A stretch of DNA of 60,351 nt from an uncultured Bacteroidales bacterium (GCA_964652315.1 CAZZBU010000007.1:1-60351); one strand, 5' to 3'. Counted from the stretch's first letter, positions 1 through 60,351 are shown. Program-made: numbers and translations. Notes: generated by a model from the sequence alone, not told the origin.

Positions 1-669
1 TTTTACAGCCAGGCTTTCTATGCCGGTAACTTTAAATACATCACCCGGTGTTACGGTGGATCCGTCAATTTCCAGCTCCCCATCAAGGATAAAAAAAGTA
101 TTGATAGTGTCCTTTTTCAGTTGTAATCCATGCACTTTGTATGCCAGGGTCATGTCTTTCATAAGAATGCCCGGCGTATCCAGGGTAACAGGAGATGATG
201 GCCCGATAAGAATCTTTTCTTTTATTCCCTGCCCAATGCTCACAGGAAAATCATCATGCCTGTAATCGTTGTAACTCGCAGGTTTTTGCAGTGTTTTCGA
301 TAAATCCGGATCAAGCCAAATCTGAAAGATGGCACTGTCTTTTAGAAAACGTTCGGCATGCCTGATGCCATTACCGGCCCTGATGATTTGTAAATCGCCC
401 TCTTCGAGAGGTACCCAAGAATTTTGTCCGTTATCAAAATGCTCCAGGTTTCCTTTCAGAACATAAGAGATAATTTCAAACCCCTTGTGCGGATGTTCAC
501 CAATCAACCCACCTGGAACAGACCAGGCATGGGACCAGTAAAACAGGTTCGAAAAAGAGGTGAGTTTGCCGCCTTCCTGAGGAAATCCAATGGGTTTGTT
601 TTCCTCAATGCGCCCGCTATCAAACCCTCCTGCTACCTGATCATTTTTCTTTACTATAGTAATTGCCAT
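1..669 (-). CDS. Pirin family protein (partial, runs off the window start)
   Basis: Not in the ORF track. Manual translation from ATG at 669 gives MAITIVKK...IGEHPHKGFEIISYVLKGNLEHFD...LQIIRAGNGIRHAE...FQIWL, containing the pirin HPH/H-x-E metal motifs. Open to position 1. Confidence 0.85.
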   Translation of the reverse strand, partial: MAITIVKKNDQVAGGFDSGRIEENKPIGFPQEGGKLTSFSNLFYWSHAWSVPGGLIGEHPHKGFEIISYVLKGNLEHFDNGQNSWVPLEEGDLQIIRAGNGIRHAERFLKDSAIFQIWLDPDLSKTLQKPASYNDYRHDDFPVSIGQGIKEKILIGPSSPVTLDTPGILMKDMTLAYKVHGLQLKKDTINTFFILDGELEIDGSTVTPGDVFKVTGIESLAVK

Positions 670-867
670 ATTTGTTGTGTTCTAAATTAATGTTTGTTTT
701 ATAACAAATAAAGCTAAAATTGGTTTGCCTGAACCTTGTCGGTCAGTTTGTCACTTTTTGTCACCTGGCAATAAACAGGGAATATTCTTTTATGATGCTG
801 AAATATAAAATAAAAATTCCTTCTTCCGGAATCAAATCAATTCTGCCATATTTTCATTTTTATGCAA

Positions 868-882
868 TGGCATTTAAATTGT
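868..882 (+). promoter_or_regulatory. Candidate sigma54 (-24/-12) promoter upstream of the 63-aa ORF
   Basis: TGGCAT-TTAAA-TTGT matches TGGCAC-N5-TTG spacing. Confidence 0.35.
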
Positions 883-895
883 TATCCGGATAACA
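880..895. promoter_or_regulatory. Perfect 16-bp palindrome, candidate operator
   Basis: TGTTATCCGGATAACA is its own reverse complement and lies in a divergent intergenic region. Confidence 0.4.
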
Positions 896-1033
896 TAAGT
901 TGCCACATGTTACCAGTATGTTTAATTTATGGCATGGTGGTTTAACTTTATTTAACAATAATTTGTACTCTGTTAAACAGAGAAAATACTATTTTCACAT
1001 TGCTTTGTGGTGTAATTTTAAAAATTCAAAGTT

Positions 1034-1225
1034 ATGCTGGAGCATCAAATGATTGTGTTGTCAAACGTAAGTACTGATAAGCGATTATTTAAAAAAGAAC
1101 TGATTAAATCACTGAAATGGTTGGACCCGATTGATTGCACAAAACTCCTTGATTGGGTTGAAACCAAGTACGGACATCTTCATAAAGATGTCATTGATGC
1201 TGTTCTGACTGAAACAGCAGCTTAA
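1034..1225 (+). CDS. Small conserved hypothetical protein (Bacteroidota type MLExxxxxLxxVSxDxxLFxKELxKxxxWL)
   Basis: ATG after an A-rich leader; the pattern resembles a recurrent small helical Bacteroidota protein. Confidence 0.7.
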   Translation: MLEHQMIVLSNVSTDKRLFKKELIKSLKWLDPIDCTKLLDWVETKYGHLHKDVIDAVLTETAA

Positions 1226-1302
1226 AGACAATTTTCAGTTTTTTGATAATTTCCCACATGGTTATGGTGGGATGGGATGTTGTTAATTAAATTATTGCGC
1301 TA

Positions 1303-2232
1303 ATGGATATTATAGTTGAGAACATTACCAAAAAATACGGCAACCAGAAAGCCGTAGACGATGTTTCGTTTCAAGTCCGGACTGGTGAGGTACTGGGTTT
1401 TCTTGGCCCAAACGGTGCCGGCAAAACCACAACCATGAAAGCCATTACCTGCTTTATTGCCCCCAATTATGGAGATATAAAAGTAGGCGGGCTTTCCATC
1501 CGTGAGAATCCGGACACCATAAAAAAGAGCATAGGCTACCTGCCTGAATCCAACCCCCTGTATCAGGAAATGGCGGTTATTGATTATCTGGCATTTGTAG
1601 CTGAATTGCAAGGTGTAAAAAAAGCCGATATCAGAAATCGGATTCGTGAAATGATTGAAGTTTGCGGATTACAAGCCGAAAAGCACAAAAAAATAGGAGA
1701 ATTATCCAAAGGATATAAGCAGCGGGTTGGACTGGCACAGGCACTGATTCATGATCCTGAGGTTTTAATCCTTGACGAACCCACTACCGGGCTTGATCCG
1801 AATCAGATTGTGGAGATTAGGGAACTAATCCGTAAAATCGGAAAAGAAAAAACAGTGATACTCAGTTCGCACATCCTTGCTGAGGTGGAAGCCACCTGCG
1901 ACAGAATTCTTATCATCAACCAAGGCCGCATTGTTGCTGATGGCACCTCTGCAGAACTTAGGAAGAAAGCACAGGGGAATGAAATCCTTAAAGTGACTGT
2001 TGAAGGAGGGGAAGCAAATGATATCTATCAGGCCATCCAGGAATTGCCTTCTGTATCCCTTGTAGATTTTATTTCGAAAAGTGACCATACGTTTGAAGTC
2101 CATTCCATTCCTGAATCTTCGTCACGAAAGGATATTTTTCAACTCTGTGTTGAAAGGAACTGGTACCTTACCGAGCTTACACCTACTGAAACCAAGCTCG
2201 AAGATGTATTCCGTGAACTGACTCTGAACTAA
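1303..2232 (+). CDS. gldA: ABC transporter ATP-binding protein, GldA-like
   Basis: Walker A GPNGAGKTT, signature LSKGYKQRVGLAQA, Walker B LILDEPTTGLDPNQI; heads a gldF/gldG-like operon. Confidence 0.85.
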   Translation: MDIIVENITKKYGNQKAVDDVSFQVRTGEVLGFLGPNGAGKTTTMKAITCFIAPNYGDIKVGGLSIRENPDTIKKSIGYLPESNPLYQEMAVIDYLAFVAELQGVKKADIRNRIREMIEVCGLQAEKHKKIGELSKGYKQRVGLAQALIHDPEVLILDEPTTGLDPNQIVEIRELIRKIGKEKTVILSSHILAEVEATCDRILIINQGRIVADGTSAELRKKAQGNEILKVTVEGGEANDIYQAIQELPSVSLVDFISKSDHTFEVHSIPESSSRKDIFQLCVERNWYLTELTPTETKLEDVFRELTLN

Positions 2233-2253
2233 AAAAAAATACAGAAAAACATT

Positions 2254-2979
2254 ATGAAACAAATTTGGATAATTGCCAGACGGGAATTGAAATCATTCTT
2301 CGACTCGTTGCTGGCTTATATTTTAATGGTGATTTTTTTGGCTGCCACCGGTTTATTTACCTGGTTGTATGGTCACGATGTGTTTTTTTATAAGCAGGCC
2401 AGTCTGCAGAGTTTTTTTAGTGTTGCCTATTGGTCATTCTTTTTATTAATGCCGGCCCTTACAATGAGGCTGATTGCTGAAGAAAAAAGCAGCGGCACAC
2501 TTGAAATGGTGCTTACCAAAGCGGTAAGCGACTGGCAGGTTGTTGTGGGGAAGTTTCTTTCTGTTTTTTTGCTTATCTGCATTACACTTGCACTTACCCT
2601 GCCTTACTATATCACTGTAGCCAGCATCGGCCCGATTGATCATGGGGCTGTGCTCACAGGTTACCTCGGCTTAATTCTTATGAGTTCGGCTTATATCAGC
2701 ATTGGTGTTTTTGCAAGCAGCCTTACTCATAATCAGATTGTAGCTTTTCTGATTGCATTTTTTATTGGCATATTTTTCCATCTCATTGTAGGATTTATTG
2801 CCACCAATTTTAGCGGTACCATAGGGGGGGTGCTTAATTTTTTAAGCACAACATCCCATTACGAAAGCATGTCGCGCGGGGTAATTGACAGCAAGGATGT
2901 TATTTTCTTTTTATCCCTGATTTTTATGGGGCTGTTCGGTTCCGAAATGGTTCTGGCCCGCCGGAATGTTGCTGATTGA
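2254..2979 (+). CDS. gldF: ABC-2 permease, GldF-like
   Basis: About 6 TM helices, RELKSFF, PALTMRLIAEEKSSGTLE, RGVIDSKD motifs. Confidence 0.85.
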   Translation: MKQIWIIARRELKSFFDSLLAYILMVIFLAATGLFTWLYGHDVFFYKQASLQSFFSVAYWSFFLLMPALTMRLIAEEKSSGTLEMVLTKAVSDWQVVVGKFLSVFLLICITLALTLPYYITVASIGPIDHGAVLTGYLGLILMSSAYISIGVFASSLTHNQIVAFLIAFFIGIFFHLIVGFIATNFSGTIGGVLNFLSTTSHYESMSRGVIDSKDVIFFLSLIFMGLFGSEMVLARRNVAD

Positions 2980-3035
2980 TCTTGTGAATGCACATCCTGA
3001 ATTTGTTTAATAGACCAGAAAAATATTAACAACTG

Positions 3036-4556
3036 ATGAAGTCAAAACGAACAATACAATACGCAGTAATCCTGATAACCGGAATAGTGATTCTTATAAA
3101 TATATTGGCAAACCGGTTCTTTTTCCGGTTGGATTTAACAGAAGATAAACAGTACACGCTTAGCGAAGCCACCCGTGATATTTTGCGCTCACTGGAGGAG
3201 CCGGTGACAATCACGGCTTATTTTTCCAAAAAGCTGCCACCCGATTATGCTAACCTGCGGCGTGATTTCAAAGATATGCTGACAGAATACAAGAACATAT
3301 CGAAAGGCATGGTGGCTTATGAGTTTATTGATCCCCTGGATGATCCTGCTATTGAGGACAAGGCCCGCCAACAAGGTATTCTGGAGGCCCAAATTCCGGG
3401 AAGGGAGAAGGATGAGTTTAAAATCCAGAAAGCATATATGGGAGCTGTCATTCAAATGGGTGATCAGAGCGAGATTATTCCAATAATACAAAACGCCCGC
3501 GGTATGGAATATACACTCACAAGCAATATTAAAAAGCTCTCAGTTATTGATAAACCGTTGATTGGTTTTCTGCAAGGACATGGTGAAACCAGGCTCTATG
3601 ATCTTCAGGCTGTAAACCAGGCGTTAAATGTAATGTACCAGGTGGAAGAAGTCAGGCTCACAGATACAACCCGGGCACTTGAAAAATATGAAGCTGTTGC
3701 CATCATTGCACCTGTTGATTCGTTTCCTGAAAATCATCTGCAACAGATTGAAGATTTTTTAGCACAGGGCAAAGGACTTGTTGTTGCACTTAACAGGGTT
3801 GATGCCAATTTTAATGAGACACAATATGTTACTCCCAATAATACCGGGTTTGAAACCTGGTTGGAGGAGAAAGGCGTGGTGGTGAAGGAAAATTTGCTCT
3901 TTGATAAAAATGCCAACATTGTTGGTTTGCAAATGCAGCAAGGCCCCTTCTCAGTACAGCGTCAGATACAGTTTTTCTACTATCCTGTTATTACCAGTTT
4001 TATTGAACATCCCGTGGTGTCAGGGCTTGAGCAGGTATCCATGGAGCTGGCGAGCACGATTGAATTTACCGGCGACTCTGCCATAACATTTACTCCCGTA
4101 GCTTTTAGTTCCGAGCATGCCGGCACCACTCCGGTACCGGCTTCGATTGATTTCCTCCGGGAATGGAATGAAAGCGATTTTACATTGTCAAACCTGCCGG
4201 TGGCAGCCATTCTCGAAGGAAAAATTGCCGGAGGAGTCAATTCACGAATGGTTGTTTTTGGGGATGGTAGTTTTCCGGCAGTTGGCCCCCAACAGCAGCA
4301 GATACCCTTCACGCCCGATGAGGTAAGTTTGCTGGCCAATGCTGTTGACTGGCTTGCCGACGATACGGGGCTCATAGAACTTCGTACCAAAGGGGCTACC
4401 TCGCGGCCGCTGGATGAACTGGAGGATGCACAGCGCACTTTCCTGAAATATACGAATTTTTTCTTGCCCATTGTCATGGTAATTATATTCGGTATTCTAA
4501 GAATGCAGTACCGTCAGAATTTACGAACTAAAAGAATGGAGGAGGACTATGTTTAA
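3036..4556 (+). CDS. gldG: GldG family ABC auxiliary protein
   Basis: N- and C-terminal TM, RLDLTEDKQYTLS, FLQGHGE, NAVDWL motifs. Confidence 0.85.
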   Translation: MKSKRTIQYAVILITGIVILINILANRFFFRLDLTEDKQYTLSEATRDILRSLEEPVTITAYFSKKLPPDYANLRRDFKDMLTEYKNISKGMVAYEFIDPLDDPAIEDKARQQGILEAQIPGREKDEFKIQKAYMGAVIQMGDQSEIIPIIQNARGMEYTLTSNIKKLSVIDKPLIGFLQGHGETRLYDLQAVNQALNVMYQVEEVRLTDTTRALEKYEAVAIIAPVDSFPENHLQQIEDFLAQGKGLVVALNRVDANFNETQYVTPNNTGFETWLEEKGVVVKENLLFDKNANIVGLQMQQGPFSVQRQIQFFYYPVITSFIEHPVVSGLEQVSMELASTIEFTGDSAITFTPVAFSSEHAGTTPVPASIDFLREWNESDFTLSNLPVAAILEGKIAGGVNSRMVVFGDGSFPAVGPQQQQIPFTPDEVSLLANAVDWLADDTGLIELRTKGATSRPLDELEDAQRTFLKYTNFFLPIVMVIIFGILRMQYRQNLRTKRMEEDYV

Positions 4557-5514
4557 TAGGTTAAATATCAGGTTACTATTGGTTATTTTTATGTCATTAC
4601 TTATTCTTGTAATGGTGGTGCATTTATTTGATGCACAACGTGGCGAACGAACATTCAGAAGCAATCTTTTTGACCTGGATACGGCAGATGTAACCCGGCT
4701 GGTCATTAACCCCAAAGGGGTGGATAAACCAAATGTGGTTTTTACCAGGCAGGATCAGATCTGGTCTGTAGGTGATGATGAAACAAAGTACGCTGCAGAT
4801 CAACAGGCTGTCAGGGATTTGCTTTCCACCTTGAGTTCGTTGGAAGCAGAACGGGTTGCTTCAAAAGATAAGGATAATTGGAAAAGATATGAGGTTACCG
4901 ATTCTCTGGCTACCATTGTCACTGCCCAAACAAATAAAGATGAGCAGGAAATATATATCGGCAGGTTTTCGTACACCCAACCCCGCCAGGTACAGCCTAA
5001 TCCTTATGCACAGCAGGGAAAGATGACCACCTTCGTCAGACGGGGAGATGATGCCGAAGTATATGCGGTTGAAGGTTTTTTGGGTATGACATTTAATCGT
5101 GACCTCAATAATTTCAGGGTGAAAACAGTGATTAAATCCAATCAGTTTGACTGGCGCTCATTGCATTTTAATTATCCTGACAGCAGCTTTAACCTTATGG
5201 CAGAGGAAACTCAATGGATGGTTGACGGTATAAATGCAGACTCTGCCGCTGTTGCAGGCTACCTTAAACAAATTGCCTCCCTGACCTCCACCGATTTTGT
5301 GTCCAGCCATGTGGTTCAGGGCGAATCAGTTTTTTCCCTGGAAATAAAGGGGCAGAACATGAATGAGCCAATAATAATAGACGCCTACAGAAAAAATAAT
5401 AATGACGGTTTTATCCTTCATTCATCGCAGAATCCGGACGCCTATTTTGATGGTATAAACCTGACGAATAAAATATTTATTGGAAAAAAGGCCTTGCTTC
5501 CTTCTGAGGGATGA
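4549..5514 (+). CDS. DUF4340-domain protein
   Basis: N-terminal TM; 8-nt overlap with gldG; usual fourth gene of such operons; repeated W..ADQ/ADS..V..L units. Confidence 0.7.
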   Translation: MFNRLNIRLLLVIFMSLLILVMVVHLFDAQRGERTFRSNLFDLDTADVTRLVINPKGVDKPNVVFTRQDQIWSVGDDETKYAADQQAVRDLLSTLSSLEAERVASKDKDNWKRYEVTDSLATIVTAQTNKDEQEIYIGRFSYTQPRQVQPNPYAQQGKMTTFVRRGDDAEVYAVEGFLGMTFNRDLNNFRVKTVIKSNQFDWRSLHFNYPDSSFNLMAEETQWMVDGINADSAAVAGYLKQIASLTSTDFVSSHVVQGESVFSLEIKGQNMNEPIIIDAYRKNNNDGFILHSSQNPDAYFDGINLTNKIFIGKKALLPSEG

Positions 5515-5593
5515 GAAATTGTTCATTGATACACCTGCGTTACGGGATTTTTACACCCCCCTCCAAGTTATTTTAGGAGCCGGGAACTAACAT

Positions 5594-6655
5594 TTAAATG
5601 TCCTTCGCCTTGTTCCAACCCAGAGTTTTTAGCATCCAGCGGGGCAGGGGTTTTTCCGGATCACGTTTTCGCAGGTTCAGGTAAATGCCCAGCTTTTTTA
5701 AGATGGGTATTTTATGGGTCTCAACGAATTCAATCAGGGAGCCATCCGGATCTTCGATGTATGAAAACGCACCGGCAGCTTCACCCATGTCAAAACTATC
5801 GCCTGAATCCACTGTGAAGGGATGGCCTTTTTCTTTACAAAATGTCCGGAAAGCGTCCATGCCTTTGATATCAAAACACAGGTGAATGAATCCTAAATCA
5901 CCCCAAAAGCGGTCTTTGAATATTTTTTCAACCGGTGTGTCCGTGGCCTGCACCAGTTCGATTTGTGAAGGGCCCAGTACCGGACTAAATGCACCTGTTC
6001 GTGGTTGTGAGTGTGAGAGCAACATCCGTCGAACCTTGCGGGTACCGCCAGGCAGGGCCGAAAGATCGTCAAACGCATCGGTTTTATCATAAATTACGGT
6101 ATCATAGCCCAGGATGTCAGCATAGAATTTCCGGGATTTTTCCACATCAGACACCCCCAGAATAGCACCGTAAGAAGCCCCGGTGAGCTTATCCTGATCT
6201 GTAAACCAGCCGTTGCCTTCAACAATTTCAAAGATGTTATTTAAGGGATCTTTGATAAAAAAGTGTGGTTTTCCATTTGGGGCCTGACATAAATCTCCAA
6301 GGATATTTACACCATTGGTACGATAGTTTTCGTAGGTATTTGCTACGTTTTTGCTTTTTATCTTGCCAATGAAGATTCCCAAATCCCCAAGCTGAATTTC
6401 AAAATCAGGAGCTTTTGGCGTACGCTCAGTATATTGCCATATTTCAAATCCTCCTCCACCCTGAAGGTTTAATGCCAGGGCAGCATGTCGTTCACGGGGT
6501 TCACCACCGGTGTAGGGAAGCATCAGTTCAGCCACTGCAGCCTCCTCAAACATACGGATATCCATCCCAAAATATGCTTTGTACCATTTCCATGCTTCGT
6601 GAACATCAGGTACGCCTATTCCGATTTGCTGAATCCCACAGACAATTTTTTTCAT
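5594..6655 (-). CDS. VOC (glyoxalase/bleomycin resistance) family protein, two VOC modules
   Basis: IQQIGIGV..WY..FG, GFEIWQ, KDPLNNIFEI, IHLCFD, EDPDGSLIEFVE. Confidence 0.85.
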   Translation of the reverse strand: MKKIVCGIQQIGIGVPDVHEAWKWYKAYFGMDIRMFEEAAVAELMLPYTGGEPRERHAALALNLQGGGGFEIWQYTERTPKAPDFEIQLGDLGIFIGKIKSKNVANTYENYRTNGVNILGDLCQAPNGKPHFFIKDPLNNIFEIVEGNGWFTDQDKLTGASYGAILGVSDVEKSRKFYADILGYDTVIYDKTDAFDDLSALPGGTRKVRRMLLSHSQPRTGAFSPVLGPSQIELVQATDTPVEKIFKDRFWGDLGFIHLCFDIKGMDAFRTFCKEKGHPFTVDSGDSFDMGEAAGAFSYIEDPDGSLIEFVETHKIPILKKLGIYLNLRKRDPEKPLPRWMLKTLGWNKAKDI

Positions 6656-6728
6656 ATTGGTTATTGATGTTTTTCGGATTAAAAATACTGATTATATGAT
6701 TATTACCAATGCTTTTTTTTACAGAAAA

Positions 6729-7520
6729 TTACACCGGGCTGATCCGTTGTGCCAGCCTGTAGTATAACCATGGTAAAAACCGCCGGATATGGACCATGAT
6801 GGTTTCATTACCTCCTACCAGGATTTCTTTTTTGTTTCGTTTTAATCCTTTGATGATTTTTTTTGCACACACTTCGGCTTTCATGCCTTTTTCCTGGCCC
6901 TGGTCCATTTTACCGTATGATTTACCCTCACCAGTAAGTGCATTCACTGATATGCTGGTCTTTATCCTGCCGGGAATAACAACAGTAACGTTAATGTTAT
7001 CTTTATGATATTCTGCATATAAAGACTCAAAGAATCCATGCAGGGCATGCTTGGCGGCCGAATATGCCGAACGCAGGGGGAATCCGAATTTCCCGACTAT
7101 GCTGCTCACAGCTGCAATATGGCCACCGCCGTTATCAAGCATCCGTGGAAGCACTTCTTTGGTCAGGGTAACAGCGCCAAAATAATCAACCTCCATAATT
7201 CTCCTGTCCATTTCAACAGGAGTTTCAATTACCTTTGAACGCTGGCTTATTCCTCCATTGTTAATCAGGACATCTACAGTGCCGATTTTTTCATATACTT
7301 CACGGGTTACCAATTTTATTTCTTCTGCATTGGTAAGGTCCAGCCGGCATACGTAATTTCCCGGACTGATCTTATCACAATTACTTTTTACGCGGTTAAG
7401 CTCTTCCTCCCGGCGTGCTGAAAGGATTACCCTGGCACCTTCGTTTTTAAAAGCATAAGCAAGTGCTTCTCCAATGCCGGAAGATGCCCCGGTAATCCAT
7501 ACTAATTTATCTTTATACAT
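6729..7520 (-). CDS. SDR family oxidoreductase (DHRS7-like)
   Basis: TGASSGIG, NNGG, catalytic S and YSAAK. Confidence 0.9.
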   Translation of the reverse strand: MYKDKLVWITGASSGIGEALAYAFKNEGARVILSARREEELNRVKSNCDKISPGNYVCRLDLTNAEEIKLVTREVYEKIGTVDVLINNGGISQRSKVIETPVEMDRRIMEVDYFGAVTLTKEVLPRMLDNGGGHIAAVSSIVGKFGFPLRSAYSAAKHALHGFFESLYAEYHKDNINVTVVIPGRIKTSISVNALTGEGKSYGKMDQGQEKGMKAEVCAKKIIKGLKRNKKEILVGGNETIMVHIRRFLPWLYYRLAQRISPV

Positions 7521-8857
7521 TATTTTGCAACAATTAAATCCATTAACTGAATTATTTCAGCACGCAGTTTTTTAAGATTCATTAAATGTTTGCGATTAAT
7601 AATATACCGCCACTGCGCCAGGAGCTTTTTTAAGAAAATATAATATTCCAGTGCAAATTTACTTGTTGGATAGAACAATGCAATTGCAATGAATGCAATC
7701 CAGAACGGGCGAATAAAAATTAATGCCAGAATTCCAAGAATTAAATAATATACCGTAAAGAGAAGCACAGCAGAAACAAATTTTACTGAACTATGGAATT
7801 GTTTATCCTTTATCTTTTTCACAAATAAAGTCGGTATCTTAAAGGGAATATAACCGGTGACTAATCCTGTCAGGAACAGCGGAAACCCGAGTATTGCCAT
7901 TAGTGTTTTCCCTGTCATTTCAAAAAATCCGTGTCTTTTTTTTTCGATCACCCAGTCACGTAAACCAGCTTTTTTCAATCCATCCTGGTATTTCAGGTCT
8001 TTCTCTTTTAGTTGATTAAGTTCTTCTTCTGTTGCTTTTTCGTCCAGAATGGCAATCATATGCTTATCCGCTTCAAACCGGTCTTGCAAATCGTTTTTAT
8101 CAAGGCCCAGTTTTTCACACATTTTGTTTCTGTATATGGTACGCAGGTGCATATAAAGATCATAATAATCCTCTGACTCAATGTGAATCATCACCTTTTT
8201 CAGTTCTTCGGCGAGTTTTTCCCTCAGTTCATTTACTGTTGCGGCCTGGTTTTTCTCATATTTTTGAACATATTCGTGAATGGAAATCGGGTCGCCGTAA
8301 TTAATAAACAGGTGGTGGTGAATGTTTTGGTAATGGCCATAATCAATGCCCACCGGATAAAGTTTAACGCCGGGATTGGTTCCAAATTCCTCCTGTGCTT
8401 TAAAAGCAATACGAAAAATGCCTTTAACCAGGGGCCTTAGCCTGCGTTTATCGCCATGATTGCCTTCGGGCATGATGCACAGCGGATTTTCTTTGTTATG
8501 AAGGACCTGTATGGTTTTTTCGAAAATCTCCTCGTTTTTCTTTAATTTATCTGCTCCATCACGAATCCGGTAGATGGGCATGATTTTTATCGCGGTAAGA
8601 ATTTTCACTAACAATGGAGACGAAAATATATCTGATCGTGCCAGAAATACAGGTTGGAAAGGTATTAACAGCAGGATGGCCAGGGCATCCATCAAAGCAT
8701 TCTGGTGATTGGCCGGAATAATTACCGGTTCGTTGCGGGGGATTTTTTCCAATCCCACAACTTTAATTTTTGAGTAGTAGTTTTTAAAGAAAAAACGCAC
8801 ATAAGCTTTTAGCAACCAGTATTTAAACGACCAGGCATCAATGCTTTTTTTGCTCAT
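7520..8857 (-). CDS. Glycerol-3-phosphate/lysophospholipid acyltransferase (PlsC family) with C-terminal TM helices
   Basis: NHQNALMD (HX4D) and PEGNH motifs. Start moved to ATG 8857 (MSKKS) because a promoter element overlaps the track's TTG start. 1-nt overlap with the SDR gene. Confidence 0.85.
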   Translation of the reverse strand: MSKKSIDAWSFKYWLLKAYVRFFFKNYYSKIKVVGLEKIPRNEPVIIPANHQNALMDALAILLLIPFQPVFLARSDIFSSPLLVKILTAIKIMPIYRIRDGADKLKKNEEIFEKTIQVLHNKENPLCIMPEGNHGDKRRLRPLVKGIFRIAFKAQEEFGTNPGVKLYPVGIDYGHYQNIHHHLFINYGDPISIHEYVQKYEKNQAATVNELREKLAEELKKVMIHIESEDYYDLYMHLRTIYRNKMCEKLGLDKNDLQDRFEADKHMIAILDEKATEEELNQLKEKDLKYQDGLKKAGLRDWVIEKKRHGFFEMTGKTLMAILGFPLFLTGLVTGYIPFKIPTLFVKKIKDKQFHSSVKFVSAVLLFTVYYLILGILALIFIRPFWIAFIAIALFYPTSKFALEYYIFLKKLLAQWRYIINRKHLMNLKKLRAEIIQLMDLIVAK

Positions 8858-8878
8858 ACCTTTCTGAATTGAATGACG

Positions 8879-8886
8879 CAAAGATA
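8879..8886 (-). promoter_or_regulatory. Bacteroidota sigma-A -7 element
   Basis: TATCTTTG matches TAnnTTTG, about 20 nt upstream of the acyltransferase ATG. Confidence 0.55.
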
Positions 8887-8979
8887 ATAATTCGATTTTA
8901 TTCTCAGTTAATGCAGCACAATGGTTTGTTCCCCTGTTTTACGTGGTTCAATTTTTTGTTTTCTTTCGTAATGAGGTAA

Positions 8980-9948
8980 TCATTGTTCCTTTTCTTTTTC
9001 GGGCAGGGGTATTTTTGACCACAATGTTGCTATGCTTAATCCGGAGAGTATATGCCATATTCCCCACCAGGCTGCCACAAAAGCCATTCCACCTATAAGC
9101 ATGGAAGGAGGGAATATTTTGGGATTAAAAATAAGTACCAAACCAAGGCCTGAATTTTGTATGCCTGTTTCAATGGCAATGGTCCGACGATCGCGCCGGG
9201 AAGTTTTAAAAATGCTCGCAAAACTATATCCTGTTATAAGCGCTACAGCATTATGTACCAATACAATAAATAAAATGTAATGAATGTGCTTTATAAAAAA
9301 ATCATAATTATCCCTAAAAGCCAGTAGCACAATAATCAGAAACAGCACAATCGAAACTTGTTTAAAAGGTTTCATGATTTTTTCAGTTAGTTTTGGTAAT
9401 TTATGGTTTACCAGCATGCCTAAAATGAGTGGAATTCCTAAAAGGATAAACACTGTTTGAAACATGTGTAGCGGACTTATTTCCAAGGGGCGGAGCAAAG
9501 AGCCAGCGTCTACCTTGCTTACAAGATTGGTGTACATGCCACCCCAAAAAGCAAAATTCAATGGGGTCATAAAAATGGCCGAAAGCGTTGCTAAGGCCGT
9601 AAGACTCACGGAAAGTGCTGCATTGCCTTTTGCCATGGCCGAAATAAAATTTGAAATATTTCCGCCCGGACAGGAAGCAACCAAAATCATTCCCAGAGCT
9701 ACCGTTGGCGTTAGCTGATTGTGGAACAGAGCAGTAAGAAGAAAAGTTACTGCCGGTAAAAGAACAAACTGTGAAATAAATCCCAGAATGGTTGATCTGG
9801 GATTTAAAATTATTTTTTTGAAATGATCAAATTTAATTCCCAAAGCAACACCAAACATAATAAATGCCAGGGTAATATTTAATATAAACAAACCCTCCTG
9901 TGAAAAATTCAGCCTCAGATCATCCAGTTCCAACAGCGCCTCGTACAT
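8980..9948 (-). CDS. Bile acid:sodium symporter (BASS) family transporter
   Basis: SCPGGNISN, AKGNAALSV, IETGIQNSGL motifs; about 9-10 TM. Confidence 0.9.
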   Translation of the reverse strand: MYEALLELDDLRLNFSQEGLFILNITLAFIMFGVALGIKFDHFKKIILNPRSTILGFISQFVLLPAVTFLLTALFHNQLTPTVALGMILVASCPGGNISNFISAMAKGNAALSVSLTALATLSAIFMTPLNFAFWGGMYTNLVSKVDAGSLLRPLEISPLHMFQTVFILLGIPLILGMLVNHKLPKLTEKIMKPFKQVSIVLFLIIVLLAFRDNYDFFIKHIHYILFIVLVHNAVALITGYSFASIFKTSRRDRRTIAIETGIQNSGLGLVLIFNPKIFPPSMLIGGMAFVAAWWGIWHILSGLSIATLWSKIPLPEKEKEQ

Positions 9949-10147
9949 CCTGTATTTGTTAAATTCAACACCTCAGGGATTTTCAACCCTGTATCCAAGC
10001 AATCATAGTTAGCGCCGGCTAAGATAAGAATTTTTTAAAAACTCGGATTTATGTAGGTAAATCTCTTCTTTTGATGCCTAAACAATAAGTGTAATCTTTG
10101 GTTTGTTTTGACTGAACCCAACCTGATTATTCACTGTTAAGTACTTT

Positions 10148-10537
10148 ATGGAAAAGCAAAAATCGCAGCATATTGTATTTATCGACAGCGAATGCATCAT
10201 GTGCAATACCTTTATGCAGATAATTACCCGTGCCGATAAAAAGGAGCAGTTTTCCTTTATGCCGCTGCAATCGCCAAAATCTCAGAAGATACTTGAGCCT
10301 TTTCAGGAGAAGGATCTGGATGAAACAGTTGTTTTTCTCTCCGGAGGGCATGTTTATATCAAATCAGAGGCAGTATTGCAGATTGCCAGAATGTTGCCTT
10401 TTCCCTGGCGGTTAATTTATTATTCAAGGATATTCCCGCGAAGGTGGCTTGATTCTGTTTATGACTGGGTAGCCAGAAACCGGTATAAGTGGTTTGGGAA
10501 AAATAATTTTTGCCCGTTGCCAAATCTTAAGGATTAA
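10148..10537 (+). CDS. DCC1-like thiol-disulfide oxidoreductase (DUF393)
   Basis: DSECIMC (DxxCxxC) and YDWVARNRYKWFG. Confidence 0.85.
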   Translation: MEKQKSQHIVFIDSECIMCNTFMQIITRADKKEQFSFMPLQSPKSQKILEPFQEKDLDETVVFLSGGHVYIKSEAVLQIARMLPFPWRLIYYSRIFPRRWLDSVYDWVARNRYKWFGKNNFCPLPNLKD

Positions 10538-10542
10538 GGCAT

Positions 10543-11088
10543 TCATTCAAGTTCCAGTTTTCCTTCTTCAAATTGCTTGTATTTAGCTGAAAACAAAGCC
10601 ATCAGGTTGCTTAGCGTAGTCATGGCAGATACTGTTTCCTGGGTAACCTCACGTTTTTTGAGCCGCATAAGCAATAAGCCATACAACCCGGTGAGGCTAA
10701 CCTCAATATCGCCTTTTTTTACCGATTTGATCCGTTCGCGTAATTCCTCAATATTCGGCTTTGCCCAGGAGTATACTTCTTTGTATTTGGTTTCGGTATT
10801 GCTTTCAAGCAGCCGGTGATGAAAATCTTCCATATCGCGAAGCACATTATTAACCATACTCAGATGCCCTGATTCGGTAATTCCTTCTTCTTTCATCATA
10901 ATGATGAGATTGGTATACCAGTCACTGATTTCGGCCAGAACGGATGCCGGTTGATCAAATCCTTTTATGATGTGTTCGTTTATTTTATCCAAATCAAAGT
11001 TATGTGCCCTAATGATATCTTCAACCTGCCACATATACAGGACATATTCTGCTATATTGCTTTTTTTCTTTTCTCTTGCAATGATCAT
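10543..11088 (-). CDS. DUF4924 family protein
   Basis: NIAEYVLYMWQVEDIIRA, typical Bacteroidota family. Confidence 0.8.
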   Translation of the reverse strand: MIIAREKKKSNIAEYVLYMWQVEDIIRAHNFDLDKINEHIIKGFDQPASVLAEISDWYTNLIIMMKEEGITESGHLSMVNNVLRDMEDFHHRLLESNTETKYKEVYSWAKPNIEELRERIKSVKKGDIEVSLTGLYGLLLMRLKKREVTQETVSAMTTLSNLMALFSAKYKQFEEGKLELE

Positions 11089-11099
11089 AATTCACTCTA

Positions 11100-11486
11100 T
11101 TATTCTTCTTTTCCAATGATGCGGTTCAATGTACGGCGTTCCTTTTTTGTTGGGCGCCCGCTTCCTCTATCTCGTTTGTAAAAATAATTTTCATTTATTT
11201 TCAACTTTTCCAGCTCTTCCAGGGAAGTTAAATCTTCATAATTTTGTTGGGCAACCTGCGCAGAAACCCGTTTTTCGATAATGCCGGTTACTTTATAGGT
11301 GTAAATTACAGGGTGCTTTCGAACCGTAATGATGTCACCTGTTTTTATTGTTCGTGAGGGTTTGGCCTCCATACCGTCTACCAGTATCCTGCCTTTTTTG
11401 CAGGCTTCTGTTGCTAAGCTCCGGGTTTTGTAAATCCGTATGGCCCATAGCCATTTATCAATGCGTATCTGATCCTTATTTTCCAA
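11100..11486 (-). CDS. S4-domain RNA-binding protein (Hsp15/HslR-like)
   Basis: RIDKWLWAIRIYKTRSLA and GRPTKKERR. Start moved to TTG 11486, just after a TATTTTTG promoter element. Confidence 0.85.
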   Translation of the reverse strand: MENKDQIRIDKWLWAIRIYKTRSLATEACKKGRILVDGMEAKPSRTIKTGDIITVRKHPVIYTYKVTGIIEKRVSAQVAQQNYEDLTSLEELEKLKINENYFYKRDRGSGRPTKKERRTLNRIIGKEE

Positions 11487-11564
11487 ACTTTTTACTGCAA
11501 AAATAAAGGTTTTACAAGGGAAGCTCAAGATTTATGCCCATTATTTTTAACCTGTCATTAGTCA

Positions 11565-12179
11565 TTAAGGGTTTAAAAAGTAAGACCAGAGCATCCAAAG
11601 CGCTACGATAAATAGCGTGGCTCCAAACACCCAACCCTGAATTTTTTGTGCTCGGGGCGAAGAAAACCGCTTTAAAAACCATTGCCCAAAAGCCCACCAG
11701 AGCAGATGTGCAGACAGGGATATCACAACTGTCAGGCCGGAAAGGATAAATATCTGGTTTGTTTTGGGATAGGGCAGGATAAGAAAGGTGTTGAACATAA
11801 TGCTTACACCTACAATTCCTTTAGGATTAAACAGATTAATAATAACAGCTTCTTTTACATCCGGCAGTTCTTTAGTGGATGCTTCATTGCTGTTTTTTGG
11901 TCTGTATACAAATTTTACTGCCATATAAACCAAAAACAATGCCCCAAAAACGGCAATGAGTGTTTTTAAAAGAGGCCATTTTTCCAGCAACATGTTTAAC
12001 CCAAAACCAATGGCAATGGTCATGAAAACAATGGTGATGTTTGCACCGGCAAGATACCGGATAAACTGATTTTTTGGTGCCTGACTGCCCAATGCAGCGC
12101 ATATAAGGTTATTTGGCCCTGCTGAATAAACAATGGGGGCCATAAATAAGAACCATGCCAGTAGATAGGAATAAGTCAT
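11565..12179 (-). CDS. LysE/RhtB family amino-acid exporter
   Basis: SAGPNNL and NLFNPKG motifs, hydrophobic; likely start ATG 12179. Confidence 0.75.
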   Translation of the reverse strand: MTYSYLLAWFLFMAPIVYSAGPNNLICAALGSQAPKNQFIRYLAGANITIVFMTIAIGFGLNMLLEKWPLLKTLIAVFGALFLVYMAVKFVYRPKNSNEASTKELPDVKEAVIINLFNPKGIVGVSIMFNTFLILPYPKTNQIFILSGLTVVISLSAHLLWWAFGQWFLKRFSSPRAQKIQGWVFGATLFIVALWMLWSYFLNP

Positions 12180-12288
12180 GTTTAAAAATAAGTGCAAAAA
12201 TATAAAAATACCCTTGTCTGCAACTATGTGATTAATTATGGTTTTAAACAAGTCTGGATTAATCCGGTATTGTTTGTGACGAATCTTT

Positions 12289-12296
12289 TACTTTTG
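12289..12296 (+). promoter_or_regulatory. Bacteroidota sigma-A -7 element
   Basis: TACTTTTG 20 nt before ATG 12317. Confidence 0.5.
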
Positions 12297-12316
12297 CATA
12301 AATACCGTCTGGAAAT

Positions 12317-13354
12317 ATGTTATATGTATGTTTGACATTTGATTGGGAAGGGGAGCATTTCAATAATATCCATGAGTTTAAAAGTATAATGGATGGTATT
12401 GGAACAGATATTCCTGTGACTCATTTTATATGCCCGGCATACTTTACCGGGAAAATCCCCCGGGCAGAGAATATAATTAATGCTACAGTTAAAAAGATCG
12501 ATGAAATTGGATTGCATGTACATTGTTATAGATCCCTCATCCAGGCAGCAGGAGTTGAATTTCGGACAGAACCTGATTATTATAAGCAACACTCTGGGTT
12601 AAGAAAAACAAAAGATATCCTAAGTAGGATTTTCCCTCATGAGTTTACAAAGAAACTGATGCAGGCATTTATTTCGGGGCGTGGAGTACCATTGAGCGCA
12701 TATAAGAAGATAGAAATTGAAACCATTCTGAAGTTTTCTGCCCATGTGCTTTCAAATACACTGAACAGGGAAATTCAATCTTTCCGGTCAGGAGGCTGGC
12801 TTGCCAATGACACTGTGTACGAGGCATTGATTAGCACCGGAATTCTGGTTGATTCAAGTGCTGTGCCACCTCAGGTTGTGGGCAAGACAAACAGTTATTT
12901 GCCTGATGAAGGGCTCACAGATGATTACGGCGAAGCATATCCGGTTTTCAGTGATTTTGTTAGGGCACTTTGGGGTAATTCTCTTCAGTCCACAGGTTTT
13001 TTATCGAATAGCTTGAGATTTAACGCCTTTAATGATAACATCACATACGATACATTCAGTTTTGATATTCATTCATTGAAAGTACTGGTTAATAATTTCG
13101 GGATGAGCGATTTTGTAACTTTTAAGCAAACCATTAAACCCTGGTTGGAAAACATCCAGGATTTGAATGACCAGGACTATGTGATTAACTATGGGTGCCA
13201 TCAGGAAGGAGCGTTTTTTTATAAAAAACCTGTGCTTGATCTCGTCCGGTATTTAAGGGCCAGTCATCAAAAGGAAATTTCGTTTGTTACAATTTCAGAA
13301 TTAAATCAAATTATGAGGACTAATAATTTTGAAAATCCGTGGATTTTACCTTAA
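12317..13354 (+). CDS. Polysaccharide deacetylase/CE4-like (NodB-fold) protein
   Basis: LTFDWE, THF, EIGLHVH, SFRSGGW, DSS motifs. Confidence 0.65.
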   Translation: MLYVCLTFDWEGEHFNNIHEFKSIMDGIGTDIPVTHFICPAYFTGKIPRAENIINATVKKIDEIGLHVHCYRSLIQAAGVEFRTEPDYYKQHSGLRKTKDILSRIFPHEFTKKLMQAFISGRGVPLSAYKKIEIETILKFSAHVLSNTLNREIQSFRSGGWLANDTVYEALISTGILVDSSAVPPQVVGKTNSYLPDEGLTDDYGEAYPVFSDFVRALWGNSLQSTGFLSNSLRFNAFNDNITYDTFSFDIHSLKVLVNNFGMSDFVTFKQTIKPWLENIQDLNDQDYVINYGCHQEGAFFYKKPVLDLVRYLRASHQKEISFVTISELNQIMRTNNFENPWILP

Positions 13355-13408
13355 ACATCAAACTTTGTATTATTTTTATTGGTTAAACGGTTGAAAACTC
13401 ATTAATGC

Positions 13409-14467
13409 ATGATGATTTATGCGGGACTGAAAAGAATCCTTGGATTTGCATTATTATTTGCAATGGTATGTATGCTCACCGGATGTGGTGCAGGCAATTT
13501 TCCATTTTATTTTGAGAACAAGGTGCAGGATGAAGTTCCCATTGATGTTTTGAAACCGGGAACACTTGCCATTCCTGATGTCCCCAGAAAAATTGGGCTG
13601 CTGTACCTTCCTGAGGACTATAAAAAGGTGAAATTGTTATATGTGAATTCTGATGATGATCCGGATGATACCCTGAATCATGAGCTTGGAAATGACATGC
13701 TAAATGGTGTGTATGATGGGGTGTTTCAACAAATAAATGGCAATACACCATTTGAAATTATAGAAACAAAGGATACCCTGCAAAAAGGTGACAGCCTGAC
13801 GGCATTATTTGGCCGGAGGTTATCTGAAAAGTGGCAGGTAGACGGAATTCTTACAGTTAACCGGCTACACGCCGAGTTTAAGTATGTTTTTCTGGATGAA
13901 GGACAGAATGAGAGTTTTGCAGAGCAGGTTTTGCTTGCCGGCTTGGCGCTGGAGATTTTCATGTACGATTATGCTAAGGATAAAATAACAACCTGGACCG
14001 ATACCCTGGGGGATCACTTTTATTCTAAAACAGTGCTTGAGCTTATGGATTACAGCTATGAACGGACGCCCATAAGTGAAGTAGATGGGTATTTAGGATT
14101 TGAACTTGGCAAAGCGGCTATCAATAAAGTGTTTCCTCATTGGGAAAGTGTGGAACGAAACTTTTATGGACGCGCACACCAGGTACTCCGGAAGGCCAAA
14201 AGGCATGTGATAGCAGGCGAATGGGAAGCCGCAGGTCATTTGTGGAATGAAAATATAAACAGTGAAAACCGGGTATTGGCCAAGCACAGCAAGTATAATC
14301 TGATTTTATTCCAGGAAATAAATAATAACCTTAATGAAGCGCTGGAGCTGGCCAAACAATATGATAAGCAATATAGGGATCAAAGGGTAAAAAAATACAT
14401 AGCCACTCTTGAGAAGCGGATAGAAGAAAATAAAATCCTTGATAAGCAATTGGATGTTATCCGGTAA
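13409..14467 (+). CDS. Lipoprotein with C-terminal TPR-like helices (DUF6340-like)
   Basis: Lipobox LTGC; PHWESVERNFY...W..A...W...YN...E...L..ALE.A pattern. Confidence 0.65.
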   Translation: MMIYAGLKRILGFALLFAMVCMLTGCGAGNFPFYFENKVQDEVPIDVLKPGTLAIPDVPRKIGLLYLPEDYKKVKLLYVNSDDDPDDTLNHELGNDMLNGVYDGVFQQINGNTPFEIIETKDTLQKGDSLTALFGRRLSEKWQVDGILTVNRLHAEFKYVFLDEGQNESFAEQVLLAGLALEIFMYDYAKDKITTWTDTLGDHFYSKTVLELMDYSYERTPISEVDGYLGFELGKAAINKVFPHWESVERNFYGRAHQVLRKAKRHVIAGEWEAAGHLWNENINSENRVLAKHSKYNLILFQEINNNLNEALELAKQYDKQYRDQRVKKYIATLEKRIEENKILDKQLDVIR

Positions 14468-14476
14468 TTTATGTTT

Positions 14477-14911
14477 TTATTCGGGTACCAGGGTCCACAT
14501 ATAATGAACGCCTTTCTTTTGATCCATAAAAGACAGTCGCATCCTGTTTTTACCCAACTCATTGATGATGTATTCTGTGGTATCCTGGTCGATTTCTATT
14601 CTAAGAATTGTTTTAATATCATTGAATTGCCAGGAACCTGCAACGCTTTGATCGGGTGTGTCGCTACATACCGTATCTCCTTCGGTGATTTCAAAACTAA
14701 AATCAGCGTAGAAAATCCGTTCATTATCCAAAACACATTCAGGATAGTCCTCGGTAACATTGGAAGTGTCTGCAATGATTTCACTTATCAGCCAGCTTTT
14801 TCCGTCATTTGAGGATATAAGTTGTGTGTACGTGAAATCTTCTTCCTTGCTGCAAAATGTCAGGAGCAGCAGACTACATATCAGGGCAATAATTGATTTT
14901 GTTTGATTCAT
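14477..14911 (-). CDS. Lipocalin-like lipoprotein
   Basis: Lipobox LTFC; KSW, C.LDN, GSWQF beta-barrel pattern. Confidence 0.65.
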   Translation of the reverse strand: MNQTKSIIALICSLLLLTFCSKEEDFTYTQLISSNDGKSWLISEIIADTSNVTEDYPECVLDNERIFYADFSFEITEGDTVCSDTPDQSVAGSWQFNDIKTILRIEIDQDTTEYIINELGKNRMRLSFMDQKKGVHYMWTLVPE

Positions 14912-14991
14912 GTATTATGTGTTTTATTTTCCCAAATATACGGAAGAAACGCATTTAGGATTCCTTTATACCCTAAAAATATGCCTGGAAT

Positions 14992-15020
14992 AAAAAAAAG
15001 CCTGATGAACCAGGCTTTTT
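14992..15020 (-). terminator. Intrinsic terminator (possibly bidirectional) after the 79-aa ORF
   Basis: AAAAAAAAGCCTG-ATGAAC-CAGGCTTTTT perfect stem with U8 on the minus strand. Confidence 0.8.
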
Positions 15021-15047
15021 AACAATAAATATTTTAGATAGTTATCA

Positions 15048-15287
15048 CTAAACTACTTGACTTGTAGCTTTCTTTGTACCGGAAAACATTTCTTTGTACA
15101 TATCTTTTAACCGGTTCTGTAAGGTATAAACCATTTCCCTGATTTGATTTGTTTCCTCAATGATTTTAGACGTTTCGTAATCCTCCAATTCCTCGTTGTG
15201 AAGAACGCTGTAGTTAAGCTCAATCTTTTTCTGATATTCGCTAATCCTGCTTTTAATAGCCTCAATATTAAGTGCTTCTGCTTTCAT
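15048..15287 (-). CDS. Small coiled-coil hypothetical protein
   Basis: ATG start, heptad-like composition, own terminator 28 nt downstream. Confidence 0.65.
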   Translation of the reverse strand: MKAEALNIEAIKSRISEYQKKIELNYSVLHNEELEDYETSKIIEETNQIREMVYTLQNRLKDMYKEMFSGTKKATSQVV

Positions 15288-15551
15288 AGTCCAAGAAGTT
15301 AATGTTATCTAAAGGTAACTAACTGCTGCGTGAATGTCAATTATTTTTTCGATTTTGTAAAATCTTTTTATCAACAATTTGTTTATAACATAAAATCATT
15401 TTCATTAACCGTTTTTTGTAATGATCATAACAAACAACATTCGCAACATGTTTGGTTCGCATGAATATTTTCACTTTGTGGCACAAATATCGTGCCCATG
15501 AGAAAACAAGTATGAATGTTTGGTTGGTAGTTGTCAGAAAAAGCCAGATTG

Positions 15552-16280
15552 TTAGTCTACCTTTCTAATGGTACCAGCACTGGACGATTCGCTTTTTATT
15601 ACATTGCCCTCGCCACGGTAACGGATATCACCTGCACTGCTGGCCGATAAAATAAATTCTTCATTAGCAAATACTTCAGCATTGCCGGAACTTGAAACAG
15701 ATACTTTACATTTATTTGTTTCGAGATTAAATGCATTCAGGTCGCCTGCGCTGCTCAAACTGGCATCCATGCTGTTGGCCCTGCCTGATAGTGTGGCATT
15801 ACCTGCGCTTGATATGTCCAAATCAATGTGGTTGGCATTTAACTCAAGGTGAAGATCCCCGGCACTGCTCAGGTCAATTTCAATGTTTTCAACATTAAAC
15901 GGGGTTTCAGCCTTTAAATTGCCGGCACTGTTAATATTTATCTTATCCAGCAAAGGGGTAGAAACATAGATTTCTTTCTTTTTTGCCGAACGTATATTCA
16001 CGTCACTCTCTATAACAAGTGTTCCGTTGAATACATCCGTACGGATGATATCATGAAGATTTTCATCAGCCACCACTTTTAGAGGTTGATTATCGCCCTG
16101 GGTTAAAAACACATCTATTCCATTTTCGACTGAGATACTGTGAAATTTATCAACAGTGCGTTCCATTTCAACCACATTTCCATTTCCGGATATGCCTGAC
16201 CCATCCCAGAATACATCACAGGAGTAAGATAAAAGAATCAGGCTGAATAGTGAGGTAAAAAAGCTGGCTTTTGATTTCAT
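15552..16280 (-). CDS. Head GIN domain (DUF2807) lipoprotein
   Basis: Lipobox SYSC; GNGNV, ADENLH, repeated SSAG-x-L beta-helix units, I.Y.G. Confidence 0.85.
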   Translation of the reverse strand: MKSKASFFTSLFSLILLSYSCDVFWDGSGISGNGNVVEMERTVDKFHSISVENGIDVFLTQGDNQPLKVVADENLHDIIRTDVFNGTLVIESDVNIRSAKKKEIYVSTPLLDKININSAGNLKAETPFNVENIEIDLSSAGDLHLELNANHIDLDISSAGNATLSGRANSMDASLSSAGDLNAFNLETNKCKVSVSSSGNAEVFANEEFILSASSAGDIRYRGEGNVIKSESSSAGTIRKVD

Positions 16281-16399
16281 ACTTTGAGTTAATTGGTTAT
16301 TGTAAAACTATGAATTATTCCTGATATTCAGTGAAAAAAGGATAAAAAAAGTGAATCAGGTGCATCTTTTTCTTAATGCAAGCAGTTTATACATAATTG

Positions 16400-16414
16400 T
16401 GGCACAATTGTTGA
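16400..16414 (+). promoter_or_regulatory. Candidate sigma54 promoter for a small RNA
   Basis: TGGCAC-AATTG-TTGA with exact -24/-12 spacing; predicted +1 near 16426. Confidence 0.55.
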
Positions 16415-16425
16415 AATAATAAAAA

Positions 16426-16516
16426 TACGATTATATAGTTAGTTTTTAGGTTAGTAGTTAGGTTTTAGTTAGTTGAAAAAGATTGCCTTCGTCGCCCGGC
16501 GAAGGCAGTTTTTTTT
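16426..16516 (+). ncRNA. Candidate ~90-nt small RNA with UUAG repeats
   Basis: Promoter-like site, then a 57-nt C-free stretch with six TTAG, then a 13-bp hairpin plus T8. Both flanking genes are on the minus strand. Confidence 0.55.
16481..16516 (+). terminator. Intrinsic terminator on + strand
   Basis: GATTGCCTTCGTC-GCCC-GGCGAAGGCAGTT then T run; the three G-U pairs form only on the + strand. Confidence 0.75.
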
Positions 16517-16562
16517 ATAATTATTGCTTTTCTGGTGAGATTTTTAGAAATATAAACAAGGA

Positions 16563-17285
16563 TTATTGCTGTGTTATACCTGATTTTTCATTCACTTCAA
16601 GTTTAAATCCTGAATTATGAATGTTGGTAATGGATATGGTGTCATCGTCTTTTAAAATTTTTCTCAATTTAGTTATATATACATCCATGCTTCTACCCAT
16701 AAAATAGTCATTCTGTCCCCAAATGGTTTTTAGGGCGATTTCCCTCCGGAGCAGATTATTCTTATTGATGCATAGCAGGTGCAATACCTGGGATTCTTTT
16801 TTCGTCAGCTTCCGCTCGCCTTCGGGCCACGATAAAATCTGATTGGCATAATCAAAGGTATACTTTCCAAGCTTAAATAGCTGGGGTGTAGAAATAATGC
16901 CATCATGGAATTTTAACCGTTTCTGGATGGCACGGATCCTCAATTCAAGTTCTTCAGTTGAAAAAGGTTTATTGATGTAATCATCACCACCAATGCGGTA
17001 ACCTCTGATTCTGTCTTCATCCATTGATTTGGCTGTAATAAAAATAATAGGGATCTCACAATCTTTTGTCCGGATCTCTTCAGCCAGGGTGAAACCATCT
17101 TTTACAGGAAGCATAACATCAAGCAGGCAGATGTCATATTTTTTCTTTTCAAAGGCTGTTAACCCTGCCTGTCCATTTTCTTCAAGATCAACTTCATAGC
17201 CTTTCATTTCCAGAAAATCCTTGATAATGTATCCAAGGTTTTTATCATCTTCAACAACCAATAGTGTCGCTTTTGCTTTCTTCAT
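16563..17285 (-). CDS. OmpR-family response regulator (RprY-like)
   Basis: LVVEDD, LLDVMLP, DYINKPF, winged helix GRSMDVYITKLRK. Confidence 0.9.
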   Translation of the reverse strand: MKKAKATLLVVEDDKNLGYIIKDFLEMKGYEVDLEENGQAGLTAFEKKKYDICLLDVMLPVKDGFTLAEEIRTKDCEIPIIFITAKSMDEDRIRGYRIGGDDYINKPFSTEELELRIRAIQKRLKFHDGIISTPQLFKLGKYTFDYANQILSWPEGERKLTKKESQVLHLLCINKNNLLRREIALKTIWGQNDYFMGRSMDVYITKLRKILKDDDTISITNIHNSGFKLEVNEKSGITQQ

Positions 17286-17300
17286 GCTAAAAATCTATTG

Positions 17301-18593
17301 TTAGGTTTTAGACTGACTGTTTTTGCTTATCTCATGATGCCCCACCGGAAACTGAATGGTAAAGTTGCTCCCTTTGTGGGGTTCGCTGCTTACTTTTATT
17401 TTACCGCCGTGTGCATCAACCATTGTTTTAACATAATAAAGCCCAATACCAAATCCCCGTACATCATGAACATTGCCTGTTGGTACCCGGTAAAACCTGT
17501 CAAAAATCTGATTTATAGTTTTATTTGGGATACCAATACCATTATCTTCTATTTCAATAAACGCATTTTCCTTTGCTGTATCGTAATATGTTTTAATTTT
17601 TATTTCTGGTTTTTCTCCTGAATATTTTGATGCGTTATCCACCAGGTTAATAATAATGTTCGAAATATGTAGTGCATCACCTTCAATAACCGGTTCATTT
17701 TTATCAAAATCATAATGCATAACAACTTCTTTTTCGCATTGTTCAAGGCAGAGATTATGTACTGTGTTCTTGATAAGGTTGTTGAGATGAATTTCTTCAA
17801 CGTTTAGTTTTATTTCTTCCCTTTCAAGCTGGGCGAGTTGCAAAACCCTGTCAACCAGATCTTGCAATCTGTTGTTTTCTTCATGTATAATGGTTGCATA
17901 CTTTTTTAGCCGCTCATTTTTACCTTCCACGCTTTTTAATATCTCGGAGGTTAATGCAATGGTGGAAATTGGTGTTTTGAATTCATGCGACATGTTGTTG
18001 ATAAAATCATTCTTCATGTCAGACAAGCGTTTTTGTTTTAAAAGGTTATGAAGGGTAAATCCGAAAGTAAAAACAATGGTCAATAAAAATATTCCTGAAA
18101 CAATCAGCCATGTCGACATTTCCCACAAAATTTTGTTTGACTGAGTGGGAAAGAATAAGGCTATATGAAAGTATTCTTTATTCCAGAGACACGATAAACA
18201 AGCTTTATGGGCCACTGTGTTTTCGGTCCGTCCGAGGCAATTCCGCGATTCATAAATTACAGAATCATTGGCTGTTTTAACTATCTGATATCCATAGTTG
18301 TTTCCCAGTTTGTGATAATGAATGTATTTGCGCATTAATGTATCAACAAGGTTTGTATCAAGCACCCCGAACAGATGACCGGGGCCGGGGGATGAATCAA
18401 TATCTTGGTATTTTTCTTCGGCATAGATAACCAATTCATCCAAAACATCTTCGAGGGTAAGATTTGCCCGGTGATTAAAATGTTCTGTGCCCACTTTTAT
18501 GGCTTTGATAATCCAAATTGTTTGAGTGAGGATTAATCCGGCTAGAGCAATGGCTGTAAAAATTACAATAAAACGAATTGAACCTTTTTTCAT
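17301..18593 (-). CDS. Membrane sensor histidine kinase (RprX-like)
   Basis: Two TM, H-box NNMSHEFKTP, N-box NLVDNA, G-boxes DNGIG and GFGIGL. Confidence 0.92.
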   Translation of the reverse strand: MKKGSIRFIVIFTAIALAGLILTQTIWIIKAIKVGTEHFNHRANLTLEDVLDELVIYAEEKYQDIDSSPGPGHLFGVLDTNLVDTLMRKYIHYHKLGNNYGYQIVKTANDSVIYESRNCLGRTENTVAHKACLSCLWNKEYFHIALFFPTQSNKILWEMSTWLIVSGIFLLTIVFTFGFTLHNLLKQKRLSDMKNDFINNMSHEFKTPISTIALTSEILKSVEGKNERLKKYATIIHEENNRLQDLVDRVLQLAQLEREEIKLNVEEIHLNNLIKNTVHNLCLEQCEKEVVMHYDFDKNEPVIEGDALHISNIIINLVDNASKYSGEKPEIKIKTYYDTAKENAFIEIEDNGIGIPNKTINQIFDRFYRVPTGNVHDVRGFGIGLYYVKTMVDAHGGKIKVSSEPHKGSNFTIQFPVGHHEISKNSQSKT

Positions 18594-18752
18594 CAGTAAT
18601 TATAAATTTTTTAAGGTCTGATCTTCTTTGCCGTAAGTATATTTTAGCTTTGCTGAGCTTGCCTGATGCAAACCGGTTCTTCGCCAACTGGCAGATTGGT
18701 TAATGCTTTTTGGACAATATAAAGCAAATATGCTCATGGGTAGATCATCTGG

Positions 18753-18760
18753 CAAAAGTA
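18753..18760 (-). promoter_or_regulatory. Sigma-A -7 element upstream of the kinase/regulator operon
   Basis: TACTTTTG on the minus strand, about 160 nt upstream of the kinase ATG. Confidence 0.4.
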
Positions 18761-18797
18761 TCAATAATTGTTGGTTGTTATAGGGTTGTGATGAGGG

Positions 18798-18814
18798 TTA
18801 ACAGGGATTTAACA
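18798..18814. promoter_or_regulatory. Direct repeat TTAACA-N5-TTAACA, candidate OmpR-family box
   Basis: 11-bp-periodic repeat about 40 nt upstream of the -7 element of the two-component operon. Confidence 0.35.
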
Positions 18815-18827
18815 AGATGGTTCTAAT

Positions 18828-19391
18828 TCATTTCTTATTAAATTGATTCATGGTATGATTGATTCCAATGGTACCAAAGGCTTTGATTATTTCTATGGCC
18901 TGGTCAATTTTTTCGGGCAGAAGTTTTTTTTCTTCTTCGTCCCACTTTCCCAAAACATAATCAACCTGTGTGCCACGAGGAAAATCATTGCCAATGCCAA
19001 AGCGTAACCTTGCGTAAGTTGAAGTACCAAGTACCGATTGTATATTATTAAGTCCATTGTGTCCGGCATCTCCACCGCGGGGTTTCAGGCGCAGGGTTCC
19101 AAAAGGAAGGGCCAGATCATCAACTATAACCAGCAGGTTATCAATGGGGATTTTGGACTTTCTCATCCAATAGTTTACAGCCAGCCCACTTCGATTGACG
19201 TATGTTGATGGTTTTAGCAGGACAAATATTCTGGATTTATACTTTAGTTCGGCGACAAATCCATAACGTTTATCCTTAAAAGAAATATTGGATGCCTGAG
19301 TCCAGGCATCCAATATATCAAATCCGATATTATGTCTTGTATTTGCGTATTCAGGCCCGATATTACCAAGGCCGGCAATCAAATACTTCAA
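18828..19391 (-). CDS. pth: Peptidyl-tRNA hydrolase
   Basis: GLGNIG, TRHNIGF, GHNGL, RLRFGIG; TTG start. Confidence 0.95.
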
Positions 19392-19408
19392 AACAATAAT
19401 TTATTTAA

Positions 19409-20059
19409 TTATTCACTTGCTTCTTGTTTTGGGGCTTCAGCAGCTTCACCTTCAGCAGCAGCTTCTTCACCTTCAGCTTCTTCCTCTTCTTCAGCAGGCA
19501 TCATACCTTTGGCAACTACACGTGATGAAGCAACACCAACAATCATGGCACTTTCCGGATCCAAAAGAGTGAGGTTTTCAAATTCTAGATCTTTCACATA
19601 TACAGCATCGCCAATTCCTACATCGGTAATGTCTACCTTCAGTGAATCCGGCAGGTGTTCTTGCAATCCGCTGACCAAAAGATAGCGGCGATTAAAGCGC
19701 AATTTGCCACCATTACGTATACCAATGGAATTTCCAGACAATTCAACAGGAATGTTAATGGCCACTGGTTTTCCGTCAATTACTTCAGTGAAATCAATGT
19801 GTAAAACACGATCAGTTACCGGATGGAATTGAATATCTTTGATTACAGCGTGATGTTTTTTACCATCGATATTGAGCTCGACGATATACGCATTATCAGT
19901 ATAAATCAAATCCTTGAATGTGTTTTCGTGTGTATGGAAGTGAATGTTTTCCTTACCACCATACAATACACAGGGAATATGCAAATCCTTGCGTAATTTT
20001 TTACTGTTTTTTTTACCGAGCTCAGCTCTTTTTTGTACGTCTACGCTAAATGTTTTCAT
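19409..20059 (-). CDS. rplY: 50S ribosomal protein L25/Ctc
   Basis: IPCVLYGG, QFHPVTD..LHIDF, acidic tail; between prs and pth. Confidence 0.95.
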   Translation of the reverse strand: MKTFSVDVQKRAELGKKNSKKLRKDLHIPCVLYGGKENIHFHTHENTFKDLIYTDNAYIVELNIDGKKHHAVIKDIQFHPVTDRVLHIDFTEVIDGKPVAINIPVELSGNSIGIRNGGKLRFNRRYLLVSGLQEHLPDSLKVDITDVGIGDAVYVKDLEFENLTLLDPESAMIVGVASSRVVAKGMMPAEEEEEAEGEEAAAEGEAAEAPKQEASE

Positions 20060-20075
20060 TATAAATTTTTTAAAT

Positions 20076-20113
20076 GTGCTACTCAGAATATCTGTGAATA
20101 TTCCCCATCACAC
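20076..20113 (-). promoter_or_regulatory. rplY 5'UTR hairpin mimicking 5S rRNA loop E (candidate L25 leader)
   Basis: mRNA GUGU-GAUGG-GGAAUAUU-CACA-GAUAUUCU-GAGUA-GCAC: two stems flanking a GAUGG/GAGUA internal loop. Confidence 0.6.
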
Positions 20114-20138
20114 GGGAGGCTTTTCTAAAAAAGCGGTG

Positions 20139-20146
20139 CAAAGATA
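20139..20146 (-). promoter_or_regulatory. Sigma-A -7 element for rplY
   Basis: TATCTTTG(CACCGC) just downstream of the prs stop. Confidence 0.6.
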
Positions 20147-20151
20147 TAAAA

Positions 20152-21093
20152 CTATGGGATAAATTTCGAACTAATTGACTGATAATTGTAAACTTTGTTA
20201 ATGACATCCGCCAGGAAAGGGGCAACGGACAGTACTTTTATTTTTTCAGAATGCTTGCCGTTGAGCGGAATAGAATCTGTAATAAGTACTTCTTCGATGG
20301 CTGATTTATTAATCCGGTCGATGGCCGGTCCGGAAAGCACAGGATGTGTAACCACCACGCGGATACTTGCTGCACCATAGCTTCTCATAATATCAGCTGC
20401 CAGACAAATGGTGCCGGCTGTGTCAATCATATCATCCACAATAATGATGTCTTTCCCTTCAACATCGCCAATCACTTTTATTTCCTCAACTACATTCGCT
20501 TTTTTACGGATTTTATAACAAATAACCATTTCGCTTTTTAAAAAGCGTGAATACGCATTGGCTCGCTTTGTGCCGCCCATATCCGGTGCTGCAATGGCCA
20601 TGTCCGGCAGATTAAGGCTTTCAAGGTAGGGTACAAACAGGGAGGATGCATATAAATGATCCACAGGAATGTTAAAAAAACCCTGTATCTGATCCGCATG
20701 CAAATCCATGGTCATTACCCTGTCAACACCAGCGGCAGCCAATAAATCAGCAACAAGTTTTGCACCAATGGATGTGCGGGGTTTGTCTTTTCTGTCTTGC
20801 CGGGCCATTCCCAGGTAAGGAATTACGGCAACGATTTTATAGGCTGAAGCCCGTTTGGCCGCATCAATGAGCAATAGCAATTCCATAAGATTGTCCTGGG
20901 GAGGAAAGGTGGATTGTATAATAAATACCGTACAGCCTCTGACCGATTCAAGATAGTATGGCTGAAATTCGCCATCGCTAAACTCAAACAAGGAAGTTTT
21001 CCCAAGGTCCATGCCAAATTCTTTTACGATTTTTTCAGCCAGATAGCGGGTTGCCCGTCCGGTAAAAAATTTAATTGGGGTGTACGCCTTCAT
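20152..21093 (-). CDS. prs: Ribose-phosphate pyrophosphokinase
   Basis: FSDGE, ARQDRK, DLHADQIQGFF, IVDDMIDTAGT. Confidence 0.95.
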   Translation of the reverse strand: MKAYTPIKFFTGRATRYLAEKIVKEFGMDLGKTSLFEFSDGEFQPYYLESVRGCTVFIIQSTFPPQDNLMELLLLIDAAKRASAYKIVAVIPYLGMARQDRKDKPRTSIGAKLVADLLAAAGVDRVMTMDLHADQIQGFFNIPVDHLYASSLFVPYLESLNLPDMAIAAPDMGGTKRANAYSRFLKSEMVICYKIRKKANVVEEIKVIGDVEGKDIIIVDDMIDTAGTICLAADIMRSYGAASIRVVVTHPVLSGPAIDRINKSAIEEVLITDSIPLNGKHSEKIKVLSVAPFLADVINKVYNYQSISSKFIP

Positions 21094-21134
21094 CCTCTAC
21101 ATTAATTAATTAAGGGGGTTAAAATTAAGGTGTG

Positions 21135-21142
21135 CAAAGGTA
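21135..21142 (-). promoter_or_regulatory. Sigma-A -7 element for prs
   Basis: TACCTTTG about 40 nt upstream of the ATG. Confidence 0.55.
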
Positions 21143-21243
21143 AAAAACCTTCTCAAATATTAAGCTTTTGCATCCTACTTTTTTCGATGTTTTTTTATCA
21201 GAAAAATAACAGGTACGACAAACACTAAGGTTACAGGTTTAAT

Positions 21244-21855
21244 TTACGGGTTATCCAAGGATATTGCGGCATTTGTTTTCTCAATCAATTGAAGAATATC
21301 TTCCCGTCCTGTTGCTGTTGTGGAAGATGTTGCAATACTTTTTGGAAGTTCTTCCCATGACTTCATTAATTCGTTTTTATAAGCCTGCATGTTTTTGTTT
21401 AACTGGGCGCTTGACAGTTTATCAATTTTTGTAAATACTATAATGAACGGAACCCGGTTTTTACCCAGCCATTCAAGAAATTCCAAATCATTTTTCAAAG
21501 GAGAATGCCGGCTGTCAATCAGCATAAACACACATACCAGGTTCTTCCTTTTTTCAAGATAAGTGCTAATCAATTTCGAAAAGGTTTTCCGCTTATCTTT
21601 TGATAATCTGGCATATCCATACCCGGGCAAATCCACCAGATACCAGCTTTCATCAACGATAAAATGATTGATAAGCTGTGTTTTTCCGGGAGTACCCGAT
21701 GTTTTGGCCAACCTTTTTTTATTGGTAAGCATATTTATAAGGGATGACTTTCCTACATTTGATCGTCCGATAAAGGCATACTCAGGCAGGGAAGGATCAG
21801 GGCACTGCGATAATTCGGCACTGCTTTTTACAAAGGCTACGTTTTTAATTTGCAT
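21244..21855 (-). CDS. engB: Ribosome biogenesis GTPase EngB/YihA/YsxC
   Basis: GRSNVGKSS, TPGKT, DLPGYG, TKID. Confidence 0.95.
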   Translation of the reverse strand: MQIKNVAFVKSSAELSQCPDPSLPEYAFIGRSNVGKSSLINMLTNKKRLAKTSGTPGKTQLINHFIVDESWYLVDLPGYGYARLSKDKRKTFSKLISTYLEKRKNLVCVFMLIDSRHSPLKNDLEFLEWLGKNRVPFIIVFTKIDKLSSAQLNKNMQAYKNELMKSWEELPKSIATSSTTATGREDILQLIEKTNAAISLDNP

Positions 21856-21994
21856 GAGGCAAAATTAAACATTACCATGTATTTTTTATAAAATAAAAGC
21901 TAAAGGAATACTTAAGGGGATTTATTATCGTTTTAACCATTTTTTTTGGTTTATTTTATAGATTGGTAATTGTAATGATTAAAAGTAATGATAG

Positions 21995-24991
21995 GTGAGC
22001 ACTGCTGATAACAGAAAAACAAAACCGGTATTCAATCTGGAAGATTATCAGTTTATTGATACATCTTTTAGCAAACTAATGCAGCGGCGCATCAGGAAAG
22101 TATTGCTGATATGCAGTAGTTATGATGCTTTTATGCTTGAAGAAGACGGCCGGATTGATGAACAGATCTTTAATGAATATGCTTCATTGAATCTCCGGTA
22201 TCCTCCAATTTTTATTCATGCAGAGTCATATAAACGTGCATTGGAAATTCTGGATAGCGGGGAGATTGACCTGGTCATTGAGATGCTCAGCACAGGTGAC
22301 GTTGATCCTTTTCAGTTGGCAAAACAAATAAAAAACGAACATCCGGATACCCCTATTGTAGTATTGACTCATTTTTCAAGAGAAGTATCCCTGCGACTTG
22401 AAAATGAAGATTTATCAGCCATCGATTATGTTTTTTCATGGCTTGGCAATGCAGATTTGCTGCTGGCAATCATTAAGCTTATTGAAGATAAAATGAATGC
22501 CGAACACGATATTCAACATGTCGGGGTACAGGCTATTCTGCTCATTGAAGATTCCATCCGGTATACTTCAACATATTTGCCCAACCTGTATAAAATTATT
22601 TTTGTGCAGTCGCTTGAGTTCATGAAAGAAGGATTGAATGAACACCAGAAAATGCTTCGCATGCGTGGCCGTCCGAAAATTCTGCTTGCAACAAATTTTG
22701 ATGAAGCATTGGCTTTGTATCGTAAGTACAGGGATAATCTGCTGGGTGTCATTTCGGATGTTAGTTACAAAAAGTCACCAAACAGAAGGGATACAAAAAC
22801 CAAGGCTGGTTTGGGCCTTACCAGAATCATAAAAAAAGATAATATCCACCTGCCGGTTTTATTGCAGTCATCCGATGTAAGCAATGAAAAATATGCACAA
22901 CATCTTGGTGCAGGATTTTTGCATAAATACTCAAAGAACCTTTCCATTGATTTGCGGGAATACATAAAGACCTATTTTCTTTTTGGAGATTTTATATTCC
23001 GCAATCCCAAAACAATGGAAGAATATGCTGTGGCCAGCGATTTACAATCACTGCAACAGATTATCCACACCCTTCCTGATGACGTATTTCTTTATCACAC
23101 CAGCAGAAACGACTTAACCAAATGGCTGAACTCAAGGGCTTTGTTTCCACTCGCCAACATGTTCCGCGATTTACGGGTTGACGATTTCGATAACCTAAGT
23201 GATGCCAGAGACTACATTCATCGGGCTATTGCCACATTTCGCACTTACAAGGGAAGGGGTGTGATCGCTCAGTTTGATCCCGAACGGTATGATGAGTATA
23301 TGGCTTTTACCCGTATCGGCGATGGTTCAATTGGTGGTAAAGCCCGTGGACTGGCATTTATAAATACACTGATAAAAAAGTATAATCTGCACAATAGATT
23401 TCCTCAGGCCAGGGTGAGCATACCAAAAACCATTGTAATTTCAACGGATGTTTTTGAGGAATTTATGGAAAGCAATGCCCTTTACGATGTGGCACTTTCT
23501 CAGGCCAGGGATGAGGAAATATTGCAGGCCTTTGTTAAAGCCAAACTACCCGACTCCCTCAGAATCGATCTGGCAAGAATAATATCTGTCATCAACAAGC
23601 CCATTGCGGTTCGTTCATCAAGCAAACTCGAAGATTCACATTTTCAACCTTTCGCCGGAATTTATTCCACCTATATGGTGCCAATAAATCCTTTGGATCC
23701 CGACCAGTCAGTATCCTATCTTGAAGAAGCCATTAAAAGTGTATACGCCTCTGTTTACTACAAATCAAGCAAGGCCTATATGATGGTGACCTCCAACGTG
23801 ATAGACGAAGAAAAAATGGGCATTGTTTTGCAGGAAATTTGTGGTAAACAGGTTGGCAACTATTTTTACCCAACCATTTCAGGAGTGGCACGCTCGGTAA
23901 ATTTTTACCCCATTCATCCTGAAAAAAGCTCAGATGGCACAGCTACAATTGCTTACGGGCTTGGTAAATTTATAGTAGAAGGGGGGCTGGCCTTAAGATT
24001 TTCTCCAAAATTCCCGCGCAAAGTGCTACAGCTTTCTTCCCCTGAAATGGCTTTACGCAATACACAAAAACATTTTTATGCCCTAAATCTCGAACCCAAA
24101 GCTTTCACTCCATCAGTAGATGATGCCATTAACCTAAAAAAAATGCGAATTACCGAAGGAAAACATGACAAAACATTTAACCACATAACTTCAACTTTTG
24201 ATTTTCAGAATCATATTCTTCGTGATGGAGTAGGGCAGGAAGGCAAACCAGTCATTACATTTTCAAATCTTCTCAACCATAATACTTTCCCTTTGGCAGA
24301 AATCCTGGATGAAATTCTGCATGTTGGGCAAAAAGAAATGAACAATCCGATAGAAATTGAATTTGCAGTTGACCTTGAAGAAGAGCTAAATAGCATAAAT
24401 ACGTTTAGTTTTTTACAGATCCGCCCCGTTGTTCAGAATGAAAACAGTTTTAGTTTTAAACTCGACAGGGTACCTCCGGAGAAAACCATTATTTACTCCG
24501 AAAAAGCATTGGGCAATGGTAGTTTTACCAATCTGAAAGATGTTGTTTATGTTCGTCCCGAGAGTTTCAATGCAGCACACAACCCTCGTTTGGTAGAAAT
24601 GATTGAGCAAATCAACCAGGAATTTATGGAGATGAAGAAATATTTTATTCTTATTGGTCCGGGGCGATGGGGTTCATCTGACCCATGGCTTGGGATACCT
24701 GTCCGATGGCCTCAGATTTCAAATGCCAGAATTATTGTAGAAACCGGATTAAAAAATTACAGGATTGATCCCAGTCAGGGTACGCATTTTTTCCAAAACC
24801 TCACCTCATTTGGTGTGGGTTATCTTACGGTAAACCCTTCAGAAAACGATGGTTATTTTGATGTTGAATATTTGAATGGTTTTCCTGCTGTTTTTGAAAA
24901 CGAGCATTTAAGGCATGTGAGGTTTGAAAAAAACATAAAAGTACAAATTGATGGAAAGCAAAATATTGGACTGATTCACAAATCAAACTAA
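21995..24991 (+). CDS. Receiver-domain / PPDK_N ATP-grasp / phospho-His-swivel-like protein (usually annotated PEP synthase-like), paralog 1
   Basis: Pseudo-receiver, receiver (LLIED, GVISD, QSS, FLHK), ATP-grasp GGKARG, AVRSSS..ED..FAG, EIEFA..LQIRP, C-terminal QGTHFFQN; no PEP-binding barrel. Confidence 0.85.
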   Translation: MSTADNRKTKPVFNLEDYQFIDTSFSKLMQRRIRKVLLICSSYDAFMLEEDGRIDEQIFNEYASLNLRYPPIFIHAESYKRALEILDSGEIDLVIEMLSTGDVDPFQLAKQIKNEHPDTPIVVLTHFSREVSLRLENEDLSAIDYVFSWLGNADLLLAIIKLIEDKMNAEHDIQHVGVQAILLIEDSIRYTSTYLPNLYKIIFVQSLEFMKEGLNEHQKMLRMRGRPKILLATNFDEALALYRKYRDNLLGVISDVSYKKSPNRRDTKTKAGLGLTRIIKKDNIHLPVLLQSSDVSNEKYAQHLGAGFLHKYSKNLSIDLREYIKTYFLFGDFIFRNPKTMEEYAVASDLQSLQQIIHTLPDDVFLYHTSRNDLTKWLNSRALFPLANMFRDLRVDDFDNLSDARDYIHRAIATFRTYKGRGVIAQFDPERYDEYMAFTRIGDGSIGGKARGLAFINTLIKKYNLHNRFPQARVSIPKTIVISTDVFEEFMESNALYDVALSQARDEEILQAFVKAKLPDSLRIDLARIISVINKPIAVRSSSKLEDSHFQPFAGIYSTYMVPINPLDPDQSVSYLEEAIKSVYASVYYKSSKAYMMVTSNVIDEEKMGIVLQEICGKQVGNYFYPTISGVARSVNFYPIHPEKSSDGTATIAYGLGKFIVEGGLALRFSPKFPRKVLQLSSPEMALRNTQKHFYALNLEPKAFTPSVDDAINLKKMRITEGKHDKTFNHITSTFDFQNHILRDGVGQEGKPVITFSNLLNHNTFPLAEILDEILHVGQKEMNNPIEIEFAVDLEEELNSINTFSFLQIRPVVQNENSFSFKLDRVPPEKTIIYSEKALGNGSFTNLKDVVYVRPESFNAAHNPRLVEMIEQINQEFMEMKKYFILIGPGRWGSSDPWLGIPVRWPQISNARIIVETGLKNYRIDPSQGTHFFQNLTSFGVGYLTVNPSENDGYFDVEYLNGFPAVFENEHLRHVRFEKNIKVQIDGKQNIGLIHKSN

Positions 24992-25116
24992 CAAAATATA
25001 AACACTTGAATTGTGTTTCTTTTTTTCGTAACTTATTCTTCTGGAATACTTGATTGGAGTTTTCATTAAAATTCACTAATCGTTGATTTATATTGTTAAA
25101 CTTAAATCCGCATGCC

Positions 25117-26118
25117 ATGAAGAAGTTACTGTTTTCTGCCATTACATTGCTTGCTATACTGGTTGTTTTAACCGGTTGCAACAGAGATAAAGTCAAAGTC
25201 GGATTCCTGATGGACAACGTGGTGCAGGAGCGCTGGGAACGTGACAGGGCGCTATTCGTTGAAAAGGTGCAGGAATTTGGAGGAGAGGTTGAAGTTTTGA
25301 TTGCTGATAATGAAGCGGTGAAACAATACACACAGGCTGAAAAACTTATACAGGAAGGCGTTGATGTGCTTGTGGTTGTTCCTGTAGATTTAAATGCAGC
25401 TGCAAAGATTGTTGAACTGGCAAAAGAAAATGAAGTAAAAGTTATTTCCTATGACAGGATCATAAAAAATGCGGATCTTGATTTTTATGTTTCCTTTGAT
25501 CATGTGGATGTGGGAAGATTACAGGCCGAATACCTCACCACTGTATGTCCGGTTGGTAATTATGTACTTATCAATGGTCCTACATCAGACAACAACACTT
25601 TCTTACTGGAGCTCGGTCAGTTGAATGTATTGCAGCCCCTGGTGGAACGAGGGGATATTAGCATTGTTTATAACCAATTTGCTGAACATTGGAGCCAGGA
25701 TGAAGGATACAGGTTAATGAAAGAATGCCTCTCACAGTGCAAACAGGAGATTCATGCGGTGATAGCCGATAATGACGCCCTGGCTCGTGGTGCTATACTA
25801 GCACTGGAGGAAAATGGACTGACAGGTACAATTTGTGTGGCAGGAATGGATGCCGAAACCGATGCATGCCAGAGAATCCTTGAGGGTACCCAAACCATGA
25901 CCATTTATAAACCCATTGAGGCCATCGCCACTACTGCTGCTAAGATTGCCTTGCAATTTGGACGGGGAGAAGAGCTTAATGATATTCGACTCACTGTCAA
26001 TAATGGCAAGAAGCTGGTACCGTCAATTCTTTTGCCTTCCATGGTTGTGAATCGTGAAAACATCAGGTTGACAGTAGTAGCTGATGGTTATTTGGAGGAA
26101 AATCAGATTTATCAATAA
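25117..26118 (+). CDS. Orphan sugar-binding lipoprotein (XylF/ChvE-like periplasmic binding protein)
   Basis: Lipobox LTGC, ERWERD, ISYDR, TSDNN, NDALA, GMDA, QTMTIYKP; likely start ATG 25117; no permease or ATPase nearby. Confidence 0.8.
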   Translation: MKKLLFSAITLLAILVVLTGCNRDKVKVGFLMDNVVQERWERDRALFVEKVQEFGGEVEVLIADNEAVKQYTQAEKLIQEGVDVLVVVPVDLNAAAKIVELAKENEVKVISYDRIIKNADLDFYVSFDHVDVGRLQAEYLTTVCPVGNYVLINGPTSDNNTFLLELGQLNVLQPLVERGDISIVYNQFAEHWSQDEGYRLMKECLSQCKQEIHAVIADNDALARGAILALEENGLTGTICVAGMDAETDACQRILEGTQTMTIYKPIEAIATTAAKIALQFGRGEELNDIRLTVNNGKKLVPSILLPSMVVNRENIRLTVVADGYLEENQIYQ

Positions 26119-26254
26119 AGCGGGCTAATGAATTGGATAGCTGGCATGAAAATCTGAATTACTTTATTTTATGAGTGAAATCATGGATTATTAAAAATGA
26201 AATGATTAAACTCGAATATATAAAATGTATTGATACATAAACATATTCGAGTAT

Positions 26255-27592
26255 ATGAATGTTGAAAAAATTATGGTCGACCTGGAACGAAGAAATCCGG
26301 GCGAAATTGAATATCTTCAGGCAGTAAGGGAAGTACTGGAGTCCATTGAAGAAACGTATAATTTAAACCCACAGTTCGAATCAGCCAATATCATTGAGCG
26401 GCTTATTGAACCGGATCGTGTGTTTACCTTCAAAGTTCCCTGGGTTGACGACCAGGGTGCCGTGCATGTAAACAGGGGTTACCGTGTTCAGTTTAACAAT
26501 GCCATTGGTCCCTACAAAGGAGGATTGCGGTTTCACCCCAGCGTTAACCTGAGTATTTTAAAGTTTCTGGGTTTTGAACAAATATTCAAAAACAGCCTAA
26601 CAACGCTTCCTCTTGGCGGTGGTAAGGGGGGGGCTGATTTCGATCCAAAAGGAAAATCGCCGGGTGAAGTTATGCGATTCTGCCAGTCCTTTATGCTTGA
26701 ATTATGGAAGCTTATAGGCCCTGAAACCGATGTGCCGGCAGGAGATATTGGTGTTGGTGGCCGCGAAATTGGGTATATGTATGGCATGTATAAAAAGCTA
26801 ACCCGTGAAAATACCGGCATCCTTACTGGCAAAGGTGTAAACTGGGGTGGTAGCCTTATTCGTCCCGAAGCAACCGGTTTTGGGGTGGTTTATTTTGCCA
26901 ACGAAATGCTCACCACCATTGGAGAAGACTTCAAAGGAAAAACCGTAGCAGTCTCGGGTTTTGGAAATGTGGCCTGGGGTGCTGTAACTAAGTTGAATGA
27001 GTTGGGTGCGAAAGTGGTTACCCTTTCCGGACCGGATGGTTATATCTATGATCCTGAAGGCATATCAGGCGATAAAATCGAATACATGCTCGAGTTAAGG
27101 GCATCCAATGAGGATATTGTTAAACCTTATGTGTATGAGTTTAGTGAAGCAGAATTTGTAGAAAACAAGCATCCATGGGAGGTGAAATGTGATATAGCCC
27201 TGCCCTGTGCTACGCAGAATGAATTAAACGCTGAAGATGCCAAAAACCTGATAAAGAATGGTTGCATGTGTGTGTGCGAAGGCGCCAATATGCCATCTAC
27301 ACCTGATGCTGTAGAAATTTTTCAGGATCACGGAATGTTATTTGCTCCCGGCAAGGCAGTAAATGCCGGCGGAGTTGCCACATCCGGACTGGAAATGACT
27401 CAAAATGCCATGAAGCTGAATTGGACCAGGGAGGAAGTGGATGATCGCCTGCATACCATTATGAGTCTTATTCATCATTCGTGTGTGAAATATGGAACTG
27501 TTCCGGGAGGTTATATTGATTACGTGAAAGGTGCTAATATTGCCGGATTTCTGAAGGTGGCCAATGCCATGCTTGATCAGGGCGTAGTGTAG
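26255..27592 (+). CDS. gdh: Glutamate dehydrogenase, resembling the NAD-specific GdhB type of Bacteroides
   Basis: GPYKGGLRFH, GGGKGG, DVPAGDIG, RPEATG; SGFGNVAW and SGPDG cofactor-loop pattern as in NAD-type enzymes. Confidence 0.93.
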   Translation: MNVEKIMVDLERRNPGEIEYLQAVREVLESIEETYNLNPQFESANIIERLIEPDRVFTFKVPWVDDQGAVHVNRGYRVQFNNAIGPYKGGLRFHPSVNLSILKFLGFEQIFKNSLTTLPLGGGKGGADFDPKGKSPGEVMRFCQSFMLELWKLIGPETDVPAGDIGVGGREIGYMYGMYKKLTRENTGILTGKGVNWGGSLIRPEATGFGVVYFANEMLTTIGEDFKGKTVAVSGFGNVAWGAVTKLNELGAKVVTLSGPDGYIYDPEGISGDKIEYMLELRASNEDIVKPYVYEFSEAEFVENKHPWEVKCDIALPCATQNELNAEDAKNLIKNGCMCVCEGANMPSTPDAVEIFQDHGMLFAPGKAVNAGGVATSGLEMTQNAMKLNWTREEVDDRLHTIMSLIHHSCVKYGTVPGGYIDYVKGANIAGFLKVANAMLDQGVV

Positions 27593-27605
27593 TAGCTGTA
27601 AGTTG

Positions 27606-27778
27606 TTAGTTGATAGCTGATAGTAGTTCGATTTTTTTTTTTTTTCAATTATTCTACCCAGGGCGTCGCTTTATAAGCCTGCGGCTTTATTTGCTCTGTC
27701 CTGGGCAATTACCTGTCGGGCCTAAGCCCTTTTTTAAAGCTTTAGCTATCAGCCAGGAACTATCAGCTATCCAACTAA
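27606..27778. repeat. Nested inverted-repeat element between convergent genes
   Basis: TTAGTTGATAGCTGATAGT (27606-27624) pairs with ACTATCAGCTATCCAACTAA (27759-27778); encloses T14 and a CCCAGGGC...GTCCTGGG hairpin with an inner AAGCC/GGCTT stem. Confidence 0.6.
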
Positions 27779-27780
27779 TC

Positions 27781-27828
27781 CACCGATTACTGATCCACTG
27801 ATTACCGATCACTGATTACCGATCCACC
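27781..27828. repeat. Short tandem repeat (CACYGATTACYGATC)x3
   Basis: caccgattactgatc / cactgattaccgatc / actgattaccgatc directly in tandem. Confidence 0.75.
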
Positions 27829-27848
27829 ACTTACCAATAACCTGTCCC

Positions 27849-28583
27849 CTATTCATTTCCCTCTTCCTCAACAACCACAATATCTTCCTCCCTGATTAGC
27901 TCCTCACAGCGGTATTTCTTCATGAGTTGTACAATGGCAATGACATCATTCTGGCAATAAGTGACGATTCTGGCCAGATTCTTCTCCTTCCAGAACACAT
28001 CAGCTACCATGCTGCCGTCCATGTCGATTTTTGGGGTGGGTATACCGAATATATGCGTCAACAGGTCCAACGAGGTATAATTCTTGTAATCGCCAAAACG
28101 CCATAATTCCATGGTATCAATAAAAGGGACCTCCCACGGCTTTTTACCTGCTACATCAAACGAAAGAGGCAGAGGAATGCCATTGATTAACCAGCGACGC
28201 GCGATGTAAGGAAAATCGAATTCTTTTCCGTTGTGCGCGCAAAATTTATTTTTCTTTTCCAACTCAAGTTTCTGAACCAATGCCTTAAATTCAATTAAAA
28301 GCTCTTTTTCGTTTTCACTGGCAAAAGATTTTATGCGGAGTTTTTGATTGCCATCCTGGAGATATAAAATACCTGCTGAAATACAGATAATTTTACCGAA
28401 TTCGGCATAAATACCGGCGCGGCCATAAACATCTTCAGCCGATTGATTTTCAAGCCTGAAGTGGGTGGATTTCTTGTCCCAAAGCTTTTGAGTCTTGTTG
28501 TCCAGTTCATTAAAATCTGCATTCTGAGGCACAGTTTCAATGTCCAGAAAAAGAATATCCTCAAGGGTTATCTGTTTTATCAT
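27849..28583 (-). CDS. DnaQ/PolB-like 3'-5' exonuclease domain protein
   Basis: FLDIETV, AHNGKEFDFP, YCQNDV (Exo I/II/III). Confidence 0.88.
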   Translation of the reverse strand: MIKQITLEDILFLDIETVPQNADFNELDNKTQKLWDKKSTHFRLENQSAEDVYGRAGIYAEFGKIICISAGILYLQDGNQKLRIKSFASENEKELLIEFKALVQKLELEKKNKFCAHNGKEFDFPYIARRWLINGIPLPLSFDVAGKKPWEVPFIDTMELWRFGDYKNYTSLDLLTHIFGIPTPKIDMDGSMVADVFWKEKNLARIVTYCQNDVIAIVQLMKKYRCEELIREEDIVVVEEEGNE

Positions 28584-29190
28584 TTTTGAGATGTTTGGTA
28601 AGTATGTTTTTTATTTTTTTTGCGCAGGATTCTTTTTTTTCTTCGTTCGTAACAATATAATCTGCAAGATACTTTTGTTTTTTTACAAATTCAAGATGCA
28701 TGGGGTTAACGATATTCCTGAATCGAACTGCTACTTCATCAGGAGTCCGGTTGCGGCTTCGAAAGTCCCTTTCGGTTATGCGTTTCAGCCTTGTCGCTTT
28801 GGTTGATTCCAGATATATGGTGGGGTTTAAATATTCACGCAATGATTCATCCAGCAGGGGATACAACCCTTCGAGAATAACAATCGGTGATGGAGTAACA
28901 AGCCTGGTTTGTTTCAACCGGTTCATTTCAATATAAGAATATTCCGGACAGTAAACAGGTTTTTGTTGTTTGAGGCTTGTTAAATGATCGATTAACAGAG
29001 GAATTTCAAAAGCATCCGGATGATCAAAATTTATTTTACTTCGCTCGGGCATGGATAAATGAGTGGTTTCTTTGTAATACCAATCCATTGAAATAATGGT
29101 GATATACCCTTCCGGGAACATGTTTTTTAATGCATTAAGCACACTTGATTTTCCTGTACCTGATCCCCCGGCAACTCCCGCAATGAGCAT
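28561..29190 (-). CDS. udk: Uridine kinase
   Basis: GGSGTGKS, D.YY, NFDHPDAF, ILEG, RITERD..R.R. Confidence 0.88.
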   Translation of the reverse strand: MLIAGVAGGSGTGKSSVLNALKNMFPEGYITIISMDWYYKETTHLSMPERSKINFDHPDAFEIPLLIDHLTSLKQQKPVYCPEYSYIEMNRLKQTRLVTPSPIVILEGLYPLLDESLREYLNPTIYLESTKATRLKRITERDFRSRNRTPDEVAVRFRNIVNPMHLEFVKKQKYLADYIVTNEEKKESCAKKIKNILTKHLKNDKTDNP

Positions 29191-29245
29191 AAATAAGTTT
29201 AAATGTTATATTTTTGTAAATATAAACGATAAAACAGGTGAAACA

Positions 29246-29548
29246 ATGATTAAACATATCGTGATGTTCCGATTAAAATCTGATTATGCTGGAACCGGGC
29301 GCACAGCCAGGCTGGCGAGCCTTAAAAAAAGCCTTGATGCCCTGCCTGAAAAAATTAGGGAGATTAAGGAATTCGAAACAGGATTGAATATCAGCAAATC
29401 GCCATCAGCGTATGATCTTGTTTTGATTTCTGCTTTTGAAAATTCTGATGATTTGGATGTATATCGGAAACATCCAGAGCACCAGGCAGTAGTAAAGGAA
29501 ATTAACGAGATTATGGACGTCATTACTGTAGTAGATTATAAAAAGTAA
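29246..29548 (+). CDS. Dabb (stress-responsive A/B barrel) protein
   Basis: MIKHIVMFRLK...Y..HPEH...VVDY; start moved to ATG 29246. Confidence 0.85.
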   Translation: MIKHIVMFRLKSDYAGTGRTARLASLKKSLDALPEKIREIKEFETGLNISKSPSAYDLVLISAFENSDDLDVYRKHPEHQAVVKEINEIMDVITVVDYKK

Positions 29549-29551
29549 AAT

Positions 29552-30535
29552 ATGGAAGATACAAAGCTCTACCCTTTGAAGTTTCAACCCATCCTGAAGG
29601 ATAAGATATGGGGAGGCAGAAAACTTCATGATACCTTATTTAAAAAAGAAGCCAGCAATACCTGTGGAGAAAGCTGGGAGATTTCGGGAGTAAAAGGAGA
29701 TGTTTCCATAGTTTCGAATGGTTTTCTTGCCGGAAATGATTTGAGTGAAATACTGGAAGTATATATGGGTGAAGTAGTGGGAGAAAAGGTATATGATAAG
29801 TTTGGGAATGAGTTTCCTTTATTGATTAAATTCATTGATGCAAATGACAATCTTTCTATTCAGGTACACCCCGATGATGAACTTGCCCAAATTCGGCACA
29901 ATTCATTTGGTAAAACTGAAATGTGGTATATTATTGAATCCGAAAAAGAAGCCAGGTTAATAGTGGGTTTTAATAAAGAATTGACCAAAGAAGAGTATCT
30001 TGAAAAAACAGAAAACACACAGCTTGAAAGCATTTTAAATTATGTGCCGGTTAAACCAGGTGATGTGTTTTTTATGCCTGCAGGCAGGGTTCATGCCATT
30101 GGAGCCGGTATTTTACTGGCTGAAATTCAGCAGACCTCTGATGTAACTTATCGGATATACGATTTTGACCGCAAGGACGACAATGGAAATACGCGGGAAT
30201 TGCACACCGACCTTGCTGTTGATGCCATTGATTATACCTATCATTCTGATTACAAAACGCATTATGATTCAAAAAAAAATGAACCGGTAGAATTGGTTGA
30301 TTGTCCTTATTTTACTACTAACATTCTTGATATCAGCGCGCCTCATAAAAGAGATTTCACAAAAATGGATAGTTTTGTGATTTATATGTGTACTGAAGGT
30401 AAGGCCGAAATTAAAGTGCGTACAGGTTCGGAAACCATTCAGAAGGGAGAAACCATACTGGTTCCGGCTATTTTGAACGATTTCGAGATTATTCCGGACA
30501 AACAGACCAAATTGCTTGAGGTGTATATTCAATAA
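29552..30535 (+). CDS. manA: Mannose-6-phosphate isomerase, type I
   Basis: IWGG, GESWE, LSIQVHP, GKTEMWY, HAIG, EIQQTSD.TYR.YD. Confidence 0.9.
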   Translation: MEDTKLYPLKFQPILKDKIWGGRKLHDTLFKKEASNTCGESWEISGVKGDVSIVSNGFLAGNDLSEILEVYMGEVVGEKVYDKFGNEFPLLIKFIDANDNLSIQVHPDDELAQIRHNSFGKTEMWYIIESEKEARLIVGFNKELTKEEYLEKTENTQLESILNYVPVKPGDVFFMPAGRVHAIGAGILLAEIQQTSDVTYRIYDFDRKDDNGNTRELHTDLAVDAIDYTYHSDYKTHYDSKKNEPVELVDCPYFTTNILDISAPHKRDFTKMDSFVIYMCTEGKAEIKVRTGSETIQKGETILVPAILNDFEIIPDKQTKLLEVYIQ

Positions 30536-30562
30536 TAAGAATACAAGTTCTTAGCGATTAAT

Positions 30563-32236
30563 TTAGTCTTTTAAGCGTATTAATCCCCAGGATAAGGCCA
30601 TGTATGTCTGGTTGTTTGCTTTAAAGGTGGTTTTATGTTTGTCATGCAAATAGGTTCCTGCTGGAAATTTTGATATCAACAACCAACGATCATTATCCGA
30701 ATCATATTTATATAAATCATTATTCGAGTAGACCACATATCCGGTATTCTTATGGGTAAAACCCATGGCGGTAATCTTGTTTGATTGATATGTAAACGGA
30801 TTCTCAGAAAGAAATTGCCAGGAATCTTTTGCCCGGTTGTATTTCCAGGTTTGGCCATAAGTAACAGCAAAATTTTCTTCATCAACTTTAAAGGTTGAAG
30901 CAAAACCATGTTCAAATTCAATGGGGAAATCATTAAGTTGCACGTATTCATTCCTGGCAAAGTCACATTTCCAGCATTCACCTTTATCAGTAATGAGGAA
31001 AAAAATTCCATCCTCTTCAAAATATGTAGCATTAATAAAGCTGAATGGCAAATCAGGCTCCCTGTACCATTCACTGGTTAAAAAACTGTACGACCATATT
31101 TCATTGGAAGGCACCTCCGGAAAAATCATCCCTCCAAATTTGTAAAACTTATCTTGTTGGACTATATATAGACTGAAATCGTTTCTTTGTCCGGGAAAAA
31201 GGTTCTCTTCAATAACCTGCCAGGAATCTGTGTCAGGGTTGTATTCATGGAGTTTTTTGCTATCGTTTGCCAGAAAATATCCTTTGTTGTTGTATGAAAA
31301 CGCTTTATAATCAGCCAACCAACGGAACATGGGCGGAGTTAGTTCCTCCCAGGTTTCATTTACCAGAAAAAGTGAATTATATTCTGCAGATTTTAAGTCG
31401 TTTTTAATCCTGACTGGGAGATTTTGTTTTTCAAAGAAAGAAACCGGTGGTGTTACTACAAATAATTCCTCATTGCTTTGGTCAATAATATGCGCCTTAT
31501 GGTCAGCAAAATATACCTCTACTAATTCATCATGTGCTTTAAAATTATTCCCTGTAATCGTAACATAAGTGCCTCCCCTCCCAGATAATGGATCAATTGT
31601 GTTTATTTCAGGCCCTATTATTCGAAAGGGAATTTGAGCTGTTACCATCTCGGAATGAACCCGTATCTTAATTTCTGCATCACCTGAATATTCCATCAAA
31701 GGAGTTACAAAGATTAAAGTGTCAGGATTTGCCTCTAGCAGATTGCATCTGACATCCCTTAAAAATACTTCAATGTTTTCCGGATTATGACTAAAGTAAT
31801 TCCCGGTAAGTGTAATTTTTGTACTGTCAATGCCTTTTTTAGGAGAAAAATCCTTAATAACCGGCAAAGCGGATCCTTTGCTCACAAAGGTTACCGTATT
31901 GGCCAGAATCAGGTTTTGAGGTGTTTTTATATATCCTCTGGCTAGGTATGTACGGTTATTAATTAGATCAATGCTTATTCTCATTTGAAATTCATTTGGT
32001 TCCACAGAATCGATAAGACTGAATTGTATGGAGTCCTGCCCGTTCCATAGCAAAAAACCATAGTCCTCGATTGGAGTATTGCTTGCAGCATCAATTCTTG
32101 CATTTAATGTGACACCGGTTGAATCCAATTCGGATACCGGAAGCGTTAATAAAAGGGGGTAAGTTTTTGGTTTTAAAGTGGCTTCCTCCTCACAGCTGCT
32201 ACAAATCAGGAATAAAACAGCTATTAAGGATATCAT
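30563..32236 (-). CDS. Lipoprotein with IPT/TIG domains and Kelch-like propeller
   Basis: Lipobox CSSC; two P..G..G..ITLTG.NF IPT repeats; YNP..DSW kelch-like repeats; likely start ATG 32236 (track start 32302). Confidence 0.75.
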   Translation of the reverse strand: MISLIAVLFLICSSCEEEATLKPKTYPLLLTLPVSELDSTGVTLNARIDAASNTPIEDYGFLLWNGQDSIQFSLIDSVEPNEFQMRISIDLINNRTYLARGYIKTPQNLILANTVTFVSKGSALPVIKDFSPKKGIDSTKITLTGNYFSHNPENIEVFLRDVRCNLLEANPDTLIFVTPLMEYSGDAEIKIRVHSEMVTAQIPFRIIGPEINTIDPLSGRGGTYVTITGNNFKAHDELVEVYFADHKAHIIDQSNEELFVVTPPVSFFEKQNLPVRIKNDLKSAEYNSLFLVNETWEELTPPMFRWLADYKAFSYNNKGYFLANDSKKLHEYNPDTDSWQVIEENLFPGQRNDFSLYIVQQDKFYKFGGMIFPEVPSNEIWSYSFLTSEWYREPDLPFSFINATYFEEDGIFFLITDKGECWKCDFARNEYVQLNDFPIEFEHGFASTFKVDEENFAVTYGQTWKYNRAKDSWQFLSENPFTYQSNKITAMGFTHKNTGYVVYSNNDLYKYDSDNDRWLLISKFPAGTYLHDKHKTTFKANNQTYMALSWGLIRLKD

Positions 32237-32615
32237 TAACGTCTTTCGTTGAATAAGATGTGCTTTAAAAAAGCTTAGGCAATGGTTTTGCAGTATTTTC
32301 AAGGCCGATTATTTATATGTTTTGAGCAGTTAAATATATAACATATTCGGTTATTTATGTTTTAACTGTGTATTTTTTTAACTGAAATCATCCGGTTATT
32401 ATTGAACCATTACACTTTTACGTTAGTTTCATGGAAAAAATGTAACGTAATTTATATTTCGACGTATAACCCACCAAAACCCAATGAATAATCAGCGATA
32501 AAATCCTGAAAAACAAAGAATTATTAGATGACCGGATGGTTGTCTAACAAACAAAAAAGAACAATTGAGAATATCACGCGACAAAGCGAGTTCGTTATTC
32601 GTCAAAAAAAACAGC

Positions 32616-35600
32616 ATGTTTATGGAAAGCATGGTTAGAGGCAAAGTGGGATATCCGTTAGCAGTTCTTTTGAACTTGATATTCTCAATTTTTCTTTTTT
32701 CTTCTGATTTGCATGCTCAGTGTTCGCGCATAGGCGATAACGGCAGCGACCAGAGCACCAATGGTAGCTGTGCGCCAATAACCCTGGACATGAGTGTGAA
32801 CTTTGAATTTGACCTGCCTGTAGATCCTTCGCTGGTGAAGATTCATTTTAGCTGGGGTGACGGGACCCCGGATACCATTATTTCTCCGGATTTTGATTCC
32901 AATAACAGGCTTTACTACGATACCGTCAGGCATTATTATCCGCCAACCGGACCCGAATGTAGCTATACAGCTGAAGCTTATGTTATTTATGATGGTGAAC
33001 ATTGTTTAAGCAGTACACAATCCCAACAATTTCGTTCATGGAATATTGACAATGAAAATGGTGGACATGTAGCCATTAATCCGGAAAGAGCTATCGTTTG
33101 TGAAGGCGATCCGGTGTATCAGGTATTTGCCGACGCGTCCACCTTTAATTGTAATGTCTCTGTAGAACCTGATAAACCCAATCTGGAGCCCCGTTGGGTT
33201 CAATTTATTTACGGTACCCAAAGCCGTGCAGGCGATCGGATCCCAAATATTACCATCGAAGACGAAAACGGTGTTGTCCATCAGATGACAGATGCTGCAG
33301 GAAATTCTCTTGGATTGGTTTACGGGCCCATTGTAAAAATACCTTATGAAGCGCATGGACCAAATCAACTATCGTATCCTGTTATGGCCCCACCCGATGG
33401 CGTTGCCGGTGATATTTTTGAAATCACCATGCGCAACTGGAATATCTGCAATCCTTATGATGATCCTTATGACGGATTGCCGCCGGCTGATACGGTGAAT
33501 GGTGATAATGCCCCCATTGTTACCACCGCCATTGTAGAAATAATCGCTACCCCACCACAGATACCAACTCCTTACAACGAATATTGCGCTCACGAAAATA
33601 TTTCGCTTTATGCCCATTCCAATACGGCTACCATTCAGTGGTATAAAGATTCAACCCTGGATACCCTTTTGCATACTGGTGAAAACTTCGATCCTACCCA
33701 ACCTCCACTTAACCTTGACAATACCATAGGCGGGGAGTATTCTTTTTGGGTAACAGCCATTGAGAATGCCTGTGAAAGTGCCCCCTTTAAGGTGGATTTA
33801 AAAATATATGACAATCCCGCTTTTCCGGATGCTGGTCCCAATAGGGCTGTATGCTCCGATGAGGTCACGCTTTTTGCCACACCAATCTCTGTGGGTAGTG
33901 GTCAGTGGACAACCGGTAGCTCAGCCATTATTAATGATCCTTTAAATGACACCACATTAGTAACCAATCTGTCACCTGGTCAGCAAGAATTTACCTGGAC
34001 TGTTACCAATGGGCCCTGTGTATTGTCTGATGATGTTGTTATTACCCGTGACCTACCCACTGTAGCTGCACATGCTGGTATCGATCAGGGCCTTTGTGGT
34101 ACAGATTATATCGATTTAGATGGTAACTCCCCAACAAATGATGGCTATGGTGAATGGATTCAGATTCACGGCTCAGGAAATATTTCGGATCCATCAGATC
34201 CCCATTCCAGAGTGAATGATTTGATGCCGGGCCAAAATACTTATTTATGGTCTGTTCATAGCCAGAACAATGCCTGTCCGGTAACAACCGACACGGTAAG
34301 TATAATGTTTGATCCGTTACCCGGTGTTTCAGATGCCGGGCCAGATCAGGCTTTTTGCGATACCACCAGGGTACAATTATCAGCCAATACCCCAATAAAC
34401 GGAGGTTATGGCTGGTGGCAGGTCCTTGATGGCAATGGGAATTTTAATGACAGTACATTTAGCAGTGCAATTATTGATCAGCTAAGCTATGACAGTACAT
34501 TATTATCATGGACTGTGCATAGTGCTTACGGAATTTGCCCTGTAACTACCGATTCGGTAATAATATCGATCGATGAAATGCCCAATCCGGCCAATGCCGG
34601 TGTTGATCAGGATTTCTGTCTTTTTGCCCAGGCACAACTCAATGCAGATTCGGCGAACATTGGTACCGGTTATTGGTCCGTGCTGCAAAATCCATCAGGT
34701 ACAGCACCCGTGTTTACGCCTTCTGAATATGCTCATAATGCCATGATCAATATAAATTCTGGTGATGAGGGACTTTACAAGCTAGCCTGGACAGTTGAGA
34801 ATGGCTCCTGCATTACAACTGATGAGGTAGAGGTAGATTTCGGTATTCCGCCTCCACCTGCCTTTGCCGGTCCTGATGATACTGTTTGTGGCACAGCAGC
34901 TCAGTTACATGCAGTAGAATTTTCCATTGGTACGGGTACCTGGAGTGTAATTGAGGGGGCCGGAAATGTCACATTTTCACCTTCCACCCATGATGCTGAA
35001 CCATGGGTATTGCTTGAGCCCGGAAGAAGCGGAAAATATACGTTTGTCTGGGAACTTTCAAGCGGCGATTGTGGGGTTACGAGAGATACTGTAAGTATTT
35101 GGTTCAATCCTATACCGGAAAATCCACCAACTCAGGTATTATCTAATTGTGGCCCCACTGATTTTGAAATAATCAGCACACCAGCCACGAATGCTAATAC
35201 CATCAACTGGTATGATGCTTCAACAGGAGGCAACCTGATTCATCAGGGCGACACTTTTAATACAGGGGTAATTACCACAACTACCTCATTTTATACAAGT
35301 AATTACAATTCGGTTACTGGTTGCGAAAGCAACCGGAGCGAAGTAATTGCGGAGATTAATACCATACCGGATTTGCCAATTTCGCAAAACATTGAGAACT
35401 GTGGTCCGGGATTATTTAACCTCGAGGCTTCAATCGGCACCCATGGACATATTAATCGCTGGTATGATAGCGAAACAGGTGGGACCCTGCTCTCCACATC
35501 CAAAAACTTGCTGACTAATGTATCCGTCTCGGAAACATATTGGGTAGCTGGTTACGATACGATTACCGGATGCGAAGGTAGTCGCGATAGTGTATATGTT

Positions 35601-38390
35601 GAGATTCATCCAATACCCGGTTCTCCTGTTATAAGCGATGAGGAAGCATGTGGTCCTTCAGATTTCACTTTGGTTTCGTCTGTAGGAAATGATGGTACAG
35701 CTAATTACTGGTATGAGAGCGATACAGCTTCGGCTCCAATCTTTGTTGGAAATGACTTTAACACACCGGTATTAAGTAACACAACAACCTATTCAGTAGT
35801 TACAGTGAATGAAAACACAGGTTGTAGGAGTAACATGGAACACGTAAACGCAATCATTCATTCCATTCCTGATCAACCTGATATCGATGATATCGTGGTT
35901 TGCGGTCCCAGCGCCTTTGACCTTACAACCACTATCGGAACAAACGCTACTACCCTGCGCTGGTATGAAAATCCAGTAGGAGGATCACTACTTGCTCAGG
36001 CAGATACTTTTTTTACCCCCTTATTATCCAATACTACAAATTATTATTTATCGGCTTATAATGACAGTACGGCATGTGAGAGTTCACGTGATGAAATCAA
36101 TATTACCATTAACCCCATACCTGATGCAGGCATAATTACAGGTGTCCAAAATGTTATTGTTGGTCAGACGGATGTGGTTTATTATGTAATCGGCAATCCG
36201 GGCTCTTCCTATACCTGGGATATTCCTTCGGACATTGATGTCATTGAAAATAATGGATACTGGATAAAACTTGGATTTCCTACCCTTGGCTCTTTTGATA
36301 TTTCAGTAGTGGAAACTTCTTTAAATGGTTGCCCGGGCCCTGAGATGAATAAGCAGATTAATGTCACAGATGGAGAATTTGCTTTAAACCTCGATATAGG
36401 CGATCGCACTGCATGTACTGCTGCCCCATTCCATATTCAGCCGACAGTAATCGGCGGAAAAGGGCCATACCAGGTCGAATGGACGGGTGACACGGCTGAA
36501 CTGACAGTAACCGATCAATTGGAAACCTACCTCATACCGAAGAGTGCCGGAGAATATAAATTACGTTTGACTGTTACAGATATGAATTATAAAACGGCTA
36601 CCGATAGCATTATTGTCAGCGTTTATTCAAGCCCCACAGCATCTATTCTTGCTCCGGACACTATCGTATGTGTGGGTGAATCCATGCAGCTTGATGTTCA
36701 AACGATTGATCCGGCTTTGGAACATACCTGGTCCGGACAAACCATTGCATTGTCGGCCACGGATATCACCAATCCGGTATTTCTTCCTACAGCCAACGAA
36801 ACATATTCCATGGTATATCAGGTTACTGATATGAACAATTGTGTGGCATCAGACAGCATTACCATTTATACCGAACAAACCCGGGCCCTTTTTACAACGG
36901 ATGCAGTACCTGCTTGTAGTCCTGTTTCGGCCGGTTTTGTAAATCAAAGCACAAACTATGATTCATTAATCTGGGATTTTGATGATGGAACTGTCACAAC
37001 AGGAGAGGAGCTGAATCATATTTTTAATAATACCGGCACATCAGTGGAAAACTATAATGTTACTCTTACCTCTATCAGTGAACATGGTTGTATTGACAAA
37101 GCCAATGCGTTTGTAACGGTATTTCCTAAGCCTTACACAGAAATAATTGCCGATCCTGATTCGGCATGTGATCCTGCAATTGTATCGTTGGCAGCATCGC
37201 CGGGAAATGCAGGTTATCAATGGGATTTTGGAGATGGAGAAGTCTATGTTGGGGGATATAATGTGGTTCATACCTTCAGAAATGAGGGATTTAAAGACAC
37301 TACATATACCATTAATCTGATTACTACATCATCTTTTGAATGTTCAGATACCATTCAGCATGAGGTTGTTGTGTTTCCATCGCCTAAAGCTGATTTTGCT
37401 GTTACACCAAAGGAACAGATGTTTCCGGATGCTACGGTGGATATTGTTAATAACACGGAGGGCAACTGGAATTACATGTGGTATTTCGGAGATGGCACTC
37501 AGTTGCAATTGGCGCAACCCGTTAAACATGAATACGAGTTTCCCAATAATTTCACCATATCCATGGTGGCCAGTAATGCTCATTGTAAAGATAGCCTGGT
37601 AAAACACATCCTCATTAAACCGCATCCGCCGGTTGCCAAATTTGAGCCGGTTGATCCGGGCTGTATGCCGCTTACAGTAACCATGGTGAATACCTCATCT
37701 TACGCCGACGAATATTATTGGGAGTTTGGTGATGGAAGCGTTTCCAATAAGCCAAATCCAAGCTATACTTATTATGAGCCGGGCATCTATAAAATAAAAT
37801 TAAAGGTAATGGGCGATGGTGGGGAGGATATTCACTCAGATACCACCCGGGTATTTATTCTTCCAAACTCATTTTTTGATCTGGCCCCGCGTTTTGTTTA
37901 TGTTAATGATGAGCCTGTAAATTATTTTAATTTGAGTGATCATGGCGACGTGTTTGAATGGGATTTTGGAGACGGGACCACATCCAACCAGTTTAATCCT
38001 GAGCATATATATATGGAAGAAGGTACGTACGATGTAACCTTAAAAGTATGGACTGAAAATGATTGTTTTGATCTGTATGTGATGGAGAATGCCGTTGTGG
38101 TAGAACCTTCAGGTGAAGTGGCTTTTCCTAATGTTTTCAGACCCACATCTCCAATTGAAGAAAACAGGTATTTCTCTCCGGGCGTGATTGATAATGTTGA
38201 AGAATACCACCTGATGATATTCAACAGGTGGGGTGAGTTGCTGTTCGAAAGTTTTGATCCTGACGAGCCATGGGATGGCAGGTATCAGGGGCGGACAGCC
38301 AAGCAGGATGTGTATGTATGGAAAGTGAAAGGTACTTTCAGTAATGGAAAACCATTCGTGAAAACCGGGGATGTGACACTACTTCATTAA
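32616..38390 (+). CDS. Large T9SS-secreted repeat protein (PKD/Ig-like repeats) with type B C-terminal sorting domain
   Basis: Signal peptide ending DLHA-Q; AxAGPD..C repeats, WY....GG.L..GCES Ig-like repeats, WDFGDG PKD repeats; C-terminal PNVFRP...IFNRWG...WDG...DVYVW...GDVTLL. Start uncertain (32565-32631). Confidence 0.88.
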   Translation: MFMESMVRGKVGYPLAVLLNLIFSIFLFSSDLHAQCSRIGDNGSDQSTNGSCAPITLDMSVNFEFDLPVDPSLVKIHFSWGDGTPDTIISPDFDSNNRLYYDTVRHYYPPTGPECSYTAEAYVIYDGEHCLSSTQSQQFRSWNIDNENGGHVAINPERAIVCEGDPVYQVFADASTFNCNVSVEPDKPNLEPRWVQFIYGTQSRAGDRIPNITIEDENGVVHQMTDAAGNSLGLVYGPIVKIPYEAHGPNQLSYPVMAPPDGVAGDIFEITMRNWNICNPYDDPYDGLPPADTVNGDNAPIVTTAIVEIIATPPQIPTPYNEYCAHENISLYAHSNTATIQWYKDSTLDTLLHTGENFDPTQPPLNLDNTIGGEYSFWVTAIENACESAPFKVDLKIYDNPAFPDAGPNRAVCSDEVTLFATPISVGSGQWTTGSSAIINDPLNDTTLVTNLSPGQQEFTWTVTNGPCVLSDDVVITRDLPTVAAHAGIDQGLCGTDYIDLDGNSPTNDGYGEWIQIHGSGNISDPSDPHSRVNDLMPGQNTYLWSVHSQNNACPVTTDTVSIMFDPLPGVSDAGPDQAFCDTTRVQLSANTPINGGYGWWQVLDGNGNFNDSTFSSAIIDQLSYDSTLLSWTVHSAYGICPVTTDSVIISIDEMPNPANAGVDQDFCLFAQAQLNADSANIGTGYWSVLQNPSGTAPVFTPSEYAHNAMININSGDEGLYKLAWTVENGSCITTDEVEVDFGIPPPPAFAGPDDTVCGTAAQLHAVEFSIGTGTWSVIEGAGNVTFSPSTHDAEPWVLLEPGRSGKYTFVWELSSGDCGVTRDTVSIWFNPIPENPPTQVLSNCGPTDFEIISTPATNANTINWYDASTGGNLIHQGDTFNTGVITTTTSFYTSNYNSVTGCESNRSEVIAEINTIPDLPISQNIENCGPGLFNLEASIGTHGHINRWYDSETGGTLLSTSKNLLTNVSVSETYWVAGYDTITGCEGSRDSVYVEIHPIPGSPVISDEEACGPSDFTLVSSVGNDGTANYWYESDTASAPIFVGNDFNTPVLSNTTTYSVVTVNENTGCRSNMEHVNAIIHSIPDQPDIDDIVVCGPSAFDLTTTIGTNATTLRWYENPVGGSLLAQADTFFTPLLSNTTNYYLSAYNDSTACESSRDEINITINPIPDAGIITGVQNVIVGQTDVVYYVIGNPGSSYTWDIPSDIDVIENNGYWIKLGFPTLGSFDISVVETSLNGCPGPEMNKQINVTDGEFALNLDIGDRTACTAAPFHIQPTVIGGKGPYQVEWTGDTAELTVTDQLETYLIPKSAGEYKLRLTVTDMNYKTATDSIIVSVYSSPTASILAPDTIVCVGESMQLDVQTIDPALEHTWSGQTIALSATDITNPVFLPTANETYSMVYQVTDMNNCVASDSITIYTEQTRALFTTDAVPACSPVSAGFVNQSTNYDSLIWDFDDGTVTTGEELNHIFNNTGTSVENYNVTLTSISEHGCIDKANAFVTVFPKPYTEIIADPDSACDPAIVSLAASPGNAGYQWDFGDGEVYVGGYNVVHTFRNEGFKDTTYTINLITTSSFECSDTIQHEVVVFPSPKADFAVTPKEQMFPDATVDIVNNTEGNWNYMWYFGDGTQLQLAQPVKHEYEFPNNFTISMVASNAHCKDSLVKHILIKPHPPVAKFEPVDPGCMPLTVTMVNTSSYADEYYWEFGDGSVSNKPNPSYTYYEPGIYKIKLKVMGDGGEDIHSDTTRVFILPNSFFDLAPRFVYVNDEPVNYFNLSDHGDVFEWDFGDGTTSNQFNPEHIYMEEGTYDVTLKVWTENDCFDLYVMENAVVVEPSGEVAFPNVFRPTSPIEENRYFSPGVIDNVEEYHLMIFNRWGELLFESFDPDEPWDGRYQGRTAKQDVYVWKVKGTFSNGKPFVKTGDVTLLH

Positions 38391-38400
38391 TTTATTACCA

Positions 38401-39405
38401 ATGAAATTAATTATACTCAACATATTTATAATTACTGTATTGATGGTAAATCCCACCAAAGGTCAGGATCCGCATTTTTCACAGTTTTATAGCAATTATT
38501 TATATCTGGCCCCATCCTTTGCCGGTTTGTCAGCACCAAATCGCCTGGCCGTGAATTACCGCAATCAATGGCCCGAAATCTCCCCGGGTTTTGTTACTTA
38601 TTCGGTTTCTTTTGATCATGATTTCGAGAAATTCAACAGTGGGCTGGGAGTGTTGTTAATGCGTGATGAGGCCGGAACGGGAAGGTTACGTTCCACCAAT
38701 ATTGGGTTGCAGTATTCTTATGATTTTAAGGTTAACGAACGGTTTCACATCCGGCCGGGAATGCATTTTTTATATACTGAGCGGGGACTTGACTTTGATA
38801 AACTGTTATGGAAAGACCAGATGTCAGCAGCCGGTTATTCCTCAGTTACTGCCGAGCCCTATTCTATGGATTATGTTGGTGATATTGATTTTTCAACCTC
38901 GGTGCTGGGTTATTCCGGAGATTTTTGGCTGGGTTTTAGCGTGGATCACTTATTACGCCCCAATCATTCTTTGTACGATTTTGAAGAAGAAGATGGAAAC
39001 AGGGCAAGGGTGCCTTTGAAATATCAGGTGTTTGGCGGAACAAAGTTTGTAGCGAAACAAAAACTATTGCAACCTATTCCAACCAGCCTGCAACTGGCCT
39101 TTTTATTCAAGGCGCAGAAAGAATACCGATCCCTTGATTTGGGATTATACTGGCACCGCGAGCCTCTTGTTTTGGGTTTATGGTATCGCGGAATTCCTGT
39201 TGTTCGTTCATTTAATAATAATGATGCTCTTGTGTTGCTCTTTGGCTATAAGGCGAATAATGTTAGTGTTGGATATAGCTATGACTTTACCACTTCGCGC
39301 CTGATTACCAACACCCAGGGCTCACATGAAATTTCAATGGCCGTTACTTTTGAGGTAAAACCAAGAAAAAAGAGGCCAAGGATAGTTCCCTGCCCTCAAT
39401 TTTAA
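38401..39405 (+). CDS. PorP/SprF family T9SS outer-membrane protein
   Basis: QDPHFSQF, NYRNQW, GYSYD, GSHEIS; directly follows the type B CTD substrate. Confidence 0.9.
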   Translation: MKLIILNIFIITVLMVNPTKGQDPHFSQFYSNYLYLAPSFAGLSAPNRLAVNYRNQWPEISPGFVTYSVSFDHDFEKFNSGLGVLLMRDEAGTGRLRSTNIGLQYSYDFKVNERFHIRPGMHFLYTERGLDFDKLLWKDQMSAAGYSSVTAEPYSMDYVGDIDFSTSVLGYSGDFWLGFSVDHLLRPNHSLYDFEEEDGNRARVPLKYQVFGGTKFVAKQKLLQPIPTSLQLAFLFKAQKEYRSLDLGLYWHREPLVLGLWYRGIPVVRSFNNNDALVLLFGYKANNVSVGYSYDFTTSRLITNTQGSHEISMAVTFEVKPRKKRPRIVPCPQF

Positions 39406-39426
39406 TACATAATTATCAGTATGTGA

Positions 39427-39960
39427 TTATTTTAGTTCAGAACGCCGGAAGACAGCGGTTTTAGCAATCATATCATGAAAACCCTGCTTGCGGGTGCCCA
39501 ATACGAAAAAGAAACCGATAAATATTACCAGTCCAAGTATTCCTCCAAGTTGTCTGAATAAAGCAACGCCTGTTAACATGGCTAAAATGCCGAATACGGA
39601 AGCAATATTTTTAATAAGGTACCGGGGCATGAGTTTTCCAATTCCGGCATGGGTACCGTCTTCATTACCAATCTGTATACCTACGATGAGTTTTCCAACG
39701 GTGTATCCCACCAATCCTTCAAGAAGATACCAAACAAGGGATACAATATACATTACAATGGTAGATGCCATGATTCCGTCAAGGAATCCCGCTGCCATTC
39801 CGGTAGCCATATCAGCTGAGTCGCCGGAAGTGGAGGAAGCACCTGCAGCCATGCCGCTTACACCAAATACTGTGGCAATAATTGCCGATAATACTGCAAT
39901 TAACACAAAGTCGATTAGAACTGCACCAAGCCGGGGACCAAAACCAATTCTGTTTTCCAT
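39427..39960 (-). CDS. RDD family membrane protein
   Basis: GFGPRLGAVLID, G.TVGK, QGFHDMIAKT.V. Confidence 0.85.
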   Translation of the reverse strand: MENRIGFGPRLGAVLIDFVLIAVLSAIIATVFGVSGMAAGASSTSGDSADMATGMAAGFLDGIMASTIVMYIVSLVWYLLEGLVGYTVGKLIVGIQIGNEDGTHAGIGKLMPRYLIKNIASVFGILAMLTGVALFRQLGGILGLVIFIGFFFVLGTRKQGFHDMIAKTAVFRRSELK

Positions 39961-40018
39961 AATTTAAAATTTTAGTTAATTAATTTAGTTTGAATCACAT
40001 ATAAAGATAAGAAAAATG

Positions 40019-43000
40019 CTATTCATTGTGCAACACCAATGAGATTCGTTTTCTTCCATCCATCATCACAGTTAATGGTTTATCAAATCGAATGTGTTTA
40101 AAATACTTTTTTTCCTCCATAATTTTTTGCTGATTGATAACCTTCCAGTTCAGGCACTCATCAACCTCGCTTTCAGTGATTGAGAAATAACCGACATTCA
40201 TTGAGGTAACATTATGAAAAAAGTGCGATCCAAGAGATGCATCAAGCGGAAACCCCTGCAATCCTAATTCTACAATAATCTTTGCATGCGATATTTGTGG
40301 CCAACTAACAGGGACCCCGATATATTTATCCCTTGTGCCCCACCTGCCAGGCCCTATCAAAATATATTTTTTCCCTTCCTGTTTAAGTTTTTTATTGAAA
40401 GCACCAACTTCTTCTGCCATGATTTCTGTAGCCATTTTATCAAATCTGCCAGGCTCAATAATAATAATGTCTGCTAGGTTTTCTATCAGTCCGTTTCCCA
40501 GGCTTCGTTGTGTATATAATAACCAGTTAGGATATTCATCTTTTTCTTTTTCAATGGTATAATCCTCGGCATTTTCCAAAAGGGGCTTCATCTGGAGGAG
40601 ATAAAAGGATGGAAGAGAATTGGGTTTTTCATTCAGATTGACGGCAAATTCCAGCTCAACCGGTGCCCCAAGCGCTTCATGAAAAACATTAAGCATCACT
40701 TCTATAGTTTTTGCCATGGGGATGTATTCATACTTAATGATATTAGCAAAGTTAAGAATACGGGGCCCGGCTTTATCAAGGCCTGGCTGAATGGTATCGT
40801 TATTCTCATTATACACTGAAGCCAGGTGTTTTAAGGTGCCGTGTTTTTCAGCTTCATAGATTGACAACCGGTCAAGGCAGGTACTGTCACCATCAATGGT
40901 TAGATCAATGTTGTTGTTATCCATGTTTAGGGCGTAGAACTCGGTTTGTGTATTTATTATCTGATCTTTGGGTGATGTGATTTCAAGCGTTGGGAATTTG
41001 GGTGAGAACCGGTAGGCTTTTTCGCCCTCTACAATATATTTACCAAGACCCAGGCCTACAACAGCAAATCCATCTGAAGGCTCCATGTGGGCTATTGGGT
41101 AAAAATTATGTGATTGACAATTTCCGCTTATGGTAGGGTAGTGGTGTTTCCCGTATTGATTACCAACTACTTCCTGTATTATAACTGCCATCTTTTCCTC
41201 CTCAATTTTATGATTCACTGCTTCAAAATACAATCTGGCTGAGGGAGAAAAAACGGAGGCATACACCAGTTTAATGGCATCTTTCAGTTGATTGAGACGG
41301 ATTTTATCATCAGGATGATTATTAGGAATCAGATAAGTATCAAAAATGCCCGAAAACGGTTGCATGGTAGAGTCTTCAAAAAGGCTCGATGATCGAACGG
41401 CAAGGGGCTGTTTTACTTCTTTTATAAATTCTCGGAGTTTTTTGGCCAGATCATAACTAAGCTTTGCATTTACAAAGTGAGTACATATTGTATTGAAGTT
41501 TTGCTCCGTCATAACTATCTCGTAGAGCTTATTCTTTTCCATAAATACGTCAAACTCATCTGTACCGATTATTGAAGTGCGGGGGGTCTTTACAGTGATT
41601 CCGGGGATTATCTCTTTAAAGTTAATGTTATGCACCAGGGTGTTGATGAAAGCCAAGCCTCGTCCTTTGCCGCCAAGAGCTCCCGGCCCAAGGCTTACTA
41701 TGCTGGTTTCATCATGCACGGCTTTTGAATTGTAGTTCACTATACGCCCGGTACTGGCTTCATTGCGATATTTTTGAATAATTAACCGTAAATAACTTCT
41801 GAATTCCTGAGGAGAATTGAAGTCCGATATTTTTATCGGATTGATCATCCTGGCAATTTTTATTTCACCACGGGCCATTAGCCAAAGTGAAAAATGATTG
41901 CGGCGACCATGATAAGTCAACGATTCTTCCGGAACAATATCGATATATTTTTCAAACTCAAGCAAGTTTCGGGCCTCTGCAATCACATGTCCTTTTGAAT
42001 CTCTGTAAATAAAGTTTCCAAAACCCAGATAATGGTTAATGAAGCTTTTAACATCCTGAATCAGGGTATCAGAGTTTTTGTTTATAAATATCGATTTTAA
42101 TTTATGAGCCTGATGTGCGTTTGCCGGATCTGAAGACTGAATGATGGTAGGTAAATCTTCATACTGTTTGCGTATTGTTTTTACCAGTTCAAATCCCGCA
42201 TTCTCAGTTAGTTTACCATTTCTGGTGAATTTCACATCGGTAATGAGGCATAAAAGATGATCCTGGTACTCAGTGAAAAAATCAATGGCCTCTTCATAGG
42301 TTGTGGCAAGAATCACTTTTGGACGGGCACGATAACGGAGCACCTTGTACATTTCATCGGTTTTCACATCTTCCATGATTCGTCGGGTCTGCTCCATTAC
42401 ACTATTGTATAACAACGGTAAATATTTGGAGTAGTATTTTACAGAATCTTCAACCAGTAAGATTATTTTTACCATCCCGATATCCGTATCATTCTTTATA
42501 TTGACCCTATCTTCAAGATGTTTAACCATGGCGAAAAACACTTTTGCATCGCCATTCCAAATAAACATACGATCAATATGCTTTAACTTTAATGGATTTG
42601 AGAAAAACTCCAAATCAAGGTTGTTGTTTAACAGAAGATAGATTGGCATGTAAGGGAAAAGCTTTTTAATTTTTTCGCTCCCTCTTAAAGGTGCCTGTTT
42701 ATCAGTACCAACAATAAGGATTACCATATCAAAATGTGTGTGTTGTAGTTTTGAAATGGCCTCCTGATAACTGGTTACGCCGGTAATGCGTGGCATTGAG
42801 GTGAGATTGAGTTGATGATATTCACCAAGAATGTGTTCAGCAAACCGGCCTTCACGTTCAATGCAATAGGCATCGTAGAGGGTGGCAACCAGAAGGATTT
42901 CTTTTACATTAAATGGCTGCAGGTCATGAAAAATGTCACGGTTGCTATTGTATTTATTTAACAGGATTTGCAATAGTTGACGGCTGTTGTAGGTGCCTTC

Positions 43001-43462
43001 TTTGATTTCAAGAATTTCCTGCTCGTAGTTTTCGTTTTTAAGTGTTTTTTTTAGTACTATCTGTGCTTCAAATGAATTGATGAAGTTGGTAATCATACTG
43101 CAAAGGTTGTTCAGCAAATGCCTTTCTTCATAGAGGAAAGGGCCTTCGTCTTCCTCGGGGTGCCTGCTTAGATAATATATTTCAATCGCTCCTCTGCGTT
43201 CAGTCAGCGTTATAAAAGACTGGCTTTGTCTCCAGTTCGATTCTTGAAATCCTGGAGAAGTGTATTTTTCATCTTCATAATAAATCCGTGCCCGTGTATC
43301 AGATGGGTATTGCCAGGCATCAGGCAGTATGCGGACAATTTGCTGTAAGGTAACCGGAATGCTCTTACCTTCCCTGATGATTTGGGTTGTCTGGTTGATA
43401 CAGGTCAGCTCCTTAATTCGCTCTTTATTTTCTTCGAGTAATTTTTGATATTTATTCTTCAC
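40019..43462 (-). CDS. GAF-like / receiver / PPDK_N ATP-grasp / phospho-His-swivel-like protein, paralog 2
   Basis: N-terminal ERIKEL..WQYP..GPFL.EE domain; receiver LLVED, CLITD, QSS, FINK; GGKGRG, AVRSSS.FED; C-terminal LGSHFFHN; GTG start. Confidence 0.85.
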   Translation of the reverse strand: MKNKYQKLLEENKERIKELTCINQTTQIIREGKSIPVTLQQIVRILPDAWQYPSDTRARIYYEDEKYTSPGFQESNWRQSQSFITLTERRGAIEIYYLSRHPEEDEGPFLYEERHLLNNLCSMITNFINSFEAQIVLKKTLKNENYEQEILEIKEGTYNSRQLLQILLNKYNSNRDIFHDLQPFNVKEILLVATLYDAYCIEREGRFAEHILGEYHQLNLTSMPRITGVTSYQEAISKLQHTHFDMVILIVGTDKQAPLRGSEKIKKLFPYMPIYLLLNNNLDLEFFSNPLKLKHIDRMFIWNGDAKVFFAMVKHLEDRVNIKNDTDIGMVKIILLVEDSVKYYSKYLPLLYNSVMEQTRRIMEDVKTDEMYKVLRYRARPKVILATTYEEAIDFFTEYQDHLLCLITDVKFTRNGKLTENAGFELVKTIRKQYEDLPTIIQSSDPANAHQAHKLKSIFINKNSDTLIQDVKSFINHYLGFGNFIYRDSKGHVIAEARNLLEFEKYIDIVPEESLTYHGRRNHFSLWLMARGEIKIARMINPIKISDFNSPQEFRSYLRLIIQKYRNEASTGRIVNYNSKAVHDETSIVSLGPGALGGKGRGLAFINTLVHNINFKEIIPGITVKTPRTSIIGTDEFDVFMEKNKLYEIVMTEQNFNTICTHFVNAKLSYDLAKKLREFIKEVKQPLAVRSSSLFEDSTMQPFSGIFDTYLIPNNHPDDKIRLNQLKDAIKLVYASVFSPSARLYFEAVNHKIEEEKMAVIIQEVVGNQYGKHHYPTISGNCQSHNFYPIAHMEPSDGFAVVGLGLGKYIVEGEKAYRFSPKFPTLEITSPKDQIINTQTEFYALNMDNNNIDLTIDGDSTCLDRLSIYEAEKHGTLKHLASVYNENNDTIQPGLDKAGPRILNFANIIKYEYIPMAKTIEVMLNVFHEALGAPVELEFAVNLNEKPNSLPSFYLLQMKPLLENAEDYTIEKEKDEYPNWLLYTQRSLGNGLIENLADIIIIEPGRFDKMATEIMAEEVGAFNKKLKQEGKKYILIGPGRWGTRDKYIGVPVSWPQISHAKIIVELGLQGFPLDASLGSHFFHNVTSMNVGYFSITESEVDECLNWKVINQQKIMEEKKYFKHIRFDKPLTVMMDGRKRISLVLHNE

Positions 43463-43692
43463 TGGTAATGCACTGTTATTTTATCAAAACACAATAGGGA
43501 TTTACTCATTCGTGTTGCATGTTAACAACAATTCGATGATCGATGGGATTTATCCTTCCGAAAAGGTAAGAAAAAAATGGGATAATGCAAGGGATATGTT
43601 CCTGGGTAAGGAAACAAAAAAAAACCAACACAGATAAATTGATTCTGCATTGGATTCCATTTTGCAACTAAGCAAAATATGATGTCTTATCT

Positions 43693-44721
43693 CTAATTTA
43701 TTCTGAACACATTGCCACTATGTAGCAGGTCGTTTACTGACTTTTGAGCGTTATGTTCTTTTGCGGCGGTGATTTGCTCTTCCAGGGCATCTTCATAAAC
43801 AGGATGATCACACGAGCGAATAACTCCCATAGCTACAGGGTAATCGGGCAAAGTCATGCGTGAGAGCATATAATGACGGGTATCATCTGCATTCTTTGCA
43901 TCATGAATGAGAATGTCTTTTTTGGTGACACCATTTTCACCGATTTTTACAGATACGAATTTGGAACCCACCTGAACAATACCCCGGTCATTATTTTCGC
44001 CATAAATCATTGGTTTTCCATGTTCGAGGTATATCTGATTTTCTTTTCGTACCTCCTTACCGGTGATTTCCTTGTGAACCTCATTATTGAAGATTACACA
44101 ATTCTGGAGTATTTCAACCAATGAAGTTCCTTTGTGTTTTGCAGCTTCACGAAAGACTTCCTGCATCATCTTTGGTTCCGTATCTACAGTACGGGCGTAA
44201 AAGGTACCCATAGATCCCATCGCAAGCTCACCTGGTTTAAAGGGATTTTCAATGCTACCCTCGGGAGATGTTTTTGTTTTACTACCCCGTGGAGTAGTGG
44301 GAGAGTACTGTCCTTTTGTCAATCCGTAAATCTTATTGTTAAACAAAAGAATATTTATGTCAATGTTACGCCGCAATAAATGGATAAAATGGTTTCCTCC
44401 AATGGCCATAGAATCTCCATCACCGGTTATGACCCAAACACTGAGCTTTGGATTGGCAACTTTGATTCCTGATGCAATGGAAAATGCCCTGCCATGCAGG
44501 CTGTGAAAGCCATAAGCATCAATATAATATGGGAATCTGGATGAACATCCGATACCCGAAACAAATACCACATCCTCCACATCAACACCAACATATGGTA
44601 ATGCTTTACGCACGGAAGCAAGCACTGCATGTCCGCCACAACCGGCACACCATTTTACAGGTGTGTCAAGTTTAAAATGATCAGGAGTAATTAAAACTTC
44701 TTGTTCTGGATGTTTTGTCAT
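43693..44721 (-). CDS. korB: 2-oxoacid:ferredoxin oxidoreductase beta subunit
   Basis: WCAGCG, GIGCSSR, TPP motif GDGD...NN, YGLTKGQ.SPT. Confidence 0.9.
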   Translation of the reverse strand: MTKHPEQEVLITPDHFKLDTPVKWCAGCGGHAVLASVRKALPYVGVDVEDVVFVSGIGCSSRFPYYIDAYGFHSLHGRAFSIASGIKVANPKLSVWVITGDGDSMAIGGNHFIHLLRRNIDINILLFNNKIYGLTKGQYSPTTPRGSKTKTSPEGSIENPFKPGELAMGSMGTFYARTVDTEPKMMQEVFREAAKHKGTSLVEILQNCVIFNNEVHKEITGKEVRKENQIYLEHGKPMIYGENNDRGIVQVGSKFVSVKIGENGVTKKDILIHDAKNADDTRHYMLSRMTLPDYPVAMGVIRSCDHPVYEDALEEQITAAKEHNAQKSVNDLLHSGNVFRIN

Positions 44722-44722
44722 G

Positions 44723-46567
44723 TTATTTTTCCTCCAGTAATTCGTTAAACTTTTGTTTTAGTTCGGCAATCATAAATGGCAATCCCTGAACTTTATTGTA
44801 TTGATGATATGGGTATTCAGGCAACTGCGATCGAAGGTAATTGGCAAATTGCCCCATATTTAATTCACAAACCAGTATTTTATTAAATCTTGAAAACAAT
44901 TTCCCGGTATTTCTTGGAAGGGGTTTGATGTACTTGAACTGGGCAAGGCTAATTGATTTGCCTTCATCCTGCAATTCATGCACTGCAGTAATCAAGGCGC
45001 CATAAGTACCACCCCAGCCAACAACCAGCAATTCACCTTGGTCCTTTCCGATGATTTCCTGTTCAGGAATAAAATTGGCCACCCTTTGTACTTTTTCTTC
45101 ACGGATTTCAACCATAAGCTGGTGGTTAAAAGCATCATGTGATACTTCGCCGGTTACATCTGTTTTTTCAAGACCGCCAATTCGATGCCGTAGGCCTTTC
45201 TGACCGGGAATAGCCCAGTACCGCGATAACTTTTTGGGATCGCGATGGTATGGATAGTAATTCTTATCATTGTCCTCAACCATAGGAGCTTTAATAGGAT
45301 CTAAATGTTCTGTATTGGGTATCCCCCATAACTCTGAACCATTTGCCAGGTAGCCGTCAGTAAGAAGGATTACCGGAGTCATGTGTTCCATGGTAAGTTT
45401 TGCAGCAGTGTAAGCTGATTGAAAACAATCAGCCGGAGAAATGGCAGCCATAATGATGCATGGACTTTCACCATTTCGTCCGTACAATGCCTGCATCAAA
45501 TCTGATTGTTCTGTTTTTGTGGGTAATCCTGTTGATGGCCCTCCCCGCTGTACGTCTATAATAACCAGTGGTAACTCTGTCATGATGGCCAGGCCAATGG
45601 CCTCGCTTTTTAACGCCAGGCCGGGGCCGCTTGTGGTTGTTACTCCCAACCTGCCTGCAAAACTTGCGCCTATGGCAGAAGTAATCCCTGCTATTTCATC
45701 TTCCGCCTGAAAGGTAATCGCTCCAAGATGTTTCATTTTGGCCAGTTCCTGTAAAATCTCAGTAGCAGGAGTGATAGGGTAGGATCCCAGATAAAGTTTC
45801 CGTCCTGATTTTTCAGAGGCAGCAAGCAATCCCCATGCTGTTGCAACATTGCCGGTTATATTCCGGTACAGCCCTTTTTTGCTTTTTGAGGGACTTACCA
45901 GGTAAGTTGTCGACATGGCTTCTATAGTCTCGGCATAGTTGTACCCTGCTTTTAGCACTTCAATGTTTGCTTTGGTAAGTTCGGGTTTCGACTTGAACTT
46001 TTCTTTCAAAAAGTCTATCCCGATATTGATATCACGATTAAACAGCCAAAAAAGAATCCCCGCCACAAACTGATTCTTCGTTTTATCAGCAGTGCGGCTA
46101 TCAAGGCCAAAAGCTTTTACCGTTGATCGGGTTAGGTTTGTTATTGGTGCCTTTACCAGATTATAACCATCCAGGGTATTTTCATGTAAGGGATCTTCAA
46201 CAAAGCCTGCTTTTTTATAATGTTTATTGTCAAAATTATCAATATCAATAATGATGGTAGCACCTGATTTTACCCATTTCATATTGGCTTTTAAAGCAGC
46301 CGGGTTCAGCGCAACCAGTACATCAGCATAATCGCCTGGCGTTTGAACCTCCTTATGCCCAATGTGCACCTGAAAACCTGAAACCCCAGCAATAGTACCC
46401 TGCGGGGCCCTTATCTCCGAAGGATAATCAGGAAATGTTGATAAATCATTTCCTACAAATGCGGAAGTATCTGAAAATTGTGTTCCGGTAAGTTGCATTC
46501 CATCACCGGAGTCGCCTGCAAACTTTACAACCACCTCGTCGAGCTCAATGACTTTTGGATTTTTCAT
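44723..46567 (-). CDS. korA: 2-oxoacid:ferredoxin oxidoreductase alpha(+gamma) subunit
   Basis: GDSGDGMQ, YPITPA, QAEDE, TSGPG, QRGGPSTGLPT. Confidence 0.92.
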   Translation of the reverse strand: MKNPKVIELDEVVVKFAGDSGDGMQLTGTQFSDTSAFVGNDLSTFPDYPSEIRAPQGTIAGVSGFQVHIGHKEVQTPGDYADVLVALNPAALKANMKWVKSGATIIIDIDNFDNKHYKKAGFVEDPLHENTLDGYNLVKAPITNLTRSTVKAFGLDSRTADKTKNQFVAGILFWLFNRDINIGIDFLKEKFKSKPELTKANIEVLKAGYNYAETIEAMSTTYLVSPSKSKKGLYRNITGNVATAWGLLAASEKSGRKLYLGSYPITPATEILQELAKMKHLGAITFQAEDEIAGITSAIGASFAGRLGVTTTSGPGLALKSEAIGLAIMTELPLVIIDVQRGGPSTGLPTKTEQSDLMQALYGRNGESPCIIMAAISPADCFQSAYTAAKLTMEHMTPVILLTDGYLANGSELWGIPNTEHLDPIKAPMVEDNDKNYYPYHRDPKKLSRYWAIPGQKGLRHRIGGLEKTDVTGEVSHDAFNHQLMVEIREEKVQRVANFIPEQEIIGKDQGELLVVGWGGTYGALITAVHELQDEGKSISLAQFKYIKPLPRNTGKLFSRFNKILVCELNMGQFANYLRSQLPEYPYHQYNKVQGLPFMIAELKQKFNELLEEK

Positions 46568-46829
46568 CTAATCTTTGTCTTATGTATTGTACCTGGTGCC
46601 TTTGATAATATGTGAATGGATAAATGTTGATGTTTGTTTGACTGAAGCTATATTATTTAAATATTGATTGTTTTTAATTCTTAGTTTTTATTCTCTTTAG
46701 TTCATAATTTTCACAGATCGAAGTTCTGTTTTTGTTATTTATCTGCAAATGATTTAAATCAGTGATGAATTATTAGTAATAAATTGTTAAAGCATTGTAC
46801 TTTTACATTTTATTATAATGGGATGAGTT

Positions 46830-47351
46830 ATGGGATTAATTAAGTCAGTAAGAGGTTTTACCCCAAAATTAGGAAATGGTTGTTTTATAGCTGATAATGC
46901 CACTATTATCGGTGATGTTATTGCCGGTAACGGATGTTCTTTTTGGTTTAATACTGTATTGCGTGGTGATGTCAACTCAATTCGTATTGGTAATAATGTA
47001 AATATACAGGATGGTGCTGTTTTACATACTTTGTATCAAAAATCAGTAGTAGAAATTGGGGATAATGTTTCAATTGCGCATAATGCCATCATTCACGGTG
47101 CAAAAATTCATGCTAATGTGCTTATAGGTATGGGGGCAATTGTAATGGACCATGTAGAAATAGGCGAAAATTCAATAATTGCTGCAGGTGCCATTGTCCT
47201 TTCAAATACTAAGATTGATCCTGGTTCTGTATGGGGAGGTAATCCTGCAAAAAAGCTTAAGGATATTGAACCGGAACAGACAAAGGAAATGATAGAAAAA
47301 ATTGCCAGAAATTATGCCATGTATGCCAGTTGGTATAGTGAAGGAGAGTAG
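46830..47351 (+). CDS. Gamma-carbonic anhydrase family (hexapeptide repeat) protein
   Basis: LRGDVN, NIQDG..LH, IAH..IIHG, GNPAK. Confidence 0.9.
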   Translation: MGLIKSVRGFTPKLGNGCFIADNATIIGDVIAGNGCSFWFNTVLRGDVNSIRIGNNVNIQDGAVLHTLYQKSVVEIGDNVSIAHNAIIHGAKIHANVLIGMGAIVMDHVEIGENSIIAAGAIVLSNTKIDPGSVWGGNPAKKLKDIEPEQTKEMIEKIARNYAMYASWYSEGE

Positions 47352-47354
47352 GGC

Positions 47355-48182
47355 TTAAGGCAACGATATTTTTTTTGAAGCAACAGGTTCATTAAAGAAG
47401 ATGCTGGCATGCGCATCGAACATATCTGTTGAGTCTGTGGTGAAAAATTTAATGGAACTGTTACGGCTACATCTGGAATACATTTCATTATGCCTGAGCA
47501 GGTAACCAACAAGGCTTTTGCCAACAATTTCGCCTTGTTCCAGTACTTTCACGCCTGAAGGAATATATTTTTTTATCTTGGGTAATAACAAAGGATAATG
47601 TGTACACCCCAGGATCACAGTATCAATTTTGGAGGATTTAGAGAATAACCGGCTAATATTATTTTTTATAAAATAATCGGCTCCATCGTTTTTGTGCTCA
47701 TTATTTTCAACCAAAGGAACCCACATGGGACATGCTTCCTGAAATACCTGAGATTGAGGAAAATTTTTTTTAATCTCCAATGGATAGGAATTTGAACTAA
47801 TGGTTCCGTGCGTACCAAAAACACCAATATGTCCTGTGGTGCTTTCCCGGCCTACAATCTCGGTGGTGGGCCTAATAACGCCAAGTACACGTTTGTAGTC
47901 CTCCACGGTAGGTAGATACTGTTGTTGAATGCTTCGCAGCGCTTTTGAAGACGCAGTGTTACAAGCAAGAACAATCAGGGGACAGCCTAATTCAAAAAGT
48001 TTTTTAACTGCATCAAGGGTAAATTGGTAAATGGTTTCGAATGAACGGGTACCATAGGGCGTTCGGGCGTTATCGCCAAGGTAAACAAAATCGTGTTGAG
48101 GAAGGTGTTTTTTCAGGGCTTTCAGTACGGTAAGTCCACCGTAGCCTGAATCAAATACTCCTATGGGTCCTATTTGGTGCAT
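47355..48182 (-). CDS. murI: Glutamate racemase
   Basis: FDSGYGGL, PYG, ACNTAS, LGCTHYP. Confidence 0.95.
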   Translation of the reverse strand: MHQIGPIGVFDSGYGGLTVLKALKKHLPQHDFVYLGDNARTPYGTRSFETIYQFTLDAVKKLFELGCPLIVLACNTASSKALRSIQQQYLPTVEDYKRVLGVIRPTTEIVGRESTTGHIGVFGTHGTISSNSYPLEIKKNFPQSQVFQEACPMWVPLVENNEHKNDGADYFIKNNISRLFSKSSKIDTVILGCTHYPLLLPKIKKYIPSGVKVLEQGEIVGKSLVGYLLRHNEMYSRCSRNSSIKFFTTDSTDMFDAHASIFFNEPVASKKISLP

Positions 48183-48187
48183 GTCTT

Positions 48188-48220
48188 AAAAAAAAGCCAT
48201 TCAACAAATGCTGAATGGCT
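48188..48220 (-). terminator. Intrinsic terminator after ompH, ending 5 nt before the murI ATG
   Basis: AGCCATTCA/TGAATGGCT 9-bp stem followed by U8 on the minus strand. Confidence 0.7.
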
Positions 48221-48249
48221 CACTATGTATTTTAATACTCGTCATTTTA

Positions 48250-48753
48250 TTACAATCCAAGCTTTGCTTTTACATCTGGCAGGATATCTATAGCGTTTTC
48301 CGACATGTATATAAGCACGCCGGTGCTTGAATCAAAAACATAGGTATAGCCTTTTTCCTGTGCAACGTCTGAGATAGCTTTATTTGCTTTATCAAGAACA
48401 GGTTGGAATAATTGCGCCCTCAATTCCTGAATGGATTGACTGGCACTTGCTTCAAAGTTCTGAATTCGTTGTTGCAGGCTTTGAAGTTCTGCTTCTTTAT
48501 TTTGAATTATTACCTGTGATAGTTTTTCACGGTCAGCAAGGTATTGTTCAAGCTTGTTGTTGTATTCAACCTGCAGTTCTTCAAGTGTTTGCTCCAGGCT
48601 GGTCGCCTCTTGCTGAATTTGGGCCATGGCCGAATCACTCTCAGGCATCGCGGCAATAAGCTCTTCAGTATTGATGTGTGCATATTTCTGAGCATGTAAT
48701 GCAGTTACAGAAAACATCAGGGTAACAATTCCCAGTAGAATAATTCTCTTCAT
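48250..48753 (-). CDS. ompH: OmpH/Skp family periplasmic chaperone
   Basis: Signal peptide AQ, helical body, GYTYVFD; bamA operon. Confidence 0.88.
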   Translation of the reverse strand: MKRIILLGIVTLMFSVTALHAQKYAHINTEELIAAMPESDSAMAQIQQEATSLEQTLEELQVEYNNKLEQYLADREKLSQVIIQNKEAELQSLQQRIQNFEASASQSIQELRAQLFQPVLDKANKAISDVAQEKGYTYVFDSSTGVLIYMSENAIDILPDVKAKLGL

Positions 48754-48836
48754 TGGTCTCTTTTTAAGTTTTATATTAGATGATTCTTATTATTACTTAT
48801 TTATCTGTCTGAAAATTTTTTTACAAAAGTATAAGA

Positions 48837-49352
48837 TTAATTTTTATAACCTAATTTTGTTAATACTTCATCACTAACGTCGTTTTTAGGATTGGTATAC
48901 AGCATACTCGGCCCACTCGCACTGTCAAATATCACTGCATAATTACCTTCGGTAGCAATTTCTTTTACTGCCCGGTAAATTTCATCCTGAACAGGTTTGA
49001 TAAGTTCCTGACGTTTTTGAAATAATTCACCTTCACGGCCAAAGTACTGATTTTGAAGTTCTTTAACTGCTTTTTCGCGTTCAATAATCTCCTCTTCGCG
49101 TTTTGCCTTCATCTCTTCAGTAAGGAGCACTTTCTCAGCCTGGTAGTTTTTATATAAGGTTTCAATTTCATCATACTCTTGCTGGATTTCCTTTTCCCAT
49201 TCTTCAGAAAGGCTATTGATTTGTTCCTGCGCAGCTTTATATGCCGGTATATTTGTCAATAAATACTCTGTATCAACAAATGCAAACCGTTGGGCATTTA
49301 GACCTAAAATTGTAAGGAATGTAAGTGTGAATACTATTGTTACTTTTTTCAT
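48837..49352 (-). CDS. ompH: OmpH/Skp family periplasmic chaperone
   Basis: AQRFAFVDTEY, FG.EGEL..KR.EL.KP.QD; bamA operon. Confidence 0.9.
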   Translation of the reverse strand: MKKVTIVFTLTFLTILGLNAQRFAFVDTEYLLTNIPAYKAAQEQINSLSEEWEKEIQQEYDEIETLYKNYQAEKVLLTEEMKAKREEEIIEREKAVKELQNQYFGREGELFQKRQELIKPVQDEIYRAVKEIATEGNYAVIFDSASGPSMLYTNPKNDVSDEVLTKLGYKN

Positions 49353-49377
49353 AAGATTATTTTTTTACCTATTAAAC

Positions 49378-52023
49378 TTAGAATTGCTGACCCAGCACAA
49401 AGTGGAATTGTCCACCGTTTTTGCCCGGGTTATACGGAATATCATCAAAACCATACCCCCAGTCAATACCCAACATACCAAACATGGGTAAAAATGCACG
49501 GATACCAAAGCCTGCCGAACGCTTAACAATAAAGGGGTTGAAGGTATTTAAATCATACCATACATTACCTCCTTCTACAAATAGCAGGCCATAAATTGAT
49601 GCTGAGGGCGATAAGGTGAACGGATACCGCAGTTCGATGGTGTATTTATTATAAATATTAGCGTATCGCCGTTGAGTGCGGCCTACAGTTGAACCTGGTT
49701 GTGAAACCTGATGTTGCGTGAGTGAATAATTTTCATATCCACGTAAACCAATGGTTTCAACGCCAAACCGGCCATATCCAAGTCCATCGCCACCTACCTG
49801 ATAGCCCTCAAAGGGTGAGGATCCTATATCGCGATTGTAATAACCCTTAAAGCCAAACTCTGATTTGGTCATGATAACCAGGTCATCAAAGATTCTTTGA
49901 AACCACGAACCTTTTACGGTCCATTTGTGGTGCTCAACTAACCGGAACTTTTCAGCCAGTTCTGCGTCACTAACCGCTTCGTTTTGTTCAGCAATGCTGG
50001 CGGATGGTTTTCTGGACAGCAGATCGCCGCGAATAATCTCAGCTTCACTTTCTGAAATTTCCCAAAATCTGTCTTCTTTGAATAGAGACCAGGGCGGGGT
50101 GAGTTGCACGCCAACAGAGAAGTTTGAGCCCCTACGCGGATAGATGGGCTGATCCTGTGAGTTACGGCTCAAGGTAGTATTAAAACTCAACAGGTTAAAT
50201 GCACCATCATCCAGAAATTGGTTTTCCCCCACCTGAAAATAGTCGAAATAATCGTTAAGGCGATACCGTTGATAACTTAATTCATTGTATAGGGTAAAGA
50301 AGTCGTCCGGCCATTTCAACCTGCGTCCGAGACCGATTGACCCCCCGCTGATCTTCATGTATTCTTTTGATTTATTGAGCTCCCTGAGGTTTTGGAAATA
50401 GTAACTTCCCCTGGTTTCATTGATTTTTTGATGAAACAATGAGAAGGAGAATGAATTTGGCTTTTTACCGCCAAACCAGGGCTCAACAAAGGTCATGTTA
50501 TATGATTGATAATACCTTCCATTGGATTGTGCACGAAGGCTTAGCGTCTGTCCATCGCCGGTTGGTACCGGGCGCCAGGCTTTAGGATCAAGCATGCGCC
50601 GTGTCGAGAAATTCGAAAACCTTAAACCTATGGTACCAACAAACATACCTGCCCCCCAACCACCGGAAACCTCCAGTTGATCGTTTGCTTTTTCTTCGAG
50701 CTGGTATTCAATATCCACTGTGCCGTCTTCAGGATTAGGAATGGGATTAGGCACAATATTCTCCGGGTTGAAATGCCCCAGGGCTGCCAGTTCTCGCACC
50801 GTACGGATGATATCAGACTTGCTGAAGAGTTCACCCGGTTCAGTTCTCAGTTCCCTTCGGATAACATGCTCATTGGTTTTTGTGTTTCCAGAAATAATGA
50901 TGCGGTTTATGGTAGCTTGTTGTCCCTCGTATACCCTCATTTCAAGGTCGATGCTGTCGTTTTCAATGTTTACTTCCACGGGTGTGATGCTGGAGAAGAG
51001 ATAACCATTGTCCATGTACAGTCCTGATACAGCATCTTCTTCAATGTTAAGCCTGTTTTCAAGCAATGTCTGGTCGTACGGATCACCCTTTTTGATACCA
51101 AGCACTGTGGACAGAATTTCATCAGGATATTTGGTGTTGCCAACCCAGGTTATATCTCTGAAGAAATACTTATCTCCTTCTTCAATCCGGATGTAGAGAT
51201 TGATGCGTTTCTCATTCAAAACTTCGTAGCGTGTATCAAGAATTTTTGCATCGCGGTATCCGTTTTCATTATAGAAGGTGATCAGGCTTTCCCTGTCTTC
51301 CTTGAAATCGGGTTCAATATATTTTGAGCCTTTAAAGATGTTTAGGTTGCGTTGTTTGGTGTTTTTCATAACTCTACGTAACCTGCTGTCTTTGAATACA
51401 TTATTTCCTTCAAAGATTATTTCTTCAATTTTAACCCGGGCATTTTTATCAATTTCGATGGTAAGGTTCACTCTATTCTGGTGGGCTGTATCCTCATGCT
51501 GGATAAAAGTTACTTCAGCATTAAAAAATCCTTTTTCAATAAAATGATTTTCTACCAGCAGTCGGGTGTTGTTCATGAGTTCTTCGGTAATCTGGCTGCC
51601 TCTGCGTAATTCCAGTTTTTCTTCTATATCCTCCTGTTCCGATTTGTTAACCCCTTCTATAGTAAGGTTTGATATTCTTGGTCTTTCTTTCAGAAGTACC
51701 CGTAAGAATACTTTTTTCCCTTCTATTTTATCAACAAATACCTGAACATCAGAGAATAATCCCTGACGCCAGTATTTTTCAATCATCTGTCCGATGGCAT
51801 CGCCCGGAATCGTAATTGTTTGTCCAATGCGTATTCCTGAAATACTGGCCAGTACTGTTTTGTCTAAAAACTCAACACCGTCAACGGTGAGATCTGCGAC
51901 AATGTATTCTTTCGGGTTTTTATAACTGATGTTGGGTTTATTGGTTTGCCCCCAGGAATTAATAAAAATAAGGAAAGATGCTAAAACCGTTACAAGGATG
52001 TTTTTATTTATTATTTTGTCCAT
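49378..52023 (-). CDS. bamA: Outer membrane protein assembly factor BamA
   Basis: POTRA repeats (GNTKTNEHVIRREL), LRGY motif, C-terminal FHFVLGQQF; likely start ATG 52023. Confidence 0.92.
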   Translation of the reverse strand: MDKIINKNILVTVLASFLIFINSWGQTNKPNISYKNPKEYIVADLTVDGVEFLDKTVLASISGIRIGQTITIPGDAIGQMIEKYWRQGLFSDVQVFVDKIEGKKVFLRVLLKERPRISNLTIEGVNKSEQEDIEEKLELRRGSQITEELMNNTRLLVENHFIEKGFFNAEVTFIQHEDTAHQNRVNLTIEIDKNARVKIEEIIFEGNNVFKDSRLRRVMKNTKQRNLNIFKGSKYIEPDFKEDRESLITFYNENGYRDAKILDTRYEVLNEKRINLYIRIEEGDKYFFRDITWVGNTKYPDEILSTVLGIKKGDPYDQTLLENRLNIEEDAVSGLYMDNGYLFSSITPVEVNIENDSIDLEMRVYEGQQATINRIIISGNTKTNEHVIRRELRTEPGELFSKSDIIRTVRELAALGHFNPENIVPNPIPNPEDGTVDIEYQLEEKANDQLEVSGGWGAGMFVGTIGLRFSNFSTRRMLDPKAWRPVPTGDGQTLSLRAQSNGRYYQSYNMTFVEPWFGGKKPNSFSFSLFHQKINETRGSYYFQNLRELNKSKEYMKISGGSIGLGRRLKWPDDFFTLYNELSYQRYRLNDYFDYFQVGENQFLDDGAFNLLSFNTTLSRNSQDQPIYPRRGSNFSVGVQLTPPWSLFKEDRFWEISESEAEIIRGDLLSRKPSASIAEQNEAVSDAELAEKFRLVEHHKWTVKGSWFQRIFDDLVIMTKSEFGFKGYYNRDIGSSPFEGYQVGGDGLGYGRFGVETIGLRGYENYSLTQHQVSQPGSTVGRTQRRYANIYNKYTIELRYPFTLSPSASIYGLLFVEGGNVWYDLNTFNPFIVKRSAGFGIRAFLPMFGMLGIDWGYGFDDIPYNPGKNGGQFHFVLGQQF

Positions 52024-52024
52024 T

Positions 52025-52768
52025 TTATTCACAAATTTGCTCGCTAATCTTACCAAAACGACGCTCTCTTGATTGATAATTTATTAATGCTTCGTAAAAA
52101 TCTTCCCTTCGAAAATCAGGCCAAAGTTTATCAGTATAGTACAATTCGGCATAAGCAATTTGCCACAGCAGAAAGTTACTGATCCGGTGTTCGCCGCTGG
52201 TGCGGATTAGTAATTCAGGATCTGGATAACCTTTAGTATTGAGGTATTTATCAAAGGTGGTGTCACAAATATCATCAGTGGTAATTTTACCATCAATCAA
52301 ATCTTTGCTGATTTTACGTATGGCATCGATTATTTCCCAGCGTCCGCTGTAGCTGAGCGCTAGAATGAGGGTGAGGCCGGTATTTTCTGATGTTTTTTCA
52401 ATGACATTATCAAGCTTTGTACGTACTTTTCGTGGTAAACTATCCAGGTCGCCTATGGCCTGTAGTTTCACGTTGTTTTCCAACAATGTTTTGAATTCAT
52501 TATCCAGGGAATTAACCAATAAAGACATCAAAGCATCTATCTCTGTGCGCGGGCGATTCCAGTTCTCTGTGGAAAATGCATATAACGTCAGATAACCCAA
52601 ACCTAGTTCAGCAGCAGCTTCCACGGTGTCACGTACAGCTTTTACGCCATTTTTATGCCCAAATATCCTCTGATTTCCTTTTTGTTTTGCCCAGCGACCA
52701 TTCCCATCCATTATAATTGCCACATGCCGGGGCAATTTGTCCAGTTTAATTTCCGATTTTTTCGACAT
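52025..52768 (-). CDS. uppS: Undecaprenyl diphosphate synthase
   Basis: HVAIIMDGNGRWA, FSTENW.RP, LLIRTSGE.RISNFLLWQ, RERRFG. Confidence 0.95.
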   Translation of the reverse strand: MSKKSEIKLDKLPRHVAIIMDGNGRWAKQKGNQRIFGHKNGVKAVRDTVEAAAELGLGYLTLYAFSTENWNRPRTEIDALMSLLVNSLDNEFKTLLENNVKLQAIGDLDSLPRKVRTKLDNVIEKTSENTGLTLILALSYSGRWEIIDAIRKISKDLIDGKITTDDICDTTFDKYLNTKGYPDPELLIRTSGEHRISNFLLWQIAYAELYYTDKLWPDFRREDFYEALINYQSRERRFGKISEQICE

Positions 52769-52779
52769 TTATTTTAAAC

Positions 52780-53448
52780 TCAATAATTTAAATATGCAGG
52801 ACATTTTTCTGCAAATTTAAAAAACTTATAGGTAATAAAAATACCAAGGAATGAATACCAGTCATTATTTGCTATAGAAGAAGCCTCCTGATTGTTTGTA
52901 AGGGTAGTAAAACCATCAATATTATCAGTGAAGGTTTTCCTTACACTCCACTCTGTGCCAAGGGATACGCGATCGTTGAGGTTGTATTTTATCCCTGTGC
53001 CAACCGGGATCATAAAAAATGTTAAACTTTCTGCATTGGTTGATGAAATAATTGTGCCACTTCCAACTCCAAGGCTCACATAAGGAGTAAAAGCATTTTT
53101 TTTCTCGGTCGGCAGATATTCAAAAAAGTTGAATTCAAACTGAATTGCCAGATCAATCAAAGAAGTATTAAAAGAGCCTTGATTAAACTGAGGGTAAAGG
53201 TTCTCAGGATCTGAATCCTTTAAATTGGCGTAAAACAGATTTCCACGAATGGCGTATCGTTCCGTAAGATTTAAACGGTATATTCCACCAAACACATAAG
53301 ATGGGCTATGAAATGGAATTAATGGGTTTATATCGCCCAAATAGGATGTAGTTCCACCAAAGATACCGAAATCTGCTCTTCTTTGCGCCTTTGTTGAGGC
53401 ACAAAAAATTAACAGCAGCAATAGAATACCTGTGATTTGCTTCTTCAT
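52780..53448 (-). CDS. porG: DUF6089 outer-membrane beta-barrel, PorG-like
   Basis: G.FGG..SY.GD, TFTD.ID, NDWY, C-terminal KCPAY; same position upstream of uppS-bamA as porG in Porphyromonas. Confidence 0.7.
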   Translation of the reverse strand: MKKQITGILLLLLIFCASTKAQRRADFGIFGGTTSYLGDINPLIPFHSPSYVFGGIYRLNLTERYAIRGNLFYANLKDSDPENLYPQFNQGSFNTSLIDLAIQFEFNFFEYLPTEKKNAFTPYVSLGVGSGTIISSTNAESLTFFMIPVGTGIKYNLNDRVSLGTEWSVRKTFTDNIDGFTTLTNNQEASSIANNDWYSFLGIFITYKFFKFAEKCPAYLNY

Positions 53449-53478
53449 GTAGGGTAAAACGGATAGTTGAGAGAATTA

Positions 53479-54279
53479 TTATCTGAATATAACAGGTCGC
53501 CCCCGTCTGTCAGTACGGACTTTATATATAAGAGAGATGCTGGAGAAATAATAAACGTCATTGTGTTCGTTGTTAAACGGCGGATTGTATGCTGAAATTC
53601 CATCAAGCAAGTCAGTGAATGAGTAACGATAGCCGAGTTCAAAACCCAATGAATATTTACTGTCAAGAGTGTACTTAAGGCCCAGGCCACCCAGAAGCAC
53701 GCCCGAAAATGCTGTTTCCTGTAATACTTCATGCCGGTCTTCCATGGTGCTGTTCCACAACGACCATGCTTCGGAAGGCTCTTCTAAAAACTGAGGTTTA
53801 AAAGCAATACCACCAGCTCCTGCAAATACATATAGAGCTGTTTTGGCATAATTATTTATCATTCCTCTACGGTTAAAAACCGCTGCTGATTTTAATCTTC
53901 TGTCTTCTTTTAGAAGATAATATTCATATTGAATCGAAGTTTCGAAAATTCCGGTTCGAAATCCCAGATTTCTGTCATCATTTCTGGATTCGTCATCTGT
54001 GCTGTATCCCCTGCCATAAATAAAATTCATTTTCAGGGACATGTCTTCTTCCAGTTTATATCGAATGCCTAACCGGAAACTTGGTCTGACATCTGTGATA
54101 CGGATATCTTTTAATCCAAAAAGATTGGATTCGTCAGCAGTACCGCCAATATCACCATACACAGTGGTGGTACCTACTCCAACGATTGCTTCGTAACGCC
54201 TTAATTTCCAGCGTTGTGCATCAACACTTGTGCTAATAGTGAGAGAAATCAATAACAGTAGCAGGTGGTTTCTATTCAT
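53479..54279 (-). CDS. Second DUF6089-like outer-membrane beta-barrel
   Basis: Signal peptide VDAQ, YGDIG, RNL.FRT, FTDLLDG, NDVYY; likely start ATG 54279. Confidence 0.7.
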   Translation of the reverse strand: MNRNHLLLLLISLTISTSVDAQRWKLRRYEAIVGVGTTTVYGDIGGTADESNLFGLKDIRITDVRPSFRLGIRYKLEEDMSLKMNFIYGRGYSTDDESRNDDRNLGFRTGIFETSIQYEYYLLKEDRRLKSAAVFNRRGMINNYAKTALYVFAGAGGIAFKPQFLEEPSEAWSLWNSTMEDRHEVLQETAFSGVLLGGLGLKYTLDSKYSLGFELGYRYSFTDLLDGISAYNPPFNNEHNDVYYFSSISLIYKVRTDRRGRPVIFR

Positions 54280-54405
54280 AATTAAAGACACTTATTGTAT
54301 AGATAAACTATAAAATTATAATAAAGTTAATAAATATCATTAAAATTATGAAAGTATCCTTTGTTAATTTCTTTTTTTAACACGACCCGGAATTTTTACC
54401 ATCGG

Positions 54406-55284
54406 TTAATTTCTTCTGTCTGCACCCCACATTAGCTTGTTTCTAAGTGTTTTATAAAAATTATTGCTATGTAGCTGCAGCATTTTTATTTTAAAGGGCG
54501 CAAGTTTTAACCGTATCTCGGTAGATTTATCCATCTGCCTGTATTGATTATCAAGAGTTAAAAGGAATTTATCAGAACGGCAGTCAACTTTTAGGGTCAC
54601 TTCCATATTGTCAGGAATAACTATTGGCCTTACTGTAAGATTGTGTGATGCAATGGGGGAAATGATAAAATTACTTGCGTTGGGTAAAATAATGGGGCCT
54701 CCTACACTCATGGAATAAGCAGTGGAACCGGTTGGTGTGGAAATGATTAACCCATCGGTCCAGTAGGAGTTCAGATAATCGTCGTTCAAATAGGTATGAA
54801 CTGTTATCATGCTTGAATCTTTTTTTTGAACGGTGACTTCATTTAATGCATAGTTGAATTTTTCAAACGCCGATTTGGTAGTATCCAGTTCAATCAATGA
54901 ACGGTATTCATAGGTGAATTTATTTTCAAAAATGGCTTTAAAAGAATCGCTTATAATCTCCTGCGAAATATTTGCCAGAAACCCTAATCGGCCTGCATTA
55001 AGGCCTATAATTGGAATGCCTGAATCTTTTACAAATGAAACAGTTTCCAAAAATGTACCATCACCACCAACACTGACCATGAAATTTGTGTCTTCGGGAA
55101 GATCGCTGTTTTCATAAAATGAAGTAAAACCTCCTAAATCGCAGTGCATACCTTCTTTAAGAAAATTCGCAAAAGGCCGGTAAATACAAAGATGAGCATT
55201 ATTTTGCCTGAGCAGCCCGAATAATTCCTCAATGAATGGTTTAAATTCTGATTTAAATGGTCTTCCGTAAAGGCTTATTTTCAC
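54406..55284 (-). CDS. nadK: NAD kinase
   Basis: GGDGTFL, GRLGFL, ALNE, TPTGSTAYSMSVGGP. Confidence 0.95.
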   Translation of the reverse strand: MKISLYGRPFKSEFKPFIEELFGLLRQNNAHLCIYRPFANFLKEGMHCDLGGFTSFYENSDLPEDTNFMVSVGGDGTFLETVSFVKDSGIPIIGLNAGRLGFLANISQEIISDSFKAIFENKFTYEYRSLIELDTTKSAFEKFNYALNEVTVQKKDSSMITVHTYLNDDYLNSYWTDGLIISTPTGSTAYSMSVGGPIILPNASNFIISPIASHNLTVRPIVIPDNMEVTLKVDCRSDKFLLTLDNQYRQMDKSTEIRLKLAPFKIKMLQLHSNNFYKTLRNKLMWGADRRN

Positions 55285-55311
55285 AATATCAAATAGTATT
55301 TGTTGGCTAAA

Positions 55312-55977
55312 CTAGATAGATAAGTATTTCATAAATGCTTCATACCGGTTATCCATCAGGTCTTCCAGATCTCTATCATGCATGTAGGATGCTTTCACCG
55401 TATAATCAAACCGTTCGAATGTTTGAATGATTGATGTTAAATCCGTACGGTTGATTTTTAAAGTTACTTCTACCCGCATGGAGTTGTCAAATGTTTTAAG
55501 ATAGAGGCTGAGGATTTTTGCATCATTGCTTTCTACAATACGGGAAATCTCTGATAAGGCATAATCGTTTTCGTTCAGCTCAAGCACCAGAATGCCACCA
55601 GGTTGGTTTAAGGCCGATAGCTGGGCAATGTAGTCAATCATATCGTTCATGGTAATAACCCCGAGGTAATTTTTTTTTCGATCCAAGACTGGGACCACAG
55701 ATAGTTTTAATCGTGATGCCAATTCGATTGCTTCATAAATGTGTTGGTCTTCTGTTGCATAAGGACTGAAAAGCGACAAACTGTGATTTCCGATAGGATC
55801 ATCTGCCATATTAAGATCATAAATGTCCTTATCAGAAATTAATCCCAAAAACTCCTGATTATTTACAATGGGTAAATGGGATATTCGAAAAATATCCATC
55901 CAGTAAAGCGCCTTCAACCCACTGTCCGAAGTTTTCAGTGCCGGTACTACCTCTGATATGATCTCATTTACAAGCAT
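55312..55977 (-). CDS. CBS domain protein (AcuB-like, CBS pair plus ACT)
   Basis: SHLPIV...GLIS, VVPVL...GVIT, C-terminal ACT-like region. Confidence 0.85.
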   Translation of the reverse strand: MLVNEIISEVVPALKTSDSGLKALYWMDIFRISHLPIVNNQEFLGLISDKDIYDLNMADDPIGNHSLSLFSPYATEDQHIYEAIELASRLKLSVVPVLDRKKNYLGVITMNDMIDYIAQLSALNQPGGILVLELNENDYALSEISRIVESNDAKILSLYLKTFDNSMRVEVTLKINRTDLTSIIQTFERFDYTVKASYMHDRDLEDLMDNRYEAFMKYLSI

Positions 55978-56033
55978 AAAAACCTACGCTATTCTTTAAA
56001 ATCCTTTAACTTTACATCAAATACTATGCAAAG

Positions 56034-56750
56034 ATGACAAGATTAAGTGTAAATATAAACAAAATAGCAACACTTCGGAATTCAAGAGGTGGAAATATTC
56101 CGGATGTTATTGAAGCTGCGATAAGCGCTGAGAAATATGGCGCACAAGGCATTACTGTACATCCCAGGCCTGATGAAAGGCATATCAGGTATCAGGACGT
56201 GTATGACTTAAAGCCTGTCGTAAAAACAGAGTTTAATATTGAAGGATACCCTTCTGATAAATTTATTGATTTGGTGCTGTCTGTCAAACCCGGGCAGGTT
56301 ACGCTTGTCCCTGATCCTCCAGGCACACTCACTTCAAATGCAGGATGGGAAATAGTGCCCAATATGACTTTTCTTCAGGGGATCATTAAAAAATTCCAAA
56401 AAGCAGGCATCAGAACGTCTATTTTTATTGAAACAGATCTGGAGAATATGCGTGCAGCCAGGGATACAGGCACCAACCGTGTTGAATTATATACCGAGCC
56501 CTATGCTTCCAGGTATCATGATCATCCGGATGAAGCCATTGAACCTTTTGTGAAAGCCGCTGAAGTTGCTCAAGAGGTTGGGTTGGGAATTAATGCCGGT
56601 CATGATCTGAACCTGCATAACCTCCGTTTTTTTAAGCAAAATATCCCCGGGCTTCTGGAGGTGTCAATTGGTCATGCCTTAATTGCAGATGCCATATATT
56701 TTGGATTGGAAACAACAATTAAAAAATACCTTACTGAATTAAAAATATAA
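56034..56750 (+). CDS. pdxJ: Pyridoxine 5'-phosphate synthase
   Basis: [37 protein letters not shown]. Confidence 0.95.
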
Positions 56751-57557
56751 ATGGAACTAGCGTATAAAAAAACTGGAAACGGTTCGCCGCTTATTATCCT
56801 TCACGGATTATATGGTTCGTCTGATAACTGGATGAGCATTGCCAAAGCATTTGAATCGGAGTATGAAGTGTACCTGGTTGATCAACGAAACCATGGTGAA
56901 TCGCCTCACAGCAATGTTCACACCTATGAAGAAATGGCGCGGGACCTGATGGTGTTTATGTTTCATCACAGCCTGGGTCCGGCTTCTATTATCGGACACT
57001 CCATGGGAGGTAAAACGGCTTCTTTTTTTGCCGCGATGCACCCTGAACTGGTTAACAAACTGGTAGTTGTGGATATTGCTATTAAGGCTTATGATGCAGA
57101 AGCGGTTGTTAGCGACAAGGGGCTGTCCCATAAAAATATCATTGATGCTATGTTGTCGATTGACCCGTCAAAATATGAAAACAGAACGGAAATTTCTGAT
57201 AAACTTCTGAAAAACATTCCATCCAAGCAAGTGGTGCAGTTTTTATTGAAAAATTTAAAAAGGCAGGGTGGTTCATTTCAGTGGCAATTAAACCTTCCTG
57301 CCCTCAGGGATAACCTCCCTGAGATTTACAAAGGATTGGATGAACCGCTTGTTAAAAAACCGGATATGTTGGAAGAGATGCCTGTACTTTTTATTAATGG
57401 GGAATTATCAGGCTATTTGAAACGGGATGATTTGAAGGAGATACAAAAAATATTTCCCAGGGCTCAAATGGAAACCATTGTGGGAGCAGGGCACTGGGTG
57501 CACGCCGAAAAAACGGACTTGTTTTTGAAGTCGGTAAAAGGGTTTTTATCAGATTGA
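56751..57557 (+). CDS. Alpha/beta hydrolase (YbfF-like esterase)
   Basis: LHGL.G, DQRNHG.S, GHSMGG, GHWVHAE. Confidence 0.9.
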   Translation: MELAYKKTGNGSPLIILHGLYGSSDNWMSIAKAFESEYEVYLVDQRNHGESPHSNVHTYEEMARDLMVFMFHHSLGPASIIGHSMGGKTASFFAAMHPELVNKLVVVDIAIKAYDAEAVVSDKGLSHKNIIDAMLSIDPSKYENRTEISDKLLKNIPSKQVVQFLLKNLKRQGGSFQWQLNLPALRDNLPEIYKGLDEPLVKKPDMLEEMPVLFINGELSGYLKRDDLKEIQKIFPRAQMETIVGAGHWVHAEKTDLFLKSVKGFLSD

Positions 57558-57630
57558 TTTATAGTTAGGGATTGTTCTGTTGTTTTTAAAAAGGAGCTAA
57601 ATTTGAGTAAAAAACGTTAAATTTGTATTA

Positions 57631-57870
57631 ATGCCCGTTATATTGAGATTAAAAGGATATAAATTTCTATTTTTTAGCAATGAGGGCGATGAGCCAGTTC
57701 ATATACACATTCAAAAGGCTGGTGGAAATGCGAAAATGTGGTTAGACCCACTCATAGAAGATGAATATTTTTATGGTTTTAATAATCGAGAAATTAAAGA
57801 AATTAAAGCGATAGTAAACGAGCATCGTGAAAATTTTAAACGAGCATGGTATGAATACTTCGGACAATAA
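57631..57870 (+). CDS. DUF4160 protein (DhiT-like putative toxin)
   Basis: MP.I....GY.F.FFSNE..EP.HIH....AK.WL pattern. Confidence 0.8.
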   Translation: MPVILRLKGYKFLFFSNEGDEPVHIHIQKAGGNAKMWLDPLIEDEYFYGFNNREIKEIKAIVNEHRENFKRAWYEYFGQ

Positions 57871-58207
57871 TATTGTGACCAATATAAGAGCAAAGGATCC
57901 AATTGATGTATTGATATTTGAAAAGGGCCTACGAATAAAAAAGATTATTTTTGATAAAGAACTGGACTTACTGGCAATTATTTTAAATAATGGAAAGATA
58001 TTAGAGTCCAGAATATCAGATTATCAAAAGCTTAAGAATGCAGAAGAATCTCAGCTTCAAAACTGGCAATTAATAGACCAGGGGGTTGGAGTAACCTGGG
58101 AGGAACTAGATGAGGATTTATCTGTAAAAGGATTTATAAAAACTGCAGCCATAAATGAAATGCTGGAGCATTTAGCAGCTTCGGGGAATAACAAAAAATC
58201 TGCCTGA
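57851..58207 (+). CDS. DUF2442 protein (DhiA-like putative antitoxin)
   Basis: L.NA...QL.NW.L...G.GVTWEELDEDLS..G; ATG 57851 overlaps the DUF4160 end. Confidence 0.8.
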   Translation: MNTSDNNIVTNIRAKDPIDVLIFEKGLRIKKIIFDKELDLLAIILNNGKILESRISDYQKLKNAEESQLQNWQLIDQGVGVTWEELDEDLSVKGFIKTAAINEMLEHLAASGNNKKSA

Positions 58208-58215
58208 GTATAAAA

Positions 58216-59127
58216 TCAAATCAAAATCCCTTCTTCCCAACCTTTCCTGACTAATTCAATATTTTCGGGATTGGCAACACCAAGATGGTGGCGCGTTTCT
58301 GCCAGGTAAATATGCTTTGGCGGCGGATTGATCGGGCGTTCTTCGCCAAAAAATTCTTTGCGTTTTTCCTGTAGGATACGTACACCCGTGGCATCAACAG
58401 CCACAGGATCGAACCCCACCAGCAACCCGCCATACGTCCAGATATAATTTCTATTGTAGTGATGTGGCCCTACACCATGGAAAAGTGGTGTAAGCATTAC
58501 CAGAATGTTCAGGCGGGTTTTTTTGTCCAGCCCCTGGTCTTTCCATATTTTTGCCAAATCAGCACATGAATCGCCATGGTAAGCCGATGGCCGTTCAACA
58601 AACATGATGTAATTTTTAATTAGCGTTCCTACTCCCGACCAGTGGTGGGTACGTAACGGGCGGACATTAATTAGAGCTGTGGCATTTTTAAAGTTATCAT
58701 CGCGTAAAATGCCACGATCTGAAGTGCTGATTTTTTTTTCCTGAATACCTGTCTCCAGCGCCCGTTCTTTAAGCGCGTCTTCCAGTTCATGTGGGGTATG
58801 CAGATGGCTCCATACATTGGTTTTAATACCGAGGGTGTCATCCGGTTTTAAGATTTTGTTCCAGGCCTCGTTTTTGGATGTCGCGCCGGTGAGGTCAATC
58901 ACAGCTTCATCAAGCATGTCTGAAATGATGTTTTTATTTACTATACCATTATCATCTACAACATTTTTATTCCGGATGAGGATGACTTTTGATTTTCCTG
59001 AGGTTTTTCCAGCTTCTTTTGGGGATGCAAAAGAAGAAAATGGTGTGCTGAAATACAAACTGCTACCAAGAGCAACTGTTGCCGACTGTTTTATAAGTTT
59101 TCTGCGCGAGATGTTTTTCTTTTCCAT
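58216..59127 (-). CDS. DUF362-like protein with Tat signal
   Basis: ISRRKLIK twin-arginine; GIKTN, LINV..L.TH, IKNY, DPVAVDA. Confidence 0.75.
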   Translation of the reverse strand: MEKKNISRRKLIKQSATVALGSSLYFSTPFSSFASPKEAGKTSGKSKVILIRNKNVVDDNGIVNKNIISDMLDEAVIDLTGATSKNEAWNKILKPDDTLGIKTNVWSHLHTPHELEDALKERALETGIQEKKISTSDRGILRDDNFKNATALINVRPLRTHHWSGVGTLIKNYIMFVERPSAYHGDSCADLAKIWKDQGLDKKTRLNILVMLTPLFHGVGPHHYNRNYIWTYGGLLVGFDPVAVDATGVRILQEKRKEFFGEERPINPPPKHIYLAETRHHLGVANPENIELVRKGWEEGILI

Positions 59128-59131
59128 AGGT

Positions 59132-60028
59132 CTATTGTTTGGGTTTATTTTGGATTAATTGTGTTAATTTTTTCCGGGCAGCTTCTTCATCAGGGAGGTT
59201 GAAGACCCCATAAATCATGTCATTTCTAATGGTTAAACCCCAGTAGTTGTTTTCCTGATGTTGAAACACATGGGGGGATTTGTTTGCATTCAATTCTAAA
59301 GCAGTTGTTACATGATCCCATGCTTTCATTGCCTTTTCTGACTGGGGGTATTTAATCAGCAATACAATGGGTCTTTGTTTACCACCGGCATTGTATTTAG
59401 CAAGTACAGCATCTGTGTCTTTATTGAGGTCAAAAATGTTATCTTCATGAATAAAATTGTATGAATTAAGCCAGATATAATGTTTGAAATACTTTATGGT
59501 TGTAACATCAAGCTGCTCTTCAGGCAGGTGTCTTACCACTTCAGGGCGATTGCCCTCTGATTGGATATTATCTGCAATGGCATAAGCCAAATCATGCATG
59601 GCTTCTTTTACCTGTGGGGTCTCACGCTGGTTCATAAGCGAGACAAAATACGGCCCCTTCCAAAAAATGATGGAACCCAGGATAACCTGGGCTGCCTGAC
59701 CAGGCGCATCAACCTCTTCTTCACGTTGCTGGGTAAACACACCATAGGCATTTTCAGGTTCCAGCATGTCAAAGATTTCCACGGTAATGTCTTCACTATT
59801 CGGATGACTGTAAGTACGGCTGACTACATGGGAAAAACCATAAGAGATATACAATTCGGCTCCACCATTAATGTAATCATACAATGATTCAGGATCAAAA
59901 ACCTTATCCTCTTTAACAGTCCATTCGTTGATTTCATTTGGTAAGAGTGCTTTCAGCTGTTCCTGAGCAGATATATTTATCATAAACAGAAAAATGTAAA
60001 TTCCGGTTAAAAGGGTATAGTTACGCAT
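59132..60028 (-). CDS. DUF6599-like exported protein
   Basis: Signal peptide SAQ; LYDYINGGAELY..YGF, EIFDM....AYGVF, FWKG.YFV. Confidence 0.7.
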   Translation of the reverse strand: MRNYTLLTGIYIFLFMINISAQEQLKALLPNEINEWTVKEDKVFDPESLYDYINGGAELYISYGFSHVVSRTYSHPNSEDITVEIFDMLEPENAYGVFTQQREEEVDAPGQAAQVILGSIIFWKGPYFVSLMNQRETPQVKEAMHDLAYAIADNIQSEGNRPEVVRHLPEEQLDVTTIKYFKHYIWLNSYNFIHEDNIFDLNKDTDAVLAKYNAGGKQRPIVLLIKYPQSEKAMKAWDHVTTALELNANKSPHVFQHQENNYWGLTIRNDMIYGVFNLPDEEAARKKLTQLIQNKPKQ

Positions 60029-60148
60029 ACCATTTTTCCATAAAATTAAGGAAAAAAGTGTACAATTAAAAGTAGTATCAAAAATCGGGAGGCCAGGGTG
60101 TTTTTGTTATTGATTAACCAGAACGCTCTGAAGCACAGATTGTCTTTG

Positions 60149-60351
60149 TTATATATATTTAGTCAGTTCAGTTTTAAGTTCGTCATAATCCATGCATACC
60201 GGAAACCCAGGGTAGTCGGCGATGACATTCTGTGGCGGTTTAAATAAAATACCTACTTCTGCCTCTTGAAGCATAGTGATGTCATTGTACGAATCGCCAA
60301 AAGCGATTACCTTGTATTTCAGGCTTTGTAATGCCTGTACCACTTTTTTCT
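60149..60351 (-). CDS. thrH: Phosphoserine phosphatase/homoserine phosphotransferase ThrH (C-terminal part)
   Basis: VIAFGDSYNDITML.EA..GILF.PP.NV...P.FP; gene begins beyond the window end. Confidence 0.85.
   Translation of the reverse strand, partial: KKVVQALQSLKYKVIAFGDSYNDITMLQEAEVGILFKPPQNVIADYPGFPVCMDYDELKTELTKYI

Follow-up and report, generated by a model that had tools for sequence, protein, structure and literature searches.

What is encoded in the gap between two minus-strand genes of an uncultured Bacteroidales bacterium, where the plus strand combines a promoter-like motif, a series of TTAG repeats and a terminator, is the question raised by the locus described here. It lies in a 60,351-nt stretch of DNA, referred to below as the window, which is present in seven DNA runs from microbial-mat metagenomes. 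An earlier note on this DNA had proposed a sigma-54-dependent small RNA (sRNA) that either sponges an RNA-binding protein or pairs with translation-initiation regions. The unit is, with high probability, a real small-RNA gene and belongs to a paralogous UUAG-repeat family with about ten copies in the source genome, which is of the same order as Bacteroides. The family appears previously undescribed, as no description was found in the Bacteroidota literature by a search that was narrow, publication elsewhere being possible. From the sequence we infer the transcription of the window unit, its 5' end and sigma factor as well as its pairing and targets.

The unit is flanked by a DUF2807 gene (15552-16280, minus strand) on one side and by the gene of an OmpR-family response regulator (16563..17285, minus strand, assigned by Pfam) on the other, so that its placement between two minus-strand genes holds. 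The regulator gene is convergent with the unit, and the histidine kinase of this regulator is encoded at 17301-18593. On the plus strand, the sigma-54-type −24/−12 motif TGGCAC-N5-TTGA reported previously was found as TGGCACAATTGTTGA at 16400-16414; its −12 element is non-canonical (GA, not GC), and a one-mismatch sigma-A −7 box, TAATTGTG, overlaps it at 16393-16400. The 57-nt stretch lacking any C is likewise present at 16429-16485, and all six TTAG sit within 16439-16472, in a G/U-rich core with UUAG repeats (16436..16473, plus strand) that ortholog alignments delimit as conserved. The unit ends in a GC-rich hairpin (approximately 16484-16508) and a T8 tract at 16509-16516, as had been described. 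This segment (16484..16516, plus strand) has the GC-rich stem-loop and the U-run on the transcribed strand that define an intrinsic terminator, with a stem of about 10 bp containing a U.G pair and a loop GCCC before the T8. Based on this architecture and the lack of an ORF, the predicted small RNA would span 16426..16516 on the plus strand and measure about 90 nt if transcription starts about 24 nt past the GG, or about 100-110 nt with a sigma-A-type start near 16407-16420. No ORF of at least 20 aa was found inside 16426-16482, in line with the non-coding character claimed before, and the only ORFs overlapping the unit are 16351-16419 (22 aa) and 16483-16620 (45 aa), the latter with its start inside the terminator.

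When the unit is folded alone, the 3' hairpin dominates (z = −4.85 versus shuffles) and the repeat part pairs weakly. The extended hairpin reaches −24.8 kcal/mol on the plus strand and −12.7 kcal/mol on the minus strand. The claimed preference for the plus strand thereby stood. A simple scan also called a weaker terminator-like site on the minus strand (8 pairs, tail ATCTTTTTCA). The A5 upstream of the terminator permits the extended stem as well as some bidirectional activity, and in view of the weaker minus-strand call the hairpin may also terminate the regulator operon.

Not every part of this plan is unusual in the source genome. C-free runs of at least 57 nt occur 72 times genome-wide on both strands and are hence not rare. 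TTAG is the second-rarest among the 12 permutations of its letters (16,692 sites in the genome) and forms 11 clusters with at least four, 7 with at least five and 4 with at least six copies. The permutations ATGT, GTAT, TGTA, GATT and ATTG are 2-3 times commoner than TTAG, yet they form only 0-1 clusters of at least five. The clustering of TTAG is far from random, beyond that of motifs of equal composition.

The assembly of the source organism (4.23 Mb, 294 contigs) was searched by BLAST with the window unit and then scanned for TTAG clusters. Seven of the 11 clusters are clean units, in which TTAG repeats lead into a strong GC hairpin and a T-run (contigs C7, C26, C21, C205, C62, C175 and C9), three are variants, and the cluster on C23 lacks a terminator. 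Among the variants, C42 carries a TTAG segment fused to another G/U-rich unit, C24 is located directly 3' of a SusD gene and has no T-run, and C19 has no T-run either. Since the hairpin sequences differ between copies, the units are not copies of a mobile element. The neighbouring genes of the copies are varied as well; three of ten adjoin two-component genes, namely the window unit, the copy on C62 (kinase) and the copy on C42 (receiver-only regulator).

For comparison, 17 units from six genomes were delimited by coordinates, two of the 17 being near-duplicates. The number of TTAG per unit ranges over 2-13, most of them spaced 4-7 nt apart, C makes up 0.6 % of the repeat part, and a T-run follows the hairpin on the TTAG strand in all 17. 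In 15 of these 17 units, G.U pairs make the hairpin more stable on the TTAG strand than on the opposite one, and the two exceptions differ by just 0.3 and 1.2 kcal/mol. An upstream A-run is found in several of the 17, hence some hairpins, including that of the window unit, may terminate both ways. In a MAFFT alignment of the units the hairpins were out of register, and for this reason RNAalifold on three orthologs missed the terminator.

Further units were seen by eye in five more genomes from other families, and relatives carry more copies. BLAST against 37 other-family genomes returned six matches, of which G007 and G028 were judged clear units and G037 doubtful, and those in G006, G011 and G024 were judged not to be units. 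An order-wide pattern scan was dropped as a measure of distribution: 44 of 401 genomes match, compared to about 50 genomes for the reversed pattern, and together with the many 7-nt tandem repeats this makes the count uninformative on distribution. Simple 7-nt tandem arrays of (TTAGTAA)n and similar type are common in L125, L129, L130 and L138, which belong to other families of the order; their architecture is unrelated to that of the sRNA units and they inflate pattern counts. A metagenome scan with a 20-nt core pattern gave two matches, both in unrelated high-GC DNA. On the high-GC metagenome contig L122, a long, perfect-looking palindrome of TTAG-type repeats and their complement is situated between two genes.

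The source genome contains additional repeated elements of other types. A second G/U-rich, terminator-ended family was observed at C21:9831-9900 (+), C21:22001-22070 (+), C21:30520-30589 (−) and C50:3818-3900 (+), with a common 3' part of the ...GGGTTTAGTTGATAGTTGGTTGACAGG type before the hairpin, of which the C50 copy retains only the TTGGTTGACAGG end. One copy of this second family and the TTAG-family copy C21:10057 are arranged in tandem, the former about 200 nt upstream. A third G/U-rich type, TTTAGGGTTGTTTTAGTGTGG..CAGG followed by a hairpin and a T-run, occurs at C6:26620-26727 (−) and C42:16080-16160 (−), and on C42 it is fused behind the TTAG-repeat segment. In addition, a repeat of at least about 70 nt, beginning with GGCCATTT.TTTTCATAGG, is present in at least eight copies (C21:3480, C21:32130, C36:1793, C48:25417, C14:28409, C13 and C30 among them) and may represent insertion-sequence ends.

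The GTDB family of the source organism consists of four genomes, of which G001 and G002 have the unit at the syntenic place, convergent with the orthologous regulator gene as in the window. The regulator proteins are 67 % and 69 % identical to that of the window. An alignment of the intergenic regions from the three genera shows 37 of 38 identical positions in the core (16436-16473), the 38th being a one-T length difference, and the DNA upstream of the core is unalignable among the three. The terminator stems have different sequences, and all of them fold (−24.8, −22.0 and −21.2 kcal/mol). Such a contrast between core and flank would be expected if an RNA (or DNA) sequence is under selection. 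As the other flank differs, with DUF2807 in the window and G001 and transketolase in G002, the two-component system is the conserved partner of the unit. The three genomes are kin and not independent, so this evidence comes from one lineage. Related loci were also sought through the regulator protein; the best matches were only about 50 % identical and therefore gave no syntenic information. Paralogs and orthologs of the same architecture, whose absence the earlier note had named as grounds for giving up the idea, were thus both found, which supports an independent plus-strand unit and disfavours a hairpin that serves only as terminator of the regulator gene.

No Rfam family reaches its gathering score in the window, and the low-score matches of the unit all rest on the terminator and the G/U tract. 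The covariance model of FopS (RF04319) scores 19.2 bits at 16438-16518, well below its cut-off of 56 bits; at E≤1 the model had no match in 20 paralog or ortholog loci nor in the whole genome, the B. thetaiotaomicron control being detected. CsrC gave a sole, sub-threshold match (22.7 bits versus a cut-off of 61) to a unit of a relative. FopS itself exceeds its cut-off in 22 of 151 sampled genomes of the order, distributed over many families, and is absent from the source genome and G002. This distribution is wider than the Bacteroidaceae range given in the accessible part of the FopS paper (PMC11697453). Examples of FopS elsewhere in the order were seen at L140:198-267 and L141:1501-1570.

Despite the low scores, three copies of the UUAG family (C9, C42 and G074) have a 5' motif in common with two genuine FopS sequences, UUUUUCAU(A/G)G..UUAG..GGUUA, also written UUUUUCAUAG..UUAG..GGUUA. 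The window unit does not contain the UUUUUCAU motif and shares with genuine FopS the A-rich linker before the stem. The common 5' motif points to either remote shared ancestry or convergence towards similar targets; membership of the unit in FopS does not follow from it, the similarity being too weak for the covariance model. FopS RNAs are regulators of translation in gut Bacteroides. According to the portion of the FopS paper at hand, there are 14 FopS RNAs of 65-70 nt with sigma-A promoters, whose 5' end pairs next to the start codon of susC-type mRNAs, and the RRM protein RbpB binds these RNAs and counteracts them (PMC11697453). GibS, a relative of FopS, is described in the accessible sections to have a different promoter (PMC11697453, PMC7366714), named PM2, with near-palindromic −10 and −30 elements (PMC7366714). 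The UUAG family resembles FopS in being multi-copy (12-15 copies per genome in FopS versus about ten here) and mostly intergenic, with one copy here after a SusD gene, and probably in having mostly sigma-A (TAnnTTTG) promoters. It also has, like FopS and GibS, a G/U-rich 5' part, predicted to be single-stranded, directly before an intrinsic terminator. One member with a non-standard promoter would parallel the contrast between GibS and FopS as reported in those sections. Unlike FopS, the 5' part is an expanded UUAG array, and the predicted RNA is longer, with about 90-110 nt versus about 65-70 nt.

To assess the proposed pairing with translation-initiation regions, crude ORF calls served as gene starts (1803 ATG starts), so that the positional statistics are blurred. 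k-mers complementary to the core peak at −20..−11 of ATG starts by 4-5 fold (280 versus a background of about 65 for 7-mers, 104 versus about 20 for 8-mers). A reversed control of the same composition peaks at the same place by 2.3-2.6 fold, hence much of the complementarity is compositional. CTAA peaks at −20..−16 upstream of start codons with 96 per 5-nt bin compared to a background of about 30, and TAACC, AACCT and AAACC are 1.8-2.1 fold over-represented in −40..−1 of ATG starts. This enrichment of CTAA and TAACC is a compositional signature of initiation regions in the source genome. Several copies as well as the G001 and G002 orthologs furthermore carry (U)UUCAU, the complement of AUG-AAA, just before the repeats; the window unit itself does not contain UUUCAU. 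The anti-start motif TTTCATAG was found in six G/U-rich units (four of the TTAG family, C50 and C84), where the ORFs on the opposite strand are just 4-25 aa long, so that no genuine gene start on that strand explains the motif. On C42, by contrast, a seventh copy has a 63-aa ORF opposite.

Searches for a specific, conserved mRNA target of the window unit by duplex energy, exact complementarity or anchored alignment returned none. Duplex energies of 5' regions were no better than those of mid-gene regions or of the reversed query, the longest exact complements in the initiation regions of the 1803 genes were similarly frequent for the core and the reversed control (25 versus 19 with at least 10 nt, 62 versus 67 with at least 9 nt), and a start-codon-anchored alignment of initiation regions gave no outlier. 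The RDD leader singled out before could not be upheld as a target, since its match is a 9-nt complement and 99 such 9-mer positions, overlapping windows counted, lie near the 1803 ATG starts. At 17300-17311 (minus strand), 12 nt are perfectly complementary to the core; this site, 15-26 nt upstream of the regulator ATG and covering the kinase stop codon, was rejected as a target because it is kept in neither G001 nor G002. The best candidates from a search for 14-mer complements with up to one mismatch were not conserved in these two genomes or uninformative. For a gene on C5, the 13-nt complement upstream is not kept in G001 or G002. For a gene on C145, G002 retains the site, yet the entire gene shows 90 % identity in that genome, which makes the retention uninformative.

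Pairing with A/C-rich initiation regions nevertheless represents the best-supported mechanism, and by analogy and composition we consider it nearly an even bet, with the full 38-nt identity of the core, spacers included, counting against it, since this exceeds what a short seed needs. It has to be weighed against two other explanations of the locus. The RNA might instead titrate a single-strand RNA-binding protein through its UUAG units (six here, 2-13 in the family) in the manner of CsrB/RsmZ or CrcZ. UAG-containing RNA belongs to the classic ligands of RRM proteins, CrcZ is a sponge that depends on sigma-54 and is encoded beside its response regulator, and the two RRM_1 genes of the source genome encode stand-alone RRM proteins that are obvious candidates for such a partner. 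The six UUAG of the window unit are located in a weakly paired region, the paralogs have a short repeated unit in common and not one fixed seed, and a specific mRNA target did not emerge, all of which fits a sponge. Orthologs, however, retain the spacers (37 of 38 positions), which a degenerate multivalent platform does not need, and the anti-start-codon motif of some copies points to mRNA pairing. FopS itself speaks on both sides: in the part of the paper available, RbpB binds the single-stranded 5' part of FopS RNAs in B. thetaiotaomicron, yet it antagonises the pairing RNA and is not sequestered by it (PMC11697453). Altogether we rate a sponge as unlikely, yet as the main rival of pairing, the remaining probability falling to a combination of the two or to other mechanisms. 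The other explanation dispenses with a separate RNA: the hairpin would only terminate the regulator operon (bidirectionally), and the TTAG repeats would be a neutral microsatellite-like spacer or DNA repeat. It can draw on the A5 together with the weak minus-strand terminator call, on the regulator gene ending 47 nt from the hairpin and on the 72 C-free runs of such length. It is at odds with a repeat-plus-terminator plan that recurs in unrelated contexts with promoters of its own, with a core kept almost unchanged in three genera amid unalignable DNA, with hairpins that favour the TTAG strand in 15 of 17 units and with hairpin sequences that differ from copy to copy, unlike those of mobile-element copies. 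This leaves it very improbable.

Which promoter would drive the window unit is a separate matter. For sigma-54, TGGCA-N6-TTG is kept in the window, G001 and G002, the bases between and around being unrelated (..CAATTG.., ..TAAAAT.. and ..TGGAGT.. between TGGCA and TTG, respectively), and the source genome encodes rpoN and 10 strong Sigma54_activat (enhancer-binding) proteins. Compared to the GG-N10-GC pattern, the GG and the spacing are present and the GC at −12 is not: the dinucleotide reads GA in the window and G001, GT in G002 and the canonical GC in none. Single TGGCA-N6-TTG motifs are weak evidence alone, because there are 302 in the genome and the N6 spacing shows no excess. Upstream of genes, this motif occurs 16 times in sense versus 5 times in antisense orientation, N6 giving the top sense count among N2-N10. 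The base after TTG in the 16 sense sites is A in 6, T in 5, G in 4 and C in 1, so TTGA is not disqualifying here and the −12 rule may be looser. Non-canonical sigma-54 promoters exist according to the accessible part of a further study (PMC12316311). Two TGGCAT-N5-TTG(C/T) sites at C49:16075 and C49:16232 (minus strand), 157 nt apart with near-identical downstream sequence, resemble two copies of one sigma-54-type promoter with a difference at the −12 C. At L039:1297-1313 in G001, a canonical TGGCAC-N5-TTGCT lies 148 nt upstream of the non-canonical site on the same strand and points at the sRNA.

An ordinary sigma-A promoter could also drive the RNA, with TGGCA as a site for a regulator, such as the neighbouring OmpR-type protein, or as an upstream promoter element. 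Of 15 units of the source genome, 6 have the perfect −7 box TAnnTTTG at 33-51 nt from the core on the upstream side, where by our estimate from base composition about 0.14 would be expected by chance, and five units of relatives have it 22-80 nt upstream. The one-mismatch TAATTGTG of the window unit is at the family-typical position, and in G001 and G002 the supposed −12 TTG is part of a TTTG. None of the other 14 units examined in the source genome has TGGCA-N6-TTG, and the one further examined unit with this motif is in G179 (TGGCAT-N5-TTGA), in another family and a different gene context. The genome scan proposed by the earlier note yielded paralogs of the repeat and terminator plan without the TGGCA motif. 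The −12 element also lacks the C that all five strict intergenic sigma-54-like sites of the source genome (TGGCAT-N5-TTGCT) have, and no enhancer-binding protein is encoded on the contig of the window unit, the adjacent regulator being of OmpR type. Against sigma-A stand the absence of a perfect −7 box within 140 nt of the window unit and its G001 and G002 orthologs (0 of 3), the retention of TGGCA at a fixed 6 nt from TTG despite changed intervening bases, the sense bias of this motif upstream of genes with its frequent TTGA, and the canonical sigma-54 site at the same locus in G001. We regard a sigma-A promoter as a serious possibility that falls somewhat short of an even chance. Transcription by sigma-54 is, on these sequence features, a finely balanced call: conservation of the motif in both syntenic orthologs and the presence of rpoN speak for the earlier claim, and a −12 element that is never GC as well as the sigma-A-type boxes of the paralogs speak against it. 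With TGGCA-N6-TTG conserved in place of a sigma-A −7 box, the window copy probably responds to another signal than most paralogs do, with sigma-54 as a possible route.

Two well-known groups of regulatory RNAs invite comparison. The Qrr RNAs of Vibrio are paralogous, have an identical conserved core and sigma-54 promoters, and one copy is located beside a response regulator gene. The UUAG family likewise consists of paralogous predicted sRNAs with a conserved core and a copy adjacent to a regulator. Qrr, however, needs Hfq and the enhancer-binding LuxO, whereas here the neighbour is of OmpR type, most paralogs appear to have sigma-A promoters and sigma-54 is a candidate only. CsrB/RsmZ and CrcZ present GGA or A-rich motifs in defined loops and bind CsrA/RsmA or Hfq/Crc. 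They share with the window unit the many short single-stranded motifs, and CrcZ is in addition sigma-54-dependent and beside its two-component regulator; unlike them, the body plan here is that of a pairing sRNA.

In the pairing model, a member of the family would consist of a C-free, G/U-rich and largely unpaired 5' part with 2-13 UUAG, followed by a GC-rich intrinsic terminator. The UUAG/GGUUA-rich 5' part would pair with an A/C-rich stretch (CUAA, UAACC) 10-30 nt upstream of start codons, and copies with UUUCAU would also pair with AUG-AAA itself. Initiation of translation would be blocked as a result, perhaps with an RRM protein as modulator, the role that RbpB has for FopS. The window copy appears to stand apart through its promoter and its association with a two-component system. 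The complete picture, a trans-acting FopS-like sRNA of the UUAG family that pairs with initiation regions and has a distinct, possibly sigma-54-dependent promoter, is in our view as apt to be right as wrong. A more far-reaching version, in which expansion of the UUAG unit made an "anti-initiation-region" RNA family in a lineage without FopS and the window member, fired by sigma-54, works as a multivalent RRM decoy or mass masker, seems rather improbable to us. If true, it would amount to a CsrB/CrcZ-style global switch under sigma-54 control in Bacteroidota.

Little is known of post-transcriptional control in Bacteroidota beyond gut Bacteroides, and Shine-Dalgarno pairing is not used in this phylum. 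That a microbial-mat relative without FopS has a second family of the same body plan, built from repeats, suggests that multi-copy "anti-initiation-region" sRNAs are a general device of the order. The family would also provide a natural comparison, with promoters of two classes in front of nearly the same RNA and a two-component system linked to one copy. Should the sigma-54 link hold, no earlier sigma-54-dependent sRNA is known to us in the phylum, nor did a non-exhaustive literature search find one. The finding extends, and does not overturn, the picture drawn from FopS.
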